NCBI GenBank assembly: GCA_965225855.1
Contig: CBDDCK010000001.1
Span: forward strand, 32,001 to 96,000
Length of the DNA: 64,000 nt
Origin: Spirochaetia bacterium
Lineage (GTDB): Bacteria > Spirochaetota > Spirochaetia > SP-2023
Direction: 5' to 3'
A program made the position numbers and the translations under genes. This document shows positions 1 through 64,000 of the stretch, in pieces. The notes beneath the pieces are model-generated. The model searched no databases, was not told the origin of the DNA, and saw only the letters and a list, made by a program, of their open reading frames with translations. How positions within the stretch are numbered: the first letter of the stretch is position 1; the number at the start of each line of letters is the position of its first letter.

Positions 1-2968
1 CTAAAGGCAGTGGGCCAAAGTCTCCTTTCAACAATGCCTTAAACGAATCATTGGCTTCTTGAAACAATATTAAGCGGTCTTCTTGCTCTTTACTGTTGAG
101 TTCTGTATCGCCATCTTGCGCAGCAAGGCAACGCTCTGCTAACTTGATAATACGCTGCACTTCCACCAATTCACCACGTTTATAAGCATCACTGATAGTA
201 ATAAAAGCATTGTTCCAAGTGATTTGCGCACCAGGCGTTACATCGTGATACAACACTAAATGCCGCACAATTGCCAAATATTCTAGTATCTGCGGCAGTA
301 GAAAAATATAGCCTTGTTTCAGCGCACCCTCTTGGGAAGATGAAATAGCTCCCCCAGGCATACCGTGTTGCACTACGCTGTAGTCATAACCTTGAAAATG
401 CGGTGCACAATAACTGTCTAAATAAGGCATGATTTGCTTTAACACAAAATTACAGTTGTTTAAAGCTACTTGGTTTAATCCGTTACAAAAACCTTCAGCA
501 GTTAGCGCAGCATGCATCGCGCCAACATTTCCTTGACCATACCAACGGCAGGCAACATCCATACCAGTATCAATGATCTTTACACCTGCCTTAACCGCAG
601 CCACCAAAGCAGGCACAAATAAACCATCAGTTGCATGGCGATGATATTGCAAAAGCAGTTTAGGCCAACGCTGTTTCAAACCGCAAACCAACTCGGTAAT
701 AAAAGCTGGAGAGCACACACCCGCCATATCCTTCAAAGCGAAAATAATACGTTCGCTAACATCAAACATTGTGCAACCAGCAGCCTTGGCGCACATTTGC
801 AAAATCCGTTCGGTTACTTCTAAATAGTGCTCGATACTGTAACGTTGCCCAACAACAGAAAGGACCAACGCTGGTTCAAAAACCACATCATCACGCTGTA
901 GTACAACTTCGGCCAACGTAGCCATATTCTCAGCACAGTTTAAAAAATCAAAACAACGGATAATATCATACAATTCACAAAGTCTCTCACCCATTTTTTG
1001 GATTATCGCACGGCCCTGAGGCCTATAGCCCAGTAAGTTAGTAGAACGAACCAACACTTGCTGTAAGGTATTCGGTGCTAAGTGCTTCCATACTTTTGCT
1101 TCTTCCAGTGGCGAAGTCATGTTGGCACGAATGTTCATATGGAAATGGGCTCCGCCACCAGTCTCTAAGGATAGGAAACCACACTGATCTAAATACGGGC
1201 CGACAATCCGATCCTCGGCCAATCGCATGCGGTTGCCACTGTTTGATTGGGTAATATCGCGGCAGGTTGTGTCGGTAAAGTGAATTTTTTCACTGCTGCG
1301 AAGAACAGTAAGCAAAGCCTTCCGATTGCTTTGTGGATAGTGAGGAGCCATTTTTTTCGATATACTCGGCAGTCCATAATTACCGAAATTTAAAAAAGTA
1401 TCCTCTTGTTCAGGCTGTTTTAAATCTCCTCCCTCTTCACCACCTTTACCTAAGCGAGGCTGGGCTACATTGCGATATTGCCCCAGTTTGACATAAGGGT
1501 TATAACCACGCGCACTAATTTCAGCCACCAAGCGGGCCAAACGCAGAGCTTCTGGCTCCAGATGGTGATAGTCAAGCAATTCAGAATGCTTTTCGACAAA
1601 GCCAGTGGTAAAATTCCCAACAGCAAAAAAATCCGAAGCAACAATTTGGCGATAGAACGGTAGAGTGGTCTTCAATCCAGAAATTTGATATTCATTCAGA
1701 GCTCGTGAAGCCAGACTTATTAATTTTTCCCAACTATCGGCATAACAAATTAATAGCGATCCCGCTGAATCATAGTTGGAAGGGAATTTATACGAATTGG
1801 ATAAATTTGAGTCGATGCGAACTCCAGGCCCACCGGGTGAGTTATAGCGTTTCACCAATCCTGCATTGGGGCTAAAGTTATTCTGCGGGTCTTCCAAATT
1901 AATACGGCATTGCAAAGACCAATAAAAAGGATGAAGCTCTTCTTGCTTTAAACTTAGCTTGGCACCTAAGCCTAAAGTAATTTGCAATTCAACCAAATCA
2001 ATGCCATAGCGGCTTTCGGTAATACCGTGCTCAACCTGTAAGCGCGTATTGACTTCTATTAAATACACTTGAACCTTACCACTTTGTTTGGTTACCAAAA
2101 ATTCAACAGTAGCTAAAGTATGGTAACCAGCCGCACTGACAATACGGCTAGAGTAATCTTTGAGTTGTTCTCGCAATTCCTCCGTCATAGCTTCCCAAGG
2201 TGAAGGAGTTATTTCTAAAAGTTTTTGGTGATTGCGCTGCAAACTGCAATCCCGCTCATCAAATACCAAAACATTGCCGTAGCGGTCGGCGACTACCTGT
2301 ATTTCAATATGGTGGACATCCGATAAAAATTTCTCAACATACAACGTGGGGTTGCCAAAAGATGAGGCCGCCATAACCTGCGCTTTTTCAAAAGCAGCTT
2401 CTAATTCTTCAAGCTCTCGGATAATCACAATACCGCGGCCACCACCACCGCCTTCGGCCTTGAGTAATACCGGCAGTTCCATGTTTTCTACAAGCTGCCG
2501 AGCTTCGGCCAAACTGACGCTTCCATCAGAACCGGGCACAGTAGGAATGCCAAGCTCTTTCGCTAGCTTTCTAGCCTTCAGCTTGGAACCCAGCAATTCC
2601 ATCGGTTCAGGGTCAGGCCCGATAAAAGTAATGCCTGCTTTTTGGCAAAGCCGAGGAAAGTTTGAATCTTCAGAAGCAAAGCCCCAACCCGGGTGAATAG
2701 CCTTCACTCCCATTTCTTTGGCTTGAATTACAATATTTTCAATATCTAAGTAAGCAGTAGGGTTTGCTCCCAAAAGCATTACTTCATCTGCAGCAGAAAT
2801 TGCAGGAGAATTGCGATCGATATCGGTAACAGTAATAATGGCATGTGCCTTCAATCTTTCACGGATCGAACGGCAAATACGCCTGGCCGTAATTCCTCGG
2901 TTCGCCACTAAAATTGGCATACCTTTGGTTTCCTGTAATAATTCTTGAAAATTTATTTTTGAATCCAT
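1..2968 (-). CDS. pyc: Pyruvate carboxylase (partial; runs off the left edge; not in the ORF track)
   Basis: Manual translation from ATG 2968 (RBS AAGGGA): biotin-carboxylase motifs LVANRG, IHPGWGFASE, KAEGGGGGRG, ERDCSLQRNHQK, then carboxyltransferase motifs DTTCRDITQS, ETGGGAHFH, HRHATDG. Frame checked at these motifs, not at every codon. Confidence 0.9.
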   Translation of the reverse strand, partial: MDSKINFQELLQETKGMPILVANRGITARRICRSIRERLKAHAIITVTDIDRNSPAISAADEVMLLGANPTAYLDIENIVIQAKEMGVKAIHPGWGFASEDSNFPRLCQKAGITFIGPDPEPMELLGSKLKARKLAKELGIPTVPGSDGSVSLAEARQLVENMELPVLLKAEGGGGGRGIVIIRELEELEAAFEKAQVMAASSFGNPTLYVEKFLSDVHHIEIQVVADRYGNVLVFDERDCSLQRNHQKLLEITPSPWEAMTEELREQLKDYSSRIVSAAGYHTLATVEFLVTKQSGKVQVYLIEVNTRLQVEHGITESRYGIDLVELQITLGLGAKLSLKQEELHPFYWSLQCRINLEDPQNNFSPNAGLVKRYNSPGGPGVRIDSNLSNSYKFPSNYDSAGSLLICYADSWEKLISLASRALNEYQISGLKTTLPFYRQIVASDFFAVGNFTTGFVEKHSELLDYHHLEPEALRLARLVAEISARGYNPYVKLGQYRNVAQPRLGKGGEEGGDLKQPEQEDTFLNFGNYGLPSISKKMAPHYPQSNRKALLTVLRSSEKIHFTDTTCRDITQSNSGNRMRLAEDRIVGPYLDQCGFLSLETGGGAHFHMNIRANMTSPLEEAKVWKHLAPNTLQQVLVRSTNLLGYRPQGRAIIQKMGERLCELYDIIRCFDFLNCAENMATLAEVVLQRDDVVFEPALVLSVVGQRYSIEHYLEVTERILQMCAKAAGCTMFDVSERIIFALKDMAGVCSPAFITELVCGLKQRWPKLLLQYHRHATDGLFVPALVAAVKAGVKIIDTGMDVACRWYGQGNVGAMHAALTAEGFCNGLNQVALNNCNFVLKQIMPYLDSYCAPHFQGYDYSVVQHGMPGGAISSSQEGALKQGYIFLLPQILEYLAIVRHLVLYHDVTPGAQITWNNAFITISDAYKRGELVEVQRIIKLAERCLAAQDGDTELNSKEQEDRLILFQEANDSFKALLKGDFGPLPL

Positions 2969-3139
2969 AATTTTTCCCTTATACGAAAATTATTCTACAT
3001 TAAAATTGTATAATAATTAGCAATGTATTCCACTGAAGTAATTTGATTGCTACAAAAGACCCTTTCAATTATTTATTCTTTATCAAGCTAAAAACTCCTT
3101 ACTCAATTGTTTAATTAACAATGATTGATAGTTTAGAAA

Positions 3140-6100
3140 TTATTTGGTTCCATCACATTTGCGAGAATCCACCACTGTGATAGCCAAATCAATCATTTCG
3201 ATATTGCCAGCTGTGGGCGCCTCTTGTTCGCTACCAATACGGTAACTTAGCTGGCCCGAATCGGTTTGCCGATGCCAAGTATTTGCTTGCGTTTCTAGCA
3301 GCAGTTCATTGCCAAACTGTTGCAAAGCTTCTTGCACAATACTAGAACCATTTAACTGTATTTCAATGCGTTGGGCAATTTGCAAATCAGCTTCTTTGCG
3401 CAAATTTTGCACTAAACGGATTATATCGCGCACCAAGCCCTCACGGTACAATTCGGGACTAATGGCTGTTTGCAAAGCCAAAGTCAAGCTACCTTCATTT
3501 AAAACATGAAAGCCTTGTTTTTCTTGGCGGCGAATATCTAAGTGTTCTATATTTACAGTAAATTTACTGTGTTGCTGACCGGCAAAAGTAAGCGCAAGAC
3601 TACCCCCTTTCAATATCCGGCCAATGCTAGCCGAATCGAGTTTCTCTACTTCAGCTGCCAACAATTTCATGTCCTTACCCAACAACTTGCCGAGTACACG
3701 GAAATTGGCCTTTGCACTATAGGAAACCAATTCTTCTTCATTCTCATCAATACAAACTTGCTTGACGTTCAGCTCTTCTTTAATTAGACCAAATAATTCT
3801 TGCAATAAAACTTTTTCTTCCTCGTTTCGCGTTACAATGCGCGCTTCCCAAAGAGGCTGGCGGTTGCGAATTTGGCATTGAGCGCGCAGACCCCGCCCTA
3901 GCGAAATACAACGGCGGGCCAAATTCATCTGCGCTTCCAATTTGGGGCGGCGCATTTCTTGGCGAACTTCTGGAAAACGGCACAAATGAACAGACAAAGC
4001 TTGGCTAGCTAATTGTTCTTCAGTTTGCAAACCGCGATAAATCGTTTCGCTAATGAAAGGTACCAATGGCGCGGTAACACGCATTAGCTGGTTGAGAACA
4101 TACCATAAACTAGCGTAAGCTTCGCTCTTATCGCCATCGTGTTCACTTTTCCAAAAACGCCGGCGCGAACGGCGGATATACCAGTTGTTTAGTAGATCGA
4201 TAAAATCGAGCAACGAAGTTACGGCTTGAGGTAAAAATAATTGTTCCATTGCCCTGCGAAATTTTTCTACCACAGTTTCCAACTCGGAAAGAATCCATTG
4301 GTCCAAAGAGTTTTGTGGATTTCTCGGAGCACTTTGAGGGAAAATTCCATCGGCGTTGGCATACGTAGCATAAAAACTATAGGCGTTCCATAAGGGCAAG
4401 ATAATGCTTTTCAGCATATTTTTGACTCCGGTATCTGAAAAACGGATTGGTTCTCCTTTAACTACAGCACTACTTAATAAATATAGGCGCATCGCATCAG
4501 CCCCAAATTGTTCCATAATTTCTTCAGGTGGGGTATAGTTGCGCAAAGATTTAGACATTTTTTTGCCGTCCTCGGCCAAAATCATGCCACTGGTTACGCA
4601 GTTTTTAAAAGCCGGTCGGCCAAACAATGCGGTAGATAATACGGTCAGCGTGTAAAACCAACCACGAGTTTGGTCCAAGGATTCATTGATAAAATGGGCT
4701 GGAAAATTCTGTTCAAACCATTCTTTATGTTCAAAAGGATAGTGGTTTTGAGCGTAGGGCATGGCCCCAGACTCAAACCAACAATCTAGCACTTCAGGAA
4801 TACGCCGCATCTTACGCTGTTCACCAGCAGTATAGCACGCATCACAATCAAATTCTAATGGATCAATAAAATGTTTATGCAAATCATGTACGTTCTTGCC
4901 CGTCAATTGTTCCAGCTCGGAGCGGCTAGACAAACAACGCTGGTGGCCAGCTTCACATTGCCAAATGGGAATTGGATTGCCCCAATAACGATTGCGCGAA
5001 ATAGACCAATCGCGGGCATTGCGCAGCCAATCACCAAAACGGCCTTCTTGCAAATGGTCGGGCACCCAGTAAATTTGGGCATTAGATTGCAATAATTTTT
5101 TGCGCAGCGACTCCACTTTGACAAACCAAGAGGAAATAGCCCGGTAAATCAGTGGCGATTCACAACGCCAGCAATGTGGGTAAGCGTGCAGAATTTGTTG
5201 TTGCTGGAATACTAAGCCCGCTTGTTTTAAGTAATTGGCAACATTTTTATTGGCATCGCGCACAAACAAGCCGGCAAAATCCAATACTTCTTCGGTATAG
5301 CGGCATTCTTCGTCCACCGGTGCCACAACGGGAACTCCAGCGGCTTGCAGTAATTTATAGTCATCTTCACCAAAACCAGGAGCACAATGGACAATGCCAC
5401 AACCATCCTTGGCGCTGACAAAATTGGTACAGTGACTACGGAAAGCCCCTTGCTTGTGCAAATGCGAAAAGTAAGGAAACAATGGGCGGTATTCCAATCC
5501 TGCTAATTCTCGACCTTTTGCTACGGCAAAGGGGCCCGAATCGGCAAGCTCTTGGCTAACAAAATTAGCCACTTTGTTTTGCAATAAAATAATATAACCG
5601 GTAGCTTCAGAATCGGGCCTATTACACTCTATTTTATCCCGCACTAATGCATAATCAAAGTCAGCATGCAAAGCCAAGCCCAAGTTGGCAGGCAAAGTCC
5701 AAGGAGTAGTCGTCCAAGCAATAAAGGAGACTGGTTCTTCCCCAACTATAGCTTGGAAGTTTTTGGGCAGCCTAGCATTGTCTAATATGGGGAAGCGCAC
5801 CGTTAAAGCGGGGTCATGAATATCGCGGTAGCCACCGAGCGCAACATCGTGATTGGAGAGCACGGTAGAGCAGCGGGGACAATAGGGTAAAATATAGTAG
5901 CCTTGGTATAGTAATTCTTTGTCCCAAAGTTGGTGGAAAACCCACCAGATACTTTCCATGTAATCCAAGTCCATGGTTCGATATTCGTTATCAAAGTCCA
6001 CCCAACGACCAGAGCGGCGCACGGTGCTACGCCATTCACTGCTAAATTTTTGCACAATTCCTCGGCAGGCTTCGTTGAATCTATCAATGCCAAATTTTTC

Positions 6101-6424
6101 AATCGCAGTTTTTCCAGAAATGCCGAGCAGTTTTTCCGTTTCGTATTCTACTGGTAGGCCGTGGCAATCCCAACCAAAACGGCGGGGCAAATATTTACCT
6201 AACATGGCATTGTAGCGTTGTACCACATCTTTTAGTACGCCAACCATAATGTGGCCGTAGTGTGGTAGTCCGGTAGCAAAGGGCGGGCCATCGTAAAAGA
6301 TAAACGGTTCCCCATCTATGTTTTGTTCAACCGAACGCTCAAATATGCGATTGTCCTGCCAAAATTGTAGAATTTTTTGTTCCATTTTAGGGAAATCTGG
6401 TTTACTTGTTACGCTCCGGTACAT
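3140..6424 (-). CDS. ileS: Isoleucine--tRNA ligase (type 2)
   Basis: GPPFATGLPHYGH, GWDCHGLPVE, WTTTPWTLP, KMSKS; 1094 aa with a type-2-style C-terminus. Confidence 0.97.
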   Translation of the reverse strand: MYRSVTSKPDFPKMEQKILQFWQDNRIFERSVEQNIDGEPFIFYDGPPFATGLPHYGHIMVGVLKDVVQRYNAMLGKYLPRRFGWDCHGLPVEYETEKLLGISGKTAIEKFGIDRFNEACRGIVQKFSSEWRSTVRRSGRWVDFDNEYRTMDLDYMESIWWVFHQLWDKELLYQGYYILPYCPRCSTVLSNHDVALGGYRDIHDPALTVRFPILDNARLPKNFQAIVGEEPVSFIAWTTTPWTLPANLGLALHADFDYALVRDKIECNRPDSEATGYIILLQNKVANFVSQELADSGPFAVAKGRELAGLEYRPLFPYFSHLHKQGAFRSHCTNFVSAKDGCGIVHCAPGFGEDDYKLLQAAGVPVVAPVDEECRYTEEVLDFAGLFVRDANKNVANYLKQAGLVFQQQQILHAYPHCWRCESPLIYRAISSWFVKVESLRKKLLQSNAQIYWVPDHLQEGRFGDWLRNARDWSISRNRYWGNPIPIWQCEAGHQRCLSSRSELEQLTGKNVHDLHKHFIDPLEFDCDACYTAGEQRKMRRIPEVLDCWFESGAMPYAQNHYPFEHKEWFEQNFPAHFINESLDQTRGWFYTLTVLSTALFGRPAFKNCVTSGMILAEDGKKMSKSLRNYTPPEEIMEQFGADAMRLYLLSSAVVKGEPIRFSDTGVKNMLKSIILPLWNAYSFYATYANADGIFPQSAPRNPQNSLDQWILSELETVVEKFRRAMEQLFLPQAVTSLLDFIDLLNNWYIRRSRRRFWKSEHDGDKSEAYASLWYVLNQLMRVTAPLVPFISETIYRGLQTEEQLASQALSVHLCRFPEVRQEMRRPKLEAQMNLARRCISLGRGLRAQCQIRNRQPLWEARIVTRNEEEKVLLQELFGLIKEELNVKQVCIDENEEELVSYSAKANFRVLGKLLGKDMKLLAAEVEKLDSASIGRILKGGSLALTFAGQQHSKFTVNIEHLDIRRQEKQGFHVLNEGSLTLALQTAISPELYREGLVRDIIRLVQNLRKEADLQIAQRIEIQLNGSSIVQEALQQFGNELLLETQANTWHRQTDSGQLSYRIGSEQEAPTAGNIEMIDLAITVVDSRKCDGTK

Positions 6425-6624
6425 ACTAAGCCCTCGCTAGAGTTTTAGAGTTCGACATCATAACGAAAGAGCACTTCTTAGTATAGAGCCTAAGACAAAC
6501 TTAGATAGTTTTTAGATATCCCTATAAGTGGCCCAAACAGCACCTACTCCAACTAAGGAGTCCAAATCTTGTTGATTATCTTAACCTACTAACTATCTTT
6601 TGTATTTCAATTTGTAGATAATAA

Positions 6625-6795
6625 CAGGCCCAAAGCCAAGATGATGCTGTGGCGCTTGAGCATTTATTAGAGCAAGATGTGGAATTATTGGGCCCGCACT
6701 TCAATGCCCAAGATATGGCTAACCAAACAAACACAATACCTTATGAAGTGCTCACTTCGATTAGCGCCAGAGTGCCACGGCTGTATTTGGACTAG
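6625..6795 (+). pseudogene. alr: Alanine racemase C-terminal remnant
   Basis: Frame reads DVELLGPHFNAQDMANQTNTIPYEVLTSISARVPRLYLD*, the typical Alr C-terminus (TIxYExLTxIxxRVxRxY). An in-frame TAA at 6622-6624 precedes it and the rest of the gene is absent. Confidence 0.75.
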
Positions 6796-7202
6796 GATTT
6801 TTAATAATAGCAGCGCAAAGAACCCATTATATTACTCTTTAACTAGGGATAATTGCTAGGGCTACAAATATTCCACTTCACGGCCTAGGTAGTTATTACT
6901 TTCTGTTAGGCTAGCTTTCCTATTGCAGCTTATCGACTTGCTGTTGCGTTAGGCCCGCAATTGCATCAATCATTTCTAGCAAGACATTCCGGCGCAGCCC
7001 TTCCGGTGTTTGTCTTCAGGGCGCAGTTCTCACCTAGCCCAACGCAAACCATCGGTATAGAGTAGCATTAGTGCATGTTGGCTGGTGCTAGTTCTACCAT
7101 AGAGTTATAGCGTTCGTTTAATGGCTAGCAGCGTTTTAGGCAAGCCCAACAGCCTAGTTTGATGCAATCAATGGAAGCCCCAACTTTGCTAGCCTTACGC
7201 CC

Positions 7203-7244
7203 TACAAGCTATATTCTTGATGGCCGTCAAGAATATAGCTTGTA
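7203..7244. repeat. 42-bp near-perfect palindrome
   Basis: TACAAGCTATATTCTTGA-TGGCCG-TCAAGAATATAGCTTGTA (perfect 18-bp arms). Confidence 0.85.
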
Positions 7245-7365
7245 ACTCAACTAATAAGGGCCTTCCAAGGGTAAATTGCTTTGCTGCATGCCCCACTTAC
7301 TGCTTGGGCCACTTACTCCACTGCTTTGCCCACTGCCTTGCCATTGGGGAATCTTATGGGGAATC

Positions 7366-7560
7366 TTAGAACATGCTGCGCATAGTGGTAACGTGGGAGG
7401 TGTGCCAGCAGCTATATCGCCGTTAAAGCCTGCGTTGCCTTTGAACAACTCGGACATATCGCTAATAGCACAAGTATCTATATGGTTGAGGCTGGCCGTA
7501 TCGTCAGCTTGCTCAATTAGGGCCTTGAGCTCTTCCTTAGTCTGGGGCTTTTCGGTTATA
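7366..7560 (-). pseudogene. DUF285/BspA-like surface repeat protein remnant
   Basis: KPQTKEELKALIEQ..LNHIDTCAISDMSELFKGNAGFNGDI then, after a frameshift, WHTSHVTTMRSMF*. This matches the DUF285 repeat pattern FNxDIxxWDTSxVTxMxxMF. Confidence 0.7.
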
Positions 7561-7953
7561 CGAATGGCTTTACAATATTTTAGCCGGCTTGGTCTCTTGG
7601 GCTGTGGCCACAGTTTAGCAAGCCACCAGCGCAAGGGTTAGCCATGCCCAGAAGATCGGCCCGGCTAAGCGGTAGTATCGATAGCTATGCTGGTTCATAT
7701 TGTCTATACCTCTGTTGAGTTAGATATAATAGCGGGCCGCTATAAGGTTATGGCTTAACTAGGTCAAGCTATATATTGTTTTTTGTGTAGATTTTGGCTT
7801 TAGTACTGGGGTTTATTGCTGTAGGCGCACTGGCTCAATCCGCAATTTTGCCTAAGGGATTATCGAAATAGAATATATCGTTGCTCAAAACACAACAGAT
7901 TTACCATAAAATGGATTCCCTAGACTGTTTTTATCAGTAGACTAAGGCAAATT

Positions 7954-8478
7954 ATGAAGCTTTCTATCTTTTTGTTCTATGTGGCCCTAATTTTTAGCTC
8001 ATGCAGCCCTGCTCCAACGGGGCAAAAGCTCTACCTTTATGCCAGCCAAAGCCATAGCAGGACCTATTTAGATATTATCGCAGCAGCTAGTAAAGAAGCA
8101 CGCAAACAAGGTACAACGCTCGTTTACCAAACGTTGGGCGATTTTATCAGTCAACCATTACCAGCTATGCTTGAACCCATCAATAAAAGCGATGCCATTG
8201 CAGTTATAGCCTATGATACAGAATGGAATAACCAAAGCCCAATTCTACAGCAACGTTTTAAGGAATTAAAGGCCTTGTTACGTAAACAAAATATCAAACT
8301 TGGTGTATGGCTATTAGCTACAGGCTATAACCCCAAGTTACCTCCTTCACTAAAACAACCCAACAGCCATAACTTCGATGCTGTTAGCAGCGCCAGTACA
8401 GAGAGACCAGCCAAAGCCATGGCTACCAAATTCTTTGGTAATATGGCACAGTATCGGCCTATCAGTAGCAAGGAATAA
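7954..8478 (+). CDS. Hypothetical lipoprotein
   Basis: 174-aa ORF with signal peptide and lipobox LIFSSC. Confidence 0.7.
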   Translation: MKLSIFLFYVALIFSSCSPAPTGQKLYLYASQSHSRTYLDIIAAASKEARKQGTTLVYQTLGDFISQPLPAMLEPINKSDAIAVIAYDTEWNNQSPILQQRFKELKALLRKQNIKLGVWLLATGYNPKLPPSLKQPNSHNFDAVSSASTERPAKAMATKFFGNMAQYRPISSKE

Positions 8479-8614
8479 AAGCTATCAAGCACTTAGATAC
8501 AAAGTTTCCTATATCTTTGATAACCCAAGATAGGATAAAAAACAACAATAATAATATTTCGATACGGCTGTATCACGTAATCAGATAAGCCCGTATTAGA
8601 TTCAACAAAAGAAC

Positions 8615-10072
8615 CTAACTCAAATATTGCTGAACGGCAGCAGCTACCTCTCGGCCTTGGGCAACCACATCTACCACCAGGGAAGCCCCGTGCACCATAT
8701 CGCCAACAGGGAATACATCGGGAGTAGCTAATTGTTGTTCGGTGGGGTTGTGATGACGGTCAAAAGCCATACCTGCTGTTATCATCTGCTGGGTCAGCGG
8801 CCCCTCTTCGGTATGGTCAAAACCGATGGCAATCAGCACCGCATCAATGGGCTCGTAAAGCACTTCATCTGGCAGCAATTCCATCTTAGGCCGAGCTTTA
8901 GCAGGCTCTTTATGCCATAACACTTTAGTAAATGTTACCCCATCAATTTGGCCATCGCCGTTATCGTCATGAAAGCGTGTTGGCACATAAAGCCAGAGCC
9001 TCTCGCAATACTCTTCTTGAGCAGAAGAGGTTTCCAAATGGTCGTGGCGCGAAGGAGGCAAAGGCCAAGCGGGGTTTTTTCTTTGGTTCCACAAGGGCGG
9101 TTCTGGTTGGCGGCTAACTTGAATGATTCGCGCTGCACCTTCACGCCGAGCACTGCCAATGCAGTCGCTACTGGTATCGCCAGCACCTAAAACCAATACG
9201 TTCTTATCTTTCAATTCGATAGGTTGGCCATGGACTTGCTGTTGGTTCTGCCGCTTATTGACTTGTATTAGGTATTCCATAGCCCAATAGATACCACCTA
9301 ACTCACGGCCCTCGGTCACATAGTTACTAGCATGTTCGGCTCCGCAAGCCAAAATCACCGCATTATAGTCTCGGCGCAGCTGCTCTAAAGTTACGTCCTC
9401 CCCCACCTTGACATTCGTTTGGAACATTATGCCCGCACGGAGCATTAGCGCCACTCGCCGCTCAACCACAGCTTTCGGCAATTTATAATCAGGGATACCA
9501 TAGCGCAAAAGGCCCCCTACAGCGTCTTGCTTTTCTAGTACCGTTACTTGGTGGCCGAAGCAACGCAAGTCTTGGGCAGCAGCCAATCCCGCAGGCCCAC
9601 TACCCACAATCACAACCTTTTTGTTCGATTCTTCAAGCTGCTTATTTAGGCAGTCTTCAAAGCCCTCTTCCACCCAGCCTTCTTGCCAAGCCTTCTCCAC
9701 AATAGCCAATTCAATCTGGCGGATACTCACCGCTGAATCGTTAATAGCTAGAGTACAAGCAGACTCGCAGGGAGCTGGACAAATGCGCCCTGTGAATTCA
9801 GAAAGATTAGAAGTTAGCTTCAACCGTTCGTACGCTTCACGCCAATTGTTTTTAGCTACTAAGTCGTTCCATTCTGGTATTAGGTTTTTTAGTGGACAGC
9901 CTACACTGTGGCAATATGGAATACCGCAATTCATACAACGCTGGGCCTGTAGAGAAACGATTTCCGGTTGGTTCAATGTAGCCACTTCCCCAAAATCGAG
10001 AATACGTTCGTCCACATTCCGGTAGCAGAACCCTTTCCTCTCATGCTGTAAGAATCCAAAGTGATCTTTCAT
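8615..10072 (-). CDS. gltD: Glutamate synthase small subunit
   Basis: RCMNCGIPYCH..GCPL, TGRICPAPCESAC, GSGPAG, GGLLRYGIP, GASLVV. Start moved to MKDHFGF (10072), downstream of AAGGA. Confidence 0.93.
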   Translation of the reverse strand: MKDHFGFLQHERKGFCYRNVDERILDFGEVATLNQPEIVSLQAQRCMNCGIPYCHSVGCPLKNLIPEWNDLVAKNNWREAYERLKLTSNLSEFTGRICPAPCESACTLAINDSAVSIRQIELAIVEKAWQEGWVEEGFEDCLNKQLEESNKKVVIVGSGPAGLAAAQDLRCFGHQVTVLEKQDAVGGLLRYGIPDYKLPKAVVERRVALMLRAGIMFQTNVKVGEDVTLEQLRRDYNAVILACGAEHASNYVTEGRELGGIYWAMEYLIQVNKRQNQQQVHGQPIELKDKNVLVLGAGDTSSDCIGSARREGAARIIQVSRQPEPPLWNQRKNPAWPLPPSRHDHLETSSAQEEYCERLWLYVPTRFHDDNGDGQIDGVTFTKVLWHKEPAKARPKMELLPDEVLYEPIDAVLIAIGFDHTEEGPLTQQMITAGMAFDRHHNPTEQQLATPDVFPVGDMVHGASLVVDVVAQGREVAAAVQQYLS

Positions 10073-10181
10073 ATCTTTATCCTTTACCTGGAGAACTACT
10101 TTTGCCAATAGAACAAAAGCAGATATACTGCATGTAGGTATGCGCAACTCCCCATAGGTTTATGCGTTGTCATCATAGTAA

Positions 10182-13100
10182 CTAAGCTTCCTGCAAAACC
10201 GGCAAACGCTGTTTAGCAGCCAATTGTTCTAATACCTGCTTATATTCAAACGGAATCACACGGACGAACTGCTGCTTGGTTTCGTCCCAATTAGCTAAAA
10301 TTTGCTGGGCCACAAGGCTGCCGGTATAGTGGCAATGCTGCTGCAATTGTTGTTTTAGCCAGTGCTGTTCGCTGATATGCTCGGCTAGGCTACCCAGCTC
10401 CACTTGCTGTTTGTTACAGCGCTGGCTAAAGATAGCATCTTTATCCCAAATATAGGCAATTCCACCGCTCATGCCAGCAGCAAAGTTTAGCCCAGTCGGC
10501 CCGAGAACAATAATGCGCCCTCCCGTCATATATTCGCAGCCATGGGCTCCCAACCCTTCTACGATAGCCGTGGCACCACTATTTCGTACGGCAAAGCGTT
10601 CCCCGGCTTGGCCTGCTATATAAGCACTACCTGCAGTCGCACCAAAAAGACAGACATTACCAACGATCAAGCCTCGTTCCTGTGGGTTTAAGTTATCGGC
10701 CGTACCAAGCTTCTGGTTACCTTCTTGACGATTCAATAATAAGGGGCTAACTAATTGCCTGAATGGGTATAAGACTAAACGGCCACCAGAGAGCCCCTTG
10801 CCAAAGTAATCGTTGCTTTCACCCTCTAATTCTAGTTGTAAACCGTGGGCCACAAAGGCCCCAAATGACTGCCCAGCACTGCCTGTAAACTTCAAGTGAA
10901 TGCTTTTATCCGGCAACCCAGCCAAACCGTGGTGTTTACTTATATAGTAGCTAATGGTTGTTCCTACCGTACGATGGGAGTTTTCAATTGGGCTTTCATG
11001 GTAAAAAGACCCATCTTTTTCAAAGCTATTACCAAGGGCTTCCTTACACAGGCGCAGTAGTTCTGGCTCCATGGTATAAGGGTCGCTTAAATCTGGCCCA
11101 CGCAAAGCACGGCGTGGTAAATCCCTATCAGCTTCGCTACAGACACTTTCTAACAGCATTTTCAATTCAATATCATTATCGCGCAAAATAGGATTATCGC
11201 CGTCTGGCTCTAGTAAATCTGCATGACCTATCAAATCGTCCAAACAATCATAGCCCAATTCGGCCATCAATTCGCGCAGCTCTTCAGCGATAAAACGCAT
11301 CATATTTTCGACATGGTCGGGCAAACCAGTAAAGCGTTCACGGCAACGTTTATCTTGCGTGGCAACGCCCACCGGACAACTGTTGGTATGGCATTTGCGC
11401 ATCATAATGCAGCCTAAGGCTACCAAACACGAAGTGCCAAAACCAAATTCTTCGGCCCCCAACAACGCCGCAACCAAAACATCGCGTCCAGTTTTCAATT
11501 GCCCATCGCACTGGATACGCACTCGGTCACGCAGGTGGTTGCGCCGCAAACTTTGCTGTGTTTCGGCCAAACCAAGTTCCCAATAACTACCAGCGTGCAT
11601 CAAGGAAGATAGAGGCGAAGCTCCAGTACCTCCATCATGCCCAGAAATTAAAATGCTGTTGGCCTTGCCTTTGGCTACCCCTGTAGCAACCGTTCCAACA
11701 CCGCTTTTGGCCACCAATTTAACCGATACTTCTGCATTGGGGTTGGCACTGCGTAAGTCATAAATTAGCTGGGCTAAATCCTCAATCGAATAAATATCGT
11801 GGTGGGGAGGAGGCGATATTAAAGTAACCCCGGGAGTGGAATTGCGCACCCGCGCAATTTCGGTATCGACTTTTTGGCCCGGCAACTGCCCGCCTTCACC
11901 GGGCTTGGCACCTTGCGCTATTTTAATTTGCAGCTCATCTGCATTGGCTAGATAGTGACTATTCACCCCAAAACGCCCCGAGGCAATTTGCTTGATGCGA
12001 CTGCGCCGGTCATCACCATTGGGTAAAAGCTGGTAACGCACTGGATCTTCTCCACCTTCACCAGAATTACTGCGAGCACCAATGCGATTCATGGCAATGG
12101 CAATGGCTTCATGGGCTTCTTTGCTCAATGAACCATAAGACATGGCCCCCGAGACAAATCGGCGCAAAATAGTTGAGACACTTTCAACTTGTTCAAGAGC
12201 GATCGCAGAGCGATCGCTGCGGATACCGAGCATACCTCGTACAGTACCGAATTTACTGGCTTGATTCACTTCTTCACTGTATTTACGAAAAACACGGTAG
12301 TCGTTACGGCGTACGGCTTGTTGCAAGTACACTACAGACATTGGAGTCAGTAGTTGGCTTTCATTTTCTTTGCCAAGGCTTTCGTTGCTATTATCTAGCT
12401 GGGCTTGATATAATTTTAAATTGCGGCGCAACCGTTGACTACCGTCAAATCGAAGATTTGCTCCCGCAATATTTTGAGTTTGCTCTGCAATGTTCCAAGC
12501 AGAACGATGGCGCAGTTCCAGTTCCTGCTCAATTTGTGCAAAACCTTTGCCTTGCAGCGGGCTGGGTGTATGGGGAAAACACAATTCCACAATTTCGGGC
12601 CCAAGCCCCAAAATTTCATAGAGCTGGCCATTTTGATAGCTTTGCATGGTTGACACGCCCATTTTTGACATTACTTTGAGTAAACCTTTTTTGCTTGCTT
12701 CTACATAATTTTGTATCGCTTGTTCTAGCGTTTGCTCTGGTAATAGCTGGCGGCGTTTCAGCTCGGCCAAAGCCCGATACGCAAGATACGGCACAATAAA
12801 ATTAGCCCCGTAAGCCATAAGTGTTGCCAAGTGATGGACGCTAAAAGGCTCCCCACTTTCAATCCCCAAAGATACTTGATGGCGCAGTTGACATTTTACC
12901 AAGCGTTGCTGTATCGCTCCCAAAGCCAATAAAACAGGTATGGCCATTTTTTGTGCATTGGTTGCTAAGTCGGTTAGCAACAAAATGCTAGATGAATTAT
13001 TTTCTGCTGAGCTACGAGCTTGTTCTTCTGCTTGATCGGCAATGCGATGTAGGGCTTTTTTTAGGAATGTACCTTTATTTATTTCGGTTAAATCAAACAA

Positions 13101-14942
13101 AAGAGAAATACGCCGAATAGTAAATAAAGGTTGCTCTTTGCTGTAGTCTTCTAGCCGTTGTAAATCGTTTGGTAAAAAAATAGGATGTTCAAGTTCTAGT
13201 AGCCTACTGTGCTGCGCATCTTCACAGAGCAAATTGGCTTGTGGCCCCAGATAGCCACGCAAAGACATCACAGCAGTTTCACGGTAGGGGTCAATCGGCG
13301 GGTTGGTTACTTGGGCAAATATCTGGCGAAAATAATGGCTCAAAGGTTGGCCAAGCTGTAAGCCATTGTTGCGCACTAAACCGATAAGAGCCAGCGGGCT
13401 AGCCATTGAACCAGTGGGTTCTGTTGCGCCTTCGGCCATTGGTGCTAAAATATCGCAAAGGGCTTCATAGCTGTAGCAAAAATTGTGCAGCTCACAAGCT
13501 AGCTGCTGTTGAGCCATTTTATCTGGAGCAATTAAAGCGGCAATTGCATTGGAGTTTTGCTGGCTTTTTTTTTGCAAGCCTACTATTTTTTGGGGCAGCC
13601 ATTGAGCATAAGGTTTTTGAGTAGCTAGTTTTTGTTTTAATTTCCGATCAAAATCCAAGATACCATGCTCTAAATCGAGCGAAAGTATTTTTCCAGGGGA
13701 AAGTTTTCCTTGCTGTGCAATATTTTCTGGAGCTAAATTTAACAAGCCAGCCTCGGAGCCCAAGATCAAACGACCATCTTGAGTAATGGTAAACCGTGCG
13801 GGGCGCAGGCCATTGCGGTCTAAAATAGCGGTAATCTCGTGGCCCGTTGTAGCAATAATAGCTGCTGGTCCATCCCAAGGCTCCATGAGCATCGATTGAT
13901 AGTGATAATAATCCCTAACATTAGGCGGTAGGTCGGTTCCATTTCCAAAAGGCTCCGGTATCATCATGCTAAGAGCATGTGGTAAACTACGCCCATTATG
14001 TATTAAAGCTTCCAGAGCACCATCAAAACTAGCAGAGTCTGAACCATCTGGATACAGTATCGGGGTTATTTCTTGAATCTGCTTGCCAAATATCGGACTA
14101 TCAAAATTACTTTCACGAATGGTAAACGAATGGCGATTATGCTCTATGGTATTGATTTCTCCATTGTGGGCCAGATTGCGAAATGGGTGGGCTAAATACC
14201 ATTGAGGCAAAGTATTAGTACTGTAACGCTGGTGAACTAGAGCATATGCAGAATGCAGTTTTGGGTTTTGCAAGTCAGGGTAAAAAGCCGCCAATTGCGG
14301 CGAAGTGAACATACCTTTATAAACAATTAGGCTAGAAGAAAAACTACAAAAATAAAAATCTTCAAGTGCATAGCGATGCTTTTGTGCTGCCAATTCCATT
14401 TTGCGGCGCAGGAAATAAATTTTGGCATCGCGCATGCGCCAATCTTTTATAGGCGCAAAACGAACGACAAGCTGGTAAATAGCTGGCATAGCACTGCGTG
14501 CTATATCTCCAACAACCATTGCAACAATAGGAACTTGACGCCAGCCAACAATTTCCAAACCTTCAAGCTGCCTATCTTCAGTTATGCAAGTTTCGATCAA
14601 TTTCTGCAATTCAGCTTGGCATTCTGGCGCGAAAAATACCATGCCAATAGCATAACTTCCAAGAGTTTCGCCTGCCAACTGAGGGAAAATCTCACAAGCA
14701 AAATCGTGATGCAATTGCAAAGAAATACCAGCCCCATCTCCTGTGCTACCATCTCCACCAATCGCCCCTCGATGTTCTAACCGGCATAAAATTTTCAAAC
14801 CTTGTTGTACTATATCATGGTTAGGCGTTCCATCAATTCGGGCAACTAAACCGACTCCGCAAGCATCGTGTTCATAACGGCGGCGGTATAGACCTTTCTC
14901 AGAAAAAAATTTTCGGTTGGGATTTATTGTTGAACGGGACAC
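10182..14942 (-). CDS. gltB: Glutamate synthase large subunit
   Basis: EHDACGVG, HQRYSTNT, EPWDGPA, IKQIASGRFGV, QGAKPGEGGQLPG, CIMMRKCHTNSCPVG. Likely GTG start at 14942 after GGAGGA. Confidence 0.96.
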   Translation of the reverse strand: MSRSTINPNRKFFSEKGLYRRRYEHDACGVGLVARIDGTPNHDIVQQGLKILCRLEHRGAIGGDGSTGDGAGISLQLHHDFACEIFPQLAGETLGSYAIGMVFFAPECQAELQKLIETCITEDRQLEGLEIVGWRQVPIVAMVVGDIARSAMPAIYQLVVRFAPIKDWRMRDAKIYFLRRKMELAAQKHRYALEDFYFCSFSSSLIVYKGMFTSPQLAAFYPDLQNPKLHSAYALVHQRYSTNTLPQWYLAHPFRNLAHNGEINTIEHNRHSFTIRESNFDSPIFGKQIQEITPILYPDGSDSASFDGALEALIHNGRSLPHALSMMIPEPFGNGTDLPPNVRDYYHYQSMLMEPWDGPAAIIATTGHEITAILDRNGLRPARFTITQDGRLILGSEAGLLNLAPENIAQQGKLSPGKILSLDLEHGILDFDRKLKQKLATQKPYAQWLPQKIVGLQKKSQQNSNAIAALIAPDKMAQQQLACELHNFCYSYEALCDILAPMAEGATEPTGSMASPLALIGLVRNNGLQLGQPLSHYFRQIFAQVTNPPIDPYRETAVMSLRGYLGPQANLLCEDAQHSRLLELEHPIFLPNDLQRLEDYSKEQPLFTIRRISLLFDLTEINKGTFLKKALHRIADQAEEQARSSAENNSSSILLLTDLATNAQKMAIPVLLALGAIQQRLVKCQLRHQVSLGIESGEPFSVHHLATLMAYGANFIVPYLAYRALAELKRRQLLPEQTLEQAIQNYVEASKKGLLKVMSKMGVSTMQSYQNGQLYEILGLGPEIVELCFPHTPSPLQGKGFAQIEQELELRHRSAWNIAEQTQNIAGANLRFDGSQRLRRNLKLYQAQLDNSNESLGKENESQLLTPMSVVYLQQAVRRNDYRVFRKYSEEVNQASKFGTVRGMLGIRSDRSAIALEQVESVSTILRRFVSGAMSYGSLSKEAHEAIAIAMNRIGARSNSGEGGEDPVRYQLLPNGDDRRSRIKQIASGRFGVNSHYLANADELQIKIAQGAKPGEGGQLPGQKVDTEIARVRNSTPGVTLISPPPHHDIYSIEDLAQLIYDLRSANPNAEVSVKLVAKSGVGTVATGVAKGKANSILISGHDGGTGASPLSSLMHAGSYWELGLAETQQSLRRNHLRDRVRIQCDGQLKTGRDVLVAALLGAEEFGFGTSCLVALGCIMMRKCHTNSCPVGVATQDKRCRERFTGLPDHVENMMRFIAEELRELMAELGYDCLDDLIGHADLLEPDGDNPILRDNDIELKMLLESVCSEADRDLPRRALRGPDLSDPYTMEPELLRLCKEALGNSFEKDGSFYHESPIENSHRTVGTTISYYISKHHGLAGLPDKSIHLKFTGSAGQSFGAFVAHGLQLELEGESNDYFGKGLSGGRLVLYPFRQLVSPLLLNRQEGNQKLGTADNLNPQERGLIVGNVCLFGATAGSAYIAGQAGERFAVRNSGATAIVEGLGAHGCEYMTGGRIIVLGPTGLNFAAGMSGGIAYIWDKDAIFSQRCNKQQVELGSLAEHISEQHWLKQQLQQHCHYTGSLVAQQILANWDETKQQFVRVIPFEYKQVLEQLAAKQRLPVLQEA

Positions 14943-15261
14943 AATATCCTCCAATATTTGATAATAATATTCACTATAGAAATAAGACAACCGAGCAAAA
15001 GTATAGCGAAATATTTAGTTTGGGCCTATAGCTTTTAGTCTTTCATTGTTTTGTTTAGCTCCACCAAGCGACTATCAAGCAACTTATCAAGGCTAGCTAG
15101 GAATTATCAAAAATGGCTGGCCTAAAAGCAAACATAATATAATAGTTCTACCCAATTCTGCTAAGTTTCTTATTATTATAATGAACAACCATATTTATAC
15201 AGTTACTGGCCTGAAACTAAGCCAAGCCCGACGTTCTATCTGGAAAATGAAAGAGAAGCCT

Positions 15262-15830
15262 ATGCAATATTATCTTTGTAAATTCTTTGCTGCACTGAAT
15301 TTTTACCGAAGCAAATGGTCATATGCCCTCTCCTTAGGGTTTGGCTTTATGCTAGGCATAATCCCTAGTGGAAATATTCCATTGCTCTGGCTATTCCTAG
15401 TACTAGCCTGTACAATCCCTATGAACCATTTAACCATGTTTTCCATACAGCTATTGGTTCATTTTTTAAAAAACAATGCTGCTGCCTTTTCAATTGAGCT
15501 TAGGCATTTGGATGCTGGAAAGCCCATTATTATATAACATGTTTCGTTTACTAGATAACATACCCATAATCCATTGGTTCAATATCTCGCGTGCCGAAAC
15601 CCTCGGAGCCCTTATGCTTGGGGATGGGCATTGGCGCTTTGCTCACCCTGCTCTATGCTATATTATTCCACCTATTGCGGTTTGCCAAATACTTACTATT
15701 GCAAATACGTTGGCAAAGCCTATACCAAAAAATCACCAACATTGTGGAAACCCATTTCCCCCAAGTTTTACGTATATCCCGAAGCCTCAAAAATATGGAA
15801 ATGGCGGCAAGGCTATATTCAAGGAACTGA
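15262..15830 (+). pseudogene. Membrane protein (TIGR03546/DUF2062-like) broken by two frameshifts
   Basis: Three overlapping ORFs (15181, 15476, 15591) join into one hydrophobic protein (ALSLGFGFMLGIIPSGN..LGIWMLESPLL..NIPIIHWFNI..LGALMLG) with +1 shifts near TTTTTTAAAAAAC (~15462-15474) and GGGG (~15620). Family recognised from memory only. Confidence 0.5.
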
Positions 15831-16796
15831 AGCTTTAAAGTTAGCTGAAATTGTCCAAGAACAACGCAAACAACAGCCAGACTTTTATTAAAGTCTCAAG
15901 CCACATATTAGAAGGATTATGAAAGATATTCTAAACAAAATCTGGAACCACAAAGCCAAATTAAAACGTTTAAGAAATACAGCGCAAAGATTTTACGTGG
16001 CCTACGCCAAGGAGTCAATACCAGAGAACTGGAAGAGCAATACCTCTGCTATTTAGATGCGGAAGGCCAACGCGGAGAATTGTCCTCCTTGATGATGCCA
16101 GAAGGCCAATTCGTACTGTGCCAATCACTGCTTGAGCTCTTGAGAATTATCCGGCACAATAAGCAGCAAAAACGTCAAATACTATTTTCAGTTTTGAGTC
16201 TTAGCATCGCTTCAATGACTTATCATATTCACCTTGTTGAAAAGTCCATTGTCTGCCCAATTTATAGAAAATAGATTAGAAAAAAATATTAGTTGCTTTT
16301 GTAAATATTCATTCACCTACCCTACATTGGAACCGCACAATTCATTTTAAATGAAGAATTTCCTCAAGAATTGAAAGACATGAAAATTAGCAGCAATATC
16401 GCATATATTTTGAGTTCTACATTGGAATTGGAAGGCCAAGAAACAGGTTTTCAAAAAGCTATTTTATTATTAAAAAATCGTTTAAACGCAGACCTAAGCA
16501 CAATGACTCAACCACTGCAATCAGAAATTACCAAGCTCGATAATTATCGAACACAGTTTCAACAACAGATTTACTCATTGAAATAGACAACACAACCAAG
16601 TCAGCCGGATTATCAGCGATATTCAATATAAAATAGAACAACTGAAAAAACGCCAATAATTATTGGATAACAATAATTCACTAAATAACAACGGTTTCTA
16701 ACCTAATTCTTCTGGGATTATGGCAAACAAAACCAAACTTCTTAAAAAATCACAGGAAATAATCAAGTAAAATAACCCCTACTCTTTCCTGATTTT

Positions 16797-17072
16797 TTAC
16801 AAATCCAAGCTATTTCTACGACTGAAATCAAAAATACGATGAACGTACCATTTTTCTTCTGCATAGCGGTATAATCTACGATACAGAGTAATAGATATGA
16901 AAACACCCAACAATAACCCAAAAAAATAAGCAAAACCCAGTGATACAACCTGAATTTTGGCAAATACAAACTCACTTAGTACGATACAGCTAAGAATAAC
17001 TAAAATTAAAATAGCAATATTTACTGTAATAAAACTCACTAAAAAGAATAAGTATTTTATTTTCCTGTTCAT
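16797..17072 (-). CDS. Small hypothetical membrane protein
   Basis: 91 aa, two hydrophobic segments, GGAGG-like RBS, directly downstream of lspA. Confidence 0.6.
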   Translation of the reverse strand: MNRKIKYLFFLVSFITVNIAILILVILSCIVLSEFVFAKIQVVSLGFAYFFGLLLGVFISITLYRRLYRYAEEKWYVHRIFDFSRRNSLDL

Positions 17073-17123
17073 TTCCCCCTCCCAGCAGAAAAATAAAACT
17101 ATATTACAATCTCCTTTCCAGCA

Positions 17124-17741
17124 TCATAAATCAATGATGTTATTTGTTTTTTGCCCAACATGGTGCAAAAGAAAATCTCTTTCTTCTTTTGATATAAAGA
17201 ATAAAGTATAAATAACTAAAATAGTCATGCCAACCAGAACAGAAGCATCGGCTACATTATATGTGGGCCAGCGATATAAACGGTACTGTAAAAAACCCCA
17301 ATCAATATTTATATCCCAAAAATCAGTATCGACAAAATCAACCACACCTTCAGGCCGAAATATGCGATCGATCATATTGCCAATTCCCCCACCGACAATC
17401 AGAGCTAGACAGCTGCGCTGGATTTTATGTAAATATTTATCTACTAATATGATATAGCTTATGTAAGCTAAAATTATCAATGGCAGAAATTTGAATAATA
17501 CTACTTTTAGACTGGCAGAAAGACCGCTGCCAATACTAAACGCAATGGCGGTATTGCGCACATGGATAATATTTAAATAGCCATTCCACATGGAAAAATG
17601 CGGATTATGAAAATCATTTAACGCTACATTCGCAACAATGTATAATTTACTCAATTGATCGAAGACAATCACCCCGAATGTCCAAAGAAATACAAAATAA
17701 TGGTACTTTGCTGCAGTTGAATCCCTTTTTACTTTATTCAT
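17124..17741 (-). CDS. lspA: Lipoprotein signal peptidase II
   Basis: DQLSK, RNTAIAFS, GGGIGNMIDR, GVVDF, PTYNVADA. Confidence 0.93.
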   Translation of the reverse strand: MNKVKRDSTAAKYHYFVFLWTFGVIVFDQLSKLYIVANVALNDFHNPHFSMWNGYLNIIHVRNTAIAFSIGSGLSASLKVVLFKFLPLIILAYISYIILVDKYLHKIQRSCLALIVGGGIGNMIDRIFRPEGVVDFVDTDFWDINIDWGFLQYRLYRWPTYNVADASVLVGMTILVIYTLFFISKEERDFLLHHVGQKTNNIIDL

Positions 17742-17759
17742 GAAAAATAATCCTTTTGA

Positions 17760-18602
17760 TTATAATCCTGTAGGTAGATCAATAAAATGGGTGTTGAGTG
17801 AAGGCCATTGTTGCTTTAGCATTTTCAACAAGCGCATCACGCCCCCTACTTCACTTTGATAATGCCCTATTGCCAGTACATCGATGCCCAAATCTTTGGC
17901 GGTGTGATAGTATTGGTGGATAAATTCACCCGTGAGCAACAAATCACAACCATAGGCCGCTGCTTCTTCCAAAGCAAACGCACCTGCACCTGAAACAATA
18001 GCCACAGTCCTGATACCACAAGATTTTACTTTGCGCGAAAATTCCAAGCGCAGGGCATTCGGTGCAATATCGAGAATATGGCAAATATTGTCCATTGTTT
18101 GAGGAGTGCGAAATTCCCCAGCACAGCCAATAAAATGCCCTTTGTAAGCCCCAAAATTCTGAATATTTTGAAACCCTAAAGGCTCCAAAGATTCAGCCAA
18201 ATCAATATTATTACCGTACTGCATATGCGCATCTAACGGCAAATGCACTGCGTAAAGCGCTAATTGTTTTTGCTGTAGAAAGAACAAACGTTGATATAAC
18301 GGGCCTGTTACCGCGCCAATTGGGCCCCAAAAAATCCCGTGATGAACGATTAACAAATTTGCCGATAAATCAGCCGCACGTTCAAAACTTTCCAAAGATG
18401 CATCTACTGCTGCAACGACAGTCTGCAACTGAAATTGTTCATTTTGAGTATTGCCAACTTGTAGTCCATTTAAAGCTGAATCCTGGCCCTGAAATTCATG
18501 GCACCGCAGCTGCGTATCTAAATGCCCGACCACGTCCGCCAAAATCGGGTAAACTGGGCTTATATCTCCTGCCATATCCCCCTCTAAATGCTTATAAAAC
18601 AT
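17760..18602 (-). CDS. Nif3-like dinuclear metal centre hexameric protein (YbgI family)
   Basis: NGLQV, VHHGIFW, HLPLDAH..YGNN, TGE, GHYQSE. Confidence 0.9.
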   Translation of the reverse strand: MFYKHLEGDMAGDISPVYPILADVVGHLDTQLRCHEFQGQDSALNGLQVGNTQNEQFQLQTVVAAVDASLESFERAADLSANLLIVHHGIFWGPIGAVTGPLYQRLFFLQQKQLALYAVHLPLDAHMQYGNNIDLAESLEPLGFQNIQNFGAYKGHFIGCAGEFRTPQTMDNICHILDIAPNALRLEFSRKVKSCGIRTVAIVSGAGAFALEEAAAYGCDLLLTGEFIHQYYHTAKDLGIDVLAIGHYQSEVGGVMRLLKMLKQQWPSLNTHFIDLPTGL

Positions 18603-18756
18603 TGTCCATGACGGGGCCAGAGTCTAGGTAAAACGCAAATTTTGCTCAACATATTCTCATATATTTTTATATGAGAAATTAGAAAAATTCTAAAATAAGA
18701 GCCTTGGTCAACAGGTTCATATAGCCTAAATCAAGGCTTACCAATACAATCGTAGC

Positions 18757-21069
18757 ATGTTGAAAGGTTTTCACAAAGACGTACTATCGCTTTGCCCTGG
18801 TGCCGAGCTACAAATAAATTCGGTTGTGCTTTACCGCAATGAAGCTGCACTCATTACCGATATGAGTAGCGAGAAAAAACAAGTCAAATTATTGATTCAA
18901 ACTGAAAGCGGTAAAAAAGTTAGCGTACGACCCAAGGATATATATCTTCTGTCTAATAAAATAAATATACCTTTAACAGAAATAACTAAACTTTTGTGTC
19001 GCAGTGAATTGGAAGATGGCTGGCAATTACTGCTCGAAATAGGACGTCATTGCAGTTTGATGGACATAGCCGAAGCTGTATTTTCGGGTAATGGGGTGCA
19101 AGAATTATACAATGCATTCTGCTTGATCAACCAAACTCCATATTTCAAGGGGCAGCCTTTTGAAATCGTAGTACGCAGCAGTGAAGAAGTGCGCGAAGAA
19201 TTGGAGCGAAAACAACGCAAGCAGCAAGAAGAACAACAATGGCAGAGTTTTTATCGGCATTATCAAAACGGTCAATATAGCGAAGAAGACCGAGATTTTA
19301 TTACAGAAATTGAAGAGATTGCCTTTAATGAAAGGCAAACTTGCCGCTTGTTCCGCGAAATAAAATTAGAACCCACACCAGAAAATGCCCATGAATGGCT
19401 GTTGCGCCAGCAATTGTGGGACGAACGATTTAACCCATATCCACGCCGCAATGAAATAAACCTGCAACCTCCAAAATTAAAATCATTACTTTCCCCAGAA
19501 GAGCTTGCCCCATGGCAACAATTAATTTATGATTATCAAGTTGCTTTAAGCAACTTCCCCACAATTGATTTTCCCGCAGAATCGGCAGAGACTGAAAATT
19601 TACAGGCCAAGGTGTCCCCTACAATACTGCAAAAATTGCAGCAAGCCTTAGCGCGCTTTTGCGATACTCAACCCCTAAACTACCCGCCCCAACAAGATGC
19701 AAAACAGATTCAAGAACAAAGAGAACCAAAGCTTAATTTTACGATTGATAAACCTTTGCTAGAGCAAAGTCCCAATAATACTGGAAGATGGCGCAGTGAA
19801 CATCGCCGAGACTTAACTCACTTGGCAGCTTGGGCGATTGATGACCCTTGGAGCAGTGATCCCGATGATGCCATTAGCCTTGAATATGGTGAAAATGGCG
19901 CAGAAATATTATGGGTGCACATTGCAGACCCTGCGAGTCTATTGCCCTTTGGCAGCACACTAGCCAATGAAGCAATGCAACGCGGGGCTACTGTTTATTT
20001 GCCAGAAAAAACAATTCCAATGTTGTCCAAAGAACTGGTGCAAATTCTTGGGCTTGGGTTGCAAAGTGTAAGCATAGCCCTTTCGGTTCAAATGCGCATT
20101 ATTCCTGCAACTAACAATGAGCTTGAACAAACGGTAGAAATTCTCGATCTGTGTTGTTCTTGGATACAAGTACAACGCCTAAGTTATGAACAGGCCGACC
20201 ATATCCTAGATAGCGAACGCCCCCACCCTTTGCAGCAAATCAAAAAGCTATGCCAAACTCACGAACAGTTACGGAAAAATAACCGTTCCATGCAATTCAA
20301 CATGTACAATACCAAAATTGTCATTGGGGAAACTATCGCGATTGAACCTCTGCCCGATACTCCTTCTCGAAACTTAGTAGCCGAAGCCATGTTAATGACA
20401 GGGGCTGCCATGGCTTTGTTCGCCCATGAACGGCAACTTTCCATACCTTTTTTATGCCAAGCACCGCCTAAGGAAAATTTGCCTCCACTCAATTCTATGG
20501 CCAATATATTTTTAGCCCGTAAGTCCATGAACCCTAGTACGGTGCGCAGTAAAGCCAATAGCCATTCTAGCATCGGCGTGCCCATGTATACCCGCGGCAC
20601 CAGCCCTTTACGCCGTTATTTAGACCTTTTAACCCACCAACAGTTTCACGCTTTGTTTTTGGTAAATCAAAATTCAATCTCAAACTCAAACCAAGCACAG
20701 CAAATACAGTCACAACAAACAAATGAACCGGTACGATTTTTCAATAATGAAGAATTGCTATATAATATGACTCAAGCAGAATTAGCCGTTCAGCGCATCA
20801 ACCGCACTCAACGGTATTCCCAACAGCATTGGAAAATGCTATATCTCAAGCAAGAAGGCAAAAAACATTTATACAACGCTATCGTTTTAGAAATTAGAGA
20901 TTCGCAGCAAAATTCAAATTGTAAAGCTATCTGTAGCCTGCCCGAAATTGGTCTAGAAGTGATAATTTTTTCCAAAGAGCCTCTAAAATTAAACCAAGAA
21001 ATACAACTTAGTTTAAAAAGTATTCGGCTCAATTTACGCGAAGCTCATCTGCAAATAGTTAGCCAATAG
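18757..21069 (+). CDS. RNB-domain exoribonuclease (RNase II/R family)
   Basis: IDDPWSSDPDDAIS, VHIADP, RGATVYLP, TSPLRRYLDLLTHQQ. Confidence 0.88.
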   Translation: MLKGFHKDVLSLCPGAELQINSVVLYRNEAALITDMSSEKKQVKLLIQTESGKKVSVRPKDIYLLSNKINIPLTEITKLLCRSELEDGWQLLLEIGRHCSLMDIAEAVFSGNGVQELYNAFCLINQTPYFKGQPFEIVVRSSEEVREELERKQRKQQEEQQWQSFYRHYQNGQYSEEDRDFITEIEEIAFNERQTCRLFREIKLEPTPENAHEWLLRQQLWDERFNPYPRRNEINLQPPKLKSLLSPEELAPWQQLIYDYQVALSNFPTIDFPAESAETENLQAKVSPTILQKLQQALARFCDTQPLNYPPQQDAKQIQEQREPKLNFTIDKPLLEQSPNNTGRWRSEHRRDLTHLAAWAIDDPWSSDPDDAISLEYGENGAEILWVHIADPASLLPFGSTLANEAMQRGATVYLPEKTIPMLSKELVQILGLGLQSVSIALSVQMRIIPATNNELEQTVEILDLCCSWIQVQRLSYEQADHILDSERPHPLQQIKKLCQTHEQLRKNNRSMQFNMYNTKIVIGETIAIEPLPDTPSRNLVAEAMLMTGAAMALFAHERQLSIPFLCQAPPKENLPPLNSMANIFLARKSMNPSTVRSKANSHSSIGVPMYTRGTSPLRRYLDLLTHQQFHALFLVNQNSISNSNQAQQIQSQQTNEPVRFFNNEELLYNMTQAELAVQRINRTQRYSQQHWKMLYLKQEGKKHLYNAIVLEIRDSQQNSNCKAICSLPEIGLEVIIFSKEPLKLNQEIQLSLKSIRLNLREAHLQIVSQ

Positions 21070-21078
21070 CTGGTAAAA

Positions 21079-22005
21079 TTATAGCGACAGCTGAAAAAAT
21101 AAGGCAAAAACGAAATTGCCCAAATTATAATCCCATGCATAAGGTCCCTGATACGGCGAGACATTGAGCACAAATTGGGTGCTGATACCTGCCGAGAAAG
21201 TTGAATAAAAATATCGTGCCAGAGAAACTCCGGCAACTGCGCCCAAACTAAACACATCGATGCTTGGCGAATCTGCGAAATTTTCATCAATTATATATAT
21301 TTCGTGTTGCCCGAATAACAAAAATTCTTCAAAAGATTTTTGATAGATATTCATGTTAAAGGAAGGCCCAGTAAAAAATTGCAATTCCCAAACAGGAGTA
21401 ATCATATAATTTATGGTTATAACCGGTTGGAAAGCGTAAAAAATACGAAAATCTTGCTGATTATAAAAGTTATCTGTAGAAGCTTTTTGATTAAAGTACG
21501 TAAGGCTTGTTTTGCCCACACTAAACATATTGCGCAAGGTAAAACCTAATTTCCATCTATAAAATAATATAGGCCTATCATTAGGGCCAGCTCTGGAACT
21601 AGAAAAATTCGATATGGAGCCTATAAACCAAGACATTCCAAAATTTAATGTTCCACTAAAACCATAGCGCAGCGAGCTACCACTCTTATACGATGGTTGC
21701 AGCATTGCAAGATGCATTTCTGCAGAATCTATAAACCTACGGCCATTAAAACCGAGCAAAAAACCAAAGTCGCTACTGAAAATATAGCGGAAAGAACGCT
21801 GCTTTTGTTGTTTTTGTTTCTTTCTTATGGGCTTATCATTAGCTTCATCTGGAGCTATATCTGGGCCTAGTTGGTTTTGTTTTGCCAAATATATTCTTTG
21901 GGCAGCTAGCTGATGATTCCAAATAAAAAAAGCCAATAAGCTAGCCAGCCAATAAACCAACCAGACATCACCCAATACTGTGAAAATTTTCAAAAAATAT
22001 CTCAT
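21079..22005 (-). CDS. Hypothetical protein, possible outer-membrane beta-barrel
   Basis: Long ORF with an N-terminal hydrophobic segment and alternating aromatic/hydrophobic strands. Start uncertain because the longer call overlaps pmbA. Confidence 0.55.
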   Translation of the reverse strand: MRYFLKIFTVLGDVWLVYWLASLLAFFIWNHQLAAQRIYLAKQNQLGPDIAPDEANDKPIRKKQKQQKQRSFRYIFSSDFGFLLGFNGRRFIDSAEMHLAMLQPSYKSGSSLRYGFSGTLNFGMSWFIGSISNFSSSRAGPNDRPILFYRWKLGFTLRNMFSVGKTSLTYFNQKASTDNFYNQQDFRIFYAFQPVITINYMITPVWELQFFTGPSFNMNIYQKSFEEFLLFGQHEIYIIDENFADSPSIDVFSLGAVAGVSLARYFYSTFSAGISTQFVLNVSPYQGPYAWDYNLGNFVFALFFQLSL

Positions 22006-22030
22006 GCAATATTTTTTAGAACACGACCTG

Positions 22031-23443
22031 CTAGCCAGCAATGATAAGGCCAGCAAAACGCAAGTCAGGCGCAAAAAAGCCTTTGCCACTAGTCGCTTTC
22101 AATTCACCACCAACAGCATTAAGTTTCTGCAACATTGTATAAAAATTCCCAGCCAAAGTTACATCACGCACACTTTGGATAATTTTACCATCGCGATATA
22201 ACTTACCCGTACAAGGCACAGAAAAATCCCCACTGATAGCATCACAACCTGAATGCAAGCCAGCCAATTCCTGCACTTCTAAAAATTCCCCTGTGCGTAC
22301 ATCACCCGCACCATTTTTCGGGGCAATCAATAGGCAGTTGCCCTCTGTACCCAAACCGCTTTGCGCTGAACGGGCGGCTCTTGCATTGGTTTCTGTGCCA
22401 AAATATTTTGCCGTTTCGCAATTGTGGTAAAAGTTTTGCAACACACCATTTTCAATCAATTGTAAATCTTGCGGTATCTGCCCTTCAGCATCAAAATATT
22501 GTATGTGTAGCGAATCTCGATAACGGGGCATATCGAGAATTTGTAGGTCTTCTGCTGCAATTATTTCCCCCAGTTTATCGCGCAATGGGTTTGTTTTTGT
22601 CTTGGCGGCAAAACCAGAAAATATTACCTCAAAGCAACTTAACAATGAAGCAAGGGCTTCAGTGGTAAAAATAACATCATAATTACCACTGGAAATAGGC
22701 TTTGCCTGTAACAAGCTACTGGCTTGCGCAATGGCCGTCTCCACGCAATATTGCCAATCCAAACCAGCAAAATAACGCGACATAAACGCTTCACCATAGT
22801 CGGCCTTATTGCCATTTTCTTCCATCAATACGTAAGTATAGCAGTTGTAGCCGTGAGAACGTTCATAGCAGAATACACCATTACTGTTGGCCACATAATA
22901 GCCTGAACGGCTTTCACCAAAACCATTATAGGGCACAACTAGCACCCGAGAATCACACGCATGGGGCTCTTTTTCCAATTTGAGGGCAAGCTCTTCTTTG
23001 GCTTCCCAAGCGATTTTTTCATCGCTGTATTGCTCGCTGCAATCGGGTAGCAACATTCCGTTTTGAGACCCATTTTGAGGCTGACTATGAATCCCGCGGC
23101 TGAAATCGCTCTTGGTAAATACCGCATTGGCCAAAGCCATTTCAACCATGCTGCGGCGGTCTGCCTCGCGCATGGACTCACTGTAGGATAGTCCCATGCG
23201 TCCATCTTTTTCCACCCGAATACCCATGATCCGCGAAGCAGAAATCTTATTTTCGGCAATCTTGCCGCTTTGGGCTTTTAAACTTTGGCTCTCGCTTTCT
23301 GAAAGGACAATGTCGGCAGCATTGGCCCCCGCACTCAAAGCCATATCCAGTGTTTGGCGGATACAAGCTGCCATGTCTACATTGAGCCCGCTTTGGCCTT
23401 CCTCCAGCCAGTCTATCCCCACGCTGCAAAAATTATTTGCCAT
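22031..23443 (-). CDS. pmbA: TldD/PmbA family protein, PmbA/TldE-like
   Basis: FDAEG, LIENGVL, SGDFS, TLAGN; lacks the HExxxH motif; abuts tldD. Confidence 0.85.
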   Translation of the reverse strand: MANNFCSVGIDWLEEGQSGLNVDMAACIRQTLDMALSAGANAADIVLSESESQSLKAQSGKIAENKISASRIMGIRVEKDGRMGLSYSESMREADRRSMVEMALANAVFTKSDFSRGIHSQPQNGSQNGMLLPDCSEQYSDEKIAWEAKEELALKLEKEPHACDSRVLVVPYNGFGESRSGYYVANSNGVFCYERSHGYNCYTYVLMEENGNKADYGEAFMSRYFAGLDWQYCVETAIAQASSLLQAKPISSGNYDVIFTTEALASLLSCFEVIFSGFAAKTKTNPLRDKLGEIIAAEDLQILDMPRYRDSLHIQYFDAEGQIPQDLQLIENGVLQNFYHNCETAKYFGTETNARAARSAQSGLGTEGNCLLIAPKNGAGDVRTGEFLEVQELAGLHSGCDAISGDFSVPCTGKLYRDGKIIQSVRDVTLAGNFYTMLQKLNAVGGELKATSGKGFFAPDLRFAGLIIAG

Positions 23444-24853
23444 CTATTCATCTCCCCCAATTAGAATTTCATCTACTTTAATTGCCGGCTGCCCTACATT
23501 GGCAGGGATATTGCCGCTAACCGAACCGCAAACCCCTTGGCCATGTTCTAAGTTGTCCGCAACCATGCTAATACGCTGGATAATCTCTTCACCCCGACCA
23601 ATTAAACTAGCCGAACGCACAGCCTCGGCAATTTTGCCATTGCGTATGATATAGGCCTCATCGGCGGCAAAGTTAAATTCGCCGGTGCCGGGGCTAACCG
23701 AACCCCCGCCCATTTTATGGGCGTATAGGCCGTAATCAATGGAAGAAATGAGCTGTTCGAGCTTGTGCGTTCCCGCTTCTATAAACGTGTTGCGCATGCG
23801 CGATGCTGGGGCAAAGCGGTAGGACTGACGCCGCCCCGAACCAGTACGCGCATAGCCGGTTTGAATGGAACCCACTAAATCCACCATGTAACTTTGTAAG
23901 ACCCCGTCTTTAATCAATTGAGTGCGCTGGGTAGGCAGGCCTTCATCATCGAAATTGAGTGAGCCCCATTCGCCTGCTATCGTGCCATCGTCAACGGCAT
24001 TGACACAGGGACTGGCAATTTGCTGGCCCAGTTTGTCGCAAAACACGCTGGCTTTTTTGGCGACAGCTGTGGTTTCCAGTGAATGGCCACAAGCCTCGTG
24101 GAAGATAACCCCACCAAAACCGTTGCCTATTACAACCGGCAATTTACCAGCCGGGCAGGCCACCGCCTGCAATTTTAACAAAGCCCGCTGCACCACTTTG
24201 CTCGCTAAATCTTCTACATTTAGGCTTTGGGCAAATTCCCAGCCGGCTTGGGCACCCGGTGCTTCATAGCCCATACTTTCGCGCGTGCCATCTTGGGCGA
24301 TGGCTTGGCAGACACAGCGAATATAATTGCGCTCATCTTCGGTAAGCTGGCCTTCACTATTGAAAACCTGTATCTTCTGGCGGCTCTGGGCCAACATTGC
24401 ATAGACTTGCGATAGCTTTTCGCCGCCCTCTTTACGGGCGGCTTGATCGAGTGCTTGGAGAAACTCACTCTTTTGCTGGATAGGTACAGCATGTTCCAAG
24501 CTCAATATTGCGGCTTTATTTACCTGGCCTATATTTGCTTCTGGCTTGAGTAGCGCAAACGCTGGCGCCTGCCATTGTTCTTTAGGCAAATTTTGTATGC
24601 TTTGCTTTTGCTTGTGTAGTAAGGTAATTAGTTCGCTTTCTTCCAAGGTGTTACTGTAGCAATAATAGACTTGGTCGCCAAACAACAGGCGAATCCCAAC
24701 CCCCGCATCAATACCACTTTGGCAATGCTCAATTTCTGAACTTAGCAGCGATAGCGATGCTCGGTAAGTATTTTCGACAAAGATTTCCACGTAGTCGGCA
24801 CCGGTACTCTTACCCGCTTCCAATATCTTGGCAGCACTTTCTTGGCTCAACAT
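23444..24853 (-). CDS. tldD: TldD metalloprotease
   Basis: GGVIFHEACGHSLE, DDEG, GSGRRQSYRFAPASRMRNT, CGS..GQP. Confidence 0.93.
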   Translation of the reverse strand: MLSQESAAKILEAGKSTGADYVEIFVENTYRASLSLLSSEIEHCQSGIDAGVGIRLLFGDQVYYCYSNTLEESELITLLHKQKQSIQNLPKEQWQAPAFALLKPEANIGQVNKAAILSLEHAVPIQQKSEFLQALDQAARKEGGEKLSQVYAMLAQSRQKIQVFNSEGQLTEDERNYIRCVCQAIAQDGTRESMGYEAPGAQAGWEFAQSLNVEDLASKVVQRALLKLQAVACPAGKLPVVIGNGFGGVIFHEACGHSLETTAVAKKASVFCDKLGQQIASPCVNAVDDGTIAGEWGSLNFDDEGLPTQRTQLIKDGVLQSYMVDLVGSIQTGYARTGSGRRQSYRFAPASRMRNTFIEAGTHKLEQLISSIDYGLYAHKMGGGSVSPGTGEFNFAADEAYIIRNGKIAEAVRSASLIGRGEEIIQRISMVADNLEHGQGVCGSVSGNIPANVGQPAIKVDEILIGGDE

Positions 24854-24915
24854 CTACAGCTCCTTTGCTATTTGTTATGCTTATCATGTTTGTTCTGTTT
24901 ACTATCCTTATGTAT

Positions 24916-25182
24916 TTATGGGTGAAGCAGGGTATCCAATTGACCTTCATGTTCTAAAGCATACAGATCATCACAGCCACCAATGTGTACCCCGTTGATA
25001 AATATTTGGGGGTAAGTGTGCCTGTTGGAACGCTCTTGCATTTCTTGGCGCAAGCGATCATCTACAGCGGCAGGATATTCTTGCACTACCACGCCTTTAC
25101 TTTGCAGTAACGCCCTAGCTCTTATGCAATACGGGCAGCCATCTTTATAATACATTTCGACTTCAGTTTGGTCTTTGTTCAT
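24916..25182 (-). CDS. grxC: Glutaredoxin 3
   Basis: CPYC, TYPQIFING.HIGGCDDL. Start MNKDQ after AGGAG. Confidence 0.92.
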   Translation of the reverse strand: MNKDQTEVEMYYKDGCPYCIRARALLQSKGVVVQEYPAAVDDRLRQEMQERSNRHTYPQIFINGVHIGGCDDLYALEHEGQLDTLLHP

Positions 25183-25298
25183 ACCAGCTCCTAGTTTCAT
25201 TTTATGGGGTGCGATTATAACTAAAACCCCAGCAAAAGGCAAGAGATAAAATCCAACTTTTCATAGAACTTAGTTTGTCAAGCAAGACACTCATCGCC

Positions 25299-25386
25299 CT
25301 AATAGAAAACTCTATTAGCCCTACTAGAGAGAATCTATTAGGTTTAATTCAGAAAATCTAGTACGTATAATAGAGGTAATCTATAC
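25299..25386. repeat. Degenerate 4-unit array with 23-bp period
   Basis: TCTA recurs at 25311, 25334, 25357 and 25380; the first unit is the inverted repeat CTAATAGA-AAAC-TCTATTAG. Confidence 0.55.
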
Positions 25387-25744
25387 AAAGTAAAAATGGA
25401 ATTATCTAGCTGATATAAAACTACAAATAATAACTAATGCGAATATGTAGCGTTTGGCTAAAAGTAAAGTACATACCCTGTGCCAAAGTACTACTCATAG
25501 GACTGTTGAGCATAATAATCTCGGGTAGCAAACGGCTTAGCGACCCCCCAAACTTTCACAACAAAAACCAAACCATGCCCTAATTATGTACTTTTGAAAA
25601 GTAACAATTATGGACTAGGTCGGTCCATAGTTATCGACTTGCTGCGTCTATAGCTATGGACTGGTTGCTTTGATGGTTTATAGATTACAATAATATTCAA
25701 TGCAAATGGATTGGCATGGATTTTTAACCACCTTACAACACTAA

Positions 25745-25911
25745 CACACAAAAAAAGTGCCCCAAACATAAAAAAGCACAAAAAAACTTACAAAAAGCTT
25801 ACAAAAAGCTTGTATGGGTCTTGACGCAACACCCCCCCTCACAAAATAGGGCACTATACAATAGCCCGTATGGGTTTTGTCAATCTCAAGCCATTTTTGG
25901 AGGTATTGCTT
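25745..25911 (+). promoter_or_regulatory. Promoter/leader of lipoprotein paralogue 1: phased A-tracts, TTGACG-N15(C7)-CAAAAT, GGAGG RBS
   Basis: -35 at 25821-25826, C7 at 25832-25838, putative -10 at 25842-25847; very similar to 42782-42938. Confidence 0.6.
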
Positions 25912-28056
25912 ATGTATAAGCTCAAACTATTTTTATTGCCATTAGCCTGTCTACTGGCCTTTATGGCCTTTGCCTGCGCCCCGCCCGATGACGATGATCG
26001 ATCTTCTGGGCCGTCTTCTGGGCCTGCAATCACCAGTGCAAGCTACGATGTTGGCACGGCTATCTTAACCGTACAAGGTACTGACTTAAGTCCTACAACT
26101 GCGACCCAAGCGCAAATCCAAACTATCAGGGTAGGGAGCCGAACAAATGGTGTAGCCTTCAGTTCCTATACTGCAGATGACGATGCCACTGGGGTAAATA
26201 GTAACGGTCTTGAACAAGGTAAGTACCGTATGAAAAGCGATGGCACAGCGCTTTGGCTTAGACTTACCAATCGACATAAAGCTACTCTTGAGGCCAAGGT
26301 GGGTAGCGATAGTCTAAAAAAAGGGTTGCTTAGCGTTGGCACTGGTACTTGGGCGGGTTTAGATACAGCCAAAGACTTAACCGTTAATATACTCGGTAAG
26401 CCATCTAAGCAAACCGAAGCCGAACAAGACGAACAAGCCGAAGAGCAGTCGCCTAAGCAAACTGAAGACGAACAAACCGAACAAGCCGAAGATAAGCAGT
26501 CTAAGACCGAAACCGAAGAGCAGTCGCCTAAGCAACCTAAAGACGAACAAGTCGAACAAGCTGAACAAGTCGAACAAGCTGAAGAAGAGTCGCCTAAAGC
26601 TGCAATTACCCGTGCCATCTACGATGTTGGCACGGCTATCTTAACTGTACAAGGTACTCACTTAAGTAGTGCGACCCAAGCGCAAATCCAAACCATCAAA
26701 GTATATGACCTAGTCTTAAGTTCCTATATTGCAGATGGCACAGCCACTGGGCCAGATAGTCGCAGTCTTGCAAAAGGTAAGTACCGTATTAAAAGCGATG
26801 GCACAGCGCTTTGGCTGAAACTTACCGATCCACATAAAGCTGCTCTTGAGGCCAAGCCCGGTATGAATAAGGATGGTAGAAAAGTCGGGTTGCTTAGCGT
26901 TGGCACTGGTACTTGGGCGGGTTTAAATACAGCCAAAGACTTAACCGTTAGTGGAAACCCCGACCCCGCAATTACCCGTGCAAGCTACCATGTTGGCACG
27001 GCGCTGCTAACTTTACAAGGTACTCACTTAGGTAGTGCGACCCAAGCCCAAATCCAAACCATCAAAGTATATGGCGTAGTCTTAAGTTCCTATACTGCAG
27101 ATGACCCAGCCACTGGGCCAGATAGTCGCAGTCTTGCAAAAGGTAAGTACCGTATGAAAAGCGATGGCACAGCGCTTTGGCTTAGACTTACCGATGCCGA
27201 TAAAGCTACTCTGAATGACAAGAAAGGTATGGATACCAATGGTCTAAAAGATGGGTTGCTTACTAGCACTGGTACTTGGGCGGGTTTCGATACAGCCAAA
27301 GCCTTAACCGTTAGTGGACACCCACCCGCAATTACCAGTGCAACCTACGATGCTGTTACAGGCTGGTTAGTGATTACAGGTACTAATTTACCAAAAACAG
27401 TTACAGGCTGGGACTTTAGCAAATTGAGGTTTGTCTCAGGTATTGGTCTTGAGAGTCAACCATTAGAAAAGCACTCAACTACAGGTGCAGACAGAGCCAC
27501 AGGTTCTGCAGCAAGTGGCACATTCTTAGTGATTATTTTAGAGGGTGAAGAAAGAATAAAAGCCTCTAATTCATTGACGCAGAATGGTCTTGGTGATGAT
27601 GATGGTGCATACAACCTGAAAGCAGCAGCAGGATTTGCAGGTGGTAGCGCAGCAGACACAAGCAATAACCCGATTACCGTTAGTGGGTATGTAAGCCAGA
27701 TCAGCACCTTATACTACTATCCTAATAAAGGCGAGTTAGTGATTTCTGGTAACAAGTTACCGAAAACAGTTGCAGACTGGGACTTTAGCAAATTGACGCT
27801 TGTATCCGGTGATGGTAATAAGAGATACTCATTACCTAAGCACGCAACAGGTGCTGCAAACACAGCCACAGGTTCTAAGGCAAGTAGAGCAAGCTTATAT
27901 ATTACTTTAAGCGGTAGTGTAAAAGCGGAAGTCGATAAGATACTGGTTAAGGTTGGTTATAGTGATGATGCTGGTGCATACAACCTTAAAGCAGCAGCAG
28001 GATTTGTAACGGGTAATCCAGAAGACTTAACAAATCAGATTAGAGTTGTAGATTAG
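25912..28056 (+). CDS. Modular surface lipoprotein with ~120-aa repeats (A-linker-A-A-B-B), putative adhesin
   Basis: Lipobox FMAFAC; module A (..GKYRMKSDGTALWLRLT..) x3; module B (..WDFSKL..GAYNLKAAAGF..) x2; E/Q-rich linker; start after GGAGG. Confidence 0.85.
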   Translation: MYKLKLFLLPLACLLAFMAFACAPPDDDDRSSGPSSGPAITSASYDVGTAILTVQGTDLSPTTATQAQIQTIRVGSRTNGVAFSSYTADDDATGVNSNGLEQGKYRMKSDGTALWLRLTNRHKATLEAKVGSDSLKKGLLSVGTGTWAGLDTAKDLTVNILGKPSKQTEAEQDEQAEEQSPKQTEDEQTEQAEDKQSKTETEEQSPKQPKDEQVEQAEQVEQAEEESPKAAITRAIYDVGTAILTVQGTHLSSATQAQIQTIKVYDLVLSSYIADGTATGPDSRSLAKGKYRIKSDGTALWLKLTDPHKAALEAKPGMNKDGRKVGLLSVGTGTWAGLNTAKDLTVSGNPDPAITRASYHVGTALLTLQGTHLGSATQAQIQTIKVYGVVLSSYTADDPATGPDSRSLAKGKYRMKSDGTALWLRLTDADKATLNDKKGMDTNGLKDGLLTSTGTWAGFDTAKALTVSGHPPAITSATYDAVTGWLVITGTNLPKTVTGWDFSKLRFVSGIGLESQPLEKHSTTGADRATGSAASGTFLVIILEGEERIKASNSLTQNGLGDDDGAYNLKAAAGFAGGSAADTSNNPITVSGYVSQISTLYYYPNKGELVISGNKLPKTVADWDFSKLTLVSGDGNKRYSLPKHATGAANTATGSKASRASLYITLSGSVKAEVDKILVKVGYSDDAGAYNLKAAAGFVTGNPEDLTNQIRVVD

Positions 28057-28182
28057 TAAGTAGGGTTTGGTTGTTGCAACGCTTGCATTGGCCAATTGCA
28101 GCCTTGGTAAGTTTTTTAGCAAGGCTGCTTTTATCAATTATAGCCTTGGTATAAAGTATTGTTCCGCATTGGTGCAATACAT

Positions 28183-28222
28183 CTTTCCGCCTTGGATCAA
28201 GGCCTTGATCCAAGGCGGAAAG
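28183..28222. repeat. Perfect 40-bp palindrome
   Basis: CTTTCCGCCTTGGATCAAGG|CCTTGATCCAAGGCGGAAAG, no loop and no mismatch. Confidence 0.9.
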
Positions 28223-28335
28223 CTATATCATAGCAAGGCACTAAAAAATTTATTAAGTCTACAAACTTTTTTAGTAATAGCTTTGAACAAACCCCTTACA
28301 ATAATTATTACCAGAACGTTGCCATAACAATTAAG

Positions 28336-29120
28336 AGAGTCTCTTAATGCCTAACAAGAGAATTTCTTAATAACTAACAATAGAATTTCTGAATACCCAA
28401 CAACAGAGTTTCTGAATACCCAATAATAGAGTCTCTTAATGCCCAACAACAGAATTTCTGAATACCCAACAATAGAGTTTCTTAATGCCCAACAACAGAA
28501 TTTCTTAATACCTAATAATAGAGTTTCTTAATGCCCAACAACAGAATTTCTGAATACCCAACAATAGAGTCTCTTAATGCCCAACAACAGAATTTCTGAA
28601 TACCCAATAATAGAGTTTCTGAATACCCAACAACAGAATTTCTGAATACCCAACAACAGAATTTCTTAATGCCCAACAACAGAATTTCTTAATGCCCAAC
28701 AACAGAATTTCTTAATGCCCAACAACAGAATTTCTTAATGCCCAACAACAGAATTTCTTAATGCCCAACAACAGAATTTCTTAATGCCCAACAACAGAAT
28801 TTCTTAATGCCCAACAACAGAATTTCTGAATACCCAATAATAGAGTTTCTGAATACCCAACAACAGAATTTCTTAATGCCCAACAACAGAATTTCTTAAT
28901 GCCCAACAAGAGAATTTCTGAATACCCAACAACAGAATTTCTTAATGCCCAACAAGAGAATTTCTTAATGCCCAACAACAGAATTTCTTAATGCCCAACA
29001 ACAGAATTTCTTAATGCCCAACAACAGAATTTCTTAATGCCCAACAACAGAATTTCTTAATGCCCAACAACAGAATTTCTTAATGCCCAACAACAGAATT
29101 TCTGAATACCTAACAAGAGA
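28336..29120. repeat. Tandem array, 34 copies of a 23-bp unit (consensus AGAATTTCTTAATGCCCAACAAC)
   Basis: First AGA core at 28336 and last at 29118, a distance of 34 x 23 bp. No spacers and no net indels; a few recurrent variants. Confidence 0.97.
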
Positions 29121-29373
29121 TTTTTGTAACAAGATAAACTTTGGCCAAGCCTTGCTTGCCTTTTTGGTGGGCACTATGGCTAGCAAGTCGTTTTATTTTG
29201 TGTGTGCCATACGCTTTTTTGTGCATTCTATAAAATCATCTCTTGCTATGGTATTGTGGCCGATCGGGTGGCGTTTGAATGTTTCTTTACAGAAAATCAC
29301 CTAGCAAACTATTGACTAAATCACTATCAATCATTATTTTCTAAAAAATCTTTTAAACATATTGAGAAAGCTT

Positions 29374-30528
29374 ATGTACAAATTCTTATTTTTGCTGTTG
29401 GTCACGTTTTTTATTATAGCACCTTACAGCTATGCTAAAGGAAAAGGGCCAAGTCCAAAGAGTTCAGACCCAAAGCTAAGCATTGATTATTCTGATGTAA
29501 AACTGTTTTACGCGACTATCGAAGAGGCAAGACAAAAAAATATCCCCATAACGGGAAAATATCTTTATGAAAACTACTTGACAAAGGCCAGCCCCGGCCT
29601 GCAAAAGAGTTATGTCAAAAACCGGACAGATATGTTCCCCCAAAGAGATGGCGCAATAGACTTTGAAAAATACAATGCCAAGATAGAAACATTACTGCCG
29701 TTCTTTGAGAAAAATAAAGATATTTTCTTGCAAGAAGTCCTAAGCGAACAACAAGTACAACAAATCGGTAAAGATATTTGCCGATTTTTGGGAGAGCAAA
29801 TGTGTAATCGTTTACTAAAGGACAAAGTGGTATATTATTCTATCAGTGGTGGCTTCAATATGGGCGGGACAGCTTTTGAAGATGGTATCTTTTTGGATAG
29901 AACCATGGTATATGGTGAAAATGTCGATTACTCTTTATTACCTGAAAACGAGCAATGGGCTGCCAAAAATACTATGCCCAGTAAAGAGAATCATTATAGT
30001 ATGGTTGCCCATGAGTTTTTCCATACATTCCAACAACTTGTCTACGATCCTGAAAAGGACTCTATTGCCCAATATAAAGGGCCCAATTTAAAACATTTTG
30101 CTTTAGTAGAAGGTGCGGCAAACTTTTTTGCCACCCAAGTTATTCCAAAAGATAAACAGTTTGGACAAAAGAAAGAGCAGCAGTATATGCAACAAAACCC
30201 ACAAAAATATATAGAGTTTTCCCAAGACATACAAAGGGCAAGCCAAGTAAGCGATAGAAGGAGCTTTAGAGAGATTGCCGGAAAATGGTTTTATAATCGA
30301 GAATCCCAAGAAGTCCAAGATGGGCTCTACCCAGAAGACCTCGGTTATTATATAGGGCAAGAGATATCCAGAGCCTTCTTTGAACAAGAATTACAAGCCG
30401 GAAACAGCCGAGAAGCGGCCTTAAACAAACTGCTAAGACTAAAAATTTCCGATAACATGATGGAAAGAATTTTGCAAAGCCTAGCTGCAGATGAAATAGC
30501 TGTAAATGGAAAAGATCAAAGGCCTTAG
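29374..30528 (+). CDS. Secreted Zn-dependent protease, DUF2268-like
   Basis: Signal peptide; VAHEFFH, EGAANF and DLGYYIG motifs. Confidence 0.75.
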   Translation: MYKFLFLLLVTFFIIAPYSYAKGKGPSPKSSDPKLSIDYSDVKLFYATIEEARQKNIPITGKYLYENYLTKASPGLQKSYVKNRTDMFPQRDGAIDFEKYNAKIETLLPFFEKNKDIFLQEVLSEQQVQQIGKDICRFLGEQMCNRLLKDKVVYYSISGGFNMGGTAFEDGIFLDRTMVYGENVDYSLLPENEQWAAKNTMPSKENHYSMVAHEFFHTFQQLVYDPEKDSIAQYKGPNLKHFALVEGAANFFATQVIPKDKQFGQKKEQQYMQQNPQKYIEFSQDIQRASQVSDRRSFREIAGKWFYNRESQEVQDGLYPEDLGYYIGQEISRAFFEQELQAGNSREAALNKLLRLKISDNMMERILQSLAADEIAVNGKDQRP

Positions 30529-30589
30529 GCACAAGACAAAAAAAGCTGTGGGCACAAAAAGAGTAGGCCGCTTAAATCGAAGGATCGAG

Positions 30590-30709
30590 CTAAGGGCCCC
30601 TTCTTAGCGCGCCGTCCACCACAATATTCTGCCCCGTTATGTAAGAGCCCGCCCGACTGCAGAGTAATAACAGAGCACCGACCAAGTCTTCTGGTCTTCC
30701 AACGCGCCG
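30590..30709 (-). pseudogene. SDR-family oxidoreductase C-terminal remnant
   Basis: Translates [33 protein letters not shown], the classic SDR C-terminus; no N-terminal part present. Confidence 0.75.
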
Positions 30710-30710
30710 G

Positions 30711-31285
30711 CTAATCGTGAGCCGAAATCTTGGTGGCCAATAATTGTTGGATATATTTAGTTAGCCCTTGCTTCATTTGCTCTTTATTGACAAGCTTTTC
30801 TAACTGCTCTTCAATGGTAAAAATCGCTTTGATGATTTTTTGCAAAGATAGAGTTTGGTATTTTATAGCTAATGAAGAATCATCATTAAAGCTTTTATCT
30901 TGGGCTTGCAAAACTTCCCCAATACCTTCTTAAGCAGATATTGAAAGGCTTCATTATCGTAGCTGACGGTATGGAAATTTTCTAACAAGTGGTCGTGTTG
31001 GCTATCCCAATCACTAACTAACTTATATCTACAAACAGCTAAGAACAAAACGGCGGTAGTTAAACGCTACTGGCCATCGACAATATCGTATTGTTGTTGG
31101 CCATCTACTTGGTTTTTTACACACTCTACAATGAAATGGCTATAATAATAGGTTATGGATTTTTGGCTAGAACGCTCTAAGTCCACAATAAACTCCCTTA
31201 CTTGTCTATCTCCCCAAGCAAAAGCCCTCTGGTAATCGGGCACTGTGATTTCTTTACAAGAGAGTAAATTCTCAAACCGTTGCAT
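30711..31285 (-). pseudogene. DUF262 (GmrSD-like) nuclease, truncated and nonsense-mutated
   Basis: VPDYQRAFAW and IVDGQ*RLTT (DGQQR with a TAG at 31067-31069); continues with a frameshift and ends at 30711. Confidence 0.8.
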
Positions 31286-31632
31286 ATGATGTCCTTTTGA
31301 TCAATGTACATTTATTTTTTGCTCCTTAGAGTCTATCATACGCTATACTTAAAACGGCTAGGTTTTGCCAAATCTAGCCTTTGGAATCGACAATTTTATA
31401 TAAGCTTTTGGCAGAATCCTGCTTGATACTTGCAATGGTTTAAGTTGGTTTTAGGCGACAATATATTGATCAAAAATAAATACTTAGTTAGATTATCTAA
31501 CTACTTGCCCTTTCAGCAGGTTTTGAACCAGTTGGTGTAAACCTAAACGGTAGTAAATGCGGTGTACTTAGCATAGTAAAGTCCATCGGGAGTTTAGAAA
31601 GCGGCAGAGGTGATTTTGGAGAGAGCAAATAT

Positions 31633-32253
31633 ATGGCACGAAATACCAAAGCTCGTGGTAAGATTGTACGCCGTCTGGGTACCAATGTTTATGGTCATAA
31701 AAAATATGACCGCCTCCTGCGGAAAAAGCCACAAGGACCGGGTTTAGACCGTGGTGAAAGGCCCCGCAAAAAAGTTTCCGAGTATGGTCGGCAGCTAGTT
31801 GAGAAGCAAAAACTTCGTTATAGCTATGGGCTAAGTGAGAAACAGTTCTATAATACTTTCCAACGCGCGAGAAAACGTAAAGATGGTCTTACTGGCGATA
31901 ACTTTTTGATCTTGTTGGAAAGTAGATTGGATAGCATTGTTTATCGTTTATCTTGGGGGAATTCCCTTGCTCATGCTCGCCAAATAGTTAGCCATGGGCA
32001 TGTTTGTATAAACAATCGCCGTGTGAATATTCCTTCTGTAACGCTTCGCGAAGGTGATATTATTAGCATGAAAAATAGCGATGTTTCGCGCAAATTAGTT
32101 CGTGAAGCAATGGCAAATAGCTCTAGTAGCATTCCGGCTTGGTTGGAATTGAAGGTTGATGATTTGTGTTGTACGGTTAAGCGTGAACCAACACGCAAGG
32201 ATATTCTTAGCATTGCCAACGAGCAAATGATTGTTGAATATTATTCCCGTTAA
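31633..32253 (+). CDS. rpsD: 30S ribosomal protein S4
   Basis: SEYGRQLVEKQKLR, LESRLD, ARQIVSHGH, IVEYYSR. Confidence 0.97.
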   Translation: MARNTKARGKIVRRLGTNVYGHKKYDRLLRKKPQGPGLDRGERPRKKVSEYGRQLVEKQKLRYSYGLSEKQFYNTFQRARKRKDGLTGDNFLILLESRLDSIVYRLSWGNSLAHARQIVSHGHVCINNRRVNIPSVTLREGDIISMKNSDVSRKLVREAMANSSSSIPAWLELKVDDLCCTVKREPTRKDILSIANEQMIVEYYSR

Positions 32254-32486
32254 TGATTTTGTAGACCCAGGAATATAGTCTTGCTGTAAGGGCTGTATTC
32301 CTAGGTTTTGGTTTTTAGTGAAGTTTTCATTTTTATATGGTAGTACGGGGTTGCTTGAGCTTTGCGCTGACCTTCCTTGCCTAAGTAAGAAAATTGTTTG
32401 AATGGGATACTTTGGATTTTTAGCTAATTCTATGATATTTATCAATAAGCATTGTTTTTATTGATATTATAATCTATTTTTATTCT

Positions 32487-34013
32487 ATGAATGATAAAAC
32501 TATTTTCCCTATATTTTTAGCTTCGTTGTTTCTTTTCTTGTTATTGAGTTGCTCCAGCACTGATGAACATGATCGTGCTGAATTGGTTGCTGAAGTTCCT
32601 TTTTTACATATACCACCTTTGCTGGATACAGCCAAAGGTAAGGTTACTTTGCGTGCTCAAAAAGGGGAGCATCAAATAATTCCCGGTATTTTCAGTTCTA
32701 GTATGGGTTATAATGGTTGGTTTTTAGGGCCAGCTATATTATTGCACAAAGGTAAACAGGCCCAAATTGAAGTGGTGAATGAGCTAGGGGAAGGAACTAC
32801 TCTTCATTCTCATGGGGCTATTATTCCTGGTTCAGCAGATGGGGGCCCCAGTAAAATTATTGAAGCTGGTACTTCTTGGTTGCTCGAATTTACCGTCGAT
32901 CAGCCGGCAGCAACGCTTTGGTTTCATCCCCATAAAATGGGGAGCACGGCTGCGCAAGTTTGGCAAGGTTTGGCTGGCCTATATATCGTCAGTGATCGAG
33001 ACATTGAAAACCTGCCTCTACCGAAGGATTATGGTAGAGATGATATTCCTATTGTGATTCAAGAACGTTACCTTGATGATCATGGCGAAATGTTGCCTTA
33101 TGAGGACGTTGCTTCTAATCATATGGCGGTGATGAATGGTGTGGGCGGTAATGCGATTTTGATTAATGGGCAGCTGCAGCCCAAATTAGACGCCGCTAGT
33201 GGTTGGTTGCGCCTACGCCTTTTAAATAGTTCTAATGCTAGCAGTTACCGTTTTAGTTTCTACAATCAGCAGCAGAAAAAGCCTATAAATTTTTATCGGA
33301 TTGCCACAGAACAAGGGCTTTTAAATAAGCCGGAAAAGCGAATGCACTTGGACTTGGCAACGGGTAGTCGCACGGAAGTTATGCTTGAATTGCCAAAACA
33401 AGCAGACACGATTCAGCTAGAATTGGCATTGTGGGATCGCAATCTCGATGCGCCCAGTCGGAATCGCTACCCCGTTATGAATATCGAAGTGAATCCCAAA
33501 CAAACGGCCAAAGGCCAATTGCCGGAAATACTGCATGATTCAGATGGTTCAGAACAACAGCAACGCATGATAGAATTGCAAACGATAGCAAACCAGCTCG
33601 CAGAAGCAAGCGAACAAAAAACCACACAACGGAATTTTGAGCTTCAAATGATGAACGGCTCAATGATGTCTCGAGATGGCGCATCACCATATAGTATTAA
33701 CGGCGATGCTTTTCAGGCAAATGCCATTAATTTTGATGTTTCTAAAGGCCGCTATGAAGTTTGGCGATTCACTACCGATATGCTTGGCCATCCGGTTCAC
33801 ATCCACGGTGTACAGTTTCGCATCTTAAAATCTGCCTGGCAACCACAAGGTAGCTCTGGTTGGCATGATACATTTACGATTCAAACGGAAGGCGAAGCAA
33901 TAGTTCTTCTTCGTTTTCCTGAAAATGCCGATGAGGAAAACCCTTACATGCTCCACTGCCACATGTTGGAACATGAAGAAGCGGGCATGATGGCTGCGTT
34001 TACTGTCAGCTAG
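32487..34013 (+). CDS. Multicopper oxidase (CueO-like), lipoprotein
   Basis: All four Cu motifs: HSHG, WFHPH, HPVHIHG, HCHMLEHEEAGMM; lipobox LLLSC. Confidence 0.9.
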   Translation: MNDKTIFPIFLASLFLFLLLSCSSTDEHDRAELVAEVPFLHIPPLLDTAKGKVTLRAQKGEHQIIPGIFSSSMGYNGWFLGPAILLHKGKQAQIEVVNELGEGTTLHSHGAIIPGSADGGPSKIIEAGTSWLLEFTVDQPAATLWFHPHKMGSTAAQVWQGLAGLYIVSDRDIENLPLPKDYGRDDIPIVIQERYLDDHGEMLPYEDVASNHMAVMNGVGGNAILINGQLQPKLDAASGWLRLRLLNSSNASSYRFSFYNQQQKKPINFYRIATEQGLLNKPEKRMHLDLATGSRTEVMLELPKQADTIQLELALWDRNLDAPSRNRYPVMNIEVNPKQTAKGQLPEILHDSDGSEQQQRMIELQTIANQLAEASEQKTTQRNFELQMMNGSMMSRDGASPYSINGDAFQANAINFDVSKGRYEVWRFTTDMLGHPVHIHGVQFRILKSAWQPQGSSGWHDTFTIQTEGEAIVLLRFPENADEENPYMLHCHMLEHEEAGMMAAFTVS

Positions 34014-34032
34014 TTATCAAATTTTGATTAGC

Positions 34033-34164
34033 TTATTGGCAAGCTTCACAATCAGGGTCGCTTAGCACACAAAGTCGCACCTCCTGATTGTGTTCCAGCA
34101 TGTTTTCGCTCATAATGAAATCTTCCTCTTGCTGCTCAAGATCATCCCAATCCAACATGTTCAT
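34033..34164 (-). CDS. Uncalled 43-aa peptide carrying an RNR-alpha-type C-terminal Cys tail (MNMLDWDDLEQQEEDFIMSENMLEHNQEVRLCVLSDPDCEACQ)
   Basis: GAGGGG RBS upstream of the ATG; in-frame TAA two codons before the ATG; ends C-x6-CEACQ like NrdA C-termini; 79 bp downstream of nrdA. Confidence 0.8.
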   Translation of the reverse strand: MNMLDWDDLEQQEEDFIMSENMLEHNQEVRLCVLSDPDCEACQ

Positions 34165-34243
34165 TTTTTATTTCCCCTCACTTTACTTTTTTATATTCTT
34201 CGACTGTTAGCTAGAGCTTCTCAAATATTTTTTGTATAAAATT

Positions 34244-36586
34244 TTAATTCCCCCCTATAGATATTGATTTTTCTGTAGATGTTGCACCTAGTCCGCGTAA
34301 ATAATACGTTGTTTTTAAGCCACGTAACCAAGCTATACGATAGGTTATATCAATTTTTTTTCCGTTAGCCTGCCCCATATAAATATTGAGAGACTGGGCT
34401 TGGTCAATCCATTTTTGCCTGCGGGCTGCAGCTTCTATTGTCCAGCGTGGGTCTAATTCAAAAGCGGTTAAATATCTTTGTTTAAGTTCTTCGGGAATAG
34501 ACTCGATATGCTGCACGCTGCCACCTGAACGTTTGAGCTTTTCCAGTAGCTCATTGGTCCACAAGCCCAAGGCACGCAATTCTGCCACTAAATAACGGTT
34601 AATGATGGTAAATTCTCCCGACAAGTTGGACTTGACGTAGACATTTTGAAAAGTGGGCTCTATAGATTGGCTAACTCCGACAATATTGGATATTGTTGCT
34701 GTAGGGGCAATTGCCATCACGTTAGAATTTCGCATACCTTCACGTACTTTTTGCCGCAATTCAGACCAATCCAAATTTTGACTGCGGTCGAGTTCTAAAT
34801 AATCCTCACCACGATTTTGGGCTAGTAATTCAATACTGTCAATAGGCAGTATACCTTGGTGCCATAGTGAATTGACAAAAGTTTTATAGCTCCCTCGCTC
34901 TTTGGCCAAATTGTGTGAAGCTTCAATCGCATAGTAGGAAATCCATTCAACAGAATTATCGGCAAATTGAACTGCCTCCTCCGAGCTAAAAGAAATACCC
35001 AATTTATACAGTGCATCTTGAAAACCCATCATGCCCAGACCGACTGGACGGTGTTGCATATTACTTTGGCGGGCTTTGTCTACAGCGTAATAATTAATAT
35101 CAATTACATTGTCTAACATTCGCATGGCCGTGCGAATAGTTTGCCGCAGCTTATTTTTTTGCAACTCGCCATTTTCAATATGCGCTGCCAAATTGATAGA
35201 ACCCAAATTACAAACCGCTATTTCTTTGTCGTTGGTATTTAAGGTAATTTCTGTACAAAGATTTGATGAATGCACTTGGCCAACGTGTTGTTGTGGGTTG
35301 CGCAAGTTGCAAGGGTCTTTAAAAGTCATCCATGGGTGCCCCGTTTCAAATAACATGGATAGGATTTTGCGCCACAAGGTTACAGCTTCCAACTTTTTGT
35401 GCCATAATTTTCCATCTACAGCCAACACTTGGTATTCTGCGTATCGCTCTTCAAATGCACGACCGTAAAGGTCGTGTAGGTCGCTGACATCGGAAGGGGA
35501 AAATAAAAACCACGGGCCGTTTTCTAATACTCGTTTTACTAGCAAATCTGGTACCCAAATTGCGGTATTCATATCGTGGGTACGGCGGCGTTCGTCTCCA
35601 GTATTTTTGCGCAGCTCTATAAACTCTTCAATATCCAAATGCCAAACTTCTAAGTAAGCGCAAGTGGCTCCTTTGCGCTTCCCACCTTGGTTTACAGCTA
35701 CCGCTGTATCGTTTACGACTTTTAAAAACGGAACAACCCCTTGGCTTTTACCATTGGTTCCTTTGATATGCGACCCCATAGCCCTAACGGGCGTCCAATC
35801 GTTGCCCAAGCCGCCAGCCCATTTCGATAACATAGCGTTGTCATGGATTGCATTAAAAATACCGTCCAGATCATCGGGTACGGTAGTTAAATAACAAGAT
35901 GATAATTGAGAATGCAGAGTACCTGAATTAAACAAAGTTGGGGTTGAGGTCATATAGTCAAAACTAGAAATTAAATTATAAAACTCAATAGCCCTTTGTG
36001 TGGGTTGCTGTTCTTGCAAAGCAAGCCCCATGGCCACACGCATAAAAAATATTTGGGGCAGCTCTAAGCGAACATTGTCTTGATTTAAGAAATAACGGTC
36101 GTAGAGAGTTTGCAATCCGATATATTGAAATTGCAGATCACGTTCTGGTTTTAGGGCATCGGCGAGTGTTTCTAAGTCAAAACGAGTTGCCATTTCTGGT
36201 GTTAGCAATTCCGCTTCAATACCTTTTGGGATATATACGAGGAAAATTTGTCTATAAATATCTTTTAAATTTTGTTGATTGGAAAGGTCTATATCTTGGA
36301 TATGATAAGCTTTGCGAATGTCTTCTGAAAATAATTTGTACAGCAGCAACCTAGCCGCAACATAACTATAATTGGGTTCCCGCTCAACTAATGTGCGGCT
36401 ATTGATTAGCAAGGCCGTATGCAATTCTGATTGGGTAATGCCTTTGTATAGACTGCGCAGCGTGTTGTTTAGAATTTCTTGGCCATCAACTCTGGCCACA
36501 TCTTGCACTGCATAGTGAATGATTTCCTGTATTAGATTTGTGTCAAAAGATTGATTTTCTCTTAATAGAGATTTGTCTACAAGCAT
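34244..36586 (-). CDS. nrdA: Class I ribonucleotide reductase alpha subunit (Pseudomonas/Chlamydia-like group), lacking the C-terminal Cys pair
   Basis: TPTLFNSG, QLSSCYL, NQGGKRKGA, SSNLCTEI, VCNLGS, APTATIS, TTYYLR; ends ATSTEKSISIGGN*. Confidence 0.95.
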   Translation of the reverse strand: MLVDKSLLRENQSFDTNLIQEIIHYAVQDVARVDGQEILNNTLRSLYKGITQSELHTALLINSRTLVEREPNYSYVAARLLLYKLFSEDIRKAYHIQDIDLSNQQNLKDIYRQIFLVYIPKGIEAELLTPEMATRFDLETLADALKPERDLQFQYIGLQTLYDRYFLNQDNVRLELPQIFFMRVAMGLALQEQQPTQRAIEFYNLISSFDYMTSTPTLFNSGTLHSQLSSCYLTTVPDDLDGIFNAIHDNAMLSKWAGGLGNDWTPVRAMGSHIKGTNGKSQGVVPFLKVVNDTAVAVNQGGKRKGATCAYLEVWHLDIEEFIELRKNTGDERRRTHDMNTAIWVPDLLVKRVLENGPWFLFSPSDVSDLHDLYGRAFEERYAEYQVLAVDGKLWHKKLEAVTLWRKILSMLFETGHPWMTFKDPCNLRNPQQHVGQVHSSNLCTEITLNTNDKEIAVCNLGSINLAAHIENGELQKNKLRQTIRTAMRMLDNVIDINYYAVDKARQSNMQHRPVGLGMMGFQDALYKLGISFSSEEAVQFADNSVEWISYYAIEASHNLAKERGSYKTFVNSLWHQGILPIDSIELLAQNRGEDYLELDRSQNLDWSELRQKVREGMRNSNVMAIAPTATISNIVGVSQSIEPTFQNVYVKSNLSGEFTIINRYLVAELRALGLWTNELLEKLKRSGGSVQHIESIPEELKQRYLTAFELDPRWTIEAAARRQKWIDQAQSLNIYMGQANGKKIDITYRIAWLRGLKTTYYLRGLGATSTEKSISIGGN

Positions 36587-36680
36587 AACCGTCCCCCCCT
36601 AAATTACCTTGATTAAAAATTTTTTGACTGCATTATCCAAATCCAATCGCTACTTTTTTATTCACAACGATAAAACCACA

Positions 36681-36738
36681 ACCACAATATATTGTGGTTT
36701 CTCTACCATTTATTGGGTAAAACATACAACATATTGCG
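36681..36738. promoter_or_regulatory. NrdR boxes (three, 21-bp spacing)
   Basis: Perfect palindrome ACCACAATATATTGTGGT; cores CAATATATTG (36685), CCATTTATTG (36706), CAACATATTG (36727) upstream of nrdA. Confidence 0.8.
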
Positions 36739-36743
36739 CTACT

Positions 36744-36771
36744 ATGATAAGAATCGTGGGTAAACTGTCAA
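36744..36771 (-). promoter_or_regulatory. sigma70-type promoter of nrdA
   Basis: TTGACA-N16-TATCAT on the minus strand, immediately upstream of the NrdR boxes. Confidence 0.65.
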
Positions 36772-36969
36772 GCAATCAAGACGGAAAATCCCATAAAAAC
36801 TATAATTGACTTAAAACAATATAATTAAGATTTTTATAGTTTTTATTATATTTAAATTAAAATAGATACTTTAAATAACTTCATTTAAATCATAGAATAT
36901 TCTCCATTTAATTTAGAGAAATTTTTGAGTCATAAATTTTTTTATTTGCGCTAGATTGAGGAGGTTATT

Positions 36970-37716
36970 TTGTTTGGCTTTGTTAGGGATTTTTTTCATA
37001 TTTTTGTAAATAACGATAAGATAAAAAAGCAGCAAAAACAATTATGCCTGAAAATTTTATTTTGTTTGTTGTTAGGGTTTCATTTCCAGCAGCCATTAAC
37101 TGCTAGAAAAATTCCGAATAAAACGGTAGAGAAAGCTGCTAGAAGCGCGTCCAGCTTACTATCCTTACAGCGTAGCCCATTTTTTGATTCTTTAGGGATT
37201 CAACTAGGCGTAGCCTATGGCCACAATGAAGTAAAAAATTTAAAATCTTGGAGGGGCTTGATCTTTGGTGGTGGTATTGTTAGCGATCTCCATATTTTCC
37301 GTGAGACTTGGCTAAAAATGGGTTTGGGTTTGAATTTACAAGCAGAATTTTATTTTTTGCCGGAAAATGAAAAACCTTTTTATTTAGCTGAAGAGGGTTA
37401 TTTGCGTTTGTTGTCCCTGCGTTTTGAAAATCGCTTGAGTTTTTTTCCAGTAGATTTTTTATATTTTGGGCCCGGGGTGGCATTATCGGTAAACCTAACA
37501 GGTTCATTGGGTGATGCTGAACGCGGGGAAATCAAAACATATGAGAGCTTCCTAATACCCTATATTACATTTCATGTTGGCTATAAACATCGAAAACCTA
37601 TTTTGCAAAGCATTCGGTGGGCTGTTGGACTAGATGGCAGGATTACTGTAAATAATGAAGCCCATTTTGAATTGGGTGCTCGAATCAGTTTTACCTATCA
37701 ATTTAGCAAAAAATGA
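36970..37716 (+). CDS. Hypothetical protein, probable small outer-membrane beta-barrel
   Basis: Signal-like segment, amphipathic strands, C-terminal ISFTYQF; stop overlaps the next start (ATGA). Confidence 0.6.
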   Translation: MFGFVRDFFHIFVNNDKIKKQQKQLCLKILFCLLLGFHFQQPLTARKIPNKTVEKAARSASSLLSLQRSPFFDSLGIQLGVAYGHNEVKNLKSWRGLIFGGGIVSDLHIFRETWLKMGLGLNLQAEFYFLPENEKPFYLAEEGYLRLLSLRFENRLSFFPVDFLYFGPGVALSVNLTGSLGDAERGEIKTYESFLIPYITFHVGYKHRKPILQSIRWAVGLDGRITVNNEAHFELGARISFTYQFSKK

Positions 37717-38756
37717 GAATTTTTATGCCCGTAGTATTAGCAAATTATACAAATTTATTTTGTAAAAAAATTTTTTACTGGTTTGGTGTTTTCTTGCTGT
37801 TGATTCTATTTTTCAGTTGTTCGCAAGAGGGCTCTCCGTTTACTGTAGATGCGGCTAACCATTCTCCCTTTGGGGTTCATACACGCCAAATTTTGAACAG
37901 CTTGCGCTATTTGCCAGATGACCCTGCTGATATGAGTGCTAGCGACCTCAAATTTTTCCGCAACAAGCCTTGGGTTGTGATAGAGGCCATCAGTTCAAAA
38001 TTTACACCTAAATACGGTAAGGCTAACGATTTTTACCAAGATTTTGACATCCGCATGAGCCACATGAAATATTTGATACACACAAGGGCCTTTGCCGACG
38101 AGATAGTAGAACGAGGTTTTGCCATGTCTGAGAAAAAGTCTAGGCCCTTTGCTCTCAAAGAACAAGAGCTTCGCTCCTCTATATATCGCAAGCTGGATAC
38201 TGAATTTCACATTCATCCGCTAGAAATACTTTTGCTATTGCGCAATATGCATTACAAGCTACGAGTTGCAAATAAGGCTAACTACCATGCTCATACGTAT
38301 AGAGCACTTCTTGGCAAAATGGGGCGCTTTGAGCCTAAAATCCCCTTTACGGGTTGGGACCCGATTAAAGGATTTGGCACTCGGGGCGCAGCACGGCAAT
38401 ACTCTAAAATCCCCTTTACAGGTTGGGACCCGATTAAAGATGGTGGCTTTAAACCAGAGCAAATTGTTTGGCTCAACAGTACAAAAGTTATTCCAGATCT
38501 TATGATTCATGAAATATTGCATAACTGGGGCTATAACCATACGCCTCTAAATCAAGACCTTGATGCTCCTTATAGGGTCCAACTTGCTATCCTTAAGATT
38601 TATATTGTTGATAACCCCCCCAGAAAAAAACTTTATGAACAGCACAGTAAAAGCGGAAAGTTACCGACCATTTTTAATGTCAAAAAAACAGCAAAATTGA
38701 CTACGAAATATGACCAACCCAAGCCAAAGCCAAAGTCAAAAAACAGGCAAAATTGA
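37713..38756 (+). CDS. Lipoprotein with zincin-like HEXXH motif
   Basis: Lipobox LFFSC; MIHEILHNWGYNH; internal duplication KIPFTGWDPIK. Confidence 0.7.
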   Translation: MRIFMPVVLANYTNLFCKKIFYWFGVFLLLILFFSCSQEGSPFTVDAANHSPFGVHTRQILNSLRYLPDDPADMSASDLKFFRNKPWVVIEAISSKFTPKYGKANDFYQDFDIRMSHMKYLIHTRAFADEIVERGFAMSEKKSRPFALKEQELRSSIYRKLDTEFHIHPLEILLLLRNMHYKLRVANKANYHAHTYRALLGKMGRFEPKIPFTGWDPIKGFGTRGAARQYSKIPFTGWDPIKDGGFKPEQIVWLNSTKVIPDLMIHEILHNWGYNHTPLNQDLDAPYRVQLAILKIYIVDNPPRKKLYEQHSKSGKLPTIFNVKKTAKLTTKYDQPKPKPKSKNRQN

Positions 38757-38793
38757 CTACGGAACATGACAGGCCCTAAAATTTTAACTCTAT

Positions 38794-39610
38794 TTAGAAG
38801 AGTTGATGGTCTTTAGTCCAATCTCGGCTTTCAAACCAATAGAGGCTTTTTTCTTCTAAAAATTTATTGCGCCAATTTTCTTCTATCCAACTATTTACAT
38901 AGTCGAGTAGTTTGGGATCGACATTTTTAGGCAATGCAAAGGCTACGTCATCTTTTTGCAAATTACGGCCCCATTCTGGTATGTACAATAATTCTGGTGC
39001 CGATTCTAAATGTGCTACAGCTTCAATGCTGGTGGTAATAAAAGCATCGGCCTGACCGTTGAGCAAATCTTGGATAGAAAGCCCATCATCATCAAAAGAT
39101 TTTAACTGTGCTTTGGGGAATAGCTTTCGGGTCAATGATATGGGCGTGGAACCTGTACGGCCGACAAAGCGATAGTCTTCACTGTTTAAACTTTCTAGCG
39201 AAGTAGCATTTATATTTTTGTTGAGCAATAAAAAAAATTTGACATATTCATATGGTTTAGAAAATGTTACTTGTTTTGCTCGTTCAGGGGTTATCGACAT
39301 TCCGCCGATGATAATATCAAATTTACCAAGGAGTAGAGCAGGGATAATACCAGCCCATGCGGTTGGAACTAATTCTAACTCAAGGTTCATATCTTTAGCT
39401 AATTTTGTCGCCACATCTATTTCAAAGCCAATCCATTGGCCATCGCTATTTTGCATCGCCCATGGATTAAAGGAAGAAAGCCCCACTTTTAGGACCTCTC
39501 TGGCACGGATTTTTTCTAATCCAGATTCAGGTGTTTTCTTCTGGGCACAACTGGGCCAATAATACGGTTATAGCAATGCATAATGTTGCGTAGCGAAAAT
39601 GTGAAAACAT
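38794..39610 (-). CDS. Polar amino-acid ABC substrate-binding lipoprotein, frameshifted in the signal peptide
   Basis: IGFEIDVA, WAGIIPALLLGKFDIIIGGMSITPERA. ATG 39610 joins the body as LASCAQKK if one base of GGG 39553-39555 is removed. Confidence 0.85.
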
Positions 39611-39657
39611 AACAATGAACTCCCTGTGTTGTCTATAAAATTTGAATTTTAAAAAAA

Positions 39658-40641
39658 TTAACGAATTTGGTAGTGTTTTACAAAACGGCTAGCGATATAT
39701 GAGCACAAGCTGGTAAGCAAAAAATAAAGTAATAGCATAATAATGGAACTTTCCACAAAGGCCCTAGTTGTCGTTATGATTTGTCTACTGCGAAATGTTA
39801 GCTCTTGAATGGAAATTAGCGAAACAATAGATGAATCTTTAATAGCTGAAACAAACTGGTTTGTCAATGCCGGCAGCTGGGCTCGGAAAATTTGAGGAAG
39901 AATGACCAATAGGTAATTTTGCCACGGAGTAAGCCCCAAAGAAAAAGCCGCATCATGCTGGCTCTTTGGTATGGCTTGAATCCCCGCCCGTATAATTTCG
40001 GCAATATAGGAACCTTGGTAAATTCCGAGTATCGTAATTGCGGAAAAGAAATTGCCCAATATTAAATTGTTTTGGCCACTGCCCATATCAAAGAAAAAGC
40101 CAAGCCAACTACGCATGTTTGCTGAAGCATTGCGGCTAAGCGATTCCAATCCCAACCAATCGATTAGCGGGGAGGCAAAGAAAAAGTAAAAAATGGTTAC
40201 AATTACTAATGGTGGAATATTGCGAATAAGCTCGACATAAAATTGGCCTAATAAACGGAGAAAGCCTAATTTTTGCACCTGTAATATTCCTACTGGTACA
40301 CCAATGATAATTCCAGTAATGATGCTATACAGTGCTAGTTTTATAGTACTCAACAAACCTTCTAAAATAGGCCCTGCTTGCAGTTTGCCATTGGAATCGC
40401 TCAAGAAAAAAAATTGAAAAACGCGCTGCCAATTCCAATGGTATTGCAGCTCACTTTTTGCTTCTTCAAAGTAACGCGAGAAATTAAATACAATCAAAAA
40501 AAGTAATAACCATACCAGTAGATCGCGCCAACCCAAACTTAGTGAAGAAAATGGAGTAGCAAAGCTGTGCTTGATTTTTGCCGAATACCCAATAGGCTTT
40601 ATGAGTGGTTTCATAGGTGGCTTTTTTGGAAAGTTAAACAT
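39658..40641 (-). CDS. Amino-acid ABC permease
   Basis: YVELIRNIPPLV, SYIAEIIRAGIQAI, IKDSSIVSLISIQELT. Confidence 0.9.
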   Translation of the reverse strand: MFNFPKKPPMKPLIKPIGYSAKIKHSFATPFSSLSLGWRDLLVWLLLFLIVFNFSRYFEEAKSELQYHWNWQRVFQFFFLSDSNGKLQAGPILEGLLSTIKLALYSIITGIIIGVPVGILQVQKLGFLRLLGQFYVELIRNIPPLVIVTIFYFFFASPLIDWLGLESLSRNASANMRSWLGFFFDMGSGQNNLILGNFFSAITILGIYQGSYIAEIIRAGIQAIPKSQHDAAFSLGLTPWQNYLLVILPQIFRAQLPALTNQFVSAIKDSSIVSLISIQELTFRSRQIITTTRAFVESSIIMLLLYFLLTSLCSYIASRFVKHYQIR

Positions 40642-41395
40642 GTTCCTCCGAATAGAAAATAAATTCCTTCGCTCGTTCTGTGCTCGGTTGTGTAAAAAAT
40701 TTTTCGGCAGGGCTATCTTCAACGATTTGGCTCTGATCCATAAAAATTATACGGCTGGCAGCTTCACGGGCAAAATGCATTTCGTGAGTGACAACAAGCA
40801 TTGTCGTTTTGTTTTGCGCCAAATCGCGCATAACTTTTAAAACCTCAGCAACTCGTTCGGGGTCTAGAGAAGAAGTTGGTTCATCGAACAGCATCAACTT
40901 AGGTTCCATTACCAAAGCGCGTGCTATGGCCACGCGTTGTTGTTGGCCTCCAGAAAGCTCGCTGGGATAAGAATTTATTTTATCATAGATCTCCACTTCT
41001 TTAAGCCATTGCTCGGTGCAATTGTTGGCTTCATCTTTAGACCTTTTGCGTACATGGCGCTGTGCTAAGTTTAAATTCCCCCGCACTGTAAGGTGTGGGA
41101 ATAAATTAAATTGTTGAAAAACCATGCCAATATCTTGGCGCAGCTTGCGTTGGATACGTTGGCTACAGCCTACCAGCTCTTGCCCTGCAATTTGAATACT
41201 GCCAGAGCTGCAATGTTCCAGTGCATTTAAACAATAGAGCAAGGTAGATTTGCCCGAACCAGAAGAACCAATGATTGCCAGTACTTCGCCTTTTTCTACG
41301 GTAAAATTAATGTTTTCAAGAGCTTGCACCGGTGGGTGGCGATGTGAGTAGAAAGTTTTACATAGTTGCTGAACTTTGAGTAGAGGATTGGGCAT
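40634..41395 (-). CDS. Amino-acid ABC ATP-binding protein (GlnQ-like)
   Basis: [44 protein letters not shown]. Confidence 0.93.
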
Positions 41396-41409
41396 AAAAA
41401 GAATCTTTG

Positions 41410-42264
41410 CTACCTTTGTGATATTTTTTGTTCCAATGATTTGACTGCGATGGAAAGCGCAAAGGTCATAGTAAAATAAATGACTGTAACTCCCAGCCAA
41501 GGTTCAAAAGGGAGAAAGGTTTGTTCTTGTATACTTTGGGCACTACGCGATAATTCAAAAACACCAATGGCACTGGCTAGTGCTGAATCTTTAATTAAAC
41601 TAACCCCTTGATTTGCTAAAACGGGCAGAGCATTGCGTATGGCTTGGGGCTGAATCACCAAAAGTTGCGTTTGCAGATGGCTTAGCCCTAAAGCTGTCGC
41701 TGCTCGATTTTGACTCATTTTGATATTTTCAATGGCATTGCGAATAATTTCTCCAGTATAAGCACCTTCAAACAGGCTTAAAACCAGCAAAGCCGTTAGA
41801 AACGAGCTTAGACCAAATAAGGGGGAAAGCATAAAATAGCCTACATATAACTGTACTAACAATGGGGTATTGCGTATCAATAAAATATAGGTTTGGGCGA
41901 ATAACCTAGCACTCGGTACAGAAGAAAGTCGTAGTAAAGCGGTGAGATAGCCAATGATCAGAGTAAGAATTAAAGCTATGGCAGAGAGTTTTAAAGTTTG
42001 CAATAACCCCCAAAAGAAAGGGCCTGGGGCTTCTTTACTCCAAAAGTAACTAGGAATTTGCCGCCACTGAATGCGAATCGGTAGCTGGGCGATTAACACC
42101 ATACCCAATAACAGGAAAATCCCGCTAACGAATAAAAATTCTAGGGTAAAACTCAGAATGGGTTGCTTCCTCTCCCAACTAAGCCATTGCTGGTAAAAGG
42201 AAATTTTATGATGGCTTTTCGTATTCATATTCATAAGCGGGAAGGTTGGAGGAAAATGGCGCAA
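41410..42264 (-). CDS. Amino-acid ABC permease
   Basis: IRNTPLLVQL, GAYTGEIIR, LIKDSALAS; start uncertain. Confidence 0.9.
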   Translation of the reverse strand: MRHFPPTFPLMNMNTKSHHKISFYQQWLSWERKQPILSFTLEFLFVSGIFLLLGMVLIAQLPIRIQWRQIPSYFWSKEAPGPFFWGLLQTLKLSAIALILTLIIGYLTALLRLSSVPSARLFAQTYILLIRNTPLLVQLYVGYFMLSPLFGLSSFLTALLVLSLFEGAYTGEIIRNAIENIKMSQNRAATALGLSHLQTQLLVIQPQAIRNALPVLANQGVSLIKDSALASAIGVFELSRSAQSIQEQTFLPFEPWLGVTVIYFTMTFALSIAVKSLEQKISQR

Positions 42265-42597
42265 GAATGTTTTTGTACCACAATAGGCTACGAAAGGCTA
42301 TCAATGGAATTTATATGCTTCATTGTATCAAAATGCTACCATTCGATCAAGGAGATTAACTAATTTAAGGCATAAAATTTTTGTGATGTTTGGCTGTAGG
42401 TGATCCGGAACATGATAACTGAACGGGATAAGACGCGATAACTCGGGATTTTTTTGGGGACAAATGGAAGGTAAAAATTGGCTTACTTTCCAAAATAAAA
42501 AGGTAAAAAATTTTTGTTTTTTGGCATATGGGTCATTGTCGGCAGTAATTGGGCAACAATATGCTTTCAAAATATCATGGTAACGGGCCACGGTCTC

Positions 42598-42663
42598 AAA
42601 AAGCTAGTAAGGTTTCTGAAAAAAGCTAGTAAGGTTTTGACTGAAAACCTTACTAGCTTTTTT
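42598..42663. repeat. Direct plus inverted repeat (AAAAAGCTAGTAAGGTTT x3; 20-bp perfect hairpin)
   Basis: Direct copies 22 bp apart; arms 42619-42638 and 42644-42663 around the loop GACTG. Confidence 0.85.
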
Positions 42664-42781
42664 GATTGGCAACCTAGGGATTTTCCAACAAACCCGATCA
42701 ACACTGTATAGCCAAAGTTGTTTGCTTGAAGAGCCCCAGCTAAATAAAGAGAAGCCCATATAGCCCAAGCTAAAGTACCCA

Positions 42782-42938
42782 AACACAAAAAAAGTGCCCC
42801 AAACACAAAAAAAGCACAAAAAAACTTACAAAAAGCCTTATAAAGGCCTTGACGCAACACCCCCCCTAGCAAAATGGGGCGCTGTACACTAGCCCGTATG
42901 GGTTGGTTAATCTTTACCCATTTTTGGAGGTATTGCTT
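42782..42938 (+). promoter_or_regulatory. Promoter/leader of lipoprotein paralogue 2: phased A-tracts, TTGACG-N15(C7)-CAAAAT
   Basis: -35 at 42849-42854, C7 at 42860-42866, putative -10 at 42870-42875; homologous to 25745-25911. Confidence 0.6.
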
Positions 42939-44759
42939 ATGTATAAGCTCAAACTACTTTTATTGCCTGTAGCCTGGCTACTGGCCTTTATGGCCTTTGC
43001 CTGCGCCCCACCCGATGACAACGATGACAATGGTGCGCCGTCTTCTGGGCCGACTATCAATAACGCCATCTACGACTTTGCTACGGCTCTGTTAACCGTA
43101 CAAGGTACTGACTTAAGTCCTACAGAAGCGCAAATCCAAACCATCGTAGTAGATGGTGTAGCCTTAAGTTCCTATACTGCAGATGCTAAACCCACTGGGC
43201 CAGATAGTAGCGGTCTTGCAGAAGGTAAGTACCGTATGAAAAGCGATGGCACAGCGCTTTGGCTTAGACTTACCAATCAACATAAATCTACTCTGAATGG
43301 CAAGGTGGGTAGCAATGGTCTAAAAAAAGGGTTGCTTAGCGTTGGCTCTGGTGCTTGGGCGGGTTTAAATACAGCCAAAGACTTAACCGTTAGGAATATA
43401 CCCGATAAGCAGTCTAAAGTATCCGATGACAATCAGCCATCTAAGCAAACTGAAGAAGCTGAACAAGACGAACAAGCTGAAGAAGTCGAACAAGCTGAAG
43501 ATAAGCAGTCGCCTGAACTACCCGAAGCCGAACAAACCGAAGAAGTCGAACAAACCGAAGAAGTCGAACAAGCTGAAGATAAGCAGTCGCCTAAGCAACC
43601 TAAAGACGAACAAGTCGAACAAGCTGAAGAAGAGTCGCCTGAACTACCCGAAGCTGCAATTACCCGTGCAACCTACAATGTTATTTTAGGCTTGTTAGTG
43701 ATTACAGGTACTAATTTACCAGCAGCAGTTGCAAGATGGGACTTTAGCAAATTGACGCTTGTATCCGGTGATGGTACTAATAGATACACATTACCCCGGC
43801 CAGAAAAAGAAGCCGTAGGTTTTGAAAGTAGAAACAGAGCCATAGGTTCTAATGCAAGTACAACAGGCTTACAGATTACTTTAATTGGTAGTGTAAAAGC
43901 GGAAGCCGAGAAGATACTGGTTAACGATGGTGTTCGTGATGCTAATGGTGCATACAACCTGGAAGCAGCAGCAGGATTTGCAGGTGGTAGCGCTGAAGAC
44001 ACAACCAACTCGATTACCGTTAGCGGGTATACAGCCAGCATCACCGAAGTAGACTACAATGCTAATACAGGCGAGTTATCTATTAGAGGTATCAAGTTAC
44101 CGAGAGCAGTTGCAGACTGGGACTTTAGCAAATTGACGCTTGTATCCGGTGATGGTAGTAAGAGATACCCATTACCCCGGCACGAAACTGCAGGTGAAAA
44201 CACAGCCACAGGTTCTCGTGCAGGTACAACCTACTTAAGTATTACTTTAAGCGGTAGTGTAAAAGCGGAAGCCGAGAAGATACTGGTTAAGGAAGGTGTT
44301 CGTGATGCTAATGGTGCATACAACCTGGAAGCAGCAGCAGAATTTTTACCTGGTAGCGCAGAAGACCTAACCAACCCGATTACCGTTAGCGGGTATACAG
44401 CCAGCATCAGCTCCGTAACCTACGATGCTTATTTAGGCGAGTTAACTATTAGAGGTATCAGGTTACCGAGAGCAGTTACAGACTGGGACTTTAGCAAATT
44501 GACGATTGTATCCGGTGATGGTAGTAAGAGATACCCATTACCCCGGCACTCAACTGCAGGTGCAAACAGAGCCACAGGTTCTCGTGCAGATGCAACAAGA
44601 TTAACGATTACTTTAAGCGGTAATGTAAAAGCCAAAGTCAATGTTATACTGGTTAAGATTGGTAAAAGTGATAATGCTGGTGCATATAACCTGGAAGCAG
44701 CAGCAGAATTTGTATCTGGTAGTCCAGAAGACCTAACCACTAGTATTAATGTTATATAA
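42939..44759 (+). CDS. Modular surface lipoprotein (A-linker-B-B-B), paralogue of 25912..28056
   Basis: Near-identical signal peptide and lipobox, one A module, E/Q linker, three B modules. Confidence 0.85.
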   Translation: MYKLKLLLLPVAWLLAFMAFACAPPDDNDDNGAPSSGPTINNAIYDFATALLTVQGTDLSPTEAQIQTIVVDGVALSSYTADAKPTGPDSSGLAEGKYRMKSDGTALWLRLTNQHKSTLNGKVGSNGLKKGLLSVGSGAWAGLNTAKDLTVRNIPDKQSKVSDDNQPSKQTEEAEQDEQAEEVEQAEDKQSPELPEAEQTEEVEQTEEVEQAEDKQSPKQPKDEQVEQAEEESPELPEAAITRATYNVILGLLVITGTNLPAAVARWDFSKLTLVSGDGTNRYTLPRPEKEAVGFESRNRAIGSNASTTGLQITLIGSVKAEAEKILVNDGVRDANGAYNLEAAAGFAGGSAEDTTNSITVSGYTASITEVDYNANTGELSIRGIKLPRAVADWDFSKLTLVSGDGSKRYPLPRHETAGENTATGSRAGTTYLSITLSGSVKAEAEKILVKEGVRDANGAYNLEAAAEFLPGSAEDLTNPITVSGYTASISSVTYDAYLGELTIRGIRLPRAVTDWDFSKLTIVSGDGSKRYPLPRHSTAGANRATGSRADATRLTITLSGNVKAKVNVILVKIGKSDNAGAYNLEAAAEFVSGSPEDLTTSINVI

Positions 44760-44824
44760 GGTAGGGTTTGGTTTAACTGCGCTTGCATTGGCCTATTGTT
44801 AGCCCTTAGAGAATATGCTTAGTG

Positions 44825-44869
44825 GGCAAGCAAGGTTTGGGCTTTAGGCCAAGCTTTGCTTGCCTTTTT
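44825..44869 (+). terminator. Intrinsic terminator-like hairpin
   Basis: GGCAAGCAAGGTTTGG..CCAAGCTTTGCTTGCC followed by TTTTT. Confidence 0.7.
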
Positions 44870-45008
44870 GGGGTTTTGAACGTTTTTGCCCTACTTCATG
44901 TCTCGTATCAGATTGCCCCTATCTGTCCTGGTAAGATAAGAACTTTCATTTGTAGTATCTGTTTCCCCCTCTTTAACACAGAGGGGATTTTCATGTTTAT
45001 GATAACTG

Positions 45009-46367
45009 TCATTTTTTCATTAGGTTACTTTGTTGGGCATACCATGCTGCCCCACATGCAGCTTCTTCTGGCACATCTGAAATAATCAGTCTGGACTCAA
45101 AAACTTTTTCAATCATCTGAACAACAATCGGATTCCGGCGGATTGCATTGCCGGAACCAACAATATGCGAATAAATTTTATCTGTACCCGACAAACCGCT
45201 AGCCTGCCATAGAGTGTATAATTCTTGTACCATGGCTTCTATAAAACCATAGAGAAAAGGAACAACTCGGAAATTCTCCGCTCCAATATTGAGAATCGCT
45301 CCCCTTATACTCGGTTGTTCTCGAGTTCCATAAAAATATGGCTCAACTTTAAGCCGGTGCTCTGGCAACTCTTCTATTTTATTCCATTGGCAAGTTTGTT
45401 CATAAATTATCTGATAGATTTCTTTTTTGTGTACTTTATGGCCAAAAAATGCCAAAACTTCCTTAAAAAATTCTGCCAAAAGATCCAAAGATTTTCCACC
45501 AGAAAGTGTCGCACCTACAGCCAATTGGCCAGAAGGATAAGGTCGAAGCTCCATACCTTGTAAACTTTTTCTCGGTGGTTCTAAATTTTCCAACAAAAAA
45601 GAAATCTGCCCACTGGTTCCCAAATTCAACAATAAATTCGCATTTTGTTGATGTTGCATCGCACCATAAAAACTAGCTTGATTATCCCCTAAAGATTGAA
45701 ACACAGGAATATCTTCTTGGTCCGTCCCCACTTGATGGTGAAAGGGCACCAGCCGAGGCAAAAAGTCGCTACTATGCCACAGTTTTTTAATATCCTTAAA
45801 AAGGAATACTCGATTTTTTACGTCATATAGACCAAAACTAGCCGCTTCGCTTGGGTCTATACAAACTTGCGAACTGCAACAGAGCTTCATCGTTAAGTAG
45901 CCACCAATGGAGACGATACGACAGGCACTTTCTGGAACTAACTTTTTATAATAGTTGTAGTAATGAGTGGCTAACGCATAACCGGGAAAAATATTATGAC
46001 CCGTCTTTTCCTGTATCAAATGTTGCACTGTAACAGAGCTATCTTGCTCCAAAGGTATTGCAGCTCGGCTATCTTGCCAAGTAAATAACGGGCTACAGGC
46101 GTTGCCCTCTCTGGTAACATACAGAAAGCCGTGCATCTGGCCACTAATTCCAATAGATATAATTGGCTCATTTATTTGTTGTTTTAGTTGGTCAATAACT
46201 CTAAAAGCAGTTTCTAAAATTATGTTGGGGTCTTGCAAATGTTCCCAAGAATGAATGCTAGGTAATATTGCTTTACTATTTTCAGAAAGTACTTTTACCA
46301 ATTTATCATCAAAAAGCAACACGCCAGCAATTTTGGTTGTGCCAATATCTATACCCAACAAATACAT
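45009..46367 (-). CDS. FGGY carbohydrate kinase, sedoheptulokinase-like
   Basis: LGIDIGTT, SGQMHG, TWQD, GYALATHYY, LGDNQASF, NLGTSGQIS, GSGNAIRRN. Confidence 0.75.
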   Translation of the reverse strand: MYLLGIDIGTTKIAGVLLFDDKLVKVLSENSKAILPSIHSWEHLQDPNIILETAFRVIDQLKQQINEPIISIGISGQMHGFLYVTREGNACSPLFTWQDSRAAIPLEQDSSVTVQHLIQEKTGHNIFPGYALATHYYNYYKKLVPESACRIVSIGGYLTMKLCCSSQVCIDPSEAASFGLYDVKNRVFLFKDIKKLWHSSDFLPRLVPFHHQVGTDQEDIPVFQSLGDNQASFYGAMQHQQNANLLLNLGTSGQISFLLENLEPPRKSLQGMELRPYPSGQLAVGATLSGGKSLDLLAEFFKEVLAFFGHKVHKKEIYQIIYEQTCQWNKIEELPEHRLKVEPYFYGTREQPSIRGAILNIGAENFRVVPFLYGFIEAMVQELYTLWQASGLSGTDKIYSHIVGSGNAIRRNPIVVQMIEKVFESRLIISDVPEEAACGAAWYAQQSNLMKK

Positions 46368-46455
46368 TCGTCAACTGCTCCTAGGTAATCATTACGGTAA
46401 ATCGGACAAACCCCAAAATTCATAATTTCATGGCAACATAATCCATAAAATTATG

Positions 46456-47118
46456 TTATACAAAGTGGCCTAATTTATGGTAGTCTTCAACGATAGGAAA
46501 TAGAATATCTTCATCTTCTTCAATTACAGGAAAACGTCTGGTTTTATTGTCGCAAAACACATTGTCGGCATTATCGTCATTGACGGTACTAACTTCGCCT
46601 ATCAATGCCACATGCTCTAACGGCCCAAATTTATGGGTATACAATGGCGGTAATGTCAAACTTTGACCACTGTGTAAAAGAAGCTGTTCTTTGCTTTTCA
46701 ATGTACGCTCTATACTGTCGACTGCTATAGTTACGGGCATATCTGGTTGTTTCTCATGATAAATTTGAAAAACTATATCATGCCTGCCACGATTAATAAT
46801 ATCTTCTGTTTTCTGAATATGATGATGGTACGGACATACTTGGCCAGGCTGCATTACAATAATTTTTTCACAATAGGCTCTTGGGGTATTTTGTATTCCA
46901 TTACGTATAGTAAACAAAACCAGACCATCTGTAGCAAAATTGTGGCCGCTGTCAGTAACATCCCAACCTAAGCAGCGCGCAAATATCTCCCGGCAATATT
47001 CACTATTATTACGCCAGTCTTGCCAAGACCATTTAGCCCATTCCGGCAGGTAAAATTGAGAACAATCTAAAAATTTAATGGTTTCCGTTAAAATACGATT
47101 AATCTCGCTGCGTTTCAT
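46456..47118 (-). CDS. D-lyxose/D-mannose family sugar isomerase
   Basis: MKRSEIN, LGWDVTD, LFTIRNG, YCEK, PYHHH..KTEDIINRG, GEVSTVNDD..DNVF, RFPVIEEDE. Confidence 0.88.
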   Translation of the reverse strand: MKRSEINRILTETIKFLDCSQFYLPEWAKWSWQDWRNNSEYCREIFARCLGWDVTDSGHNFATDGLVLFTIRNGIQNTPRAYCEKIIVMQPGQVCPYHHHIQKTEDIINRGRHDIVFQIYHEKQPDMPVTIAVDSIERTLKSKEQLLLHSGQSLTLPPLYTHKFGPLEHVALIGEVSTVNDDNADNVFCDNKTRRFPVIEEDEDILFPIVEDYHKLGHFV

Positions 47119-47129
47119 TTTTATACAAA

Positions 47130-47301
47130 GCTCCTGATTTTTGATAAAATTTTGTAATACCTCCGATGGTTCTGCACTCGCCGGTATTGATTATATTCTG
47201 TAAACTAAGCTGAGCTGCAGCATGCCCTAACTGCAATGTAGCAAAAAGAATTATATTCTTGATGAACTCCATATAAAAAAGCCACAGTAAAAAGCATCTC
47301 C
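47130..47301 (-). pseudogene. PfkB-family sugar kinase C-terminal remnant
   Basis: Across frameshifts reads GDAF.CGF/LYGVHQEY/LFATLQLGHAAAQLSL, resembling the PfkB C-terminal signature. Confidence 0.55.
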
Positions 47302-47424
47302 CAAAAGCGGACTCTAAAAGAAGGGCAACATCTTGAATCAGACTCTGATTTTTCCAAAAATATCAAGAAAATGCACTTTTACAAAGGCTACAATAACAGG
47401 CGATTGGAAAGATTTCCAAGATTT

Positions 47425-48369
47425 TTAAGCGACCCCCTTGTTTCGTAGTTTATCGACAATAACCGCAATCACAATAACGAAACCTTTTACTACAGATTGC
47501 CAAAAATCAGATACCTGCATCAAAGTTAGACCATTGTCCAAAACGCCAATAATTAGAGCTCCCACTAGAGTCCCGCCAATACCGCCAATACCGCCAACAA
47601 AACTCGTGCCTCCAAGAATTACCGCAGCAATAGCATCTAATTCTGCTCCATTACCTAAAAAGCCATTAGCACTGTATAAACGACTAGAAATCATAACTCC
47701 TGCAAGTCCGGCACAAAGCCCACTAATCATATATACAATAACTAATACTTTTTTTACTGGAATGCCAGTCAAGCGGGCGGCTTCTATATTGCCGCCAATA
47801 GAATACACCCATATACCAAAAACAGTTTTTCGCAGGATAAACCAAAAAGCAACGACTAATAGCAATGAAATAATAATCAGCCAGGAAACCCCCAATATTT
47901 TAGAATTAGCAATCCAAGCAAAATTTAAGTTGTTATTGATTACCGTTGTTCCGTTGGCTAACAAAAATGCAGCTCCTCTATAAGAAGTCAAACCACCAAG
48001 AGTCACAATAAAGGGAGATAACTTAACATATGCGATTAATATTCCAACTATAACACCAATTACCCCGCCAAGACCAATCGCAACTAAGGGAGCTAACGGG
48101 GTTACCGTGGATGTCAACATGGCCATAACCGCAGTCATGGCCATTAAAGACCCTACAGATAAGTCAATCCCTCCGGTTAAAATTACAATTGTCATTCCAC
48201 TGGCAAGAACAATATTAATGGCTGTCTGGATAAATACATTTTCAATATTATTCACAAACAGAAAATTTTCATTCATAAGGCTGAATAATAATGAGATTAA
48301 CAATAAAACCGGAAACATTCCCATTTTTTTTAGGACACCCACAATATTATCTTGATTCATTATTTTCAT
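47425..48369 (-). CDS. Sugar ABC permease (RbsC-like)
   Basis: GMTIVILTGGIDLSVGS, IGGNIEAARLTGI, ELDAIAAVILGGTS. Confidence 0.92.
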   Translation of the reverse strand: MKIMNQDNIVGVLKKMGMFPVLLLISLLFSLMNENFLFVNNIENVFIQTAINIVLASGMTIVILTGGIDLSVGSLMAMTAVMAMLTSTVTPLAPLVAIGLGGVIGVIVGILIAYVKLSPFIVTLGGLTSYRGAAFLLANGTTVINNNLNFAWIANSKILGVSWLIIISLLLVVAFWFILRKTVFGIWVYSIGGNIEAARLTGIPVKKVLVIVYMISGLCAGLAGVMISSRLYSANGFLGNGAELDAIAAVILGGTSFVGGIGGIGGTLVGALIIGVLDNGLTLMQVSDFWQSVVKGFVIVIAVIVDKLRNKGVA

Positions 48370-49876
48370 AACTTGATCCTTGGTTACCAGTAGTACACAA
48401 ATGCATTATATATTCCTGCTTGAAATTCTCTTTCTTATTAATATCCCCAACTATTTGTCCTTCCCGCATTACTAATATCCTCTCTGAAAGATGTAATATT
48501 TCTGGCAATTCACTAGAAATAAAGATAACCAGAGTATTAACTTGAACAATTTTCCGAATCATTTTATAGATTTCTTGCTTTGCCCCTACATCTATCCCTC
48601 TGGTTGGTTCATCTAATATGAGAATATCCGGCTTTATATTCAGCCATCTGGAAAACAATATTTTTTGTTGATTCCCACCAGAAAGATCGCGCGGGTTTTT
48701 TTCTAAAGTGGTTCTAATGTTTAAATCACTTATATTTCTTTTTGCCATTGCCGTATTCTTAACTTGATTCAAAAAAAGTCTCATATAAGAATGAGCTACT
48801 TGCTTATTTTGAACTAAATTTTCCACCGTAGTCATATCTAAAAATAAGCCCTGTATTTTTCGGTCTTCAGGTACCATACCGATTTTATATCCCATGGCAT
48901 CAATCGGTGAAGAAATTTGTAAAAGATTTCCATCAAGACATATTTTTCCGCTTTTCTTTTTATCTGCGCCAAAAATTAATCTGGCCAGCTCGCTCCTTCC
49001 GGCACCAACTAAACCAAATAAACCAATTAACATTCCCGATGATAATTTTAAATTAACATTCTGAATAAAACCTTTTGCATCACATAGATTTTCTAACTCT
49101 AAAGTAAATTTCTTACCTTGGGAGAATGATTGATTTTTAGCATCTTCATAAAATGAAGATAAACTCCGCCCAACCATCATATTAATAATATGATTGACAT
49201 CGGTTACACCGGCCTCACCGATGTATTCCCCATCTCGCAGCACCGCAACTCTGTTTGCAATTTGCTGAATTTCGTCCATCTTATGGCTAATGTATATAAT
49301 GGTTATCCCATGTTCCCGTAACTTCCTAATGAGTCGGAACAAGTTTTCAACCTCCTTATTGCTAAGAGAGGCAGTGGGTTCGTCCATTATAATGAGACTG
49401 CTATTGTGAGAAATGATTCGTGCAATTTCTACTAATTGTTGTTGAGCGACACTCAGCTCGCCAGCGATTTCGTAAGAAGAAAAATTGGCATTTAGATTTT
49501 CTAGTAATTGATCTGCGACCTCATACATTTTCTTCCTATTTAAAATCCCCAAATAACTTCGTTCCTGCCCCATAAAAATGTTTTCCATAACGCTGATATT
49601 AGGCGCAATGCTTAATTCTTGATAGACGAGCGAAACACCAACAGCTTTAGCATAAGCCAAATGAAACATTTCATACGGCTTACCTTTAAAAATCACCTGC
49701 CCTGCATCCGGTGGATAAAGCCCAGCAACAACCTTCATCAAGGTACTCTTGCCAGCCCCATTTTCACCGGACAAGGCAAGCACTTCCCCTTTGTAAACAT
49801 CAAAAGAAACATTGTTTAAAACCCGAACTTTACCAAAACTTTTGGATATATTGCGAATACTTAACAACTTTTCCAC
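48347..49876 (-). CDS. Sugar ABC ATP-binding protein (RbsA-like)
   Basis: GENGAGKSTLMK, DEPTASL, LSGGNQQK, DEPTRGIDVGAK. Confidence 0.93.
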   Translation of the reverse strand: MEKLLSIRNISKSFGKVRVLNNVSFDVYKGEVLALSGENGAGKSTLMKVVAGLYPPDAGQVIFKGKPYEMFHLAYAKAVGVSLVYQELSIAPNISVMENIFMGQERSYLGILNRKKMYEVADQLLENLNANFSSYEIAGELSVAQQQLVEIARIISHNSSLIIMDEPTASLSNKEVENLFRLIRKLREHGITIIYISHKMDEIQQIANRVAVLRDGEYIGEAGVTDVNHIINMMVGRSLSSFYEDAKNQSFSQGKKFTLELENLCDAKGFIQNVNLKLSSGMLIGLFGLVGAGRSELARLIFGADKKKSGKICLDGNLLQISSPIDAMGYKIGMVPEDRKIQGLFLDMTTVENLVQNKQVAHSYMRLFLNQVKNTAMAKRNISDLNIRTTLEKNPRDLSGGNQQKILFSRWLNIKPDILILDEPTRGIDVGAKQEIYKMIRKIVQVNTLVIFISSELPEILHLSERILVMREGQIVGDINKKENFKQEYIMHLCTTGNQGSSYENNESR

Positions 49877-49913
49877 ATGGCTATCCTCCTTCTTTTCACA
49901 AACAGAACCGACA

Positions 49914-49944
49914 AAAACAAAAGTAGGGCGAAATATTTTCGCCC
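49914..49944 (-). terminator. Stem-loop between the SBP and ATPase genes
   Basis: Minus strand GGGCGAAA-ATA-TTTCGCCC then TACTTTTGTTTT. Confidence 0.55.
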
Positions 49945-49977
49945 GCCCTTATGAAATTAAGTTATTCTCAAACTATT

Positions 49978-50946
49978 TTATTTGGGAACAACCCAGCCTT
50001 TGTGCGAAGAGACATTACCTTTTGTAATTAGGGTAACGGGTATTTTAATCAGTTTTTTTTCTGGCTTTTTGCCATTCATAACCAAATTATAACCGATCTC
50101 CACTGCTTTTTCCGTCATAAAATTTGGGTCCTGCGCCGCAGAAGCTAGGAAAATAGAGGTGGGGTCTTTTAACGCAACCAGAGCATCGGGAGAACCATCA
50201 ACACCAACAACAAACATTTCATCTTCTCGGCCAGCCTGCTTAACGGCCAATTCCGCCCCGATTCCCGTTGGATCATTGATAGCAAATATCGCATCAATTT
50301 TTTGGAACGATGTCAATAAATCGGTCATAACTTTCAAGCCACCCTCACGGCTGCCACCAGCATTTTGGTTATCCGAAAGAATTTTAATATCGGGATATTT
50401 GGCAAAAACATCTTTTGCTCCTTTAACTCGATCGATAACTGAACTTACCGGCGGGCCATTGATAATAACCACATTCCCTTTACCATCCAGCTTATCTACA
50501 AGAAATTGCGCCGGTATCATACCAGCTTGGTAATTATCGGAAGTTACCGTGGCGTCTACACCGCCATCTGCGCCAACGTCTACAGCAATCACAACAATAC
50601 CGGCTGCTTTTGCTTTTCTGACTGCTGGGGCAATACCGGCTGTATCCGCCGAACCAAGAACGATCAATTTTGTACCGTTAGCAATGAAATTATCAATCTG
50701 CGAGACTTGTTTGCTCAAATCATAACCGCTAGAAAGTACGGTAAGTGAGCCTTTCTCATTGGTAAGCTCCTTAATCTTGGCTCTAGCTCCCTCTCCCATA
50801 GTATAAAAGAAAGGATTTGCCAGATCGCCTACCGTAAGCCCGACTTTAAATCCAGACGAAGAGCTGCTAGAGCCTTTCGCTAAAATATTACCAACAGTAT
50901 AAATGCATAAAATGCTCGCCAGCAATGCAATAAAAATTTTTCTCAT
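49978..50946 (-). CDS. Sugar ABC substrate-binding protein (RbsB-like)
   Basis: DLANPFF, TVTSDNYQAG, INGPPVSSVIDRVKG, FAINDPTGIGA, GVDGSPDA. Start MRKIF after GGAGGA. Confidence 0.92.
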   Translation of the reverse strand: MRKIFIALLASILCIYTVGNILAKGSSSSSSGFKVGLTVGDLANPFFYTMGEGARAKIKELTNEKGSLTVLSSGYDLSKQVSQIDNFIANGTKLIVLGSADTAGIAPAVRKAKAAGIVVIAVDVGADGGVDATVTSDNYQAGMIPAQFLVDKLDGKGNVVIINGPPVSSVIDRVKGAKDVFAKYPDIKILSDNQNAGGSREGGLKVMTDLLTSFQKIDAIFAINDPTGIGAELAVKQAGREDEMFVVGVDGSPDALVALKDPTSIFLASAAQDPNFMTEKAVEIGYNLVMNGKKPEKKLIKIPVTLITKGNVSSHKGWVVPK

Positions 50947-51232
50947 GGTTATTGTCCTCCATATTCCCAATCAAAATAAAAATACTCCGAAAAAAATATC
51001 AGAGCTTTGTAAGTCCAGAATGTATATAATGGGTTTTTCAGTTTGTCAAGTTTTATTTTTCAGTCAAATTGATTATATTTACGGTAAAAATAATTTGCCT
51101 ATAGTTTTTTACTGTAATCCATTGATTGACTATAGAAAATATTTCCGTTATTATTCTGCGCCATTTCTGGTATATTATAAGGGCTGAATTGTGTTTGCCC
51201 AATCTTTAATACCTGTTACTATGGAGTTTTCA

Positions 51233-51550
51233 ATGTATGCATTAATTGCAATAAAAGGCAAACAATATAAAGCTGTAAAAGGTGAAACCTTGCGAGTCGA
51301 TCTTTTTGCTGAAGAAGTTGGCACGAGCTTAGAATGTGATAAAGTTATGCTGATTTCTGATGGAAAAAAGAGTGTAGTTGGCCAACCTTATATTCAAGGA
51401 GCTAGTGTAAAGCTGTCTTTAGGTGAAGCCATAAAAGGGAAAAAAATTCGGGTCTTCAAATATAAGCGGCGCAAAAAATACCGTCTAACTAAGGGGCATC
51501 GTCAGCAATATAGTTTAGTAACGGTTGAGGATATTCAAGGAAGTACTTAG
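51233..51550 (+). CDS. rplU: 50S ribosomal protein L21
   Basis: MYALIAIKGKQYKA, VFKYKRRKKYRLTKGHRQ. Confidence 0.96.
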   Translation: MYALIAIKGKQYKAVKGETLRVDLFAEEVGTSLECDKVMLISDGKKSVVGQPYIQGASVKLSLGEAIKGKKIRVFKYKRRKKYRLTKGHRQQYSLVTVEDIQGST

Positions 51551-51885
51551 TGAAGGCCGATCTTCATTGGCAAGCGGCTATAGTTACTAAAATTGTCGTT
51601 TTAGGTCATGCGCCTGTAAATGAACTATGTGTCGCCATGAGTTGTTTGTTGCGTAGTTGCGCCCAAGCTATGGAAAATTTGCAGACTACAAATGACTTAG
51701 ATTGGGTTTTGACGTTACCTCAAGAAGGGCAATTTGCTTGGCAATTATACAGTTGGCATAAACGATTATCCCCTGTTTTAGAGGGCATTTCGTTAGTGCT
51801 AGCTAATGGAGTTCGCAGTTTAGCCGAGGATTATCCTGTACTAGAATTATCTGAACAAAAATCACAGTTTGTTTACAATTTATAA
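51550..51885 (+). CDS. prp: Prp/YsxB-like ribosomal-processing cysteine protease
   Basis: Between rplU and rpmA; GHA..LCVAMS dyad and YP near the C-terminus. Confidence 0.7.
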   Translation: MKADLHWQAAIVTKIVVLGHAPVNELCVAMSCLLRSCAQAMENLQTTNDLDWVLTLPQEGQFAWQLYSWHKRLSPVLEGISLVLANGVRSLAEDYPVLELSEQKSQFVYNL

Positions 51886-51915
51886 ACATGTACTTCACAA
51901 TTGAGGAGGAAAATT

Positions 51916-52170
51916 ATGGCACATAAAAAAGGGGGCGGTAGCTCCAAAAACGGTAGAGATTCTGAATCGAAGCGTCTGGGTGTAAAGCGTTTTGGTGGCC
52001 AACTGGTGAAAGCTGGAGAAATTATTGTGCGCCAGCATGGTACGAAATTCCACCCGGGTAGAAATGTAGGGCTCGGTCGCGATCATACTTTATTTGCTTT
52101 GGTCGAAGGAAATATTCGTTTCCATTTCAATTTAGGTAAAAAACGAGTTTCTGTTGAATCTGTAACTTAA
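51916..52170 (+). CDS. rpmA: 50S ribosomal protein L27
   Basis: [27 protein letters not shown] after GAGGAGG. Confidence 0.97.
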
Positions 52171-52310
52171 AAGACTACAATAGTATTTTTTATGATTGCT
52201 AGAGGCTTATCTGAATCATTAGAACAAATATAAAAACGAGAGTATTATCGAATCCCAAATTATATTTGTTTCTTTTTTGTTTTACATAGAAGTGGATTAG
52301 GTTCTGAATA

Positions 52311-53321
52311 ATGGGGCGTTCTTTTGTTGATTCAGTACCTTTAATTCTTGTTGCCGGAAAAGGTGGCAGTGGTGCTGTATCTTTCCTGCGGGAGATATGC
52401 CGGCCTAAAGGTGGCCCAGATGGTGGTGATGGTGGTGATGGTGGTGATGTTATCATTACTATTTCTAACAATTTAAATACTTTGTCTCATTTAACAGGTT
52501 TGAAAGATGTGCATGCTGGGAATGGCAAACGGGGTGAAGGTGCTTGTCGTGCTGGGCGTAGTGGTGAAGATGTGATCATTCGTGTCCCTCCCGGGACACT
52601 CATTTATAATGCAGAAACTGGCGAGCTTGTTTGCGACACGATTGATATACCGCCCAGCCAAAGTTATCGGCTTTTGCGTGGTGGGCGTGGGGGCAAAGGG
52701 AATCATCATTTTAAGGGTCCACGTCAACAGTTGCCGCGTTTTGCCCAAGTAGGAGGAGAGGGAGAAGAAGGTTATTTCCGTTTAAATTTACGTCTAATTG
52801 CAGATATTGGCTTAGTCGGCTTCCCGAATGCTGGTAAATCTTCATTGCAAAATTTGTTGACCAATGCCCATGCCAAAGTTGGAGTCTACCCCTTTACGAC
52901 CACCGTACCCAATCTCGGAGTGTTAAAAGTTTTTGATGAAGACCTAGTGATTGCAGATATTCCCGGGATTATCGAAGGTGCAGCGACAGGTAGTGGTTTA
53001 GGGTTCCAATTTCTCAACCATATTGCACGAGCTGCGGCTTTGTTGTTTGTCGTAGATACTGCCGAGCCCAATTGCCCAAACACGGTAGTCCAGCTCCGTA
53101 AAGAACTTGCGGATTATGACCAGCAATTCCAAACCAATTTAAAACAAAAAAAATGGGCTATATTGGCGAATAAAATAGATATACCGGAAGCGATAGAGCA
53201 ATTGAATCTCTTACATAAAGCTTACTCCGATGTTGAAATATTAGCAGCTTCTTGCCTTGAGCCTAAGTACATACCAGAATTGCAACAATTTTTACTGCGC
53301 CTAAAGAATTTGCGTTTATAG
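52311..53321 (+). CDS. obgE: GTPase ObgE
   Basis: GGPDGGDGGDGG, GLVGFPNAGKSS, YPFTT, DIPGIIEGA, NKID. Confidence 0.95.
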   Translation: MGRSFVDSVPLILVAGKGGSGAVSFLREICRPKGGPDGGDGGDGGDVIITISNNLNTLSHLTGLKDVHAGNGKRGEGACRAGRSGEDVIIRVPPGTLIYNAETGELVCDTIDIPPSQSYRLLRGGRGGKGNHHFKGPRQQLPRFAQVGGEGEEGYFRLNLRLIADIGLVGFPNAGKSSLQNLLTNAHAKVGVYPFTTTVPNLGVLKVFDEDLVIADIPGIIEGAATGSGLGFQFLNHIARAAALLFVVDTAEPNCPNTVVQLRKELADYDQQFQTNLKQKKWAILANKIDIPEAIEQLNLLHKAYSDVEILAASCLEPKYIPELQQFLLRLKNLRL

Positions 53322-53342
53322 ATTTTAAGGCCAAGCCCAAAT

Positions 53343-54032
53343 ATGCAACTCGATGAATTACAAGCTATTCTACACTATCAGCATGTTCCGTTGTTTTTTG
53401 GAGGTAGCTTTAACCCTTTTCACCGAGGCCATAAAGCCATTATCATGGCCTTGTGCCGATATTTCCCCACTTGTCCCATCACATTGGTACCGAATAGAAT
53501 ATCTCCACTTAAATCACAGGAGATTATTTTGCCCAGCCAAAAAATGGCCATGATGCAAGCTGTAATGCAAGATTTATACCAAGAATCAGCGCAGGAATTT
53601 ACGGCGAAAAATTTGCGGCTAGAACTTTGTGAATTGTTGCGCGATGGTGCTTCCTATACTGCTGATACAATCCGCTACCAACTACAGAATAACCAGATGC
53701 AAACCGCTTCACCCAAGTTATGCCTGCTTGTCATGGGTTGGGACAGTTTATGTACTATAACTTACTGGAAAGACTGGCTTTATTTGCTGGAAACTTGTAT
53801 TATACTGGTTTTTAGTCGCAAATCAGCAGATATGGAGCGAATCCCTTGCGATATTTTATCTCAAACGAAATATATGCTGTTGGAACTTGATGAACCTTAT
53901 TCTTCTTCTGCTATTCGCAACCAATTGAAACAGCGACCCAAAAAATTATCAACAAGCCAAAAGGTCGAATGGGAAAATTTACTAGGGGTCAATCAATTTA
54001 GCTATATACAACAGCAAGGACTTTACCTGTAG
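53343..54032 (+). CDS. nadD: Nicotinate-nucleotide adenylyltransferase
   Basis: FGGSFNPFHRGH, SYTADT, MGWD, SSSAIR. Confidence 0.87.
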   Translation: MQLDELQAILHYQHVPLFFGGSFNPFHRGHKAIIMALCRYFPTCPITLVPNRISPLKSQEIILPSQKMAMMQAVMQDLYQESAQEFTAKNLRLELCELLRDGASYTADTIRYQLQNNQMQTASPKLCLLVMGWDSLCTITYWKDWLYLLETCIILVFSRKSADMERIPCDILSQTKYMLLELDEPYSSSAIRNQLKQRPKKLSTSQKVEWENLLGVNQFSYIQQQGLYL

Positions 54033-54086
54033 ATAGTAAATTATACTACTGCCTGGAAAGAATGAAAAGTTTAGGAGCGAAAATAT

Positions 54087-54704
54087 ATGATTAGCCAGCA
54101 AGTGATAGCCGTACAAGAATATTGCGCTAAAAATCTAAGTCTTGTACGCTACCAACATTTGGAACGAGTTCACGCAACAATGCAGCATATCAATACGCTC
54201 CACAATTTAAACATAGACGAAGAACCACTGGCTTTAGCAAGTTTTGGCCACGATATTGCCCGTGAGCTACCTGAACCAATTTTGGCGTTATTGTTGCAGC
54301 AATCAGGTATACCGTTAGAACCTTGGGAAGAGCAGTATAAATTATTGTGTCACACAAGAATTGGAAGTCTACTACTGCAAAAATTTTTTGGTATTATCAA
54401 TAAAGAAGTACTACAAGCAATTGAATGTCATACCTTAGGTTCTAAAGGTCTATCTCTTTTAGCCAAACTGCTGTATATTTCGGATTTTTTAGAACCGCAA
54501 AGACCATACCTAATGCATGGTGAGCGCGAAAATTATTTATCTATGGAATTTGATTTAGCTGTTTATACTGTTTGTTATCAAAGAGCCTGTTTTAACCGCG
54601 ATAGGGGGAAACCTGTATTCCCGCCTACTTTGGCTATGCTCGAAGAATACGAACAACAATTGGCAATCCCGCCCAGTCAACACTTTGTTTTGCATAATGA
54701 ATAG
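54087..54704 (+). CDS. yqeK: HD-domain protein, YqeK-like Ap4A hydrolase
   Basis: RYQH, GHDIARE, AIECHT.G, YISDFLEPQR; follows nadD. Confidence 0.8.
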   Translation: MISQQVIAVQEYCAKNLSLVRYQHLERVHATMQHINTLHNLNIDEEPLALASFGHDIARELPEPILALLLQQSGIPLEPWEEQYKLLCHTRIGSLLLQKFFGIINKEVLQAIECHTLGSKGLSLLAKLLYISDFLEPQRPYLMHGERENYLSMEFDLAVYTVCYQRACFNRDRGKPVFPPTLAMLEEYEQQLAIPPSQHFVLHNE

Positions 54705-54732
54705 TTACTGTTTTTTGACTTTTGCTTTTTAT

Positions 54733-56028
54733 ATGTCTAATAACGCAATATACGAAAATAATGAAAATAAAAAAATTATTGGTCGCTTGTATGGCGGGGT
54801 ATTTCTGCTTTTAATCGTGATTTTATTGACGGTTCTTTTTACTTTAACGCGTACAGACATTGTAACGAATAGCGTATTAAAAAAAGAAAATCTGTCATTT
54901 TTGCTACTAATCAGTGATGATGATGGCCCTATCATAACAGAGGCTATACTCTACAATGCAGAAACGAAGCGTTTAGCATTGATTGATATACCCTATGAAG
55001 CAGGGGATTCACTTCCAGAGCTCAAGCGATCGGATCGTTATAGTGTGTTCTACCAAGAGGGAAATTTAGCGCGCTATCAGAGTAGTATTGAAAAGCTGCT
55101 CAATTTAAATTTTCTATTTATTCTGGATTTACACGTTAACCAATTGGTGAAACTGGTTGATCTGCTGGAAGGCATCAGCCTCTATCTTTTTGCGCCGATA
55201 AATCACATTAACCCAATTAGCAAAAAGCATTATATCTACAATGCAGGTGAGCAAAATTTGGACGGCGATCAATCTCGGGACTTTCTCTATGCTAGTAAGG
55301 CAAATACGATTGAGTACAACCAATTTTTACAGCAAAGTGAGAATGATGAGAATTTGCAGCCTAAAACGGAAAAAAGAAAGAAGATTATTCTTCAGCAGAA
55401 AAACTTGCGTTATATCCGTGAATTGTTATTAAGTATTATTACAACGATTAAAAAATTTGATTCCGAGCGCGAGAATTATATTCGATTGATTTATAGTTAT
55501 TTCCAAACAGACATTAGTAGGCGTACGTTTCGCAAGCTATTATTGTACATGAGTGAAATAGATGTCGAATCTGCCGAAATAATTTTTCAAGATTATTTAG
55601 GGAAAGAACGCTTGGTACAAGGAAAGCAAATTAATTTTCCGGTTTATGATGGCCAGGTTATACGGTCGCAGGTGGTGCGTATTTCGACACAATTGCATAC
55701 AGCAGATAAGATTGTCGAGAACAAATACCCTGTTCGGGTAGAAGTATTAAATGGGACCAATATTGTGGGGTTAGCTTCACGAACAGCAGCTTTGTATAGT
55801 CAAGAAGGTTTTGACGTGGTGAATATTGGTAACGCCGATCGTGCTGACTATGAGAAGAGTATCATTATTAATTTGCATAGTGATAATTTAGATGATGTCC
55901 AGCGCGTAGCAAAATTGATTGATGTGGAAAATATTATTTTGCAGCCGCTGCCGGGAGGCGAACAAGCAGAAGCGGAAGTTCGTATTGTATTGGGGAAAAA
56001 TTTTGATGAAAACCGAATTATACAATGA
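54733..56028 (+). CDS. LCP-family protein with LytR_C domain
   Basis: N-terminal TM segment, LVDLLEGI, LDGDQ, VEVLNGTNIVGLA, IVLGKNF. Confidence 0.75.
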   Translation: MSNNAIYENNENKKIIGRLYGGVFLLLIVILLTVLFTLTRTDIVTNSVLKKENLSFLLLISDDDGPIITEAILYNAETKRLALIDIPYEAGDSLPELKRSDRYSVFYQEGNLARYQSSIEKLLNLNFLFILDLHVNQLVKLVDLLEGISLYLFAPINHINPISKKHYIYNAGEQNLDGDQSRDFLYASKANTIEYNQFLQQSENDENLQPKTEKRKKIILQQKNLRYIRELLLSIITTIKKFDSERENYIRLIYSYFQTDISRRTFRKLLLYMSEIDVESAEIIFQDYLGKERLVQGKQINFPVYDGQVIRSQVVRISTQLHTADKIVENKYPVRVEVLNGTNIVGLASRTAALYSQEGFDVVNIGNADRADYEKSIIINLHSDNLDDVQRVAKLIDVENIILQPLPGGEQAEAEVRIVLGKNFDENRIIQ

Positions 56029-56398
56029 TATATTGCAATTGGGCCATTTATTACAGGAATGGAGGGGTGAGAATACCATTGCCTTGCATTTGGAGCCTTC
56101 GGTTTCTTGGGCGAAATATTGTCTAATTTCAACTTGCAATAGTTTAACTCATATGCAAGGCATCTTAAATAATTTGCGTTCTGTTCTACACGATGAAATG
56201 TCTATGTTCAAGCTTGCATATCATTTGCCCCGAAATTTGGAAAATTTTTCATGGCTTCCTATTGATTTAGGACCTGTAGTTGTGCACTTAATGAGTGATG
56301 AAGCGCGTACATTTTATGAGCTTGAAAAACTTTGGCCTGTAGCAGAAATTATCGAATTTAACCCAATCAATGTTGGAAAAAACGAAGGCAAAACTTAA
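56006..56398 (+). CDS. rsfS: Ribosome silencing factor
   Basis: WLPIDLGPVVVHLMSDEARTFYELEKLW. Confidence 0.85.
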   Translation: MKTELYNDILQLGHLLQEWRGENTIALHLEPSVSWAKYCLISTCNSLTHMQGILNNLRSVLHDEMSMFKLAYHLPRNLENFSWLPIDLGPVVVHLMSDEARTFYELEKLWPVAEIIEFNPINVGKNEGKT

Positions 56399-56576
56399 AC
56401 ACAAATATTCTTCATTGAATGAAAATCTATGTTGGGCATTAATTCTAAATTTTCCATACTTACTTTGATTAAATTATTGAAAACTTTAGTTAAACAATAT
56501 CTAAGTTTGATTTTTAATAGACACTAGCTAAATTTATAATTACAATAGCTATTTATATTTAGCTTTACGAGGCATC

Positions 56577-57220
56577 ATGAAAAAAATTGATTTACTGGCA
56601 AAAATACTGATAGCCATGGTTTTGGGCGTTATCGTAGGCTTGCTTATGCAAAATATTCCAGATATTGCGCAAACCTGTTGGAAGTTTGTTTATCAATTTA
56701 ATCAAAATGGTAATTATGCCGTTGGCTTTTTCTTCACTTATACTAGGGGTTTCCAGTATTGGGGATTTAAAAGTATTACAGCGAATTGGCACCAAGACTT
56801 TAGCTTATTACATGATTAATACGGCAATTGCAGTGCTTATAGGTTTACTTTTAGGGGCGATTATTAATCCTGGAGAAGGGTTAAATATTCCTGCAAATGC
56901 TAAAGTTGCCAAAAAAGAAGTGCCGGCCATAGCAACTACACTGTTTAATATTGTTCCTTCCAATCCCCTCAAAGGTTTGGTCAACGGCAATATTTTTCAG
57001 GTGATTGCGTTTGCCCTTTGTTTGGGAATTTTCTTCCACGTCTTTTTTATATATCCTTCAGCGGTGTATTTTTTTGCAAAAATAAAGCCTTTAAAATTTT
57101 TACAGGCGATCAGCTCTGCGGTGGTAACAGCTTTTACTACAACTAGTTATTCTGCGACTTTGCCCGTTTCTATGAAGTCTGTTCGCAGAAAATTTGGTGT
57201 TTCTAACAAAATATCCAGTT
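56577..57220 (+). pseudogene. Dicarboxylate/amino acid:cation symporter with frameshift, internal deletion and truncation
   Basis: ILIAMVLG../KPVGSLFINLIKMVIMPL..NIVPSNP..QVIAFALCLGI jumps to ..TAFTTTSYSATLPVSM, then the frame runs into unrelated sequence after SNKISS. Confidence 0.8.
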
Positions 57221-58564
57221 GCAAAGTAATTTGTAGTACCTTAATTTTTATTGTGCTTAGTGCTTTCGCTCCCCTTCAAGGGCAACCTGCGGGGGAGTTT
57301 GAGGAAGATTCTCTTTCTTTTCATACATTGAAAAATTTACAATTACAACAAGATATTAAAATTTCGCTATATCATATATTTTATAACATTTCTAGTTTCA
57401 ATTCCAATGCTGCATATGGCCTAATTCCTTGGGAAGGATATAGCTTACAAGCTAAAGAAATCATTGATTCAGCACAATCTATAGGAATTCGTTTACTTCA
57501 TGAAGGGCACGATCTTTTAGGACTTACTCAAGTTTCCCGCTGGAAGGGTCGGCTCTGGTACTGGCTACTTGCTGGGCATGTAGATACCCGCTTACAGCTG
57601 GCTACTTCCATTGTGTTTGGCCATGAGATGATTCATTTACAAGAGGGCTTTGCCAATGGCGCGGCAACGGGCACTTTAGTAGCTTCGTTTACCGGCCAGC
57701 CCATTGGAATATGGCGGGCCTATGCCGGTGCAATACTTAGCCCCCTAGTACATGCCGTAGCTGCGTGGTCGCAGTTTGAGTCAAGTTATGCAAGTATGGG
57801 CCAGCCGGCTAATATTCCTACTTGGATTAGTTTTGAGGAAAGCAATTGATCTAGCTTGGAAACCACAAAGTGTTTTTGGAGCTGGGGGTTTTTTCGCAAA
57901 CAGTCTTCACGCTGTGGGCTATGCTGGGGTTGATGCTTTGATACCTGCTGAACTGGACATTGACTCGTTCGCAAAGGATTTGTCCCAGCGCAGTGGCAAA
58001 TTTGTCTCCAGTGGGCAGATTTTTGTTGTTTCTATAGTATCCATATTGTCCTCACCTTCCTTATGGGGATATATCTATGGTTTAATAGAATATATTGCCA
58101 GTAGCAAGATGGAAGTACATATGCCAGCGATCCGCTTGAACAATACCCTTATATCTTGGAATGTAGCAGCTTATTACAATGATAATTCGGTAAGCCTCAA
58201 TCCAGTATTGTTGGCCCGTTTGAACCAAAACTTACTCGTGGGTACTGGGCTGGAATTGGGCGTTCTCGGACAGCCGGAGCTCGACTTGTTCTTGTATCTC
58301 CGCACTGGGATTGTAGAAAACTTGGTACTTTCTACTCAATTTGCTGTTTCCCTGATAAGTGCGGGCCGATGGCTGACTAGGCTTGGCTTATTTGTCTACC
58401 CGGCCATAAGCTACCAGATAGGTCGAATCCTAGCCCGCAATGGCCAGCTGGAAGTAAAGCTCAATGCAGGAATGATGCTTTCGGCAGGCCAAACACTGCT
58501 TGCACAGCGGCTTAATCCATATAATTCGATTGCTTATAGTCTAAGTATATCTATGACGTTGTAA
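57221..58564 (+). CDS. Hypothetical protein(s), split or frameshifted near 57776-57849; 5' end fused to the symporter remnant
   Basis: Signal-like segment (LIFIVLSAFAPLQG), GHEMIH motif; overlapping downstream ORF 57776..58564 ending YSLSISMTL. Confidence 0.45.
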
Positions 58565-58566
58565 TG

Positions 58567-58609
58567 ACCAAACAAGCAGATAAAACCTGCTTAGGTTTGC
58601 TTGTTGGTC
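58567..58609. terminator. Imperfect hairpin downstream of 58564
   Basis: GACCAAACAAGCAGA..TTTGCTTGTTGGTC. Confidence 0.4.
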
Positions 58610-58960
58610 TATAAGCCTTTCTATATCCAATAAATGCTCCCATTCATCGAATAGAATGTTTATCCTAGGACAAATAGTGATCATCTTGTGGTTCTAGCAT
58701 AGATTATCACTTAGGTCTAACCATGGGTCATAATTCAGTTATTAAGATAACCCTATCTTTAAGCTTCACTTTTTGCTTGGTATCGCTGATATTTTATTCT
58801 ACTAATAAGACTATGCAATATACCCATAGTAACCCGATAAACACTAATTAGTCCTACCAGAGAATCCCTTGTTAGCCTAGGAAGTGAACCTAAGTAGGGC
58901 CTTGATCGATAATATCTAAGATAAATAAGAGACTTACTTGCCTTTGGGCTGGGCTACTAC

Positions 58961-60043
58961 TTAACCAAAATCACTGTAGTTTAGGCTAGCCATCTTGCGT
59001 ATCACTCGTAATTTTGCACTGCGTTCAGAAGCCAATTGTGTGTTGTAAGGGGCTTGAACTGCTTTTTTATAAACCCATTGGCCTTGGCCCTGTTCCTGCC
59101 AAAGGCGGAATTGCTGTTTAACCAAACGGTCTTCCAGTGAATGGAAGGTAATAACCGCTAGCAAGCCGTAGGGTTTCAATTGCTCAAATGCCGATGGCAA
59201 ACTGCGTTCTAGCTTTTCTAGCTCATTGTTCACAGCAATACGTAAAGCTTGGAAGACTTTGGTCGCCGGATGTATTTTGTGCTTCCTACCTTGGCTTTTT
59301 GGCTCTTGATTACGATTATTGCTGCTGGAATACTTTGTATTTGCGGGGCTAAGCTGCCAAATGAAATCGGCCAGAGCCCTCGCCTTATAGAGCTGGCGGG
59401 CATGGCGTTGCTCGACAATGGCACGGGCTAGTTGCTGGCCATTATGCAATTCACCGTAGCGATAGAATATATTGGCTAATTCGCTTTGGCTCATCTTTTG
59501 CAACAATTGAGCAGCACTGGCCCCGCCCTGCTGGGGATTGAGCCGCATATCCAAAACCTCATCTGGGTCTTGTGGTCTGAAGCTAAAACCACGCGCACTA
59601 TTGTAATGGAATAACGATATACCTAAATCAAAGAGAATTAAGTCCGCTTGTAGATAACCACTGGCTAACGTGCTAAAATAATCGCTAAAACACTGTTGCT
59701 GAAATTGGCAACGGTGGTTGGATGCATCGGTGCCCAGTGTCTGCTGCAAAAAATAACGGGCACGCGCTAACATTGAAGGGTCGGCATCAATACCGAGTAA
59801 GTAGGCTTGGGGTTGTTGTTCTAGCAGTAGGCGTGCATGGCCTGCTTCCCCCAAAGTGGCATCTACATAGAGCAGAGGCCTAGTTTCCCCCCAAAGCTGC
59901 ACGGCGGCAAGCCGGCCATTATTGCGGTATCTATTGGTTTGCAGTGGCTTTTCGTCCTGCCTTGGGTTAAAATAAGCTTGCCATAAAGCAGCTACTTGTT
60001 GGGCTAAAACAGGCTTATGCTCTTCGTTCAAAGTGAAGACCAT
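58961..60043 (-). CDS. rsmH: 16S rRNA (cytosine1402-N4)-methyltransferase
   Basis: HKPVL, VDATLGEAGHA, DLGIS, LDMRL, HPATKVFQALRIAVNNEL, ITFHSLEDRLVK, RSAKLR. Confidence 0.94.
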   Translation of the reverse strand: MVFTLNEEHKPVLAQQVAALWQAYFNPRQDEKPLQTNRYRNNGRLAAVQLWGETRPLLYVDATLGEAGHARLLLEQQPQAYLLGIDADPSMLARARYFLQQTLGTDASNHRCQFQQQCFSDYFSTLASGYLQADLILFDLGISLFHYNSARGFSFRPQDPDEVLDMRLNPQQGGASAAQLLQKMSQSELANIFYRYGELHNGQQLARAIVEQRHARQLYKARALADFIWQLSPANTKYSSSNNRNQEPKSQGRKHKIHPATKVFQALRIAVNNELEKLERSLPSAFEQLKPYGLLAVITFHSLEDRLVKQQFRLWQEQGQGQWVYKKAVQAPYNTQLASERSAKLRVIRKMASLNYSDFG

Positions 60044-60104
60044 GTAAGCTGCCTCGCGTTTTATTTGCGGGGCCAGCTTGCTCGTTTCGCATTCCTTGGC
60101 ACAT

Positions 60105-61574
60105 TTAGCAGGGAATCCCTTCTAACAGAAACTCTTCATCGGAATTATTATGTAAGTCCTCTTCGTTTGAGCTTGGCTGGTTCTCACTCCGTTGCAAACG
60201 TACTTGCACCAAGTCGCCCGGTTGCCAACTACTATCGACTGGTGCTGCGATTTTGGTTCGCACATAGTTTTCACTGTAGCCCAGCCAATAACCTTTATGC
60301 AATTCTTCCAGCAATATTTTGGCTTTTCGGTTTAGGCAATGCTCTAAGTACTGCCTCTGTAGCTCTTTGGCCAAAGTTTGTAGCCGTTGCATTCGTTGCT
60401 TGACAATGCTTTCTTGCACTTTGGGCATGGTAAAAGCATCGGTGTCTGGACGTGGTGAGTAACTAAAGCTATGTACTGCTGCAAATCGATTATTGCGGAG
60501 CAGCTGGTACGTCGCTTCAAAATCTTCTTCCCGTTCGCCGGGAAAGCCCACGATCACATCGCAAGAAAAGTAGGCTTGTGGCCGTAATTCTTTCAGTCGT
60601 GCTATATAGTTGAGTTGTTGGTTTGCCGTATAACCTCGGCGCATTTGGCGTAAGACATGTTCAGAACCAGATTGAATAGAAATATGAAAATGGGGGCAAA
60701 CACGCTGCGCAGCAAAAGCACAGAATAATTGCTGCGACCGTATACTTTTTATATTTTCTGGCTCTATGGAAGAGAGACGCAAGCGAATTGTTTCCGTTTG
60801 CCCAAGCAATTCTTGCAGTAGCTCTCCGAGGAAATAATGGCTACCAGTGTTTTTATGTTGGTAATGGTACGAATTGATATGAACGCCAGTAATTACAGCT
60901 TCGGTATAACCTTCCCTTTCCAGTTGTTGAAGCTGCTGTACAAGCAGGGGCATAGCTAATGAGCGCGAAGGCCCGCGCGCAATCCGTATACGACAAAAAC
61001 TACACGTGCGGTTGCAGCCATCTTGGATTTTGAGGAAGTACCGCTGCCTTGTTTTATGTGTTGTCGTCTTCTGGAGCGATATGTTTTTTTGCACAGAAGA
61101 AGGTACAACGTTAGGCAGTAGAACTTCAGGAAAGTCTGTTTGGCGGGCTACTCCAGATTGCAGCTGCCGGCCACCCTTTGCCAGTTGTGTGGCAATGCCA
61201 TCACGCAATAAGTGTAGCAATTCTTCATTATTAGCCAAAGGTTGCTTGGCTAGAGTAATACAAAGTTGGGCAGGCTGGTCGGGCAAAGCGCATACACGCG
61301 GCCCCAATGCTTCGATTTTCTGGCGTTCCAATACGGCATAACAGCCCGCTGCTAAAATCACAGCCAAGGGCCAATCGCGCTGAACTTGGCGAATTAAACG
61401 GCGGGCCTTTTGTTCCCCTTTACTGGTAACGGTGCAAGTATTGATTAAATACAGGTCGGCTCCAGAATCCCAAGGGACAATTTCATAACCGGAATCTGCC
61501 AAAATCTTTAGAGCAGAATCGGTTTCACTTTGGTTTAGTTTACAGCCAAAAGTATAAGAACTAATTCTAAGCAT
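60105..61574 (-). CDS. mtaB: tRNA methylthiotransferase MtaB (radical SAM)
   Basis: TFGCKLNQSE, INTCTVT, KIQDGCNRTCSFC, LRLSSIEP, IVGFPGE. Confidence 0.9.
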   Translation of the reverse strand: MLRISSYTFGCKLNQSETDSALKILADSGYEIVPWDSGADLYLINTCTVTSKGEQKARRLIRQVQRDWPLAVILAAGCYAVLERQKIEALGPRVCALPDQPAQLCITLAKQPLANNEELLHLLRDGIATQLAKGGRQLQSGVARQTDFPEVLLPNVVPSSVQKNISLQKTTTHKTRQRYFLKIQDGCNRTCSFCRIRIARGPSRSLAMPLLVQQLQQLEREGYTEAVITGVHINSYHYQHKNTGSHYFLGELLQELLGQTETIRLRLSSIEPENIKSIRSQQLFCAFAAQRVCPHFHISIQSGSEHVLRQMRRGYTANQQLNYIARLKELRPQAYFSCDVIVGFPGEREEDFEATYQLLRNNRFAAVHSFSYSPRPDTDAFTMPKVQESIVKQRMQRLQTLAKELQRQYLEHCLNRKAKILLEELHKGYWLGYSENYVRTKIAAPVDSSWQPGDLVQVRLQRSENQPSSNEEDLHNNSDEEFLLEGIPC

Positions 61575-61941
61575 AATCAGCTGCGCAGCCTGTTGGGCTC
61601 ATAATGCTGCGGCCTTCAAAAAAACTGCCGGGCTCAATATTTAATTTTGGTGTATTAATATCGCCAGTTACTCTAGCACTATTTTCAATGCGCACATCTT
61701 GAGAACAATGAAGGTCGCCAATAATAACACCTTGGACACGGATGCGGTTAGCTTTGATATTGCCACGAATTTCGGAATTTTTTTCCAAAATAATTTCCGA
61801 TTGCGACTCCAATGAACCTTGAATTTTGCCTTTAATTAAAACATTTTCTGGAAAATGGACTTCCCCTTTTATCACAACATCTTGTTGTAAAAGATTGGAA
61901 AATTTCTTTTCATCAATTTTTTTGGAATGGATTTCTGCCAT
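61567..61941 (-). CDS. Bactofilin (polymer-forming cytoskeletal protein)
   Basis: Beta-helix repeats IKGEV..IKGKIQG..VTGDI..IEPGSFFEG. Confidence 0.85.
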   Translation of the reverse strand: MAEIHSKKIDEKKFSNLLQQDVVIKGEVHFPENVLIKGKIQGSLESQSEIILEKNSEIRGNIKANRIRVQGVIIGDLHCSQDVRIENSARVTGDINTPKLNIEPGSFFEGRSIMSPTGCAADYA

Positions 61942-61943
61942 CG

Positions 61944-62783
61944 TTATTTCCTTTTGAGTGCATTATATACGTTATCAATTGCCTGTTGTAATTCACAACG
62001 CATTGTCGGAGTATAGCTGTTTTGCCATTGAAGGTCGAGAAAAAGTTGCCAAGTGTCATGGCAGGTTTGGGTGCGCAATTGACAAAGTGCTTGGTAACCT
62101 GCGGTTGCAATTGGGCTTTGCTGTAAATCCAAAGCTTCCAATATCCGCCCTAATAAATGGGTCAAGCCTTGGGTGCGAGCAGCCTCACGATCATGCTCAT
62201 CGGGGCTTAAAACCACATTACGCAGCCCTAATGTCGCAAAACACTGCTGCCAAAATTGTAATTCTTGTTTTATCAAATTTTGCGGGCAAAGAACCAAAGG
62301 CAATCCCACAATAGAGTTACTTGCAGAATCTGGGCCAAACATGGGATGCAAACCAAGTATGCGGAAATTTGTTTGGTCTAAATCATCAATAGCCTGATTG
62401 AGCCAAGCCATAGGTTGCATTTTTACCGAACAAGTATCCATCAACCACAGGGGCCGATTTTTTGGCCGACTATGGTTATTGGCTATTGCAGCAAGACAGG
62501 GTCTTAGCTCAGCTAACGTTTTTTGCAAAGCAGAAATGGGCACGCAGAAAAATAACACATCACAGCCCTCTATTGCTTGGAATAAAGATTCTTGATCGGA
62601 TAACGGAATAAATGCGCTAGACTTATCAAATTCATCTTGTTTAAAGGCTGGAGCTGCTAATGGATTAGAATCATAACCTTGTACTCGGCCCAGTTGGCTC
62701 ATATAATTAGACCACAAACAGCCAAAACGCCCCAAGCCCAGAATTACGATTTCCAAGCTAAACTTGTTTTTTGGCTTATTCAT
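61944..62783 (-). CDS. tyrA: Prephenate/arogenate dehydrogenase
   Basis: GLGRFG, DTCSVK, HPMFGPDS, EHDREAARTQGLTH. Confidence 0.87.
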   Translation of the reverse strand: MNKPKNKFSLEIVILGLGRFGCLWSNYMSQLGRVQGYDSNPLAAPAFKQDEFDKSSAFIPLSDQESLFQAIEGCDVLFFCVPISALQKTLAELRPCLAAIANNHSRPKNRPLWLMDTCSVKMQPMAWLNQAIDDLDQTNFRILGLHPMFGPDSASNSIVGLPLVLCPQNLIKQELQFWQQCFATLGLRNVVLSPDEHDREAARTQGLTHLLGRILEALDLQQSPIATAGYQALCQLRTQTCHDTWQLFLDLQWQNSYTPTMRCELQQAIDNVYNALKRK

Positions 62784-63342
62784 TGCTCAAACGTTTATTC
62801 AATTTTTGGACTACAGCTTCCGTAATGTCAATACTTACATCTAGCCAAATAATATTTTTACTATTTTTATCCATAATAATGGAATAGCCTTGTTCCCTAG
62901 CTACTTGAGCTATAACGTCTGCGAGCATTTGTTGCATATGATTATTGTTATTATCTACTGAATAGCGGGCTTGTTCTTGTAAACTGGAGATAGCTTGGTT
63001 TTGGCTTTCAACATATTTACGCCCATATTCGCGCAGCTTTTTCATTTCATTTTGCAGCCGCCGAGCTTGGCCATTTTTATTTTCTTCTTGCGCTCTAGTA
63101 AATTCTTTCTGTAATTCCAAAAGCTGTTCTTTTAGCCGTTCCATTTCGCTCTTTGTTTCCGTTTTCAGTTGCTCAATACGCTGTTGTTCATTGCTTTGAT
63201 TGGGGAATTTTTTGAAGATAACTTGGTAGTCCAATACCGCCACGCGAGTAATTTCTTGTGCTTGCAATGTTGCTGTTGTTGATCGTAAATTTAAAAAAAA
63301 TGCAACCAAAGTAAGGCACAAAAGTAAAAAATAAAAACGCAT
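62776..63342 (-). CDS. ompH: OmpH/Skp periplasmic chaperone
   Basis: Signal peptide, RVAVLDY, coiled coil, VAREQGYSIIMD, IDITEAV; downstream of bamA. Confidence 0.85.
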   Translation of the reverse strand: MRFYFLLLCLTLVAFFLNLRSTTATLQAQEITRVAVLDYQVIFKKFPNQSNEQQRIEQLKTETKSEMERLKEQLLELQKEFTRAQEENKNGQARRLQNEMKKLREYGRKYVESQNQAISSLQEQARYSVDNNNNHMQQMLADVIAQVAREQGYSIIMDKNSKNIIWLDVSIDITEAVVQKLNKRLSNE

Positions 63343-63384
63343 ATGAACAAACTCCTATATTACAAAAATTAAAATTGCAAATAA

Positions 63385-64000
63385 CTAAAACTGAATGTTG
63401 AAAACAAAACTAAAAGCCCAGCCATTGGTCATAACGTTATTTTTCGGCTCTGGGTTACCGTTTATCTTACCGTTCTCAGTGCGGAAACTTTTTGTGATGT
63501 AAATAGCTAATGGCAATTGCGGAATTGTCAAACGTGGCCCAAAACCCAAGGTAAAGCGAAAATCATCTATGCTTGTGTGGCGGATTTTGTCAAGGCTGCG
63601 CCACACAAGCAGGGCATCAAAAAATAGATCAATCGTCAAAATACTCGGCAGCAATGGGTAGCGTAGTTCAGCAGTATTACGCCAAAGAGCAATTCCATAG
63701 TCATAAGACCAACTACCGCGGTTTAGCGTGGTATAACGCAGTAATTGACTACCATAAAATTGAGCATCGGGTTTTTCTGCGTTTGGCGATGGGTGTTCTA
63801 GCAAAATATGGAACGATGTTCCCAAGTAAAAAATCAAGCGAAAAACATAGTTATTGTTTTTCGCATATATCTCTATTAAGGACAAATATAAATCCATTGA
63901 GCTGCGACTTTTCAGATAATAGATATTTTCATGAGTAGGAATTAGCCCTGCGATGATAAAGCGCTGCGCCAAGGATATGCCCCGATTAGGTTCTGAAGGT
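63385..64000 (-). CDS. bamA: Outer-membrane assembly factor BamA, C-terminal part (partial)
   Basis: RGSW, ELRYPL, LFFDA, GFGPRLTIPQLPL, terminal FNIQF; upstream of ompH. Confidence 0.8.
   Translation of the reverse strand, partial: PSEPNRGISLAQRFIIAGLIPTHENIYYLKSRSSMDLYLSLIEIYAKNNNYVFRLIFYLGTSFHILLEHPSPNAEKPDAQFYGSQLLRYTTLNRGSWSYDYGIALWRNTAELRYPLLPSILTIDLFFDALLVWRSLDKIRHTSIDDFRFTLGFGPRLTIPQLPLAIYITKSFRTENGKINGNPEPKNNVMTNGWAFSFVFNIQF

Follow-up and report, generated by a model that had tools for sequence, protein, structure and literature searches.

The present analysis of a 64,000-nucleotide stretch of DNA from a Spirochaetia bacterium (the window) indicates that the alpha subunit of its class Ia ribonucleotide reductase (RNR), NrdA, ends without the redox-active cysteine tail, and that a tail of this type is encoded by a separate ORF directly behind it. 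From the sequence evidence set out below, we consider it quite probable that this free peptide is a trans-acting redox shuttle in a class Ia RNR formed from three chains, a tail-less alpha, a beta subunit, and the free 43-aa redox peptide, the last of which would replace the tethered tail and work in trans. In class I enzymes, the active-site disulfide is described as being reduced by the Cys pair of the alpha tail, which is itself reduced by a redoxin (PMC11903788). Each class I turnover includes re-reduction by this flexible tail. The features of the region are collected in Table 1.

Table 1. Positions in the window of features in and around nrdA and the free peptide
Feature	Position	Strand	Remark
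Sigma-70-like promoter, TTGACA-16-TATCAT, upstream of NrdR box	36744..36771	-	11/12, consensus match only
Palindromic NrdR-box-like site upstream of nrdA	36683..36696	.	sole exact genome match to consensus
nrdA, class Ia RNR alpha (PRK07207, Pseudomonas type)	36586..34244	-	780 aa
C231 (SSCYL), first active-site redox Cys	35894..35896	-	role by analogy with B. subtilis C170
C444 (NLCTE), thiyl-radical Cys of finger loop	35255..35257	-	
C459 (VCNL), second active-site redox Cys	35210..35212	-	
Y761-Y762 (TYYLR), Tyr pair	34301..34306	-	invariant in 32 aligned NrdA
Intergenic gap	34165..34243	-	79 nt, closed in three frames
GAGGGG, RBS-like	34174..34179	-	9 nt 5′ of peptide ATG
Free redox-tail peptide	34164..34033	-	43 aa, strongly acidic
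M3-L4-D5-W6-D7, candidate docking motif	34144..34158	-	common to NrdB N- and C-termini
C32-x6-C39-x2-C42-Q43, NrdA-type redox tail	34036..34071	-	

NrdA is assigned to the class Ia alpha subunits by a score of 1365 bits with the PRK07207 profile (curated cut-off 965), of whose 965 positions it covers 158-920 in a profile search; class II profiles score lower on it, the best being TIGR02504 with 409 bits. Both PF00317 and PF02867 are matched, the catalytic barrel is whole, and the top PDB match, 5IM3, aligns query residues 15-775 with chain residues 161-918. The three active-site cysteines, the NLCxE motif, and the YY pair of class Ia enzymes are present, and we take the last to be the radical-transfer tyrosine pair. 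NLCxE is described as the finger-loop motif of class I in PMC9669993, and the role of C231 is based on that of C170 in B. subtilis as given in PMC11903788. The covalent C-terminal Cys pair of the class is absent from NrdA, which ends in ...ATSTEKSISIGGN* and has no cysteine beyond C459; the tail is a separate ORF. NrdA also lacks the first ~150 residues, the N-terminal ATP-cone, that are present in gammaproteobacterial relatives, and in an alignment with Pseudomonas NrdA its N terminus falls at about residue 152-160 of the latter. Among its best homologues, PF03477 (ATP-cone) was found in P0011-P0120 and in none of P0001-P0010.

A sequence-only reading of this DNA had claimed that NrdA keeps its catalytic motifs without terminal cysteines, that a 43-aa tail ORF preceded by GAGGGG lies 79 bp downstream, and that the gap between the two is closed in all frames. 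The residues named above bear out the first point, and the coordinates and sequence of the ORF and its match to PRK07207 positions 935-965 (E 0.0068, profile search) agree with the second; each frame of the gap is closed, by 2, 3, and 2 stops, respectively, and a TAA stands two codons 5′ of the peptide ATG. The peptide has an M-L-x-W-D start, followed by an acidic stretch with D-F and then by C-x6-C-x2-C-Q, and all 17 free peptides in the alignment share the three cysteines and the tryptophan. Its NCBIfam match is to the NrdA tail only, no Pfam family matches it, none of 17 peptides was matched in PHROGs, and the ESM Atlas gave unnamed clusters of 41-43 aa at 0.90-0.92, a recognition below the reliable level. 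No gene is present in the gap anywhere in the genus (79-133 nt), and no terminator-like site was found on the minus strand between nrdA and the peptide.

It is extremely improbable that the split reflects a decaying gene or an error of assembly. The window does come from a 5-contig assembly and the NrdB of its genome has diverged, as described below, but the same split is found in a contig from a second study and in three other species. This contig (X4, depth 2) spans positions 33700-34900 without interruption, showing 20 substitutions relative to the window and no gap in the alignment; among the 19 substitutions listed, none lies in the gap and one in the peptide (34160, N2S). Contigs X1 and X3 are identical to the window here but may be its source, and the reads of run X5 leave most of the gap and the peptide uncovered. 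The database proteins P0002 (99% identical) and P0124 (98% identical) likewise show this NrdA end and the N2S form of the peptide; NCBI names the proteins of the group Candidatus Haliotispira prima and annotates the peptide as a hypothetical protein. Within the genus, the split is present in all four genomes (G000, that of the window, and G001-G003). The NrdA of G001, G002, and G003 is 79-81% identical to that of the window, stops 22-26 residues past YYLR, and is directly followed by a 46-49-aa ORF ending in CEACQ. Contig X4 and these three genomes refute an assembly error, in keeping with the earlier view that a sequencing indel does not account for the split, and they answer the question it had raised of whether relatives share it. 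Between the four genomes, synonymous sites are near saturation, with pS 0.71-1.06 for the peptide and 0.67-0.93 for NrdA, yet both proteins are conserved (pN 0.21-0.30 and 0.10-0.15, respectively), which speaks against decay, as does the failure to find another RNR. The pN of the peptide is 0.04-0.17 over its last 13 codons, and 16 of the 49 columns of the genus alignment are invariant; these comparisons indicate that the peptide is under purifying selection in the genus.

A fusion of the two ORFs by recoding (readthrough, frameshift, or ribosome hop) or by RNA splicing is very improbable. In favour of such a process, the ORFs are neighbours that retain the ancestral order, and the nrdA stop of the window genome comes after a G-run; however, the gaps in the four genomes are 79, 105, 111, and 133 nt long with phases of 1, 0, 0, and 1, and this variation in length and phase argues against recoding. 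The gaps also contain extra stops and no conserved sequence, each peptide of the genus has its own ATG and purine-rich leader, and in the megaplasmids discussed below the two pieces are over 100 kb apart. Readthrough and frameshifting are thus largely refuted by the gap phases, the stops, and the separate starts.

PF02867 has one match in each of the four genus genomes, and searches of the window genome, which is 94% complete, found no second alpha and neither a class II nor a class III enzyme; a class III RNR was found in G003 only, one of four genomes with completeness of 89-94%. Because NrdA is the only RNR found in its genome, the tail-less enzyme is the sole visible source of dNTPs there. 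Each genome of the genus has one beta subunit. That of G000, the single PF00268 match (G000:C5:887275-888576), is away from nrdA and retains the aligned D, ExxH, and Y of a beta subunit, presumably the metal ligands (D and ExxH) and the radical tyrosine (Y). The G000 NrdB is strongly diverged from the NrdB of its relatives. The gene order is nrdA, peptide, nrdB in G001 and G003, and the peptide remains beside nrdA in G000 and G002, where nrdB has moved away. Genes for thioredoxin and glutaredoxin are present, as is nrdR (G000:C5:1522887-1523333). In the scan for the NrdR-box consensus, two matches were reached in 23 of 100 shuffles once a single mismatch was tolerated. The split, its conservation, the selection on the peptide, its co-occurrence with a tail-less alpha, and the likeness of its motif to those of NrdB can be read from the sequences themselves, and the conserved split and the selection, together with the failure to find another RNR in the genome, make a trans-acting tail the best reading, which supports the sequence-only proposal that the tail works in trans.

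The Cys tail is fused in 109 of the 120 best homologues listed. The 11 tail-less proteins are P0001-P0010 and P0026. The first ten are of the window's clade (71-100% identity), with genomic context for those other than P0006 and P0008-P0010; among them are the window protein and one gene that is represented by two different starts. P0026 is a 925-aa protein without genomic context that looks mosaic. P0125, a candidate free peptide, was rejected as a fragment of a fused tail. The Cys pair is fused at all 71 GTDB loci with a complete C terminus (the other 8 of 79 are cut off) and, across 401 genomes of the phylum, in 11 of 11 other spirochaete NrdA. A survey of 6,779 alpha subunits describes class I as having the C-terminal Cys pair almost exclusively (PMC9669993). 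The nearest fused relatives are gammaproteobacterial, and nrdA therefore probably reached the spirochaete lineage by transfer.

In the spirochaete G009 (96% complete), a tail-less NrdA is followed directly by nrdB, and no peptide of the free-tail family was found there at E ≤ 1, so that a tail-less alpha need not come with a free-tail peptide. This genome lends some support to the view, which we regard as unlikely, that the peptide is mainly a regulator, its L-x-W-D competing with beta or blocking the active site while a redoxin or small thiol reduces alpha directly. Peptides also occur on plasmids and prophages without alpha; beta C-terminal peptides are described as inhibitors of RNR (PMC3483043), and a free Neurospora tail fragment as forming a toxic complex with yeast Rnr1 (PMC3618301). 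However, three invariant cysteines would be superfluous for a pure competitor, the peptide is directly behind the only alpha gene in four of four genus genomes, and direct reduction of the DTT type is described as less efficient than reduction through the tail (PMC4520616).

Profile searches yielded 5 further peptides of the free-tail type, and the pattern M..W[DNE]..F..C..CxxC fits 69 of the 120 best small proteins. Free peptides account for 75 of 126 examined proteins and have 40-62 aa and a median net charge of -11; genomic context covers a minority of the 75. Four Pseudomonas megaplasmids (CP136011.1, NZ_CP032678.1, NZ_CP143488.1, and NZ_CP031226.1) carry a tail-less NrdA, a beta subunit, and a free peptide, which is 110-140 kb from nrdA in all four, and a separate peptide was found on none of four plasmids with a fused NrdA, these eight being the plasmids opened among 181 with an NrdA match. 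On four smaller Pseudomonas plasmids, nrdB is followed by the peptide and alpha is absent (0/4). In G001, two additional peptides are intact in prophage remnants, where they follow Mu Gam-like genes; one of these is beside a Mu portal gene, and three broken copies are also present in this genome. The occurrence of plasmid and prophage peptides without alpha means that the peptide is also kept without a tail-less alpha on the same element. A metagenome pattern scan gave 8 loci, 6 of them free peptides (two of identical sequence), the remaining L127 and L129 being rejected as chance matches. A DNA pattern scan of viral contigs gave 0 matches, and a phage collection queried with one peptide gave only 2, both fused NrdA tails.

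The four alpha-less plasmids, in which the peptide comes directly after nrdB, bear on its binding partner, and there is a minor but appreciable chance that it is a beta-associated shuttle whose motif binds beta or a redoxin and not alpha, with the same chemistry as the trans-acting shuttle proposed here. The motif is also that of the NrdB N terminus, of whose role no description was found, and the alpha tail of B. subtilis is proposed to contact beta (PMC11903788). In contrast, the peptide stays with nrdA in the two genomes where nrdB has moved away, and NrdB itself terminates in this motif, which in that position is expected to bind alpha.

Motif comparisons indicate that the peptide is not simply a cut-off alpha end, for it has an added L-x-W-D motif common to both NrdB ends. 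W[DEN] is present in 0 of 71 fused tails; of 67 neighbouring NrdB, 53 have it close to the N terminus, mostly as L-S-W-D-D/E, and L-x-W is found at the C terminus of 61 of 63 NrdB. An acidic-Phe motif in 15 of the 71 fused tails suggests that the D-F of the peptide may derive from the alpha linker. Recombination or tandem duplication across the junction of the nrdA end and the nrdB start could have generated a hybrid ORF, an origin that fits the position of the peptide between nrdA and nrdB in G001 and G003, and once such an ORF existed alpha could have lost its own tail. P0212 and P0236 look like fresh fusions of an nrdB start with an nrdA end, and may be assembly chimeras. The detached tail also hints that the conserved M-L-x-W-D with which Pseudomonas-type beta subunits begin has a function. 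In a tree of 33 of the 62 alpha cores collected (quick LG+G4, excluding P0026 and G009), the tail-less NrdA of the spirochaetes and those of the megaplasmids form two separate groups, each with a support of 100, and a single origin of both is rejected (p-AU 0.008) in an AU test posed after the FastTree topology had been viewed; the megaplasmid split probably had an origin separate from that in the spirochaetes.

As a trans-acting shuttle, the peptide would be translated from its own start, bind the enzyme, and transfer electrons, and L-x-W-D and D-F most likely stand in for the covalent tether by providing this binding, although the candidate docking motif is short, at four residues. Docking could plausibly occur at or near the alpha cleft that takes the C terminus of beta (...GAL-x-W-D); the W-D motif is a plausible anchor because the beta C terminus is described as binding a cleft on alpha (PMC11903788, PMC3483043). 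A prediction of the alpha-peptide complex gave a median score of 0.30 relative to a mark of 0.32, with controls not folded. Among precedents for transfer in trans, NrdJb is described as supplying thiol exchange in the class II enzyme of P. aeruginosa (PMC4520616), inter-subunit transfer is described for S. nassauensis NrdJd (PMC5704485), and the yeast tail is said to enter the active site of the neighbouring subunit (PMC3618301). A wider proposal, which we put forward tentatively and at slightly less than even chances, is that the family of 40-62-aa peptides supplies class I RNR with a third, diffusible subunit that combines the L-x-W-D of beta with the Cys tail of alpha, docks on the enzyme, and recharges it. 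Such a subunit would have arisen more than once, probably by recombination between nrdB starts and nrdA ends, would have let alpha lose its tail, and would travel on plasmids and prophages, whether or not these also encode alpha, as a means of accelerating or adjusting the dNTP supply of the host. Small plasmid and prophage genes now annotated as hypothetical may therefore act on the host RNR. With the tail in the form of a separate peptide, the re-reduction step becomes open to direct testing, because the tail could be titrated, mutated, or trapped while alpha is left unchanged, and the site at which it binds could be mapped.

The sequence-only reading knew of no split in class I. This needs to be qualified, because the two-gene class I alpha of phage Aeh1, NrdA-a/NrdA-b, is described as having new termini that serve assembly (PMC3045599), but a detached class I tail was not found to have been reported: no account of one was found in the open-licence PMC and bioRxiv literature, supplements aside, and the passages of 10.1101/2022.04.23.489257 that concern tail-less and split forms discuss them for class II only. 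The Aeh1 alpha is described as interrupted within the barrel by the endonuclease gene mobE, with the active site divided between the pieces (PMC3045599), whereas here the barrel is whole, no homing endonuclease gene or other element is present in the gap, and the detachment affects the tail alone. The NrdJa/NrdJb pair is similar in consisting of a catalytic chain and a separate chain with C-terminal cysteines, and NrdJb is described as carrying out thiol-disulfide exchange (PMC4520616). However, NrdJb is a folded Cys-rich domain of a B12 enzyme (as described in PMC5704485 and PMC9669993), and the second chains here are acidic peptides of 40-62 aa, that of the window having 43 aa, three cysteines, and no Pfam match. 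Unlike class II NrdJa, which has an NPCxE loop, B12, and no beta, the present enzyme is oxygen-dependent, belongs to class I, and has both a beta subunit and an NLCTE loop; the split class II enzyme is a working model, but the window system is not a member of it. Sml1-type inhibitors and beta C-terminal peptides are, like the free peptide, short and acidic with an aromatic anchor, and they bind alpha; they inhibit and have no redox cysteines, whereas the free peptide keeps the full Cys tail. For the beta C-terminal peptides, these properties are described in PMC3483043. The fused-tail Pseudomonas NrdA (PRK07207; P. aeruginosa, 5IM3) has the same barrel, with about 65-68% identity, the same C-x6-C-x2-C-Q tail, and the same predicted chemistry, but in the system described here the tail is encoded by a distinct gene that has a start of its own and adds an L-x-W-D/D-F leader, and alpha is without the first ATP-cone.

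In the window, 19 nt separate the end of the CueO-like multicopper oxidase gene from the stop codon of the free tail peptide, and no terminator-like site was found between these two genes. The CPYC glutaredoxin is a candidate electron donor. The three paralogous lipoprotein-like ORFs all contain acidic E/Q repeats and repeated β-rich modules.

Coordinates of the features discussed (G000, source genome; G001, a relative in the same genus; G009, another spirochaete)
Feature	Location	Strand	Remark
Glutaredoxin gene (CPYC)	window 24919-25260	-	~9 kb away from peptide
CueO-like multicopper oxidase	window 32487-34013	+	convergent with peptide gene
Repeat-rich lipoprotein-like ORFs	window 25870-28056 and 42903-44759	+	paralogous
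Further paralogue of these ORFs	G000:C5:890629-892857
nrdB, L001	G000:C5:887275-888576		away from nrdA (unlinked)
Free tail peptide, L167/L168	G001:C4:24634-24759 and C4:895240-895365		41 aa, two identical copies
NrdA without C-terminal Cys, L010	G009:C2:242016-244250		52% identity, other spirochaete

Both G001 copies lie in prophage remnants, where they are immediately preceded by Mu Gam-like genes and one adjoins a Mu portal gene; three degenerate copies (L169-L171) are also present in this genome. Among the database proteins, P0187, P0189, P0203, and P0205 are 42-residue free tail peptides that have the D-F motif and lack the W-D motif, and P0239 and P0241 represent another type, ending in CEACGS. 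In G009, nrdB lies directly 3′ of the tail-less nrdA, and no member of the free-peptide family was found in the genome.

On four Pseudomonas plasmids (NZ_CP018048.1, NZ_AP015030.1, NZ_CP093017.1, and NZ_CP096823.1; L159-L162), a free tail peptide is encoded behind nrdB and there is no gene for the α subunit; if this peptide acts on ribonucleotide reductase, its target must be the host enzyme. For the tail-less nrdA genes on Pseudomonas megaplasmids (L138, L139, and L141), the plasmid gene tables have no entry and the locus-tag numbering jumps at their positions; the source records may flag them as pseudogenes.

The NrdB of the source genome has diverged far more than those of the three relatives; it lacks the M-L-x-W-D start and retains the ligands and the L-x-W-D C terminus. 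In the NrdA of the window (36586-36100), as throughout the clade, the first of the two ATP-cones present in the Pseudomonas type is missing, so control of activity by dATP may be lost or changed.
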